DNA from: the human T2T-CHM13v2.0 reference genome, Homo sapiens
Length of the DNA: 64,000 nucleotides
Reading direction: 5' to 3' (one strand)
Assembly: GCF_009914755.1 (NCBI RefSeq)
Contig: NC_060929.1
Part shown: piece after piece, positions 1 to 64,000 of the stretch
How positions within the stretch are numbered: position 1 is the first letter of the stretch
Layout of the letters: every line of letters begins with the position of its first letter
The notes under the pieces: generated by a model
Database searches by the model: none
What the model was told of the DNA's origin: nothing
Seen by the model: the letters and a program-made list of their open reading frames with translations, nothing else
Translations under genes and position numbers: made by a program

Positions 1-764
1 CTTAGAGAAATGCAAGTCAAAGCCACAATAAGATATTGTCCCATGCCATTAAGAATGGCTATTATTAAAAAGTAAGAAAATAACAGATGCTGGCAAGGTT
101 GTGGAGAAAAAGGAATGCTTACACACTGTTGGTGGTTGTATAAATTTGTTCAACTATTGTGGAAGACAATGTGGTGATTCCTCAAAGACCTAAAGACAGA
201 AATACCCTTCAACCCAGCAATCCCATTATTTGAGTGTATACCCAAAGGAATATAAATCATTCTATTATAAAGACACATGCATGGGTATGTTTATTGAAGC
301 ACCTTTCACAATAACAAAGACATGGAATCAACCTAAATACGCATCAATGATAGATTGGATTAAAAAATTGTGGTACATATATACCATGGGATACTATGTA
401 GTCATAAAACAGGATGAGATCTTGTCCTTCACAGGGACTTGGTTGGAGCTGTAAGCCATTATCCTTAGCCAACTAATGCAGGGAGAAAAAAAAAATACCA
501 CATGTCCTCACTTAAAAGTGGGGCTAGAAGATGATGACACATGGACACATAGAGGGGAAGAATACACACTGGGGCCTATCAGGAGGGTGAAAGGTGGGAG
601 GAGGAAAAGGATCAGGAAAAATAACTGATGAGTACTAGGCTTAATACCTGGGTGATAAAATGATCTGTTTTACCAAACTCCCATGATCCAAGTTTACCTG
701 TGCAACAAACCTGCACATGTACCCCTGGACTTAAAATAAAATTTACAAAGAAGAAAAAGAAAAA
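1..764 (+). mobile_element. L1 3' end (ORF2 C-terminus + 3'UTR + A-rich tail), older L1PA (about L1PA13-16)
   Basis: ORF 230-454 resembles the L1 ORF2 C-terminus (KTWNQPK, MIDWIKKLWYIYTMGYY). 3'UTR contains 'ggcttaatacctgggtgat...cctgcacatgtacccctggacttaaaataaaa' followed by an A-rich tail. Confidence 0.93.
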
Positions 765-1341
765 TTGGTTTAAGTGTATATTTCCTAAATTAAAGATAAA
801 CGTTGAATTTCACTTAAAATGTAAACAAACATTTTATTCTCTCAATGCTGACCAAAGCCTTTGTTTTGAGTATGGGGGATTATTCTCAATCGAGTTTCCT
901 GTTGTCTTTCTTGTATACCCGGAAGACTTTTTTAGCAGCTAATTTTATTTTCCTACAGTGGGGAGAGAATGTAAGTACATTTTTGTAATAGTTTGGTCTC
1001 ATCATCCTTTGAGTTTTATAATCTTTTTTCCTCAATTACATCTTATACTTGTCTCACACTACCTTGACAGTGATTATTCTGATTCACCTTTATTATTTCC
1101 AAAGCATGCAATTTTCTTAATAGAACTCTTTTTTCTAATGATTTTTAAGTGCTTATTTAATTTAATTAATGCATATAATTGAAAAGAGCAGTAAAACTGG
1201 CTTGAACAGTTTTATAAGAGCTGGCTGAGTCTTAATAAGCGTTACACTTAATGCAGAGAGAAGTGTGTGGCTCACTAGAGAATAGCTACAAGCTTAGTGA
1301 ATTAAGAGAGCTTTGGACCCTAGACAGGAGGTGTTACAGAG

Positions 1342-1545
1342 GAATGGCTCTCAAATATGATTGATTTTTCCCCTCAGGGACATTTGGCAATGTCAGGAGA
1401 CATTGGCACGACTGTTCAGGGGAAAGATTGTTATTGGTATCTGGTGAGTAGGAGCCAGGGATGCTGGTAAACATCATGCAGGGTACAGGGCTGCCCTCAA
1501 AACAAGGAATTGTCTGTTAATAGTTTCACTGTGAAGGTACCTTGC
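1342..1545 (+). mobile_element. MER20 (hAT-Charlie DNA transposon), degraded
   Basis: 'cagggacatttggcaatgtcaggagacatt' and 'gccagggatgctggtaaacatc' match the recalled MER20 consensus. Confidence 0.85.
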
Positions 1546-4229
1546 TTATAGAGGAAATGGAGAGCTTCTAAGCCTCTGAGCCCTTTAAGAGGAATACATA
1601 TTGGAAATGTTATTGTTTCAACTACTAGGGTTTGTTCGCATCCAGAGGCAAGTTGAAAAGTCGTATTTTCTTCAACCTTTCATATTCCATAGCAAAATAA
1701 ATATTAGGTTGTACATAGAAAGTACTTGATAAATTCTTGTTCAATGATACAGATACAGGATGCAAAAATGATTTGTTACAAGCCAAAGGGGAGGTAAAGA
1801 AAAATGTTATAATGAAAATAAAGATGGAGCATGTGAAAGACTTAAGAAGGTGGAAAAGTGGCAAAAGTCAAGGATATGTTTCCAAAAAGTTTCTGATATG
1901 CTCTCTTTTGTGAGCAAAAGGCTTTTCTATTACAAACTGTTTCAAGCAACCTAAAATATCATGTTCTGTGATTTTAGAAGTTTACAAGTATGGGGCCATA
2001 TGCACAATATACGTACTTGAGATTAACCTGAATTACTGCTAAATTTAACCTTGCTTACACATAAATGCAAGCTATACAAGCCAGTTGGATTGTTTTAAAA
2101 AGAGATGAATAATATTGAAAATTTTTTTTACCAATAGGACTGAAAAAAGGACATTTCTTTAAAAGATATTTTATATAATATTACATCTCTCTACTTGGAA
2201 GATACTTTCACTTCTAGATTTAGAACTAATTTTCTAAAAATTATACTCATTTGAATTTTCAAAAATCATTATGTTTAGTTTAGGCTATAATATTTATAAA
2301 GTGCACAAAATGTTACCCTATCAATAGTTTTACCCCATTTGTTAAAATTTGTACCTAATTTGGAAATTCGACATGCCAGGAGAAATTTATAAGCAGTAAT
2401 CCATTCACTGTTTGCAAAGCAATTGGTATAACAACTAAGAGACATGCCATATTGGTAGAGGGATTAAATAGTCATAGCAGAAGTGCAGTTCATATTTGCT
2501 TTAGTAATACTGGCAGAGAGATAACATCTATTTGAGACTTACAAATGGGGTTTCATTTCCTTCAGCTACATCATACTGTATTTTGAAGGAGAGTGATTTC
2601 AGCAGGCTTTTGTCTTATGCAAGCAATACTAGCAAACCCAGCAGGATGATGAGTGCTAGATAGTTGCAAAATTGATATTAGGAGAAATTTAAGTAATTAA
2701 ACTTTAACACCTTAATATTGACTTTTGTCTGGCCTTTTACATGTAATACATTTATTATGCACAAGCAGATGCTGACATTCATGTTAGGAAGGTAAAAATC
2801 TTTGGAAAACTAAACTTGAGAGCTCCCTGATCACTATTTAATAGTAGCATCCTTTTTTGTTTGATCATTATCTACAAATGACTTTAAAGAATATTATTTG
2901 TCTTAATTTGCTTTAAAAACTCTGAAGTTTTTATCCCTATGCTGGTTTTGATATTATGCCACTTCAGCCCTATCTTCAGCCTGACTTCCTTCTCTTCCAT
3001 AAGAAATAAGTACTGAGTCAAGGGAAACTGATCATTTGCCTCTGTTTTAGGATAGATTTATAGGCAGGTCATAGGTCTAGGAAACTACCATAGCATCACA
3101 GTCTGGCATCAGTGTGTCTGAATTACAGACACAAGGTCCCCTGAGAAAATAGCCAGGTTCTGGAACCCTTAAATGTCATTCCAGTTGTAGCATTTATATA
3201 GTTGCAAAATGTCACATTTATTTTAAATTTCTTTTATCTAATACCTACTGAAACAGAATAGTATTTTTTTTAAAGATGAAATTGAGATTTTTTAAGTTGA
3301 AGGTAGTAAGCCAGATACTGAACTGAGAACTAAAGTTTTAAGAATACAAGAAAAATAAATCCCAGCATAGGTAACAGAATGATTTGAAAAGTGCAAAAAT
3401 AAATGTAAAAAACCATTGTGCAGAGGCAATTGAAGTAAAAGTAACCATTAGAATCACAAAAATGAAAAGGACTTTAAGTCATCATTACCAAACCTACTCA
3501 GAAGGAAGCCTTTTTAAAGTAACATAGCACAAAGAATGTTATAAATTGAGAATGTGCAGAGTGCCATGGACAAAAACAGTATAAGCAAAATAGCAGATTC
3601 TGATACAATGCTACTTTTTCTAGAAGCTTCCAAGGAGTACATGCTGAAAGATTGCTCTATGTAAAAATAAAAATATTCTGAGGTATTTTGAATCTTTGTC
3701 CTAAGCATAATAAAAGAGTCCACTGGTGAACTGTGGGAGGGTATAGGATGTTTTCACCCATTTTTGGAAAAGACCTAAGGTGGTCTAAAAAGTAAGCTGA
3801 AAGCTTATTTCCTTTCTAAGTCCAAACCAGATTCTTATATCTTATAACTCTAAAAATGAGGAAATGTCTGACATAGTAAGAAGATTTATGTGATGTAACT
3901 AAAAAGACCAAGAAATAATAAAAGTCCAAGAAAACTTGCAACTGAGTAAGCCTAGTTCATGCAACAAAGAAAAATTCCACAGTATGTATTATCTTTTCTT
4001 TTTGGGGTAATGAGGACATGAAAATTGGTCTTAAGTTGAGATAAATTATAGCAAATATGAATCGATGAATAAAATATAATATAGTTAGAATGTGAGGAGT
4101 GTGGAGATGAGGTGTAAAATAGAGATGAAAACAAAAAGACCATAACTGAGAGGATTGCATGTTAAAGATTCCAGTCTTCAAAACACTAAGGAAAATAAGA
4201 AACAAGTAACGAAGCAGGTGAGTGAAATG

Positions 4230-4660
4230 ATTATAAACAGAATAAGGTGATAGTGGTAGACACTGGGAATAGTGAAGAAATTCAAGAGATATTTAGGTCA
4301 TAGATTAAGGTGATATTGTGGTTGATTTGATATTGGTGAAAGAAAGAAGAGAGTTTTCTGATTTTTAAGTTTCTTTCATGATTTTTTTTTTAGAAATTTA
4401 ATATTTTCTGGCTTTAATTTTTTTTTAATTTTTCTGCTCAGGTTTTCTAATTTGGGTAACTTGATGAGTGGTGCTGCCAATACTGGAATTAAGAAATATA
4501 AATTTAATGCTTGGATTGATGGTATAATAAATTAATTTTTATTCATTTTGAATTTTTGTGTTCTTCTGAAGCATGAATGAGAAGAAATTTCTTAGGTTTT
4601 GTAATCAGAAAAGGCATCTGGATTAAAATGTGAATTTGAAGATTGTCAGCACATAGGTAA
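4230..4660 (-). mobile_element. L2 LINE fragment, highly degraded
   Basis: Purine-rich L2 antisense-type motifs ('attcaagagatatttagg', 'ggttttctaatttgggtaact', 'aatttgaagattgtcagcacataggta'). Confidence 0.55.
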
Positions 4661-4896
4661 CAATTACTTCACAATGATCAGTAAACTTCTTTTTAAAATA
4701 TTTGTGCTGAAAACCCAATTAAAAATGCAAACTTCTGAAAAGAGGAAAGAATTTAGAGCTAAATATATCAAAAAGATGAGAGACACATAATTGTGGTAGG
4801 AAACAAACACCAAAAAGCATTTATTAATTCTCTAGACTTATTTTGTCCTATTTCTTTTTATTTTTTGAGTATATAGTTGTAAGAAAACTACCTAAG

Positions 4897-4960
4897 AAAT
4901 TTGAAGTTTGAAGTTAATTACTAAACTAAAAAATTTGAAGTTTGAAATTAATTACTAAAC
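4897..4960. repeat. Tandem duplication, 34-bp period
   Basis: 'aaatttgaagtttgaa(g/a)ttaattactaaac' at 4897 and 4931. Confidence 0.9.
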
Positions 4961-5011
4961 ATTAGTATTTCCTCTCTTAACACTGAGTCTTTCCTTCACT
5001 GTTCATTTACA

Positions 5012-5079
5012 ATATCCCATTATTCATATATTGATAATTATATACATATCCCATTATTCATATATTGATAATTATATAC
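5012..5079. repeat. Perfect tandem duplication, 34-bp period
   Basis: 'atatcccattattcatatattgataattatatac' at 5012 and 5046. Confidence 0.92.
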
Positions 5080-5420
5080 ATTTTACATTACTCATATAAA
5101 TATGAGTGGTCTAAATAGTTATATGAGTAATTTATATATATTAGATATACATTATATATGCATATATATTTATATGTGTATATTTATTTATATGATATAT
5201 AAATATATAAATATGTGTAATATAAATATAAGAGTAATATCAAAATGTTTATATATTAAAAGAGTAACATAATTTAATATATAGGTTGTCCCACTTTTTA
5301 CTTTCTCTCATTCTAATAAAGAATCTTTGCTTTCTCACTCTTGCCTAGTTCAGAAGAGTAGAGGTTAACAGAGCAGCTCCTAGACATTTGTAATGCCACA
5401 TCAGAAAATGGATAGGCCCT

Positions 5421-5758
5421 TGCTATGGTCTGAATGCTGATGTCTCCCCAACATTTATAAGTTGGAACCTAATACCCAATGTGATAATATTGATAGGTGG
5501 GGCCTTTGGGGATTTGACTGAGTCACGAAGGATCCACCCACTTTAATGGGATTAGTGCCCTTTTCGTGCTATCGCCAAGTGAGGGTGCAATAATAGGCAT
5601 CACGTCATCTTTGAAACCTTCATTACTCACTGAGTTAATCTACTGGTGTTTTGATCTTGAACTTCTCAGCCTCCAAAACTGTGAGAAATACATTTCTATT
5701 ATTGTATTAATTACCCAGTCCAAGGTATTTTATTATAGAAGCCTGAAAGGCCAAGACA
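5421..5758 (+). mobile_element. MaLR solo LTR (MLT1A-like)
   Basis: Starts 'tgctatggtctgaatg'; contains 'ggtggggcctttgggg' and 'aatgggattagtgccctt'; ends 'aattacccagtc...aagaca'. Confidence 0.85.
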
Positions 5759-7559
5759 TCCACCAATAGGGGGAATTGATTAGAAAGAAAACTGCATTGG
5801 TCCACATCACAGAGAGACTGGTGTTAGGGAGGGAGAAAGGGAAGCTAGGAAAGAGAGAAAGGCAATTTTATGTGTGCTTTTGGTCAGTGTTGTTTGTTGT
5901 TAGACATGAAAGGACTGTAAAGACAGAAAAAATTATAGCAGTGAGTTATGAATCATATGTATTTTCAAAAATACACTAATTCTATTAATTAGTTATTTTC
6001 TTAAATTTGGCTTGTGGTTTAGATATAACTCAATGAAGAGACTGACCATGCTTGTTCACGTTTCATAAAAAGAACATAAAAAATAGATTTCTATTCATGG
6101 CAAACAGAAGATCTCACTTCTCAATCTACTGCCATCATGGGACCATGGTAAGGACACTATCTATGGTGTACTAATTGTTGGATAAGTTCAACAGGAACAA
6201 TGAATACTTCTCACTTACCGTTTAAAATTACATCATTAGCCAGACTATGTTACTGCTGATGCAAGCCATTTTAAAACTATTTAACATATAACAATGTGTA
6301 TCATTAAATGAAATGTGTATATGACACCACAATTATAATTACAAGTGTGCTGTTTTCTTTTGCTACTGTAATTACACAATAAGACATCTGATACCCAGTT
6401 TTATCTGCATAGTTATAGGAAAGTAGTGTTGACATCTATCAGCTTGAGGAAACCACACAATGAATTATCATAATATAAATTATTTGTGTTAGGCTCCATT
6501 ATGTGTACTTGAAGCTGGTGTATAGATTGATATTAGGTTTATTTTTATTCATAACCTCTGACATGACTATCATAACAATTTTGAAAAGATACATCAAATG
6601 TCAAAAATCTCATTTTGTAGATTTGAATGTTTTATTGTATAAATTAATATATATGCATTTCCAATATGTACATATAATGTAGTATATCGATAAATGTATG
6701 CATGTAATACTAAATATGAACACATATATATATATATGCAAATACAAATAGAAAGAGCAATGTTTGTTCATTAAATCCATTGTATCCAACTCAATATTTT
6801 CTGAACTGTCAAGATTTCACATTATAGCCAATGTATTTTAAACTACTAACTGCTATTATAGGTCAAAATCTTGCTAAATGAAATATTTTATTTGACTCAA
6901 GTTAGTATATATATTATTGGTGGCCCATTTGGAGATACTTCTCATCACACATATATATTTTTCTCTTTCTTTGTTATTTCTTTCTGTGATATTCTGTGTT
7001 ATAAGATAACCCCACATTATTTGCTTGTATGTTTTCCAAAACATAATGGTAACAAAATTCACATTTAAAAATATGTATGATTAAAATAGATATAAGGTTC
7101 TATATCACAGTTCCCTAGACTACATTTCTATGACACAATGTCATCTTCCAATTGATTGACTAGTCTATTGCTTAATACAGAGATGATTGAAAATATTTTT
7201 GTCAAGAGACATCCTGCACTTTATTGAAACTCAGAAAAATATATTTTCAGCTATGTATTGGTGTCTTTTAGCTCTCATTGCCACTGTCACATTTGTTACC
7301 ACTTTCTATGAAGGCCATGAGAGAAATGTGAGTAAAATGTAGAAAGTTTGAAATTTATCCAAAGCATGTTAAAATATATAGAACGTGTTGATGTTTAATT
7401 ACCCATGTCACAAGACAAACAGTACAACAAAAGTATCAGTAATAATAGCAATAATTGCAGTACAGATCTTAAAAAGGTTATATGAGTTTAGCCAGTTATG
7501 TGGATCTTCTTATACTTAAATACATTAAAATAAAGGAGATTAAGACAGTTATGACTGGT

Positions 7560-7682
7560 AAATGTTAGGTAATTAAAATTTTTACCTAACATTTTTAGGT
7601 TAGGTAGGTTAGGTTAGGTAGGTAGGTTAGGTAAGTAGGTTATGTTTGTCAGGTAATCTTAATAACCTAACAAAATTACCTA
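7560..7682. repeat. (TTAGG/TAGG)n short tract flanked by inverted repeats
   Basis: TTAGG/TAGG units at 7595-7641; perfect 13-bp inverted repeat at 7560-7572/7582-7594. Confidence 0.8.
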
Positions 7683-8206
7683 TATTTTTAATGTACAGTT
7701 ATCCAACACAATTTTCCTTTGTTTACAGACCTAAATATCTCAACTTAAGGCAAGAAAATAAAGTACAAGCAAACCAAACTTGAATTTCTCATGTTACAGA
7801 AGATGCATTCAGGATAATATTTTATATTATTGAGAAAAAGCAAAAGGTAATTACATAGGAAACCATCTCATTTAGGGGAGTGAGAATAAAATTGCTATGA
7901 TTACAATCAACACAGTGTCTAAAATTGTCTCTTCTAGCCTCAAAAAGCTGGATTAATGTGGGGTCCAATTGGAGTAAAATGATGGGTAGTACAGTAATAC
8001 ACGGAGACAATTTGTCTGTCTTTTCTAAATAAAAAATATGAAAAATGTGTGAGGCTTCTCTGTAGCTGAAGAGAAATGCTTTTCACATTCCTCGAAGCAT
8101 TGGAAGTCTAGTTTTTTCAAAAAACATTGAGCTCTGTTTCCTGCAACCAAAATGACCTTGTCCTAACAACCCCTCAAAGTGTGTTTTCTGATAATTATTT
8201 CAAATA

Positions 8207-8689
8207 CAGTGGACCTTTGAACAACAAAAGTTTGAACTGCACAAATTCATTTCTACATGGATTTTTTCAAAAAAAGTTACACCAAATATGCCTACGTCTT
8301 CTGCCTCGCCTTCTATCTCTACCACATTTTCTGCCTCGCCTTGTATCTCTACCACATTTTCTGCCTCTGCCTCCCCTGACAGCAAGACCAATCCCTCCCC
8401 CACACTTCAGCCTATTCAAAGTGAAGACATTCAGACAAAAGACCCTTATGATGATCCACTTCTACTTAAATAATAGATACATTTTCTTCCCTCTAACTTA
8501 CTTGGTCATACAAATACATTATATAATACATACAGGATACAAAATATTTGTTAATTGATTGTTTACTTTTGTCCAGAGTAGGCTATTAGTGGTTAAGTTT
8601 TGGAGGGAGTTGATGTTACACCGAAATTTTCCACTGTGAAGGAGTGGGGGAATGGCATCCTAACCCTTGTATTTTTCAAGAGTCAAGTG
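8207..8689 (+). mobile_element. Tigger2 internal-deletion derivative (Tigger2a-like, TcMar-Tigger) with internal 30-bp tandem duplication
   Basis: TA followed by TIR 'cagtggacctttgaacaac'; right TIR 'ttttcaagagtcaagtg'; internal 'tatgatgatccacttc' and 'gtaggctattagtggttaagtttt'. 8301-8330 is repeated at 8331-8360. Confidence 0.88.
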
Positions 8690-10460
8690 TCATATCATTA
8701 CTGATACCATCAACTGTTCTAATTAAATAAAATAATGTATCATATCGCTTTAGAAATGGTGATATCTCGGTACGTTAACTTCAAATTAGGAAATTATCTT
8801 GTAAGTTTGCTAGATGATATGTATGTCTTGCTAGGCAATACAAAGAACATTTGGGATCTGAATAAGCACAAGGCACAGTCATGGACCTGCAGGAGTTTAT
8901 CCCCCAATGGAAGATTAGACTTTGGTTGAGAAATCCTCCAAACGTAAACCTCAGGGAACAAATCCCTTGCCTTGAGCAAAATCACATTCCCAAAATAAGA
9001 GTCTGATCCATTTTCAAATCAATTTTGCTTGATTTAACAAATTTTCTTATATAAATCAATGAATTCACATTTTAAGAAATGTTTGAAAATAAGAATATGA
9101 AAGCAGCAATTTAGGCTCATAACTTGCCTTTATATCATATTTTTTAAATGAGAGAAACAAGTTTCTATGTGACACAAAGAGCATTTCATGATCTGAATAA
9201 TTACATAAGTTTTCTTTAAGTTATTCCCCGGCTGGGGGTGTTGGGGGGGCGGGCGGGGATACAGCAATACACAATCTACAAATGTATTCTTTTAGAAGTT
9301 AGTGTAAGGAGAGAATGTTCTATTTTATGTTTGGTTTTTGTTTTATTTAGTGTTATTGCTTTGGCATTATATCACTGTGTAATAATTATATGTGACTCCA
9401 GACACAAGGAATGCTTCCCATTTTCCTTCTCTTCTTGGAGGAAAAGAATATCTTTGTTTACATGATAATCTCATTGATAAGAGAATGATACTGAATATTC
9501 AACAGTTTCTTATTTGCCCAATGCTTTCCAGCAAAATAAACACTTTGCATGTACTCTTTAATGCAATAAATATTTACTCTATACATAGCTACTCTCATAA
9601 TTCACTTTAGGAAAGTGTGTATGTATATATGGACGTCGACATTGTCTTTCTGCTGTTATGCACACTTCCTCACAGCTGCATTCATGAACACCCACTATCT
9701 ACAGTTCTTACTCTGGTTTGGACTCAAAATATAATAATTTAAATATAATTTACCATTAGCCTAACAAATGAGTCTATGTGGTGAACTTGATTAAAGTGTT
9801 CCACTCAAAGAGTTTCCCAAATTGTTTTTAAGAAGCAGACATTATACAGTTTCCAACTGAGAAAGTGAAACTTTTTGTGGTTTTGTTTTTTAATGTGGAA
9901 CCTCTTTTCATTTTCTATCCTCTACAAAGAATATTCAGTATCTAGGTTTTATTTCAATTGTGTCTTGAAAATTCTGTCCTGGTAAATTAACACTACTTTC
10001 TTAAATTCAATTATAGTTTATGTTATTTTTAGTCTATGTAATCCTAGCTTAGGCAATTAAAATTCTACCCAGTCTTGTTATGTGGCTCTTTTATGGAAAA
10101 CATTTTTGAATCCGATGTCTTCCAGAACTCTGATCCAGTGTAACCCTTTCCAACAGACTTCAAATGATGCTGAGATAGTATTCCAGGTCTTGGTGCTTAT
10201 AAATTAGCTAAATATAATCCCTGATGTTTCCCTATTTCTGTTTTGAAATGATAGTGTTGGAACAAAATATCTTTCATTGATAACTGTAGAAGATTTTATT
10301 TACTGTTATCAAGTGGATATGGAATGGTTTACCATTATTGCCGTTATCCAGTTGATCAGAATTACTTCAAGACTTTAGTTCTTAACTTTTGCAGCTTGTG
10401 CTGTTCAACTCATGTTTATAGGATCCTAATACACATGGAAGGCATAATATATTTTTCTCA

Positions 10461-10529
10461 GGCCGGGCGTGGTGGCTCACGCCTGTAATCCCAGCACTCT
10501 GGGAGGCCGAGGGAGGCGGATCATCTGAG
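10461..10529 (+). mobile_element. Alu 5' fragment (first ~70 bp only)
   Basis: 'ggccgggcgtggtggctcacgcctgtaatcccagcac...ggcggatcatctgag', then an abrupt switch to non-Alu sequence. Confidence 0.9.
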
Positions 10530-10585
10530 AAGTAGCCTCTCCCGGACTGCGTTTAGCTGTCTCACCACCCATAGTAGTATCCTTT

Positions 10586-10891
10586 TGTTGTAGGAGTTTC
10601 TCCTTAGTTCAGCTAAAAGTGGGGTCCTTCTCAAACGACCATGAAAAATTAGGCCTGCAGACATTTTGAAGGGTGGAAAAAAAATTGAACGTTTAGCTGA
10701 AAAGGAAAAAAAAAAAAAAGGAAAACAGGGACTCAGCAAAGCGAGAGTCCTGCAAGCCGGTTTCCTGCCTTACAGATTGAATCCCAGGTACCACCCTGGA
10801 ACAGGAGAGGCCAGGCTCCTGCCCCCTGCACATGACGCAAACTTTCCAAGGCTCTACTGCAGTGTGCACTCGTTCCAGTGTGCAAGCCGGA
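10586..10891 (-). mobile_element. MER61 LTR (ERV1), main body; its 5' end is displaced by an inversion
   Basis: Reverse complement ends '...ttttagctgaactaaggagaaactcctacaaca' and contains 'gaggccaggctcc'/'gaatcccagg' motifs of the recalled MER61 consensus. Confidence 0.85.
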
Positions 10892-11139
10892 TGCAGTGGC
10901 ACGATCTCGGCTCACTGCAACCTACGCCTCCCGGGTTCAAGTGATTCTTCTGCCTCAGCCTCCTGAGGCTGAGGGATTACAGGCGCCCGCCACCACGCCC
11001 AGCTAATTTTTGTATTTTTAGTAGAGATGGAGTGTCACCATGTTGGCCAGGCTGGTCTCGAACTCCTGACCTCAAGTGATCCGCCTGTCTTGGCCTCCCA
11101 AAGTGCTGGGATTACAGGCGTGAGCCACAGAGCCCAGCC
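10892..11139 (-). mobile_element. AluS (Sx/Sz-like), 5' ~250 bp, lying inside the inverted segment
   Basis: Antisense Alu running from 'tgcagtggcacgatctcgg' to 'gagcccagcc'; no tail at this location. Confidence 0.93.
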
Positions 11140-11620
11140 CAGATTGGGCATTTTCAATTAGCTCAAGATGGGTCATCTTTTGTTGCATATTTCGGACAGC
11201 CAACTAAACTGTCAGAGCCCTTACTAACTCCTGTAGCTTCAACAGTAAATGCAGATTCTCTGCTCAGTGAGAACATATCAATACATTCAAAATGATTCAA
11301 CTTTGTGTTCTTTCCACCATTATCCTAATCATTTATATCCATTCCGACACTTCTTCTCCAGAATTTGCTTGTAGAACTTTAAAAACTCACGTAGATTTTT
11401 TTGGAGTTAGCATACTCTTGATGGGTCATGCTTTGTACCTCGCGTTTAGGTACTTGCTGATACTTGAGTCTACTTATACTTCTCGAAGCAAGGAGGAATG
11501 ATAGGTGCTGGTTCTAAGAAGAATCAGAATTGTCTTACAAGGTAACTGCCTTAGGGGAGGCCATTCCCTTTCCCTCAGGAAATGTGGGATTTATACCCTC
11601 AGATTGGAGGTGGAAAAAAG
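11140..11620 (-). mobile_element. ERVL (HERVL/ERVL-B4-like) internal gag fragment, inverted
   Basis: Reverse complement reads 'ggaatggatata...ggataatggtggaaagaacacaaagttgaatca...gcagagaatctgcatttactgttgaagct...aaaagatgacccatc...gaaaatgcccaatct', collinear with recalled HERVL gag. Confidence 0.85.
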
Positions 11621-11660
11621 TGAGATAGCCAAGTATAAAGGGGTCACCGAAGAACCTCCA
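11621..11660 (+). mobile_element. MER61 LTR 5' terminal ~40 bp (inverted relative to its body)
   Basis: 'tgagatagccaagtataaaggggtcaccgaagaacctcca' matches the MER61 start (TGAGACAGCCA..AAGGGGTCCCCGGAGAA.CTCC). Confidence 0.8.
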
Positions 11661-11661
11661 T

Positions 11662-11752
11662 CACTCCAGCCTGGGCGACAGAGCAAGACTCTGTCTCAAA
11701 AAAAAAAAAAAAAAGAAAAAGAAAAGAAAAAAGAAAGAAAAGAAAAGAAAAG
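11662..11752 (+). mobile_element. Alu 3' end + A/GAAAA tail (continuation of the Alu at 10892-11139)
   Basis: 'cactccagcctgggcgacagagcaagactctgtctc' followed by poly(A). Confidence 0.92.
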
Positions 11753-12428
11753 AATGTCCTATCTCTATTGATTTAATATGGAGGAGAGGACTCAAAAGCT
11801 TAGAAAAAGAATAATGTTAAAATTGAGTTTGTTATTTAAGACATATTCATCCACACTGGGAGGGCCCAGAAGACATAATTTCATGAATACTTTGATAAAT
11901 AAATTGGTGAGGGGACCCCAACATCCTTAATGAGTTCAGTGATCACTCTTCTATGTAGGCCAGACCCTGCAATAAGAACTGGAAACACTTAATTAGAAAA
12001 CCTAACTTCAATAATTAGACATTGGAGGGCCAGGGGCCAAGTGGCAGCACCCAACCTCCAAAGTTAATGTGAGTGTGGTTACTGTGATGGATAACGAAGT
12101 CAAAAAAGCTATCAAAATTGTCTCACCCATAGACCTCTGGCATTGGCCAGTTAATTATGGCATTCCGGGAAGTGAGAAAAATAGGAAGACTACTAAATTT
12201 GTACTTTATCTGTACGAGCAGAAAACTTTTAGGCCAAGCAAACAGAAGTCTAACACAAATGATAAAACAGAGAGTCGCAGACTTTCAGTGTTCAGATTTG
12301 AACCAGTTTACAGAGCCAGAACCCCTTGAATGAAGCAAAGGGGAGGCTGGGTTTCCTCATTGAAGAACCCTGGAAAACGACCAAAAATAATAACTTATAC
12401 AGTTAATCTTTCTTCCATCCTTCCCCAA
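11753..12428 (+). mobile_element. ERVL internal gag to gag/pro junction fragment (decayed)
   Basis: 'catccacactgggagggcccagaagacata', 'caggggccaagtggcagcac', 'gacctctggcattggc', 'ccagaaccccttgaatga'. ORF 12069 contains DLWHW.VNYGIP.SE, resembling ERVL Gag. Confidence 0.9.
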
Positions 12429-12551
12429 CACATACACGCACACATACACACACACACATATGCGCGCGCGCGCAATTTTTTTTCTTTTTTCTTTTTTTCT
12501 CTTTCTTCTTTTTCTTTTTCTTTTTTCCTCTGGAGAACCCTGACAAATACA
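12429..12551 (+). mobile_element. MLT2 LTR 3' tip with compound (CA)n-(CG)n-(T/C)n tract
   Basis: Ends 'cctctggagaaccctgacaaataca', the typical MLT2 terminus; MLT2 LTRs carry a microsatellite just upstream of this. Confidence 0.7.
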
Positions 12552-13813
12552 ACCATCAAACTATCAAATCCGAAGGCTGCAACTTCTGACTCTGCTTTCA
12601 TCTCCTGTTCAATATTTGCACTCTGCTTCTCATATATAACTTATTTAAAATATTCCACGTACTATTCTGCCTCTCATTCATAGCCTTAGGATAGTTATTT
12701 GTTCAAAAGTTACATGTTCCTATTTCATAATCTTTGGTGTACTGTTTACAGAAGTGTTTTGCATAAGACGCAGTTAAAAAGAGTTTTTTTTCTCTGTAAG
12801 AAATGAATAAAAATGTAAAACACCTCCTGAAATAAATATTTACTATCTTAGCATAGTTTATCAATTACTACATCAAATATATGATATTGTTTTAAAGTTC
12901 AAAGATGTAGCAATTTTCTGAATAGATGCTCTCAAAATGAATTATTATTTGTTTCTCTCGGTGTTTTATTATTATTATGGTTGTAAAGTTATAAAACAAA
13001 TTCAATTCTAAAGCAGAAAGTCAAGAAATAAAACAATGTTAAATGAATTATCATATTAGAGCACAATGCAAAGATGAAATATTTAAAAGCTTAAGATATT
13101 TTAATAACTATAAAATGTATTTAGATACATCTTAATAATAAATTGTATTACATAAATAATTGAATGCATCACAACTAAAGAGACTAAAATTAGGTGTATT
13201 TTAAATTAATAAAAAGATAGTGTGTGTGTATTTGTGTGTATTTTTGCAATATTATTATTAAGAGCTATTCAAAGTTTTCAAAGAGAAATTATAATTTATT
13301 TTCAATCATCAAAGATAAGTTAAAAATAGAAAAATATATTTACATGAAATATGTCTCCAATATTCCCATATAATTTTGTATTTTAACTTATCTTACATTT
13401 TATTTTTATATTTAAAACCCAATGTAATTTTAAATTTTTAAAACTTAAATTTTAGTGTTGATATACAGAAAATAAATTTCACGGTGACTATGAATACATT
13501 ATCTTTACTAAAATAAATAGCTATTAACAACTTACCAGTTATATTTTATTGTATAAAATTCACACAATAAAGTTTATAAAATGTAAATATGTTTCTAACA
13601 CGATTAAAAATTCTCAGTGAAAACACCACACAGGTGGATAAAGAGAACACTGCCAGTGCCTCCCTCCCTTTAAGAATATCCTTCCTCCTATTCCAAAATA
13701 ACTATTTAAATTTCAGTTAAATATTTTTAAATTTTAAAAATAACTTATGATTCTAAAAGCAATGGTCTTTTGTGAATTTTCCAACTTTTAAAAAATATAA
13801 CCTGCCCTTATGA

Positions 13814-17000
<3,187 letters not shown>

Positions 17001-17837
17001 CTATTTTATTCTAAAAATTTTGTTTAAGTTCCATCTACACAGATGCTTGCAACTTTATTTCCTTCATTTTTTCATTTTTCCAGCTCTGTAATTTTCCATT
17101 ATATGAATAGATCACAACATATTTATCAATTATATTAGCATATATTTCTTTGACACTTTTTTCCTACCCGTGCTTTTTAAATTAACAACAGTGCTGTTAC
17201 TGACATTTTGAGGTAATGTACATCCCCTGATAGATATAAAACTACTGATTTAAGAAAATACAACATAATAGTAGGTCAGGATATCTGGTAGGGACTGTCC
17301 CTTAACATGTTTTGTGTTTTCACCAGTGTCTTGGCTTTAATTTAATTCTTGCTCTTCCATAAAAAAAATAATATCCAGCCTCTTAATCTCTTCTAAAAGC
17401 CCTGTTGGAATTCTTTTTTACATGTATTTTAATGTCATCCAGGTAGAAATTCTGTTGTTCATGCTGTGAAGATTAGGGATGGATCTCAGGGAATCCTTTT
17501 TTCCTGCCATGTTGCTTAGGATAGGGTAGAGTATGTTCATTCCATCTTTGGATGACCTCTCCCAATTGCCACTCTAAGTTGTTTTACAGATGTCAACATT
17601 ATCAACCATGTATGAAAGTTGCCACTGCTTCAATAATCCAAATTTAAAATGGTATCTCATGTAGATGAATTGGAATTTCCTTGACAACTGGTTAATAGCG
17701 AGTTGTCTGTGTTGTGGTTTTTCTAGAAAACGTCCGATCATAGGTTTTGCCCAAGTTTGCTCAAATTGTGATAGAATCATTTGCTTTTTAAAAATTTGTC
17801 TTGAATCACTGCATTTTATTTATTTTTGGAATTTTTA

Positions 17838-18294
17838 AATATAGTTTAGATATTCATCGCCTCCAAATCTCATGTTAAAATTTGATCCCCATTGTTAGAA
17901 GTAGGGCCTGCTGGGAGGAATATGGATCATGGGGGCAGATCACTCATGAATGATTTGGTGCTGTCTTTGTGGTATTGAGTGTGTTCTCACTCCAAGTTCC
18001 CATGAGATCCAGTTGTTAAAAGAATCAGGCATATCCCTCCTCTCTCTTGCTTCCTTTTTTTCACCCTGTGATACCTGCTCCCCTTCACCTTCTGCCGTGA
18101 GAGGAGGATCCCTGAAGCCCTCACCAAAAGCAGGTGGTGGTACCATGCTTCTTATACAGCCCATGGAACTATGGGTTCTTACACAGCCATGCTTCTTATA
18201 CAGCCTATAGAACTATGAAACAAATAAACCTCTTTTCTGTATAAATTACCAAGCCTCAGGTGTTCTTTTTTAGAAACACAAATGGCTTAAGACA
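17838..18294 (+). mobile_element. MSTB-like MaLR solo LTR with internal duplication
   Basis: 'ccaaatctcatgttaaaa', 'ggatcatgggggcagatc', 'aataaacctcttttc', 'aaattaccaagcctcagg', ends 'aagaca'. Confidence 0.9.
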
Positions 18295-19529
18295 ATTTGT
18301 AGCAATGTTTCTCTATGATTTCTCAGTTTACTTTGTTCAGAATATCACATGGTTACTTTGCTATTAAAACATTTAGTATTAATTTATTCACAATTTTGAA
18401 CTTTTTCTTTGTAGTTTGCACTTTTCTGTCTTAAGAAAACCTTCCCTAATTATAGCTTTTCTTTTACATTTTTTCACATATTTCAAATTTTGTTCTTACA
18501 TTTTGGAAGAACCTCTAATTTATTGCTGCATGTATTGTAAACTAGGAACCTACGTTTAAAAAAATCTGGATAACTGCTTGTCTATCAAAATTATTTACTT
18601 ATCAGTTGAAATATCAATTCCACAAGTTATTATATTTTTATTGTGTAGTACAGTTTCTAATTTCATATTATTATTTTAATGCTAATCAATTTAATTACTA
18701 TAATATTTCAGCAAGCCTTGATATATGTTCAGTTATTCATGCCCTCTTATAATTGGGAACCAAACTCACTAATTCTTTATAATTCATAAGTTAATATTTC
18801 ACTTTATTCCTTCTTTTCCACTTAAGGGGGATTTGGGGAAAATAATATTAGCACAGGCAAAAGTGGCATACAATTATATTTAAATAGAAGTATACATATA
18901 CAGGTTATTTTAAAATCTGCCTTTCAGTGAGATATAAACATCATCTTATATCATGAGATATAACTTTAAATCATAGCTTTAATGTGTAGTATAATATTAG
19001 AACATAGGCAATACTTTTAATGTCTTTTTTGAATATTAAAATTGTTAAACAAATTTTTATTTAAATATTGCTACAGTACTATCATTTAAAACTCTTGGCA
19101 GTAAAAATCACAATATTAATTAGGTGTATAAATAATTTGGATATTTTTCAGCACTGTTGTATTCTGTAAGTCAGCATTTTAAATATACATTATCACATGG
19201 ACAAATTATTCCAAGAATGTCCTGATTCATCTCTACACTTGACACTTGACTCGCATCTAACTCATTCATATGTACATACATACACACGTATCACGCGTGT
19301 ATATATAGAGATATAGACATAGATAGATATAGATATATGAGGTAATGTCACAGCTTTTCCTAAAACCTACATCTTGTTATTTTGTCTTTTTTAAAATCCA
19401 AACCCCATTTTCTGACTGCAAATACATATATTAGATGAAGTTTATATCTTACTGAGAAACAAATTTAAAATAACTATGTTATCTGATTCCTACTGTCCTC
19501 CTTGATCACTTCTCAGGTTCTCTGCCTTA

Positions 19530-19902
19530 CTAACTACTATAGTTTTATTTTTCAGAAAATGTAATGCATCATTACGTATCTTCTTTAATCCCCATGTATT
19601 CAATGCTCATCCTCCAAAATTTCATGATTACTTCTTTCTTGTCATTCAAAGCTCAGCTCAAAATTTAAACATGAAAGTTACTTTGACCACTCTACTACAT
19701 TAGGCACTCTCACAATTTTCTATGATGTTAGCCTCTCCCATGTTTACTAATAGCATTAATGTACATTTAAGTCATTTTGTTTAATATGTGCATATTATTT
19801 CCTGTCTCCAATAATAGAGTAAGCTCTTTGCTTATTTATTGATGTAGCTCTGTGTATAAATACCTAATATACACTCAATATTGAAAAACTATTTTGATGA
19901 AT
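19530..19902 (+). mobile_element. L2 3' fragment
   Basis: 'tcattcaaagctcagctcaaa', 'ctttgaccactcta', 'tagagtaagctc', 'ctcaata...tgatgaat' resemble the L2 3' end. Confidence 0.55.
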
Positions 19903-20034
19903 CAAAATATTATATTACCCAGCCCTAAAAATGTCAAGATAATTCTTCCTTCATGGTTCATGGTACCCTTTGCTGTATGGTAATAAAAATGAGTACAAAA
20001 GAAGCAAACAAACAAACTATATATAGTAGCATGC

Positions 20035-20414
20035 TGCTATAGTTTGAATGTTTGCGCTCCCTACAAAATTCATGTTGAAACTCAATCCCCAATGCAGCAG
20101 TATTAAGAGGCTGGTGTTTTAGAAGGTGATTAGGCCGTGAAGGGAGAGCCCTCATGGATGAAATTAGTGCCTTATTAAAGGGTTGGAGACAATTGGCTAG
20201 ACCCTTTTGTCCTCCTTTCCTTCTGCCATGTAAGAACACAGCATTCAAGACAGAATCTTAAAAGCAGACATCAGCCCTCACCAGACCCAAAACCTACAAA
20301 CACCTAGTTCTTGAACTTTCCAGGCTCTAGAACTGTGAGAAACAAATTTCCATTATTTGTAAATTACTCAGTCTCAGATATTTTATTATAACAGCAAAAC
20401 CAGATTGGGAGGCA
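20035..20414 (+). mobile_element. MSTC/MSTD-like MaLR solo LTR
   Basis: Starts 'tgctatagtttgaatgttt'; 'agccctcatggatgaaattagtgcctt'; 'ctagaactgtgagaaacaaatttc...aaattactcagtctcag'. Confidence 0.88.
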
Positions 20415-22458
20415 TGCAAGATACCACTGGCAAATGACAGGTGGAAGTGATGCGATGTTGACTTGATAACCTCCCAGAACACTCTTCACTCTCATGTTGC
20501 CTTTAATGCTGCCCCTCTTCCTACACTGATGCAGAAGATGCAACATATGATAAATGACAAAAAAGGAAAATGTTGATAGATTTTGTATAGTAGGTAACAC
20601 ATATCCCTTAACTGAAAACAAGAACAGCATTAAGGTTCAAATAATAAGGAATGGACTTAGCTGTTAATATTGGAGATACATAGATATAGATTATTCAAAA
20701 AATGGGTAAGAATAAGTCATTTAAACTAGTCATTATTTCACTACCACGTCAATGAATACTTACTCATCACTGGCAATTCTTTCCTATGAAAGAGGAACAG
20801 ATGCTGTGTGGAGATTGTATATTGATTGAGATCACTTAAGTTGAGTAAAGAGAAGAAAGGTGGTCTAACAATTAAAAATTATTCTAAAATGAATTTCATA
20901 AAAAAGTATCAAGTATTTTAAACAAATACAAAAATTTAAATTATGATACAAATTTCAAATACATATGCTGCCTTACAGTATATCTATAATATGTGTTATC
21001 CATTCACAGTTACATGCACATAACTACATATATATAAGCACACTATATATATGCATAAGTACATATATAATTCATCAATGGATAATCTCTAGTACTATAA
21101 ACCAAATCCACATCCATATTGATTACTATATAGTTTCACAGGAGAGGAAAAACTACTTAGAACAATAAATGAAAATATTAGCATAGACTCTTCCCTGTAT
21201 TGTGAGTTAATGGAGAATGACTTTTAAAGATTCATAGACTTGTACTTGTGCACTTTCTATATTTTTATTAATTTGTATTAGTTTTAAAAATACTTTTTAT
21301 GTAAAATTAGAAAAGATGTTTAATGTAAAATAACATGAAATATAATCCTAAGCCTTAATACTTTTGTTTATTTCAGCATGTGTATTGCATTGACAAATTT
21401 TGCCAAAATAACAAATTGTTATGTATAGTAAGCTTTGTAAGCTGAGGGAGATGTTTGTAAAATGTCATTTGATTTTTATTGAATAGAAATAAAAATCCAG
21501 CACAGCTAAACTAAATATCCACACTGACCCTGAATAATGAGACTGATTTAGATTTATCTAATATATTTTATATCATAAATTGTCACAGATTCTGGTTAGG
21601 GAGTTTATTTATGTGAGCAACGGTTTTATTTAAATCAATTACTGACCTTATGACACCAACCAGCTTGATAATACAGCCAAAAAGAAAGATAAAAATTTTT
21701 TACCCTTAGATTGATTCATCAAGGGAGATATAGTGGAAATATAATCACACAAATCATCATCATCATGATACCTGTGATAAAGAGACATCATAGTTGCTAT
21801 ATGAGGGGAAGAGGGAAATGAGGAGCAAACCCACTATTTGGATGTGATATTTAATCTAGGACCTGAACCCTGTTAATAAATTAAATGTTAATATATGGCT
21901 TCTAATAATTGCCACTTCAAAATACATAGATGAGGATGAAATATAAACAAATACAGACAGATCTATAGATATATATGGAATTCACTGTAAATGTATACTA
22001 TTTTTTTAAATTGCCAATGTGTATCTTATTTTTTAGTTAAAACGGTACAGAAAAATTGTACTGTTTCTCCATATACTTTGTGCCTTAACTGATATACGAT
22101 GACTATAAATAGAAAAGTAGGATATGGAATAAATTACATGTTTTTGTTTGTGTTTCTGGTCTACAATAGCAAATCTAGAAATTCATACTATGTTTATTCA
22201 TATATATGTACATATATACACATGTGCAATTGAGAAATCAACTAAGCTATGCAAAATATATTCAAAATTATAAATTCTTACCTAATATAATAAGTGAAAG
22301 CTTTTCTAATAAATAATACTAGGTTAGAAATATATAATATCTATTTAATAAGTCACTAGAAAGTCAATAATTTAGTCTCATATTTGACTATTTTAAGAAA
22401 ATATATATTTACAGATTAATATTAATTAATACAACTGCATTTAAACAATTAAGCTTCT

Positions 22459-22785
<327 letters not shown>

Positions 22786-24831
22786 AATTAAGCTTCTTAA
22801 TTTCTCCCAAATAGTGAATAATGAAATGAACTATTCTTTTATTGCACAGATCCTTTGCTTTTCTACCTTGAAAATACTACATTGCACACTTTATTAGGTA
22901 AAAACAAAGGTTGCATTTCAGAGAAGATACATTCACAAGGACATACACAGGGCATCTCCTTAGTATGCCTCACTGCAAGGCACCTGTATCTCAAAAACAA
23001 TACCTAAATCGAAAATTACTGTGCATTAAGAAAACATACACTTTTAGTCACTCTAAAATCACTGTACCCTCTAGATGATAGCAATTTTCAAGATTCTTTT
23101 TGTTGCATTTCTCAACCTGTTCCTTGTAAATGTAATCATCAAAATAACAAGCATCTCTTCTCCTTATTTGCAGCATGCGGTCTAAAACCTTTAAAAACTA
23201 AAACAAAATGCTAGGAAGCTTGAACTCCATCCAGTTTATGGACTAGGTTGCGTGAACACAAAACTGTTCTAGCAGTTCTAGCTTCCTGGTGTTTTGTTAT
23301 TTTAAAAATAATGGTATTGTTGGTATTGAATATTGAATAAATAACTGATGTGTGAAAACATTTGGTCTGAACTTTGACATAACCTAGTATTGAAGTGGTG
23401 GAGGAATCATTAACTCCCACTTTGTCTTATAATGGATTTCTAACTATTTCAAAAAAAATAAATTAACTGTTTATATCCTCATTAGCTATAGAAATTTGCA
23501 AAACTATCTTCCTTCCCATGGAACTGGCCCCCTGTCTTTTGCCCCCTATAGCCATGGATAAGATGAAGTGGGCAGTAGCATCCTCCCAGAGCTGAAAAGC
23601 ACTACCTAAAGAGAGAGTCAGGGAGCTTGAGGAGATCCTTGTATGCTGAGTGTCTCAGGCTTGTAATGATAGTTTGGATTGCTTTGGATACCTGTCCCAT
23701 CAACCCAGGGGAATTTTTCTCTTAGACCTTTCAGAAACTCCCTCAAAATAACAGCTTCCATCTTGGACACTGAAAAACAATGAGATTAATCAGCAACTTG
23801 ATCAATATGGGTGGCTTCTTAATTAAATTTTCCAGTTTTAGGAAGTTTTTTTTCCATTTCTAAAATACGTTCTTAATGTATGTGTCATAAAAATGTACTT
23901 TGCTCTTAAGTTTTATGTTAGTATTTAAATATAACTTTAAAAATTAATTTATAACTTTTTTACATGCCTGAGTAGTTTCATAAAAGAATATTTTTTAAAA
24001 TTTACCAAATATTATGCATTCTGTGTGTAATTTTTTGGGTGTATGCTTACTTATTTAAGAATTACTCTATTTGATAAAATAAAAATTACCCATGATTACT
24101 TCTGTGTTTTTAATCTGGAACTTAAAATATAGTGATGACATATTTTACAGTCAATTGGATGTGCTTTTATATATACTATAACTATTTTATGGAAGAAATG
24201 TTAAATGAGTGTTCATAAAAAGTACGTACCCTACCTATTTACATATAGAATAAAAGTGATACACTATGATATTCTTTCAAATAATTTTGTCCCTGATGAT
24301 ATATAGCAGATGCACCTAGAGTAAAAGATGAGACCTCACATGAAGTCAAAATGGTGATCAGTTTTGACATACTTTTTTAGGGACAGATGATACTAGGGCA
24401 AGCTTAAATTTCTCTTTGTTTTGCATACTATATAAAAAATCTGTAATTTAAAGAATTTAACACAGAGGTTCATCTCAGTGAATAATTAAACATTCTGTTA
24501 GGTCATCATTTGATTCTGAACATATCTTAATAAGGAAAATTGGTAATTTGTCACAAATATTATGGCACAATAGATTTTGTTTTCATAATAATGATTAATT
24601 AGAGGAGGGTTGTTTTTGGTGAAATAGTATGTAATTCAAGAACAAATACTTATGTTAATCAGAAAAGAATATTACGTCTGTGTATACAATATGTGAGGAA
24701 AGAGCCAAAGTAATAGAGTTAGAAAACCTGTGGTTTTTAGATATGACTTACGCTAATGTGCACTGAGATTTAGGTGTGACAATGATGTTGAGAATAATTA
24801 CAAATTAATATCTAATTTTATCAATTCATCA

Positions 24832-25400
24832 CATATACATTGTTTATATATGTATATGTATTTACGTATCTATATATGTTTATCTATATCTATCTATCTT
24901 CATGGTAGTACATTATACATGTATATACATATATATTATTTTTAATATAACATATATGTATATATGTATATGTATACATATAATATGTAAATAATACGTA
25001 TACATATACATATAATATATAAGTAATATGTATATACATATACATTATTTTTATATAACATATATTTATATAATGTATAATATAATATACATATATTATA
25101 TAATATATGTATACATATATTATATATACATATATATTATACATATATAATATAATATATGTATACATATATACACATATACATACATATATGTATATGT
25201 GTACATACATGTATATGCATATACATATGTATATGTATATATGTATATGTGTACATATATGTATATGCATATATATACACATATACATACATATATTCTT
25301 AATATAATGTATATGTATATACGTATACACATATATGTGTATACGTATATACATATACATTATTCTTAATATAATATACATATACATTATTCTTAAATAA
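24832..25400. repeat. Long (TA)n/(TATG)n/(TACA)n low-complexity tract
   Basis: About 570 bp of near-continuous alternating TA/TG/CA sequence; accounts for the Y/I/M-rich ORFs. Confidence 0.95.
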
Positions 25401-26221
25401 TGTACTACCACAAACATAGATAATTTGTAAACATACAAGTAAATATATAACAATGATGACTTTGTAAATATTTTATATGGAAAAGAAACTAAACAGAAGG
25501 TATCAGGTAACAGAAGGTATCCTGTTGCTTTGCCCTGCTGTAGTTTTCTTATAATGCATGCCTTTTTCAAATTATTTCATATGGTCTATTTCACAAATGG
25601 TTATTTTTTGCAAACATACTGATGGTGTGCGTTTCATTTTCCCTATGAGAGAAATGAATATTATTAGGCAATAAACACATATTTAAAATGCTCACAGATT
25701 CCATTCATTTTATTCTTGGACAAATAGAATAATGAGGGCAAGTACTTCCATGTCAATTATAGATCGTTTCATATACTGGTTGTGCTATCCACAAATCATT
25801 TTATTTTTTCACTTATTTCATACTTTTTCCAAATTATCACTTCACTTCACTTTTAATACTTTTGTTAGCTAATTTTATCCTTGAATAATCTAGCCAATCG
25901 ATGTTCCTTAAACCTGCAATATAGAATTAAAAATATATTAATTTATAATCAAAGAGAATAATTATATATACATACGTGATGGATATGTGTATCAATTATG
26001 TGCAAAACAAACCACTTCAACATTTAGTGGCTTTTATGCAACAATGATTTAAAATTTTTAAGAGTTATGGATGGATAGGCAGTTCTGTTCTGGGACAACT
26101 CTGAGTTAATTATCTAAGATAGCTATGGTGCATGTCTTAGACATTAGTTGGGTTTCGTGGAATAACACCGATTGCTATACCTCTGTCTCCATGCAGACCT
26201 TCATGTTCTCTTTTCAAGTGA

Positions 26222-26527
<306 letters not shown>

Positions 26528-26769
26528 TTTATCTTCATTTTTTGACATGTCTTCAAGCATCTCACTGAGCAAATAAAAGCTGCATGACCAACTTCCAATT
26601 CAAGAAGCAAGGAGAGAGATTCTTGTCTTGACAGAGGGGATGCTGAAATTACATTTAAAGTGGATATGCATGCAAGCATGGGAGGAATTTTGGGCATTTT
26701 TTTCAATTTATCAACAGGTCCCTGGCCAGTGATTAGTTACATTCCTCACTCTAGTGGATAATATGATCT

Positions 26770-27137
26770 GTACCTTAGATCATTCTTTAATGACAAAAGC
26801 AATCTTTCCCCTGGCTGCAGGAGAGTTTAATTCAAAAAGTTCAAAAGTTAACACCTTCCTAGGAATTGTCTTCATACTAAGAGAGTGCCTCTGCTAATAC
26901 ATCTTTCAGTGAAGGTTGCATAAGTAATCTATGGATGCTAGGCATAAAGGCTTGGCCTCATTGTCACAGCCTGGGTCAACTTCGAAGGTTTACCTCTCTT
27001 CATTTAAGTTTAAATTTTCTCTGCCTAAAGAGGTTTCTATTAGGCCACCAAAGACCTGTTTCTAAGAGCATTTACTAATAAACAACATGCAAGCAACTTC
27101 CTCAGAGTATGTTTTGTAGAACTCAATCTAAGCCACT
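26770..27137 (+). mobile_element. LTR16-like ERVL LTR fragment
   Basis: 3' end 'taataaacaacatgcaagcaacttcctcagagtatgtttt...aactcaatctaagcca' resembles LTR16. Confidence 0.55.
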
Positions 27138-27776
27138 AACCCATAAAAACATGTTCATCTTTATTTCATGAACCACCGAATTCTTTTTCAGTTTGGACAC
27201 TGGGTTTACAATTCATTATTTCACCAGCTGCATTAGGTCCAGATACAGATGAAGTTCATTGGCTGTAAGTCCTTAAGAGCATTGTTTCTTATTCCAAAGA
27301 AATGAATGAGAAAGACAAGTTATTTACCCCCCATAGATCCAACATTCAAAGTGAAGCAAAAAGAAAATAATCAACATGGATGCTTGTGTTCAAAATAGGA
27401 GAATATGAAGCAATTACAAATTCAAGGTGGATATTTAATCTGTTTCCTGGAAATTGTTTCCCAGTTCATTGATCTCTTTGGTTTTTGACTTTACCCTTTG
27501 ATGAAACTTTCACTCTGTCCACTGTAATGACCTGTGCTTTTTATACAAATGGACCGTGATTGAAGTTACTAACAGTCAATGCAACTTTATCAGTTGGATC
27601 CCATTTTGCAATTGAAACAATCTCTATGATTTAATCCAAGTCATTGCTACATCCACCTATACAACTCTCTGAAATAAACAGTGAGTTTTCTGTCAACCTT
27701 GAATACACTCCGTTTCAAAAGACACATCCAAAAAAATGTTATAAAACTGAGTTCTGTCTAGCTTAGACCACATGGC

Positions 27777-27864
27777 TAATTGTTATAGGGCAATCCCTTT
27801 AAAAGTCTTAAAAAGGTGTCTAATTGTTATACGACAATCCCTTTAAAAGTCTTAAAAGATATCT
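27777..27864. repeat. Tandem duplication, 44-bp period
   Basis: 'taattgttata.g.caatccctttaaaagtcttaaaa' at 27777 and 27821. Confidence 0.88.
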
Positions 27865-28689
27865 AAAATCTTGTCATTTTTCTAGCCTTTTCTAACAGAT
27901 TTCTTGTCATTTTTCCGCGGTGCATCTAGCGCATCTGGTGCCTGGTATCAAAACCAAACACATAATTTATGCTTTTGTTACGGCGGAATTCCCAGTTGTA
28001 GACATCAATTTATGTATTGGTTCATATTTGCTGTGAAATAAGTGACTTGAAAATACATTGGCCTAAAACAGCACTTCATAGTATTTCTCAAGAAACTTAC
28101 AGTTATCTGAGCAGTTCTTTCCATCTAGACATATGCCGACAACATAGCATTGGTTCACTTATATGTCTGGAACCTCAGATAAGATGCCTGTGAATGGCTA
28201 AGTCTTATTCTTCATATGATTGCCTAGAAGAAAGTTCCAGAAATGACAAGTTATAGTGCAAAAGCGTGTTTCAAGCCTTCACTTTTGTCATATCTGCTAA
28301 TGGTTCATTGCCCTATGCAAATTACATGGCAAATCCCAGAATCAAGTGGTGGAGAGATAGATTCCACCTTCCGAAGAAAGAAGCAGCAGCAAGTTCACAT
28401 TCTAACCTTTTAGGTATGTAGGAATGGGAGGAACTTTTGGCCACCTTTTATATCTACCAAATATGGTTTAGGAAAAAAAGATTTTCCCCTCAGTAATATT
28501 AAATTCTATATTCCTAATAACAGTGTATCTATTTATCAGAAGTTATCTTCTCTTTGCTTACAAGCGGGAAATATCATGCGCTTCTCATGCACTCTTTATT
28601 TTAGGGGCTAGAGTCATATTCTGCATGAGCAAAATTTAATTCATGATTTAATTTCAAATCTCCCCTCATATTGTATGCCTTATTTCTTT

Positions 28690-29470
28690 TAATGGCTTCA
28701 CAACCCTTCAAGGTATTTAGGCTTGAAGCCTTCAAGCTATCATCGTGTACTGCATTTTAATTCGAATAATCAGTTCCTAGATAATGCTGATTCTAGCTCT
28801 GTAATATTCCTTTCATTACTCCTTTTCTTCATATTCCCAATGCAGATGCTATTCTTCAGGACCTTATTAGCTCAATACCAGAACTGACAGAACACTGGCT
28901 ATTCTTAAATCTCTCCTTGAGAAAATGCTATCAAAATCTTTCTAAAGGAACAATATTCAAAGACCTGGGAAAATATCTAAAGACACATTTAACAACTCAG
29001 CAAATTTTTTACTACTTCACGCTGATATTAAAGGTCGCTAAAGACCCGACACAACCTTTTTTTTTTTTTTTTTTTTTTGCTTTAGATGTTTTGGCTAAAT
29101 ATATCATGGTGATTGCCTATACTTTCCCTGGGCTTGTACATAATTTGTTCCATTTCCGTTTCAGTCCTCAACAAACAAATCAAATAAAAATTTCTGGAAA
29201 TTGACCTTTTCAAATTTTAAAAATCCCATTATATTCCCACCACCATCATAACCACTATCACAAACAGATGGAAATTACTTCTCCCTCCGAACTTAAAGAG
29301 CTATTTAGGACCTTTCTTGCAGCATTAGAATTCTCAAGCTAATAATAAAAATATGTGTTTACTTGTTTGGTTGTTCTTTGAGGACAGAAATGATGTCTAC
29401 ATCTTTTACATATTCAAAAATATCTTGTGCAGTGCCTTTAAAGATGAACTTAACAAATAATGGTGGAACA
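28690..29470 (+). mobile_element. L2 fragments, highly degraded
   Basis: Pyrimidine-rich L2-like blocks ending 'ttctttgaggacagaaatgatgtc...gtgcagtgcct...aacaaataatggtggaa'. Confidence 0.5.
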
Positions 29471-30936
29471 GAATTCTTTTATATATGGAACATTAGGTTT
29501 TGAAATAAATGTAATGAACTTCATAAAGTAATAAAATAATTTTATGTTTAATTTATACTACATTTTTCTAAGTATACTCTCTTAGTACTCCTTTCCTCAA
29601 CTATATTAGTATACTTATAAGCAACTATAAGCTCTAAACATTCTTATCCCCTCAATCTATTCTGTCTTCTTTCAAGTAATGGCTTCCACACAACCTTATT
29701 CAAACACCTTCAAAATCATTTTTCAAATTATGTAAAATCTCTAAACATGACGTTAAACACACTTCTTGATTAATGCCAAACTAACTATAGGCTATATAAT
29801 TAGCTCTTTCACATTCTCTACATACCTACCATGGAAACATTACATTTCTTTTTGTCTTATTCCTTGTATGACATATTTCCTATGCCCTTTGAAATGTGGC
29901 ATTGTTATAGAAATGTACATGGTGCATATCATTTTCAAATGTAAAAATATAATAGGATCATGGCTCTTTTGTGACCCATCATTATATTTTATGTCTTAAG
30001 TACATGATTTCTGTGTCAACAGCATTAAAATAATGGTTCATATTGTGTTCAGATTCTTTAGGTATTCAAGTATTTCAACATGGAATTCTGTAAATCTAGA
30101 CTTTGAAATTTGAGCTAAACTGAACTTTTTTATATTATATAAGAAACTTAAATTTATATTTAATATCAGCTTATTGATTCTGGGCTATTATTACTTTGCT
30201 TAAAAATACCTATGAATGCTGCTTTTTTCATATACTGCTCTCATCTTGTACTATCAACAAATATGGACAGTGCAATTCTATATTATATAAAATTCTTTTA
30301 TTAAAATATGTATGGCAGAAAAAAGAATAGAATCTTTGAGATGATAAAAAAACAAACAAAAAATCACCATAGTAGAGTCAGTTGCTTTATAATATTTGCC
30401 CAATATTCTTATATTTTATTAAGTAATTACCCCACATAGGTTTCGGAAAATTCTCAGGACATCCTTCTTAAGTTTTAACTTCTACCCCACTGTGTCTGTC
30501 TCTTTTATCTTTATCTGAGACTCTGATTACATGTATATCAATCCATTTACTCTGTGTCATATATCTTTCATACTACTTTTTTATTTTTTATTTTCCATCC
30601 ATGGAAATTTTTACTCATCTGGCTTCTAGTACAGGAATCCTCTTATGTTGTGATCAATCTCATGCCCAAATAATCTATTGTGTTTTTAATAGCCATTACT
30701 TCCTTTCCAGTTCTAGTATTTGTATTTGGTTCTTTATTATTTCTATTCTATGGTAAAATTTTTTATTCATCCTTTACATTGGAGAACATAGTATTCCCAT
30801 TTATTTTTAAATACACATGTGATAACTCTAGTATATTATACATCTTGGATTCTGTTTCTAGTATCCACTTTTTTCTTTTTCTTTTTCTTTTGTTCTTCTT
30901 TATTGTATGCCTAGACATTAATGTTGTAATGGTTAC

Positions 30937-31403
30937 TGTATGAGTCAGGGATCTCCCAAGCAACAGAGCCAATAAGATATCTATCTATCTATGGAGGCAG
31001 AGGAGGGGAGAGAGAGAGAGAGAGAGGGAGGGAGAAGAGAGAGAGAAAGGGAGGGGAGAGACAGAGACAAATTTTGATAAATTCATTCACACAATTGTGA
31101 GAACTCACAAGTATGAAATCTGTAAGATAGGCCCGTAGGCTGGAAATTCAAATAAGAGTTGATGTTTCAGTCTCTAACTAAAAGAGTTCCTTCTCCGGGA
31201 AACGTCCGTGCTTGCTCTTATGGCATCAGATGAATGAATAAAATCTACCCACATTATTGCAAGTCATTTTCTTAAAGTCAACTAATTGTAAATGTTAATC
31301 ACATCTAAAAATACATTCACAGCAACATGTAGTTGACTAGTATTTGACCAAACAACTGGGCACCATAGTATAGCCAAGTTGGCAGAGAAAATTAATCCTC
31401 ACC
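30937..31403 (-). mobile_element. MLT2D-like ERVL solo LTR with internal (GA)n
   Basis: 'tttgaccaaacaactgggcaccatagtatagccaagttg...aaaattaatcctcac'; begins 'tgtatgagtcaggg'; 5-bp TSD gttac/gttat. Confidence 0.88.
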
Positions 31404-34400
31404 GTTATGCATAAAAAATATAAAATATTTCAATGATGCTTTATAATTTTGCAGAGAGAGAGAACATTATTTTCTGATAGGAATGAAAAATGAGAATAGA
31501 CCACATTAATACTGACGTAAGCCATGATAGTAATCTTTGAGTGATTCTTTGGTACTCTCTAGTTTGATTTTCTGGTACGTTTACCCCTGTGATGTATAGA
31601 AATAGAAGATATTAATATCTGTTGTATAATTGAGTTTCTTCTTTTCGGCAAGTACTGAATTCAAATTTTTTTTTCCCAGCAATTTTGTTTCCATTTGGTC
31701 TAAATTACCAAAAAAGGCCTAGTCTCCTTTTTTAGATTCTTTCTTCTTGACTTTCAACATCTTTTCCACTACAGTATAATATATTGGCAAACGCTCAAGA
31801 AGAAAATGGACTAATTCTCCTGCTCATATCTTTGTACCTTTGTTTTCTTTGCGACCTTGGCCCCCAATATTTTTTTTTACCTTGGTAGTCACAAATACCA
31901 AAATTGCGTTTTCTCATTCCAGTGAAGATTAATGAAATCTCCTCTGACTTCTTGACTTCTGGATATCTCAGCTTTCTCACTCTGTATGAAGAAGAGTGAA
32001 ATCCTAAGAGGAGGATAAAAACAGTGGTGAAACAGAATATTGAGAATATTGACTCATTCTTACTATGTTCCTTTCTATCTTAGGTACTGGATCATAAGGA
32101 CTTCATTGCCACAGGAGCATTCTAAGGGGCTTATTCTTCAGTGACATTATTGTTTTCATTGTTCTCATTATTTTGTCTAGCTATTCTACCCATTCTGGAT
32201 AGGACTTTTGGCTTATCAAAATTACTTCATTATAGCAGAAATTGAAAATCTGTGTGAGTTTTTTGCCACTCCGATCAAAGTCAGAGACTACTTCAAGAAG
32301 AAGCAAATGGTAAATAGTTCCAATTGAAGCTGAAATGTTAAGCTGACTAAAGAATATCCATTAAAAAGTGTCACGGAGGTCATGGTCTTTAACAAAAACT
32401 GATAATGAATGTGGAATGCTGTGGGACAAAGCCATGTTAAAGTATGTTATTGAATATTAAACATTAACTCTGATAATGTTTGGAATGCATTATGCATTCC
32501 AGTGACTAAATGAAAGCACGTGCAGAGAATGAAGTTGGCTATTGTGGGCATAAGTACATAAGTAGTTTCTTTGCCTTCCTCCTCTTCACTAATTTCCCCC
32601 TAGGGCTTGATGAGTGATTAAATCTAATAATTGAGTTTGGAAGAGAAAATAAACATGAGCTAACCAATACACAATGCATTGCAGCTGACTATAGTAATTG
32701 AAAAGCTACATTGACTCTACATGCATCCCGATTTTGGATAACTGAAAATGTAAAGTGATGTGGGTCTTTGAATCAATAAAGTAAAGTTTTATAGACCACT
32801 TTCCTCAGTGTGAGCTGCATCATGAATTAAGGTCTTATTTAGTCTTCTATTCTGCTTACTCTTTGGTCTTCTCAATTGGTTCAGAATTGAATAACGACAA
32901 GTGCTGCTATTTATTTCTCCTCCTTCAAATCTCAATAACTACATTGGGGTTATATTCTGTCAACTCAGAATAGCTAAAAAGAATACGGCATCATTTTATG
33001 CTGAGAGCCAAAAAATGCTAAGAGCCAATAAGATCAGATTTGACTGTAGAAGTTTCTTCTGTCTTAGAGTGAGTGAAAAAAAACTTTTTTTAAAAAAGCA
33101 TAGCATATCCACTATTCCCATTGGTATAATTGTCCCTTGATCTAAATGTGCTACATTCATTTTTGAGATACAGTGAACTATGCTAAATTAACTTGGTTAG
33201 GAGTTATAGAAGGAAAGCAGTAGGCTGTATATTGCTTAAGACTTTGTTCATAAAGCATGAAAACTATATGAAATTCTAAAACATGACAATCTAAAATACT
33301 CACATAGGTTACAGACAATTGTTATTTTGTGATTCAGAGTTACAAAATTTAGCAAAACCATTAGTTTATAAATCCCAGAATTCAAGCAGCCTAACATGTT
33401 TTGGGCATGGCACATATTTTACAGACAGTGTTTTATCATTTTGCCCAAGAAACCACTTGCAGCTATCACATTACTCCAGGACCTGCTCTCCTTTTTAAAG
33501 AATTCACATTTAGCCGACTTTACCCTGACACCATATTATTTCTACCTCAGGGATACATTGCTCAGATTCTATGAATGCTTTCTATAAATTTTCCCTATAA
33601 TAGCAATATTGTCTAAATAACAACAAATGCCAAAAGCACTTTGTAGCTCAGGTTCAGTGTTGTTTGGCTAGGTTCCTCAGGCTGTTGACACCACTCTACT
33701 GTAATCTATTCAGCCAGAATGATCTTTTTGAATTTACAACCCATCAAGGGACATGAATCATACTAAACTCCGGCATATGCCACATTTCTAAATGTGCTAG
33801 TCCTTGATGTTTTCATGACTCTAAAGCAGTCAGCACTTACCAGCATCGTGGTTTTGCCTAAATCTTTCTCTCTGAAAATATTGATTTAGTTTGAATATCT
33901 GCCAAGCTCTCTTTTCTCTCTCATTCATCATCTTCTTGGAGTCTCTACCCACATAGTATACAGAAAGATGTCTTCAGTTATAAAAATGGCACAGAATTAA
34001 AAAGAATAAATAATAAGGCAAATTATCTAAATATGTGTTTGTTCAGTATATATTCAATAATTTTTGTGCCTTATATAATTACTTGCATATAGTAATTGTT
34101 TGCTAAATATTTATAGAATAAATTATTAAACAGTCCATCCTTAATAAAATATAACAGTGTTTTGCCTATTGGTCATGAGAATATGTGGGAAGGAGATCAA
34201 GAAATTGCTAGATGATGAAGGCAAGAAAGGAAAAATACATTATAATGTGTATTTTCTCTAAAACTTGCACATTAGAAAATATACTTTAAACTCTATATTT
34301 TTGCATCCGGACTTTGGTTTCTGTTCTGTGTTTCCATGCATTTAAGCACTGATTTTGAGAAGTTTATGGAATAAATTTGAAAACTTGTTTCTTATCTTAA

Positions 34401-36269
34401 CTACAATTTTATCCTTGATTTTTACATATCATTTATATTTGAAATATGATTTATGTTTATGAAATATCCATGACAGCAACAAGTTATCTTTGCTAAGTAA
34501 GTTAATTGGGTTAACTGTAAATTCACAGAAAAAAACACACTATAAATATGAATGTTTTTTGAAAAATTGTTTTCAATTCTCACTATACTCAAATGTAAAC
34601 CTCACACTTTTTAATGGACATTCTCGCAGAAAAAGTAGGAGTAGCAGGATATTCATTTGACATCAGATTTTAATTAATGCGAAAGAACATTAGACCCTGA
34701 AGCACCAATAAAATTATCCTGATAAAAGACGAGAAGGTGATCAGATGATTTACTATATATGATCTCGGGCGGAAGAGTTTGATGAATCAAGAGCTTTTTT
34801 TTGTTTAACCTACTTTGAGTTTCCCCTAGAGTTGTGTTAGTACCTCTGATGAAAATTAGAAAAATTGAAGAATTAACCTAAATCTAAAAATCCAGCACAA
34901 AAATTTAGCAGTTCAGGAGAGACTCAAGTATGCATAGGTCCAAAGATCATTAACTCTGAAACAGAATTTTTTAAAAATTTTTCATTTGGCATGGATAGCA
35001 CTTCCGTTTCACCTTCTGGGATAACGGTGACCAACAAAGGATGCTTTGCCTCTTAGTACTGAGTGTTTTATCTTCCATCAGAGATCAAATTTTGTTCCAC
35101 TCTTTGAATTAATTAAGAAAAAGTATTGCTAGTTTATAATTCACAAGGCACTATTGATTCCTAGGTAAGAGTATTTTGTTGCTCTAAAACCAATAATTGT
35201 TCATTATTTCAGTTTTTTTTTATTTAAGGAATTTTACTTGCATTGGGTCCGTGAATGCTTGTCACCAGATCTGTTGCTTGGACACCTAGTTTGCTTCTGA
35301 TCCCTTGCATCAGTAATAACTCAGGCTTTCTAAGCCAATGGGTAACTAAATTGAATTTGTTTTTGTCTCTGAATAAATAAGTATAGTATTTTATACTTTC
35401 TCCTCATTTATTGCTCTTTTATTCTTGCTTTCAATGTATACTAATGTAATTATGTTTTTCAAAATCTTAAATTTTCTCTTCAAATATAACAAATGGGTCT
35501 GTGAAACTCCATAGTGCTGGGAAACTAAATATAATGAACGAATTAAATGTCATAAAGATAATCATTAGATGCAGTTTCATGAAAAAAGTAACTTCAATTC
35601 CAAAATATTTTTGCTATTAAACTCATTACTGGATTTGAATCTAATACATGATATAAAATACTCTGTTGAGTGGCATCCTTGGCTGAACAGTAATGCATAT
35701 TTAATTTTCAAATACAGAAGAATACATTCTAAAAAGATTATTCTAATTTTCACATCTACATGCAGTGCATGAGAATGTTTTTTAATGCTAGTCTATTATT
35801 AAATGTTCTCAATAAATTGACTTTTATAAATCAAAACAAAAGCAGTATAACAATATATTAATTTGAATATGGGTAATCATCAGTGACTAACAATATTTTT
35901 GGACTCCTGTCTTTATCTTCTGTCATTACTTGTTCATATACTATTTTTATTAATTTGTAGAAATTATTTTTACTTCAGGAATGCCCATCTCTTATTATAA
36001 TTATTTGAGACATTTTCTCTCAATCTCATATTTGTACATACTTATAATGTCTTCAAATATACACAAACACATAAAAATGTATATTGTAAAATCTGTCCAT
36101 TTTTGTTTTCACATCTGGATTGTTTTATCGATTCAAACTTTTTTCCAAACAACTCACTGTAAATATACTTGTATGTATTCTCAATTGCATCTTTAAATAT
36201 CCTCAAGAAATATCTTCAGGATAATTTCTCCCTTGTTACTCTTTTTTTTTTTCAGTGTTTCCTAGGAAA

Positions 36270-36498
36270 TTCTTGAAACTGCACATAAGTAATGCATACA
36301 ATTTGGGGAGTTTGGACATATGTATACATTTGCATTACTGTCACCATATTCTAGATGGTAAACTTGTTCAGTACTGAGTGTATTCTTGTGCTCCTTTGCT
36401 TTATGTTTGCATGTGTGTGTGTGTGTGTGTGTGTGCCTGTGTGTTAAAAGTTTTTAACATGAGATGTATCTTCTTAAATCCTACAATACTTAACTAGA
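36270..36498 (-). mobile_element. L1MA9/10-like 3' end (left part)
   Basis: 'aactgcacata...tacaatttggggagtttggacatatgtataca' antisense 3'UTR; contains (TG)n. Confidence 0.65.
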
Positions 36499-36504
36499 AG
36501 CGCT

Positions 36505-37473
36505 TCCATCAGAGTGAACAGGCAACCTACAGAATGGGAGAAAATTTTGGCAATCTACCCGTCTGACAAAGGGCTAATATCAAGAATCTACAAAGAACTT
36601 AAACCAATTTACAAGAAAAACCCCACCAAAAAGTGGACAAAGGATATGAACAGACAATTCTCAAAAGAAGACATTTATGCAGCCAACAGACACATGAAAA
36701 AATGCTCATCATCACTGGCCATCAGAGAAATGCAGATCAAAACCACAATGAGATACCATCTCACACCAGTTAGAATGGCGATCATTAAAAAGTCAGGAAA
36801 CAACAAGTGCTGGAGAGGATGTGGAGAAATAGGAACACTTTTACACTGTTGGTGGGACTGTAAACTAGTTCAACCATTGTGGAAGACAGTGTGGCGATTC
36901 CTCAAGGATCTAGAACTAGAAATACCATTTGACCCAGCCATCTCATTACTTATTTATATACCCGAAGGATTATAAATCATGCTGCTCTAAAGACACATGC
37001 ACACATGTTTATTGTGGCACTATGCACAATATCAAAGACTTGGAACCAACCCAAATGTCCATCAATGATAGACTGGATTAAGAAAATGTGGCACATATAC
37101 ACCATGGAATACTATGCAGCCATGAAAAAGGATGAGTTCATGTCCTTTGAAGGGACATGGATGAAGCTGGAAACCAACATCTGAGCAAACTATCACAAGG
37201 ACAGAAAACCAAACACCGCATGTTCTCACTCATAGGTGGGAATTGAACAATGAGAACATCTGGACACAGGGTGGGGAACATCACACACCAGGGCCTGATG
37301 TGGAGTGGGAGTGGGGGAAGGGGGGAGGGATAGCATTAGGAGAAACACCTAATGTAAATGACGAGTTAATGGGTGCAGCACACCAACATGGCAGATGTAT
37401 ACATATGTAACAAACCTACACGTTGTGCACATGAACCCTAGAATTTAGAGTATAATAAGAATATTTAAAAAAT
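36505..37473 (+). mobile_element. L1PA5-like 3' fragment (~970 bp)
   Basis: ORF 36514-36975 is L1 ORF2 C-terminal region ([24 protein letters not shown]); canonical 3'UTR with G-rich tract. Confidence 0.96.
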
Positions 37474-37880
37474 AGGTAAAGGACATAATGGACATTTCTC
37501 AAAAGAAAACATACAAGTGGCCAAAGAAGATATAAAAATGTTCCACATCAGTAATCATCAGAGAAATGCAAGTCAAAATCGGAATGAGATGCCATCTCAC
37601 ACCAGTAAGAATGGTTGTTATTAAAAGTTACAAAACAACAGATGCTGGTGAGGCTGCAGAGGAAAAGGGGAACAATTATGCACTTTTGGTGGGAATGTAA
37701 GTTAGTTAAACTACTGTAGAAAGCAGTTTGGATATTTCTCAAAGACCTTAAAACAGAGCTACCATTCAATCCAGTAATCCCATTATTGGGCATCTACCGT
37801 ATACCCCAAGGATAACAGATCATTCTACCAAAAGATACATGCACTCATATGTTCATCACCACACTATTAAAAATAGCTTA
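37466..37880 (+). mobile_element. L1PB-like ORF2 fragment without 3'UTR
   Basis: 'ggacatttctcaaaagaaaacatacaagtggcc...aacaacagatgctggtgaggctgcagag...ccaaaagatacatgcactcatatgttcatcacc'. Confidence 0.85.
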
Positions 37881-37899
37881 GGATTGTGATGTCATATCT

Positions 37900-38750
37900 G
37901 CTGAACAAAACACACATCTCCTTCTTTCTCCATTCTCAAGTAACTACCATTCAATTGCCAACTTCTATACATTTGACAATTTTATATGCTTCATATAAGA
38001 AGAATAATGCAGGATTTGTCCATCTGTGACTGGATTATTTCATGTAACATAACATCTGCTAAGTCCATCTATGTTGTTGCAAAGAGCACCATTTCTTTTA
38101 TTTTTAAGGCTGAATAATATTCCATTTTATATGTATACCAAATTTTCTTTCACCTTTTGATATGCATTTGGGACATTTCCATATCCTGAATATTATTGAG
38201 AATAATGCTTCACTGAACATAGGAGTGCAGATATCACTTTAAGATTCTAATTTCAATTTTTTATATATATGCCCAAAAATATGATTGCTAGGTCATATGG
38301 TAGTTCTATTTTTAATTTCTTTTGTGGAACTTCCATGCTATTTTCCATACCAGCTGCACTATTTTACATTTTCAACAACAGTGGAAAATGGTTTTGATTT
38401 CTCCACGACGTAGCCAATACATATTAATTTTTGATGTTTTAATAATAGCTAACCTAATAGTTGTGAGATGATAACTCATTGTCATCTTGCTTTATATTTC
38501 CCTGATGATTAGTGATGTTGATCTTTCTATATATATATAGATAGATATGGATATAGATATAGATATACCTGTTGACCATTTGTATATCTTCTTTAGAGAC
38601 ATGTCTAGTTAAGTCCTTTGCCCATTTTTTTAAGTTTGTTTATTTATTTTTATTTATTTATTTGCTGTTGAGTTGTAGGAGTCTCAAATATTGTGGAAAT
38701 CAACTCTTATCGAATATATGGTTGCAAATATTTGCCCCGTTCTATTCAGT
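37900..38750 (-). mobile_element. L1MA9/10-like (right part, continuation)
   Basis: 'tttttaaggctgaataatattccatt', 'atatggtagttctatttttaattt', 'tttccctgatgattagtgatgttga'. Confidence 0.8.
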
Positions 38751-38858
38751 AAAATAATTTTTAAAAAATTCTAATTATTAATATATTTTATTAATTTGTA
38801 ATTTCAAGAGTTGGTGGCTTTACTATGTTAACTTCTAATCAAGAATATGTTCATCTCA

Positions 38859-39238
<380 letters not shown>

Positions 39239-39505
39239 TTACTACCAAGCTAGTAAATAAGCAATCATGTGTTTCTCCAAGACGTCCATTCTTGCCTAGT
39301 ATGTCATAAAGTTGCGTCTCAAAGTTGGGTAGCCTTAGAAGACCCTGTAAAGTGAGGACACAACCGATCCAAAGGATCCCAGACCAATGTCCCTACTGTT
39401 TTTATGGGGCTTCAAGCTAGAAGAAGGGCAAGATGAAGGTGAAGATCATGATTTATGCAACTTTTATTTAGGATTTCTGAATCAATAGTAATAAAAGTAA
39501 AATCT

Positions 39506-39803
<298 letters not shown>

Positions 39804-40139
39804 CTAGTTTAATTTATTATTTGGGGGTATCCTCAGACAATTTTCTCTATAATTTTGAATAGTCTCTCTCTTTTTTTTTTTTTTTTTTTAGTTTAACAGA
39901 AATCTTTTTAAAATTTAAGTCTGTAGAATTTTATTACATTCTAGGAACATTTTGGATAAAGTTTAATAATTTATTGGTTTCTCTTCGTCATTAATTTCTT
40001 TCCTTTACTTCAGTAATATTTATTGATGTGTCTTGTATGTCAGAAATAATAGTAAACAGAAAAATGTGACACTTAGACAAAAAAAAGCAGTGACGTTAAC
40101 ACATAAACACAATAGGAAATTGTAGTAAGTATTATAAGT

Positions 40140-40519
40140 CTGGCGTCCCCAGCCCCCAGGCCACAGACCTGTACCTGTCCATAGCCTGTTAGGAACTGGC
40201 CGCACAGCAGGAGGTGAGCGGCAGGTGAGCAAGTGAAGTTTTATCCATATTTACAGCTGCTCCCCATCGTTCACATTATCACCTGAGCTTCACCTCCTGT
40301 CAGATCAGCAGAGGCATGAGATTCTCATAGGAGCGGGAACCCTATTATGAACTGCACATATGAGGGATATAGGTTGTGCACTCCTTATAAGAATTTAATT
40401 CCTGATGATCTGAGGTGAAATAGTTTCATCCTGAAATCATCACCCCCAATCCTCTCAGCAGTGGAGAAATTGTCCTCCAAGAAACCTGTCACTGGTGCCA
40501 AAAAGGCTGGGGACCATTA
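40140..40519 (+). mobile_element. MER1 (MER1A/B, hAT-Charlie)
   Basis: TIRs 'ctggcgtcccc'/'ggggaccatta'; 'gcctgttaggaactggccgcacagcaggaggtgagc'; 8-bp TSD ttataagt/ctataagt. Confidence 0.93.
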
Positions 40520-41533
40520 CTATAAGTAATCATATCCAAGGATCTTTTGTTGCAGACAGTTATTGATTTTTTTTACTTTGTTTAATGGTTAATTTATCAA
40601 CTGTAAATACATTTATTCTAAAAAATCATGATGAATCACTTTTTTGACTTTTATAGCAATAGTTTTCTTAAGTAATTTCACATTTTCTTGTACTAATTTT
40701 ACATTTTAACAAATCATTTTGTCATATACTCCTACATGCTTCAAATGACATACAATAATTACTGAATGAGTATAGAATTTTATTTTTACTCCTACACTAC
40801 TTAAAGTTATTGTATCATATATTTTATTTCCTTGTTATCTTCATACTTTTTTCACACTTTTCAAAGAGTGAATAATAATTGCAGAGCTAGAAATTAAAAA
40901 AAAAAAAACCCACTCTGGTTTGTCAGTCAACTGATTTCCAGGTCAAACATGAGTCCTCATTGTATCTTCTCAGTTCTCTCAATAATCTCCATTACAACAT
41001 TGATGTAGGCCACTCTTTTATAGAGCTCATTTCCTACATCAAAAGAACATTCAGACCTCATGCATGTCTTTTTAACTTGAAGCTTTTTCTATCTATCCCC
41101 ATGTTGTCCAAGTTTAATTTTCTTAATTTCACACATTGCTTTAATTTCCAGAAATATAATGCTTTCCTATGTGCGTCATATATTACATTTTGGTAGATGA
41201 TCCAAAGCTTATGTCACCTTGGAAAGCAGAGTTGGTGAGAGCAAAGGTTTGTATTCTCTCTGACAGTAGATCAAGTTGCTATCTTCCATCAGATTTGGGA
41301 AGTACTTTTTAACCTGATTACCTTGTTGAGAAATGGAGCTGATAAGCCTTTCTTTTTTTCCTAATATTCTTTTTTTTTTTTTCAGGATGCTTTGGCTTAT
41401 TCTCAGTTCCCTTTGTTTAGGCTTCTTTATTTTTTACTTGGAAAACTGTTCCCAAAATTTAGATTTTATTCAGACAAATGCTTAACATTGTGAGATAATC
41501 GGAACCACATATAAACTTGTAGCACCTAATACA

Positions 41534-41762
41534 GGCCGGGTATTTTATTTATATATATATATTTATATTTATATATAATATATATTATATATATAAATAA
41601 ATATATATATGTATATATATGCCAGACATAGTGGTGAACATCTGTAATCCCAGCTACTCAGGAGGCTGAGGCAGAGGTTACAGTGAGCCAAGATTGCACC
41701 ACCACTGCATTCCAGCCTAGGCGACAGAGTGAGACTCCATTTCAAAAAAGCAAATGAACAAA
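41534..41762 (+). mobile_element. Internally deleted Alu with (TA)n in place of left arm/linker
   Basis: 'ggccgggt' + TA tract + right arm; TSD 'cacctaataca'/'catctaataca'. Confidence 0.85.
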
Positions 41763-43219
41763 CATCTAATACAATTATTTATTTTTAAATAAAGACAAAT
41801 TAATAAAGATGTATACTACTAAGAATAATGTCACCCGTCTTAATTTTTTATGAATTTTTCATTTATAGTTTTTCCATGTGAGCATACTGGTGGGGTTTGA
41901 CTGTGTCAATATATTCTAAATATTTCTATTTTTTATTCCATTATGTTGTCCATTATCACTGCCTAGTCAATGGCTTTCCTATTAACATTATTAGTCCCTT
42001 TAACATTTAGGTACACCTCTCCTATTCTTGAAAGCATCTTTGCTTTCTGGAGCAAGGTGTTCCAGTAACATCTTTATATCTGCTTGGGTACAATATATAT
42101 GTTTGTGAAAGACTGCATTCTGCAAAATCACCGCAAACGATTCCAGGGCTTATGAGGAAAATGACATTGGCCAAAACCTGCGCAGGCCTGTAAACAGAGC
42201 ACTAACAAAAATAATAACTGCTGTCTTAGAAAATAACTTGGCAGACCGTGCAAGCAGCTCAGGTTTGCCTGAAGGTTGCCTAAGGAAATATTAAACTTAT
42301 GCAAAAACAATTGAGGTGAAAGTCTGGCTTGTGCAAAGCACTGAATCAATGCAGAAAGAAAACGGAGCTCAGGACACCAGAGCAAGTAAAATCTGCTCTC
42401 AGACTAGAACTTTGTATGGGTGTGGTTCTGGTTCTCCAGAGTGAGTATATCGCACACAGTGACTCATTGTCAATTTCTCTAAAGTAGAGTTGAAAAGACT
42501 ACCGTGTATGAAGCACCCAAGCAAAATGCTTACTACATTTTTTTCCTTTTTTTTCTTGTTGAGGGTTTAATTTTTCTCACACTATTTTGGCTCCTCAGAA
42601 AAATCAGATATGAAAACAGATACAGATATAAAACACAAATTTTATTTTATAATTTTCCCTCATTAATAATGGTAATAAGCAACATTGGTTATTAGAAGTG
42701 TCTTATAACAGAAAAAAAAAGTCTGCAAACATCCTGAAATCAGCTACTCTGAAATAGTTTATGTACTTACTTTTCAATTTGGAAAGAGCGTTAAATATAA
42801 AAACTGAGAGCTTATATTTAATTTTTTAAAGGCTAGGAGCTTATAAAAATGGTTTGAAAGACCACATTTTAAAATGCTGCCATTAACATTTTGCAAAGCA
42901 CAAAGGTTTTTGTTTTTTGGTTTTTAGTTTACAGTTTACAGTGATAATTCCAATTCTTGTATTTCCAAATGCATAATAAATTTTTTTTAAAAAACTAGTT
43001 AATTTTCTCTATATCATGCTTATTTAGTTTTTATTTCTTCTTTAAATTGCTATTATATACTTTTCTCTTTCATAACTGTCAACGTTCTTATTAACCAAGA
43101 CAAAATATCTCTAAGATAGAGAATAAGATAACAAATAATTGTGGTAGGCTTTTCTAATAATAGTTTACCCTAAATTCCTAGCACAAACCCTGTGTATCCT
43201 GATTCATTTTGTTTTTAGT

Positions 43220-43371
43220 ACAGCCATATACTGCATAATGATGTTTTAGTTAACAATAGACCCATATACAACAGTGGTACTGTAAGAATACGATGAAGCT
43301 GAAAAGTTTCTGTCTCCTAGGGACATCATAGCAATGGCAATCTGGTAGGGCAGCACATTACCCATGTGCTT
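43220..43371 (+). mobile_element. Tigger3-family 5' fragment
   Basis: TA + 'cagccatatactgcataatgatgttttagttaacaatagacccatatacaacagtggt...gaagctgaaaagtttc' matches CpG-decayed Tigger3 left end. Confidence 0.8.
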
Positions 43372-44179
43372 GAATCTTGGTAATACTACTAGAAATGAAT
43401 GTGTTCCCCTGGGGAGATTCGTGTGTGTATGTGTGCATGCGTATATGTGTGAATGTTCTATTTTTTAAATAAAGCTAGCTACATTTAGAAATAAATGATA
43501 ATGTAAAATAGAAATTTAAGCTTTTTATGTATTACAACCATCGATTTTGGCAAATGTATGCTAAGATCCTTCAGAGATCTGACACATTTTTCCCCTTAAC
43601 AAGAGATTTAACATCCACATGTCAAAATCTCATTAACTTTGTCACTATGACCATGGATACATCCTCAATAGAGAAACTTTTCTAGAATTTTCCCCTTTGA
43701 TTAACACCTTTTATTTTTCTCATTTGATTACATTCATTAAATTGAATAATGGACTCCAGGAATCTCTTTTTGGCATAAAGTAATTTGACCCTTTTATGAG
43801 TGACAGTACCAATATTTGTTAGATGTTAAATTTAATTTCTCAAATATAATTTCCTTTGATTGATGCTGGATTATAAAATGTTAAAACCTCGCCTTACAAT
43901 TTATAGATTTAAAAAATTCATGCATTTTTAATTGTTCAAATTCTTCAAATACAGTAAAATATTCAAATAAATGCTTTTAAATCCATGAATAAAATTAATT
44001 GAATAATCGTGTCTTTCTGTAATACTGCAGGCTTATAGTCTTTTAAAAGACTATTGATACTGGATTCTTGATAACATTGCAATCAATAACTATTTTTTAC
44101 TGTCCGAAATCAGTACTGATATAGATAATATGAACTCAAAAGGTCCAAAGTATATGTGATATTGCCATTTGTGTGGGAA

Positions 44180-44430
44180 GCATTATAGTATATTGGCTTG
44201 GAATTGAAAATAACTAGTTTTAATCCAGGTTTGTCACTTACTATATCTTTGAGTATGGAAAAGTAAATTATTTATCTACAACAGTGGTAGTCGAAATAAC
44301 ACTCACAAGTTGCTTCATCTATAAAACAGCAATAATTATAAGAATACTAACTTAAAGGGTTATTGGAAAAATACATGTACATAATAAACATGCAATGCCT
44401 GATAGGTACCTTGTGCTTTATCTGTTGTTA
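44180..44430 (+). mobile_element. MIR, degraded
   Basis: 'ttttaatccaggtttgtcactta', core-like 'cttcatctataaaacagcaataat...aagggttattg'. Confidence 0.6.
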
Positions 44431-44440
44431 CTATATCAAA

Positions 44441-44477
44441 AAGAATGGGCAAGACAAGAATGGGCAAGACAAGAATG
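44441..44477. repeat. 15-bp tandem repeat (~2.5 copies)
   Basis: 'aagaatgggcaagac' x2 + 'aagaatg'. Confidence 0.9.
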
Positions 44478-45339
44478 ATTAGAATTCAGCATAAAATGAT
44501 AGAACGAACATTTTTTCATCTTTTTCTTTAAATCATATTTAAAACCTGAAAATAAAGTTTAGAAGAACACTACAGGATTACTTATCATGAGATTGAAAGA
44601 AAAATGTCTTATGCTATCTTGATAATACTCTTGAAATAGTTCAATCAACTGGAGATTATTTTAGCTATCTAATGGTTTATTATGCAATAAATCCATCTGA
44701 CTGCTCTATAGAAATTTGGGTGAGGGTAGTGTAACTTAAAATCAGATAGTCTACCAATATAGATGGCTCTTAAACTTTGTCTTGACATTTTCTAAGAAAA
44801 TACGTAGATGTTTTTACATTATTGGAAATTCAATTCAGAATTCATTCACACATCTCACGTCTCACACATTTCAGAAAATCAGAAATTTGTATTGATGAAA
44901 AAAAAAAGTTGTTCTTGGCCAAAAACATCAATCAGCCTCATCTCCAGAGTGATCCTCCAAACTCAGGGAGAATTGGTAAGTGTTTTTGACTTTCATGATA
45001 GATCTGAAAATTGTCACCTAAATTTTTTAAAAAGCAACACACGACCAGTGTTGCCAATCTCTTGTATTTAGCTTGAATTGACTCGGTACAGTTCTTTTTC
45101 CAAGTCTATATAAAAATGGCCTCAGGGGATATCATTTAATTGTGTGGTATGTTCGTTGTACTGTTCATTCCATCTTTTCTGTTATTTGCTATCATTATAA
45201 ATCAACTACCATGTAAACCCATTTGATCAAATGATGTGCATTAATAAATTTTACTTCAAAATGGTTCTATTTAAAACATCACGTTTTCTATGAAATTATC
45301 ATTGAAGATATTACCTATAATGTTGTTCAATGTTTTCTT

Positions 45340-47776
45340 AAGATTTCATTTTTTTTTGAGCAGTTTTAGGTTCACAGCAAAATTGGGAGCATGGTACAGG
45401 AATTTCCCATATAGCCTGTGACCTCACACATGTTGTATAGCTTGCTCTGGTGAGGGACTATGAACATCCCTCACCAGAAGTCATATTTGTTGCAATTGAT
45501 GAACCTGTATTGACACATCATAATCATCCAAAGGCTGTAGTTTACATTAGGGTTCACTCTCAATGTTGTACATCCTAGGGGTTTGGACACATGCATAATG
45601 TAATATTCATTTGCAATATCACATATATATATAATTATAGTAACATATAGAGTTTACACAATGTCCTTAAACTATTTGCTTTGCCTTTTCATCCCTCTCA
45701 CCTCTATGTCATCTGTTGGCAACCAATTCTCTTCTGCTGTCTTCACAGTTTTGTCTTTTCCAGAATGTTATGTAGTTGGAATCCTGTAATATATAAAGGA
45801 TTTAGATTGACTTATTTCACTTAGCAATGTGCATTTAAGTTTCTTTCCTGTATTTTCACATCTTAATAACTCAGTTCTTTTTACTGTTGAATAATATTCC
45901 ATTGTCTGGATTTACTGCGGTTTATTTATCCATTCACCCACTGAAGTACATTTTGATTTCTTCCAAGTTTTGTTAATTATGAACAAAACTGCCATAAACA
46001 TTTGTGTGCAGGTTTGTGTGGAAGTTTTCAGCTCCTTTAGGTAAATGCCAAGGAGTACGATTGGTGGATCATGTGGTAAGGATATGTTTAGTCTTGTAAG
46101 AAATTGCCAAACTGCCTTCTTAAGTAACTGTCCCATTTTGTATTCCCACCAGCAGTGAATGACAGTTCCTATTTCTCAACATCATTGTCAGCATTTGATG
46201 CCGTCAGTGTCCTAGATTTTGACCATTATAATAGGTGGGTAGTGGTATCTTGTTGTTTTAACTGGCCTTTCCTTTATGACATACGATATGGAGCATCTTT
46301 TCCTATGCTAATTTGCCATGCATGTGTCTTCTTTGATGAAGTGTCTGTTAAGGTTATTGAGCTATTTTTTCAATCAGACTTTCTCTTATTACCGGGGTTT
46401 AAGGGTACTTTGTAAATTCTACACAACTCCCCTTAATCAGATTTATCTTTTGCAAACATTTTTTCCCAGTCTGTGGCATTTCTCTTCATTCTCTTGACTT
46501 TGTTTTCTGCAGAGCAGAAGTTTTCAATGGCTGGCTTAATGATTGATTTCTTTCTTGGATCATGGCTTTGGTGTTCTTCCTAAAACGTTATTTCCATACT
46601 GATGATCAGCTAGATTTTCTCCTTTGTTACCTCTTAGTTTTATAGTTTTATGTTTTACATTTGATCCTATGATTCATGTTGGGTTAATTTTTGTGGAGGG
46701 TGTAAGATCTGTGTCTAGACTCACTTTTTTTGCATGTCTAGTTATTCTGGTACCTCTCGCTGAAAAGACTATCTTTGCTACATTATACTGCATTGCTTTT
46801 TGTTCCAAAATCAGTCGACTATATTTATGCAGGTCTATTTGTTGGTTATCTATTCTGTTCCATGGGTCTATTTGTCTCTTTTTGCCAATATCAGACTGTC
46901 ATGATTACTGTACCTTTATAGTAAGCCTTAGAGATGGGTATAGACAGTCCTTCAATTTATTCTTATCAATCAATATTGCTTTGGCTATTCTGTGTTTTTT
47001 GCCGCTCCATATAAACTTTAGAATTAGCTTGCTACTGTCCACAACATACATTACTGGAATGTGATTGGAATTTTGTTGAATCTATAGACCAAATTGGGAA
47101 GAAATGACATATTGCCAATATTGAGTCTTCTGATTTATGAGCATGGGATGTTTCCATTTATTTGGTCCTTTTCTGTTTAACTCATCAGAATTTTATAGTT
47201 TTTTTTGTATAAAGCTTGTACATATTTTGTTCAATTTATACCTAAAGTATTCCATTTTGGGGGAAGCTGATATAAAAGTAATGTTATTTCTGTTTTTTTT
47301 TATTTCAAATTTAACTGTTCATGGCTGGTCTATAAAAAATAAACTGACATTTGTACATTAGACTTGTAATCAGCAACCTTGCTATAATTGTTTGCTAGTT
47401 CCAGAAGTTATTTGTTGTAGTTGTTGATTCCTTTAGGTTTTTTACATGGATAGTCTTGCCATCTTTAAACAAAAATAGGCTTATTTATTTTTTCTCAATA
47501 CTTATACATTTTGTTTCCTTTCTTATTGCATTAGCTAGAACTTTCAGTATGATATTGAAAAGCTGTGGTGAGAAGAAGACATCCTTGCCTTTCTCTGAAT
47601 CTTAGTAGGGGAGCTTCAAGTTTCTCAACATTAAGAATAAAGTTAGCTATAGGGATTTTGTAAATATTCTATTTCTGGCTAAGGAAGTTCTCTATTCCCA
47701 GTTTATTGAGAATTATCACAATTGGGTGTTGTATTTCATGAAATGCTTTTTCTGCATATGGTGATATGATCACAAT
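45340..47776 (-). mobile_element. L1MC1/2-like, 5'-truncated (~2.4 kb)
   Basis: Characteristic antisense 3' end 'gagcagttttaggttcacagcaaaattg', 'caattgatgaacctgtattgacacatcataatcatcc'; ORF2 relic in minus-strand ORF 45912-46136. Confidence 0.9.
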
Positions 47777-49644
47777 GTTTTTGCAAAAACCTATGAAGTG
47801 AGTGTTTTTTAAAATGCTACAAATTTCCTCTGGAGAAACTAGTGTATTTTGAAGTATCTATAAAAGTTGGAAGCCATATTATATCTTACATTTGGCCATG
47901 TTTGACAGGTCAGTTAAAGATCATGATTAATCACAACAGGAATATTAGCGGGGATAATTTTAAAGTTTGCTCTTGTTACAGTTTATTTTTTTCTTCTCAT
48001 AATTTTGCAGGTTTCTATACATTTCTTTTGAAAAACTGTGAGAATCAAAAACAGAAAAATGGGTCTTTAAGATAATCTGGTGATTTTACATTTTCCTAAA
48101 TGTATATTTAATTAACTTTTTCTATTTTTAATATGCTGTATCACTAATCATTATGTTAAAAGGTATAGTAATTTATAACTTTATGATCTATTTCAAAAAA
48201 TCAGTTATTAGACAAGCAGGGTAATAAAAACTTTCAAAAAACAGTATTTTCCAATATCATTGCTAGACAAGATTATTCAATTATCTTTCATTTTAAAATT
48301 TCCATTTGATTATTTCTCTTTGTGCCAACAGCAGTCGTAACTCTGAGAACCTGAAAGTCTAGCCACTAAATAAACATTTTATTAATTAAATAAATTTTTA
48401 CATAGCTACTAACAGCTACCACAATTTATAGACTGATTTTATTTAAATGTTTTATTTGAAGACTTATATTCCCTTTTTTGCATAATGTAAGCATAAATAT
48501 AATATTCTTTACTCAGCTATGAGAAGATCATAAAATTTCTTCCCAGAAATATTTTTATGACTAATTGCTTCCCATTCATGTGGTCAGAAATCTTATTTTA
48601 TTCATTTAACCTATTTTTCATACCAACTTTTAATATCACCGTCTTCCCAATTTTAAAATAATGAATGCAATTCCATTTCAAACATGTATACTCCTCTCTG
48701 TAACTTCATCATTTTTTTTCCTGTTTTAATGCAATTCTTACCTACTACCATTAAACCTCCATTTGTGTTACTGCAATTCCACTAAAATTCACAGTAACAA
48801 TATTGTTAAAACTAATTTACATTTTTAAGATAAAATTATAGTTGCCTGTTTAATAGTTTGACATTCAATGAAATAAAAGATAAAAAAGCATTTTTGAGTG
48901 TGTGTGAATGCCTGTGTATGTACAATACCTGTATGAGTTTGTGGATAAGAGTGTGCATAGTGTGTGTGAGTGTGTGTGTGTGTGTGTAGGAAAAGGGGAA
49001 AGAGAAAAAGAGATATTAAATGTAATTTTGTAATTTTTTACAGTAAGTACTTTTTTAAACATTCAAGTGAATATATATAGTTGGAAATAGTTTGGCTGGG
49101 AGCTATTTGAATTTGAAACTCAACCTCATGCATATGGTAGATGAAACCACACATTGAGACAAGCTAGGAAAAGTCTAAATAGTAAGTAAAGTTAATGTTT
49201 AGCAAAACTGGAATCCTGAGAGTTAGTCAAGCAGGCAAACCATGTTGGAAATTAGCCGTCCAAAAGAAAAATCATAAGATGGTAGTTTCTTAGCAATAAA
49301 AGAAATAGAAAGCTTTAAGAATGTAGTGATGCTCCGGTTGAATATTCTCCATCACTTTTGCCTCCACTTCTTGGATGTGTTTTCTTTTCAGTCATCCTCC
49401 TTAGCCACCTCTGATGAGTGCATTGAAGAGGATGACCTGCTTGGTTATTCTGCTTCCCGAATACAAAAAATTAGGCTTCTGAAATCAAACATAAGAAGTC
49501 ATTGTTGCTTTTATTCCAGGTGGGTCAGCTTTCTCAAATACTGTGAATTTCTATGTGTTTGATTCAAATCAACGCCTTTTACATAAACTTGTAATTCTGC
49601 CTGAGACATCTATCACTATAGTTTAATTACAATCATTTGAGATG

Positions 49645-49990
49645 AGAACACCTAAAGTCTACCCTCCTAGCAATTCAAGGATACAAAACATTAGTTTTAA
49701 CTCTGGTCATCGCATGGTACAATAGATCTCTTCAACTTATTCTTGCAATTTAACTGAACTTTTGTATCTTTTGACCAACATCAACCCAATCCCCCTGCAC
49801 TCAGTCCCTGGTAACCACCGTTCTCCTCTCCACTTTTTATGAGTCCAACTTCTTTAGATTCCACATATAAGTGAGATAATGTACATGTTAATTAACTCAA
49901 TTTAATTTTTCTATAATGTTTATATATTTCAAAACAACATGCTGTATACCATAAGTTTGTATAATTTTTGCTGAATTAAAAATAAAAATA
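49645..49990. mobile_element. Short L1MA7/8-like insertion with 5' inversion (minus 49645-49884, plus 49885-49990)
   Basis: Antisense 3'UTR block then sense terminal block 'tgttaattaactcaatttaa...tcaaaacaacatgctgtataccataa' + A-tail; TSD 49627-49644/49992-50009. Confidence 0.8.
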
Positions 49991-50937
49991 CTTACGATTA
50001 TTTGAGATGTGTCGGGCTTCTGTGGAACTATGCCTATGAGATATTCAACTTAGAGTTATTATTTTCCTAGCCTTTTTTTATCTCTGACTTGAGATCTACG
50101 TTTTAGCTCTGCCACACTGCGTACAATTCTCCAGGCAATTAATACTGAGGCTAGTTTCTGGCACTTCTCCATAAACTGTCCCATCTTCCTTAACTAAATT
50201 TGCCTCTTACCTGTACTCCAGTCGCTAAAGGGCTTCACGCCTGGTCACCGTGAGTACATCCCTCAACTACCCAATGTATACATACCAATTTAAGAGGAAA
50301 AAGTTTTTTATTTCTATTTTAGTAGCAAGTTATTAATTACAGTAATTAAACATTTCGTCTAAAAGAAAGAAAATACATAGTTAAATCTAGAATATGTGGT
50401 AAGTTAAAGAAACATTAATTTTGGTTTCAGGCAAACGTTGTTAGTTTTACTTCATTAGATTGATTTTCTAAAGCTAGAAGCCTAGGGAAGAATAATTTGT
50501 ATATAAAGAATTAAATAAAGCTTTTACATAAAAATTATAAAAACATATATTTATATACATTCCAGTGATTAAACACAACTCTTTCCTCTTCTTTTAAGTT
50601 TCGAATGTACCTTTGATAACTGTCTGTATTGAATTCTAGTCATTACTTAAGCTATCCTTAATTAAAAGTAAGAGCTGAAGAGTTTTGGTTAAAATATATA
50701 TGTATGCTTGAAGTTCATTTTACTTATATCCAAACCAATCAATGCTAATAATATCACCAAAGTGATTTTACCCACATAAAATATTTCAACATGGATTTCT
50801 GAACATATACTGGTGCCAAATTTTTATAAATAGATTGCTTTTATTTGAATATTAGTTTTTTACAGTTGCAAGAATCCCTTCAAATTGTCTAAATAAGGCA
50901 GACAAGAAGAGAAACAGATGTACATAAGTGAACCTGA

Positions 50938-50975
50938 ATAGATAGACAGATGATAGATAAATAGGAGAGAGAACA

Positions 50976-51006
<31 letters not shown>
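50938..51006. repeat. (GATA)n/(GA)n compound microsatellite
   Basis: Directly visible. Confidence 0.85.
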
Positions 51007-51798
51007 TGCATGATAAATGATGGAATCTTGGTAATAGTAAACTAACTGAATTAGATATTAGGAAATATACTAATGTAAATACTAAAAAGAGATGTTCATC
51101 CCATGAATATTCAAGCAGAACAATAAATCTATGTTTCAGTTTTAATATATGTAATATTAATAATTTTAAAAGTAAAATATTACCTTAAACTTTTCACTTT
51201 TTATAAATTATCTTTTTCAAGAGAATCATTTTTAAATATTGTGTTACTTTATTTGTATCTATAATTTTTAAATATTTTCTCTTCAAAATTCCTGAAATGT
51301 GTATGCCACATAAAATATACTTAGTATTTTCTCATTCTAAAATAAATCTGAACAGCTTTAAAGCATGACAATTATGCTTAAGAATATTACTACCGGTTTC
51401 TTGAAAGGACATTTTTTTTACTCTCTGATTTGCATATAAAATCGCATAGAATAGATTCACATTATTAATTTCAGCATTCCTGAGACTGAAAAATATTTAG
51501 AGTGATAAAAATACTGTTGGTTTTCTCACATTTTGTGGCCATGTACACTGAGGCAAAGTGAAGAACTGATCCAGGGATTTCAAATAGTGTTAGCAAATGA
51601 TTCAGCATTATAACAGGAAATGTTTTATCCAATATATTTTTAGTAAAGTGTTCATGTCAGAGTAAACCAAAATGATTTACAAAAAGAATGAAAGAACAAT
51701 TTACATATCAGGGATATCCACCCCCCTTTTAAAAGGCATATTGTATTTTTAAATTGAAGATTATATACTTTATGTTCTAGAAAATGTACTTTAATTAA

Positions 51799-52194
<396 letters not shown>

Positions 52195-52839
52195 TGAGTT
52201 TTGTATGTATCTTGACAGATCCACTGAGAAAATGTATTTGAGTATTTAGATTAATTCACTAAGCAAAAACTCAGTTTAGCCTTTAAAGGCATCAACAACA
52301 AAAAAAATGGGCATTTTCATCCATCAAATATATGTCATTAGTTTTGGCAGTAAATTTTAATTTCGACATGAGGAACATATTAGTATAGATGAATCTTATT
52401 TTATTTTTATTTATAGCTTTATTAATATTATTAAACTACAAAATGTTTTAAATAGCTTGAATTTCAACTAAACATATTAAATAATGTCAATATGGTAACA
52501 AAATAATTGAATAGCTATTCACCCATTTAAATTGATGATGTAGGTATTTTGAAGGCACAAAAACATATTTACAGTGCATCATTAAGTGAAAAGACAAACT
52601 TCTAAATATGCATAAATATGCATTCAACTCTGAAATAAACTAGATATATGTTTCCTCTATATGTGTGTATACATAATTTTACAAAATTTATATGTGAACA
52701 TTATTACTTATTAATATATGTGACTAAATGTGTATCGTGGATACATGAGTTATACATTTACATATGTAACCACTTCTAAAATACATATAGTGGTATTTAT
52801 GACAAATATATTACTTTGAGGTCAATCAAGTAATATTGA

Positions 52840-52970
52840 TTTTACTAGAATTTAAGCCTGATGAATGTGAGACATTATTTTTTCTGTTTTGTTTCATCTT
52901 GTATTCAAATGTCATAACTTCCTGGCATATAGTACTTAATAAATATTGAATACAGAAGAACTGAATAATT
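52840..52970 (+). mobile_element. L2a 3' end
   Basis: 'ctagaatttaagcctgatgaatgtgagac...cctggcatatagtacttaataaatattgaat'. Confidence 0.7.
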
Positions 52971-53052
52971 AAATTCCTATCTGTATGTATATATCTCTAT
53001 AGACATTTGTACCTATATGTAGATATATGTCCATATGCACCAAGGTTAAATC

Positions 53053-53187
53053 TTTTTTATTTTTTTTTTTAAGAGACTGGGTCTCGCTGTGTTTCCCAGG
53101 CAGGTCTCTAACTACTGGGCTCAAATATCTGTCTGCTGCAGCCTCCCAAAGTGATGGGATTAGAGGCATTAGCCACCCCACCCAGCC
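53053..53187 (-). mobile_element. FLAM (free left Alu monomer, FLAM_C-like)
   Basis: Monomeric antisense Alu; perfect TSD 'accaaggttaaatctt' (53039-53054, 53191-53206). Confidence 0.9.
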
Positions 53188-53950
53188 TCAACCAAGGTTA
53201 AATCTTAATAATGGCTTTTTTATAATTTTTAGACAATATACTTTTTATAATTTTCTGTTTCTAATTTATTTTTCTAACAAGAATACATTAACGTTATAGT
53301 CTTGAAGTGCTCATTAAATTTTATAAAATAAATGTTATTAAGCATAACTAGTTCTGTTGAAGTTCATTTACATTCTTCTTACAATTAGAGTTTAAAATAT
53401 GACAGTCTTCTGTCTGAATGTCTTCTGATTTATAACCACACAAACCATTTCAATAAGTATGTTATTCTTTTCTCTAAATATGTAATTTTAAAGTTGACAC
53501 AAATTAATTTTAATATTGAATAAAATTTTCATTAAGGGTAAACATTAAGTAGAGTTCACATAAGTATGAAAAAATATTTTAAATATTAAGAACTAGATTA
53601 GATAATTTCTTGGGATGGTCTTCCTAGTATGTATGAAATATTTTAAATCTTGAAGGAATATCTTTTTACTTATTTCTTTTTAAAATAACTGTATTGTAAG
53701 TAATCATTAGGGCTACTGACAATTTATTTTCTCTGCAGAATATACATTATACTTCTCTGAGCACTTTGAGGTCAGTTGTGTCATTTTGACTAATGTAGGG
53801 AAACACACTATGAGAAGAAAGTATGTTGCTTTCCCAGAAAGTTTTTTTTATCCCAAGTTGGCAATTGTGGAATCACCTGTGCAAGCAGACCTGCCATGAC
53901 CTACATTGCATTATCACTATGTGGAACAGAGCAGATCTGCTCACTGAGTC

Positions 53951-56976
<3,026 letters not shown>

Positions 56977-57278
56977 GCTCAGTGAGTCTTAATGGAAGCA
57001 AGCCTTGAGGGATTATTATAATAATCCGCCAAGATTTTGGATAATTTGCTACCATGCAAAACCAGCTAATACCTGATTGATGCAAACATACTATGGCTAC
57101 ATAACAGATATATGCCTTATGTGACTAACAAGTTATTAGTAATTCCAATAGAAACTCCATTTTTGACTTGTTGGTTCCAAAATATTCTGCACACACATTG
57201 GCTTCTTAATCTGAGAAAGAAAGCCTATTCATTTGGCCCATACAGAAGGATAGGAATTAAAATTTAGACCTTAGACCT

Positions 57279-57594
<316 letters not shown>

Positions 57595-58056
57595 TTAGCC
57601 CTGGCTGTCAGAACTTTCGCTGAGAGGAAGCCTTTGAGTATGATGTGGTAATGGATGCTTTTCTTGTCATAACACAGACTTGAAAACATTATCATTGGTT
57701 TCTGCAACATTGAGTGTAACTTTCTATTTGCATAACTCTATCCAGTATGCCTCTGGATCCCTAATTTATCTTTTTAACATATTAGACTCTATTGGCTGTA
57801 GTTTTTTATTTAATTTGCCTTTCAGTTTATTAATCCTAGCTTTATCTGTATATAACTGTAGTTATGTTATTTGTATATAAAGTATTATTAAACAGGTCAT
57901 TGTGTTTGTACTTCAGATAGTTTCCATATCTAGTAATTCCATTTAATTTGTTTTATGTATACCTAAATATTTTTGATTACTTAATTTTTTGTTTCTCATT
58001 CTTTATTTTTATTACTTAAAAGTATTTAATATTATCAATTTGTATTGTGGTATTAG

Positions 58057-58387
<331 letters not shown>

Positions 58388-59083
58388 AAGATGAACTAAT
58401 TTAAACAAATATTTATATTGATCATCATAGTACATCCATCTTTGTTGGATGTATTAATACCACAGTATAAATTGATAATATTAAATATTACCAATTCTAT
58501 CAGACTATCAGATGTTCAGACATCTGAAGTCCTTGTTGGTATCACTTGCCCATTTTTAATGATATTTGCTCACAATATATGTTGATTTCTTTTCTATTTC
58601 AGCAGCTGTTTGTGCTAATGTGTCAGGTTAAGATCATATCTATGCAACTTTACAACAGAAAACTGAATTACTTTTGTTTGCATTTCCCCAAATGATGTGT
58701 TTTCTTCACCAATAAATGCAATTTATAAGGACAACTTTGTATTAAAACTCTTGCCTTAATGTTTCTTTAGATAGACAATTAGTAGTAATTTGAATGGTTT
58801 AAACCCAAATATGTTAGGATAGCTAATTTTGGTTCAAAATTTGAGTAAAAACATTACTTTTTCACCTCATATGGTACCCAAACCAAAAAGACAAATTTCC
58901 TGCCTTGTTCCTTTCTTGAGATAGTGATAATGATGATAATGAGGATGATGATGATCATGGTGATTGTGCTGACAATTCAACATTTCATTGATGATCTGAT
59001 TTATTTGCTAAGGCTCTTCCTTGACTGATTTGCATGCGTCTTTTCTCAAATCCCCTAGGTAGTCATTAAATTCTGCATGACCT

Positions 59084-59922
<839 letters not shown>

Positions 59923-60128
59923 TTGAATAAACATATAGATAAACTAATAAATAACATTGATAATCGGGACTATAAAGAATAAACATTTAGACATTTAACA
60001 ATCCATGGGTAAAAACACTAATCCATCTATATTGTGTTGGCAAGAAATGGAGGAATAGTGACTTAATATCATGTTGGTGAAGTTCAAATTTGGAGCAGGT
60101 GCTTTGAAAGCAGCTTGCAAATAGCCAG

Positions 60129-60631
60129 TGTAGTAGGCAGCATCAGAAATAGTTTCCAATGACGCCCACCCCTTGGTATCCATGTCTTTGTACAATCTTC
60201 TCTCCCTGAGTATAGGCTGATTTAGTCACTTGCTTCTTATAAGAAGAATAGAGCAGAAGTGATGGAAAATCACTTCTGATTAGATTACAAAAGTTATTTT
60301 ATTTCCTTCTCTTTCACTTCTTCACTTTGACAAAGCCAACTGTCATTTGTGAACTGCCCTTTGGCAAGGACTAAGACTGGCCTTCAATCAACAGCCAATG
60401 AAGAAGAGACCCTTAGTTCAACATCCTGTAAGCCATGGAATCCTACAAAAGACTGCATCAGGTGATCTTGCAAGCAGATTCACCCTCAGTCAAACCTTGA
60501 GATGACTGCAGCCTTGAGAAAGACAAAGCCGGGAGAGTATCCAGCTTAGACGTGCCTGCATTCCTCACCCACAAAAAATGTGGTAGAATGTTTTGGGAAC
60601 AATTATTACACAGTGATAGATAACTATTGCA
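60129..60631 (+). mobile_element. MLT1F-like solo LTR
   Basis: Starts 'tgtagtaggcagc'; 'gaatagagcagaagtgatgg', 'caaaccttgagatgactgcagcc'; ends 'ttacacagtgatagataactattgca'. Confidence 0.85.
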
Positions 60632-61656
60632 TCTAGTAGATTTGAAAGGTCTCATTAGACTGAACAAATCCAGATCTAGATAAATGCTGCGAAAACACCA
60701 TGGCTCATGTGAATTTAAAAAATGGACTAAATAACAAGCAATTTATAAAATAAACTGCTTTTACATATATAAACACAGATTAACCTGAACACAAAATTGT
60801 TAGTAGAACCACTAAACTACAAAAATTGTGTGTACAGATGATTTTATTCCTGTACAGTAAAGTAGCAAAACATTATATCTTATATGTAAACATATATGTA
60901 TATAGCAAAAATATTACAAAATTAATCAATGGTCTGAAAACCAACACCTGGATAGTGCCTCATTGAAGAATTACTGAGAAATCAAAGAATGCAACCATTC
61001 ATTTATAATATTTTAGATTTTTAAAATAATAGGTTTGATGCAAATGTATCTACATGCTAAGTTTTCTTACATCCTGGTAGGTTATGCACGGGTATTCCTT
61101 ATAATGTGTTATGTTTTTCTTACTCAAAATATTTCATAATTTTTGAAAAAATAATTTTAATAAGGAAAAGTTAAAATATTATAAATGTTATACTTTATTA
61201 TGAAATTGTTATAAATGCCATTAACATAAAAAATATTGGAGATAATAGCACCTGCCTTTGGTTTAGGGAAGTTAAAAGAAGATCAAATTAGATACAGATC
61301 TTGTTTATTGTAGTAATCTGATGACAACAGAATCAGCAACCATAAGACATAAAATAATTTCCAAGACATTAAACAAACAAATCATTTATATGGAGTAATG
61401 TAAACAAATCATTTATATGTCTATTGCACACAACGTATCTCTAAACTATGCCTCTGAGACATCCAGTAAATAGTAGAAAGCAGACTAAATTTATCAGATT
61501 TTGTTATTGTTGGAAAAAACAATTTAAAATGACATATAATCCACAAAAAATAGAAAATACATTATTCATCCATGTAAATCTATCTAGAAATATTAATATT
61601 AGTATGCTAATTAGAGAGTAACATATTCAAATGTTTAGTCATCAGAAATGCGATAA

Positions 61657-61999
<343 letters not shown>

Positions 62000-62312
62000 T
62001 AGAAATTTTTTTATGATTCAATTTGTTGAACCAAATTGGTAAAATTCCCGGGTTTATATTTATATATATATATAAAAAAATAATTTGTTTCCTTTTTTGG
62101 ATGATGAATTGCTAATTGAGAACATATAAAGTATCAAAATATTAGTTTGGCTTGTATATATTTTGTCATAGTCACAAAAGCAGTCACAGTAATCACAAAA
62201 GCAGTATAGGAAGAAACAATATTCATATAATATCGGGAAACAAAAGCAGCTTGAGACTTGGAACAAAAGAAGGAAGTACTCAGAAGATTAAATTAGCATA
62301 GTTTACAGACTT

Positions 62313-62810
62313 TGTCTAGATTGCATTAATGGCCCCAATTCCTTACCACTCCATCTATCCATAACTTCTTCTAAGTTTTCAACGCTCTCCCACTGTGGAT
62401 AGGTATCATTCTTCGTCCCTAGGCTTGGTTTGTGATTGGCTTTGGCCAATATAACCAGACACTAGCAGTGTCTTGAAAAGTTTTTGCAAGGTTGATCTCA
62501 CTAGCTTTTGAGCTGCTCACATCTCCACATCAAAACCATGTCTGGGGTAGCCCTATGGTGCTGTGAGGAGGATGAACAACATCTGAAGCAGAGAAATATC
62601 AACTGAGGTGCCCTAGGCAAGCACAACCTAGAGCAGAGCCCTGACCAAATTTCAGATGCATAAGTAAACCAGCCATCTACTGACACTCGAACAAACCCAT
62701 CCAACATAAGCTAAACTCAACCTAGATCAGCCTAAGACCCTGCTCTCACATAGGCAAGTTAGGAAAAAAAAAAAAAAAAAAAAAAAAAACAGTGTAGTTG
62801 ATATAAAGTA
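62313..62810 (+). mobile_element. MLT1G/H-like LTR with a pure A-run near its 3' end
   Basis: 'aatggccccaattcc', 'tgtgattggctttggccaat', 'tcttgaaaagtttttgc', 'aactcaacctagatcagcc'. Confidence 0.72.
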
Positions 62811-63029
62811 ACCCATGAAATGGAATAATCATAATCCATAATCATTCCATATTATACTGTTACAGAAATATATAATATGTTATTTATCTCAATTTTTATT
62901 TCTTCAGAATGATATTTTGTTCTAAATAGAAAATATGAATATATACAATTATGCTAATGTATGGAGGTGATATATCATAATTGTTTGTGATCCTGTATCA
63001 AAATAAAGTCATTCATGTCAAGTAGCAGT

Positions 63030-63895
<866 letters not shown>

Positions 63896-64000
63896 CTTAG
63901 GTGGGAACTTTTACAGCTTGGCAGTGAGAACCCAATTAACATAACAATCAGTGTAGCTTACAACAGGAAAAGCCTAAAAAGCTATAATAAGACAGACTTT

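What the first reader, a model, noticed from the sequence alone, without database searches (positions are those of the whole stretch)
10892..11661. ~770-bp inversion reconstructable from three broken repeats (MER61, Alu, ERVL gag)
Seen: reverse-complementing about 10892-11661 repairs three elements. (1) The MER61 body (minus, 10586-10891) rejoins its 5' end (plus, 11621-11660), giving '...gaacctcc-at-ccggcttgcacactgg' and restoring a 4-bp TSD CTTT/CTTT, the expected ERV1 length. (2) The Alu 5' part (minus, 10892-11139, ending 'gccactgca') rejoins its 3' end 'ctccagcctggg...polyA' (11662-11752), with a degenerate TSD 'aaaatgcccaatct'/'agaatgtcctatct'. (3) ERVL gag (minus, 11140-11620) becomes collinear with gag at 11753-12428. 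The breakpoints share only inverted microhomology ATG (10891-3)/CAT (11659-61), with almost no base loss. Inference: a non-homologous (NHEJ/MMEJ or template-switch) inversion postdating the AluS insertion, either lineage-fixed or polymorphic. Order of events: ERVL, then MER61 and Alu, then inversion.
Basis: partly seen in the sequence, partly recalled or inferred. Interest (0 to 1): 0.8.

Follow-up and report, generated by a model that had tools for sequence, protein, structure and literature searches.

The report
Small old inversion splitting three repeats
A 770-base stretch of non-coding human DNA was flipped at some time after an Alu element landed there, cutting three old mobile-element remnants in two; it is a real but ordinary neutral rearrangement.

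Summary
I mapped each piece separately onto other copies in the same genome and joined nothing. The LTR 5' end (11621-11660, +) and the LTR body (10891 to 10586, -) fall on adjacent bases of other LTR copies. The ERV-L stretch 11620 to 11140 (-) lies directly upstream of 11753-12428 (+), on the same strand, in 11 of 11 reference copies; the 13-base overlap is the Alu target-site duplication. The Alu 5' part (11139 to 10892, -) and 3' part (11662 onward, +) overlap by 2 bases in 7 of 8 window Alus. One inversion of about 10892-11661 explains all three. Nothing was lost and 3 bases were gained: CAT at 11659-61 and its complement at 10891-93. A short inverted likeness (7 of 9) borders both breakpoints; chance gives this 2.4% of the time.

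- No protein family confirms "gag"; the stretch lies 0.55-1.7 kb upstream of reverse transcriptase in ERV-L copies.
- The LTR's left flank is single-copy DNA, not ERV-L, so "MER61 inserted into ERV-L" is half supported.
- The names MER61 and AluS were not testable.

Whether the inversion is fixed or polymorphic could not be tested, because no other primate or human haplotype was available. It lies in a lncRNA intron and no function is expected. Interest is low.

The parts
10461..10529 (+). Alu 5' fragment of 69 bases, cut off on its 3' side, no A-tail. It is outside the inversion and marks a separate older breakpoint.
   Evidence: (I1: 86% complementary to 11071-11139)
10530..10585 (.). Single-copy flank of the LTR 3' end. 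It ends in CTTT (10582-10585). It is not ERV-L and not the LTR element's internal part.
   Evidence: (only self-hit)
10586..10891 (-). It lies outside the inverted segment.
   Evidence: (40 scored matches at 76-81% identity, 1009 first-look candidates)
10890..10894 (.). Left junction. The LTR body meets the Alu 5' part. ATG at 10891-10893 is the reverse complement of CAT at the right junction. The two bases 10892-10893 fit either element.
10892..11139 (-). Alu 5' part (positions 1-246 of about 283), inside the inverted segment.
11140..11152 (-). Left copy of the Alu target-site duplication (ERV-L sequence), now inverted.
   Evidence: 13-base overlap on 6 of 11 references
11140..11620 (-). ERV-L internal stretch, upstream half, inside the inverted segment. 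Homology is detectable at 11141-11616. AAAG at 11617-11620 is the possible LTR target-site copy.
11621..11660 (+). First 40 bases of the LTR, inside the inverted segment.
11659..11663 (.). Right junction. The LTR 5' end meets the Alu 3' part. CAT at 11659-11661 is the 3-base duplicate.
11662..11752 (+). Alu 3' part (from about position 245) with a decayed A-rich tail, outside the inverted segment.
11753..12428 (+). ERV-L internal stretch, downstream half. Its first 12-13 bases are the right copy of the Alu target-site duplication.

Best explanation
Window 10892-11661 (about 770 bases) is a simple balanced inversion of a stretch that earlier read, left to right: single-copy DNA, a full 346-base LTR on the minus strand, an ERV-L internal fragment on the plus strand, and a full-length Alu on the plus strand with a 12-13-base target-site duplication.

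One break fell 40 bases into the LTR. The other fell about 245 bases into the Alu. The segment between them was rejoined in reverse.

Shown:
- Nothing was lost.
- The Alu is cut cleanly.
- Three LTR bases (CAT) are present at both junctions.

Inferred:
- The mechanism was non-homologous. Either two breaks were rejoined by end joining, one of them a 3-base staggered break that was filled in, or a replicative template switch occurred. In the second case, a nascent strand ending in the LTR annealed to the similar, oppositely oriented Alu motif, copied back, and returned.
- The inversion is younger than the Alu, which is about 9% diverged. From general knowledge of Alu ages that means within roughly the last 30-40 million years.
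- It is most likely fixed.
- It is neutral: it lies in an intron of LINC02211, more than 33 kb from the nearest listed exon.
For: Piecewise mapping:
- LTR.
- ERV-L: (11 of 11 references collinear; 6 of 11 with an exact 13-base overlap).
- Alu: (7 of 8).

Other points:
- The Alu's 5' target-site copy travels with the Alu 5' end inside the inverted segment. So the Alu was complete before the flip.
- Junction bases were read and aligned.
- No long inverted repeat sits at the breakpoints.
- Inverted likeness is 7 of 9 between rc 10891-10883 and 11665-11673. Random position pairs 771 bases apart reach this 2.4% of the time.
- The locus is single-copy apart from its repeats, so a paralogue mix-up is unlikely.
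- Alu divergence is 25 of 282 aligned bases, 11 of them at CpG.
Against: - No outgroup or second haplotype was available. The direction (this arrangement derived) rests only on parsimony from the repeat anatomy, and fixation is untested.
- The homeology is only suggestive (2.4% by chance), and the right junction has 0-1 base of microhomology. The two mechanisms cannot be told apart.
- Two anomalies nearby show that the locus has had at least one more rearrangement that the single-inversion model does not explain: ERV-L stops 5 bases from the LTR edge, and a 3'-truncated Alu fragment lies at 10461-10529.
- The Alu age rests on a rough 16-copy mixed majority sequence.
Confidence: 0.9

Rival explanations
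1. The inversion is real but recent: specific to humans, or still polymorphic or private to this haplotype.
For: Nothing in the sequence dates the event other than the Alu upper bound. The junctions are very clean, with no loss and a readable 3-base duplicate. It was not found among the inversions of two papers whose text or held supplements I searched, and no paper couples LINC02211 with inversion.
Against: If the event is equally likely at any time since the Alu landed (about 30-40 My, a recalled figure), the last 6 My is about one sixth of that span and the span of present human polymorphism is a few percent. Clean junctions do not decay faster than the rest. The searches above cover only 12 of 18 supplement files of one paper and 2 small files of another. 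InvFEST, gnomAD-SV and HPRC could not be consulted.
Confidence: 0.18
2. Assembly artefact: the segment was mis-oriented when the genome was assembled.
For: It cannot be excluded here, because no reads are available.
Against: A 770-base segment lies well within single long reads. No long inverted repeats flank it that could confuse an assembler. The junctions show a 3-base duplication and base-exact continuity, as biological rejoining does. That this assembly is a finished long-read one is recalled, not tested.
Confidence: 0.02
3. No inversion of host DNA happened. Instead, the split Alu arose during its own insertion (twin priming), or the pieces are independent insertions.
For: An Alu with its 5' part inverted relative to its 3' part plus tail is the signature of twin priming (a recalled mechanism; a paper on it appeared only in the listing).
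Against: The two Alu parts are not adjacent. 521 bases of ERV-L and LTR lie between them and are inverted too. The Alu's 5' target-site copy sits at the Alu 5' end inside the inverted block. The LTR and ERV-L are split at the same two points.
Confidence: 0.01
4. The inversion is one step of a larger complex rearrangement (several switches or breaks). That event also removed the upstream ERV-L sequence and truncated the Alu at 10461-10529.
For: ERV-L homology ends 5 bases from the LTR edge, although 11 of 11 references continue for at least 700 bases. A 3'-truncated Alu lies 56 bases from the LTR. The 56-base spacer is single-copy.
Against: Neither anomaly lies at an inversion breakpoint; they are 306 and 362 bases outside the left one. 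The LTR between them is intact and full-length. Separate older events explain them as well.
Confidence: 0.1

Closest known systems
Human inversions made by non-homologous mechanisms (NH class; Giner-Delgado et al. 2019, PMC6748972; passages read)
   Same: There are no long inverted repeats at the breakpoints. The size lies within their range of 83 bp to 415 kb. A few bases are gained at the junction, as in the 18 NH inversions they describe with small deletions or insertions that may come from a single FoSTeS/MMBIR event.
   Different: Their set is polymorphic and was genotyped in populations; here the population state is unknown. The only chr5 entry I found in the 12 of 18 supplement files searched is at 147.5 Mb.
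Retrotransposon-associated inversions between human and chimpanzee (Lee et al. 2008, PMC2603318; abstract and section 6 read)
   Same: An Alu spans one breakpoint. They report 63 of 203 non-RRMI inversions with an L1 or Alu at only one breakpoint, and they suggest microhomology with the other breakpoint, as seen here (7 of 9).
   Different: This is not their RRMI class, which needs two same-family elements in opposite orientation spanning both breakpoints and leaves chimeric elements. Here the partner is an unrelated LTR, and the junction elements are Alu/LTR hybrids. The locus was not found in their 2 held supplement files.
Microinversions flanked by inverted repeats (Potapova, Kondrashov and Mirkin 2022, PMC8755829; abstract read)
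   Same: A short imperfect inverted repeat borders the inverted segment. Template switching or microhomology-mediated break-induced replication is proposed as the mechanism.
   Different: Their events are 17-33 bases long with perfect or near-perfect flanking repeats. This one is about 770 bases, with a 7-of-9 likeness that chance gives 2.4% of the time.
Twin priming of LINE-1/Alu insertions (recalled; a paper on it seen only in the listing)
   Same: The 5' part of a retroelement is inverted relative to its 3' part and tail.
   Different: Host DNA lies between the two parts and is inverted too, and the target-site copy moves with the 5' part. So the inversion came after the insertion.

Membership tests
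Simple balanced inversion (two breakpoints) | Sequences split at breakpoint 1 and breakpoint 2 become continuous when the segment between them is read on the other strand | tested here: met
   Three independent elements were mapped piecewise on other copies
Simple balanced inversion (two breakpoints) | No net loss or gain beyond a few bases | tested here: met
   The Alu pieces overlap by 2 bases, the LTR pieces abut, and the net gain is 3 bases
Simple balanced inversion (two breakpoints) | The un-inverted arrangement is seen in an outgroup or another haplotype | not testable with these tools
NAHR or retrotransposon recombination-mediated inversion (RRMI) | Two long, highly similar repeats in opposite orientation span both breakpoints | tested here: not met
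   The breakpoints lie in an LTR and an Alu that share only 7 of 9 bases next to the break. The nearby inverted Alu pair 10461-10529 / 11071-11139 is not at the breakpoints.
Twin-priming insertion | The inverted 5' part abuts the 3' part, and both lie inside one pair of target-site duplications | tested here: not met
   521 bases of inverted host DNA lie between the parts, and one target-site copy is inside the inverted block
ERV-L (class III endogenous retrovirus) internal region | Homologous copies carry RT, RNase H and integrase, followed by a dUTPase | tested here: met
   L023: RVT_1 2.7e-20, RT_RNaseH_2 2e-12, dUTPase 9.3e-09. L024: RVT_1 3.1e-15, RT_RNaseH_2 4.5e-07, Integrase_H2C2 0.0016 and dUTPase 0.0047, both below Pfam's cut-off. 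That a dUTPase behind integrase marks ERV-L is recalled.
ERV-L gag | The stretch encodes recognisable Gag domains | tested here: inconclusive
   0 of 6 read-through frames give a credible Pfam hit. In L023 the homologous stretch lies 550-1700 bases upstream of the RT domain, and one ORF there hits DUF5535 at 1.3e-06.
   L026 and L027 hold LTR pairs 5.5-5.8 kb apart with a collinear internal part at 76-84% identity
   0 of 24 internal ORFs hit Pfam. No repeat library is held, so the name is untested.
   CTTT is present on both sides, but one flank is ERV-L and the other is single-copy DNA

The most novel reading that the evidence does not exclude
The inversion arose on the human lineage after the split from chimpanzee, or is still segregating. 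In that case it would be a cleanly resolved example of a template switch guided by chance likeness between two unrelated mobile elements (an LTR and an Alu), usable as a homoplasy-free lineage or population marker.
Probability: 0.15. Interest if true: 0.3.

Novelty: new member of a known kind. Interest (0 to 1): 0.15.

Why it matters
It matters little for function. The inversion lies in a lncRNA intron and touches only dead repeats. Its value is as a worked example: nested repeats let a small inversion be reconstructed to the base from one genome, including the order of events and the 3-base junction duplicate. If orthologues show where it arose, it is a clean rare-genomic-change marker for primate phylogeny. 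It is also one more data point on how short chance likeness between unrelated repeats may steer non-homologous inversions.

Tried and rejected
- Pfam on six read-through frames of the two ERV-L pieces (after one search failed on stop codons): only two chance-level hits (E about 0.06), so 'gag' is not confirmed.
- Pfam on 24 internal ORFs of two paired-LTR loci: no hit, so class I identity of the LTR element is not shown.
- Search for the missing upstream ERV-L sequence. The 700 bases upstream in 11 references match nothing else in the window. The 56-base LTR flank gives only weak alignments at inconsistent positions: scores 7-16 against shuffle maxima of 12-14 (only L021, at 16, exceeds its maximum). 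It has no other genomic copy.
- Test of whether the 56-base flank is the LTR element's own leader: homology ends at 10585/10586 in both LTRs of L026 and L027, so this was rejected.
- Literature for this locus: no paper holds LINC02211 together with inversion. There is no chr5 entry near 25 Mb in the searched supplements of PMC6748972 (12 of 18 files) or PMC2603318 (2 files). Supplements not searched, and databases such as InvFEST, gnomAD-SV and HPRC, may still list it.
- Loci for the second ERV-L search could not be cut. I used the flanks of the loci and two fetched regions instead.

Full report
**What is there.** I read window 10300-12600. Read on the minus strand, the left junction (about 10883-10899) shows an Alu 5' part running straight into the body of an LTR. 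On the plus strand, the right junction (about 11650-11673) shows the first 40 bases of an LTR running into the last part of an Alu with its A-rich tail. Between the junctions lie the Alu 5' part (10892-11139, minus), a stretch of ERV-L-like sequence (11140-11620, minus) and the LTR start (11621-11660, plus).

**How I tested it.** No repeat library is held, and I did not build an un-inverted sequence. Instead I mapped each piece separately onto other copies of the same repeat in the same genome, which turned out to be searchable (G000; the window is C5:25358001-25422000).

**LTR.**
- The body (rc 10891-10586) has 40 scored matches at 76-81% identity out of 1009 first-look candidates.
- In 9 of 9 fetched references, homology ends at 10580-10587 on one side and 10880-10901 on the other.
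- The 40 bases 11621-11660 match the stretch directly 5' of the body in 4 of 9 references, and in 3 of the 4 LTRs of two paired-LTR loci.
- The joins are base-exact. In L003, piece positions 1-39 map to 1461-1499 and body position 1 to 1501. In L002, piece position 40 maps to 1806 and body position 2 to 1804. In L026, 11657 maps to 6221 and body position 2 to 6216.
- L026 and L027 each carry two such LTRs, 5.5-5.8 kb apart on one strand, around a collinear internal part at 76-84% identity. So this is an LTR of a provirus-like element, and 40 + 306 = 346 bases is its full length.
- None of 24 internal ORFs hit Pfam.

**ERV-L.**
- rc(11620-11140) and 11753-12428 each find hundreds of candidate copies at about 70% identity.
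- In 11 of 11 references the two pieces lie on the same strand with the first upstream of the second.
- In 6 of 11 (L012, L014, L018, L020, L021, L022) their ends overlap by 13 reference bases. In the other 5 the alignment stops early or an Alu lies between.
- The overlap is the Alu target-site duplication: rc 11152-11140 against 11753-11765, identical at 10 of the first 12 bases.
- In two 10-kb references the homologous stretch lies 550-1700 bases upstream of an RT domain. RNase H, integrase and a dUTPase follow it. This is the ERV-L gene order as I recall it.
- The window pieces themselves give no Gag hit. 'gag' is therefore a positional inference only.

**Alu.**
- Ten other window Alus match the 5' piece over at least 200 bases, and 8 of them also match the 3' piece.
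- In 7 of those 8 the two pieces overlap by exactly 2 bases; one shows a 5-base gap.
- On a rough majority sequence of 16 SINE copies, the pieces cover 1-246 and 245-280. They differ from it at 25 of 282 bases, 11 of them at CpG. This is a middle-aged Alu. The subfamily was not tested.

**Junction accounting.**
- If the Alu is taken as cut between 10894 and 11662, it is complete with nothing lost or gained.
- The LTR bases CAT then appear at both junctions: at 11659-11661 and, as the reverse complement, at 10891-10893. The net gain is 3 bases.
- Assigned the other way, each junction has 1-2 ambiguous bases.
- Next to the breakpoints, on the outer sides, rc 10891-10883 and 11665-11673 agree at 7 of 9 positions. 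Before the flip these two stretches were in opposite orientation.
- Random position pairs 771 bases apart in this window reach 7 of 9 (offsets of ±4 allowed) in 2.4% of 200,000 trials. Between the LTR body and the Alu pieces, 129 of 80,758 9-mer pairs do. The likeness is suggestive but not proven to be causal.

**Mechanism (inferred).** There are two candidates that I cannot separate.
- (a) Two double-strand breaks occurred, one of them staggered by 3 bases and filled in, and end joining rejoined them in reverse.
- (b) A replicative template switch occurred. A nascent strand ending in the LTR motif can pair with the oppositely oriented Alu motif, including its last two bases. Extension from there gives exactly the left junction. 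Copying back through the same 3 bases before returning gives the duplicate. The right junction has 0-1 base of microhomology.
- Both mechanisms are described for human inversions (PMC6748972, passages; PMC2603318, section 6; PMC8755829, abstract).

**Order of events.**
- The Alu's 5' target-site copy sits at the Alu 5' end inside the inverted block, so the Alu was complete before the flip.
- The LTR is likewise split, so it was also there first.
- The inversion is therefore younger than a roughly 9%-diverged Alu.
- I could not test how much younger, or whether all humans carry it.
- If the event is equally likely at any time since then, I give about 15% to a human-lineage origin and a few percent to a present polymorphism. 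These time figures are recalled.

**What does not fit.**
- ERV-L homology begins at 11616, 5 bases from the LTR edge, although all 11 references run on for at least 700 bases upstream. None of that upstream sequence is anywhere in the window.
- The other LTR flank (10530-10585) is single-copy, is not ERV-L, and is not the LTR element's own internal part.
- So the CTTT / rc AAAG match is a true target-site duplication only if the LTR landed within a few bases of an older truncation point. Otherwise an unseen deletion is needed.
- A 69-base Alu 5' fragment without a tail at 10461-10529 marks another old break.
- Neither anomaly is at an inversion breakpoint.

**Rivals.**
- Twin priming and independent insertions are excluded by the anatomy.
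- An assembly error is unlikely but was not tested.
- A larger complex event is possible but not needed.

**Verdict.** This is a real, cleanly reconstructable small inversion of a known kind, lying in an intron of LINC02211 far from its exons, with no expected function. I found no mention of it in print, but those searches were narrow.

Noticed in passing
window 10461-10529: An Alu 5' fragment of 69 bases on the plus strand, cut off on its 3' side and without an A-tail. Retrotransposition cannot produce this, so it marks a separate old deletion or rearrangement breakpoint 56 bases left of the LTR.
   Followed up: partly
window 10530-10585 and 11616-11620: ERV-L homology stops 5 bases from the LTR edge. 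The LTR's other flank is single-copy DNA, although 11 of 11 ERV-L references continue for at least 700 bases upstream. The 4-base CTTT match may therefore not be a simple target-site duplication.
   Followed up: yes
window 11703-11756 and 12473-12526: The Alu's decayed A/G-rich tail and a T/C-rich tract about 720 bases to the right form a 54-base inverted repeat, 76% complementary (I2). The T-rich tract follows a CA and GC dinucleotide run at 12429-12472, right where ERV-L homology ends.
   Followed up: no
L023:5798-6319 (+), a reference ERV-L copy on C12: An ORF in the region homologous to window 11753-12428 hits Pfam DUF5535 above its cut-off (E 1.3e-06, 29 bits against 25). This suggests that this family of unknown function is ERV-L derived.
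   Followed up: no
window 12361-12377 and 12531-12547: A 17-base direct repeat at 82% identity brackets the end of the ERV-L stretch and the simple-repeat block (D10). Its meaning is unknown.
   Followed up: no
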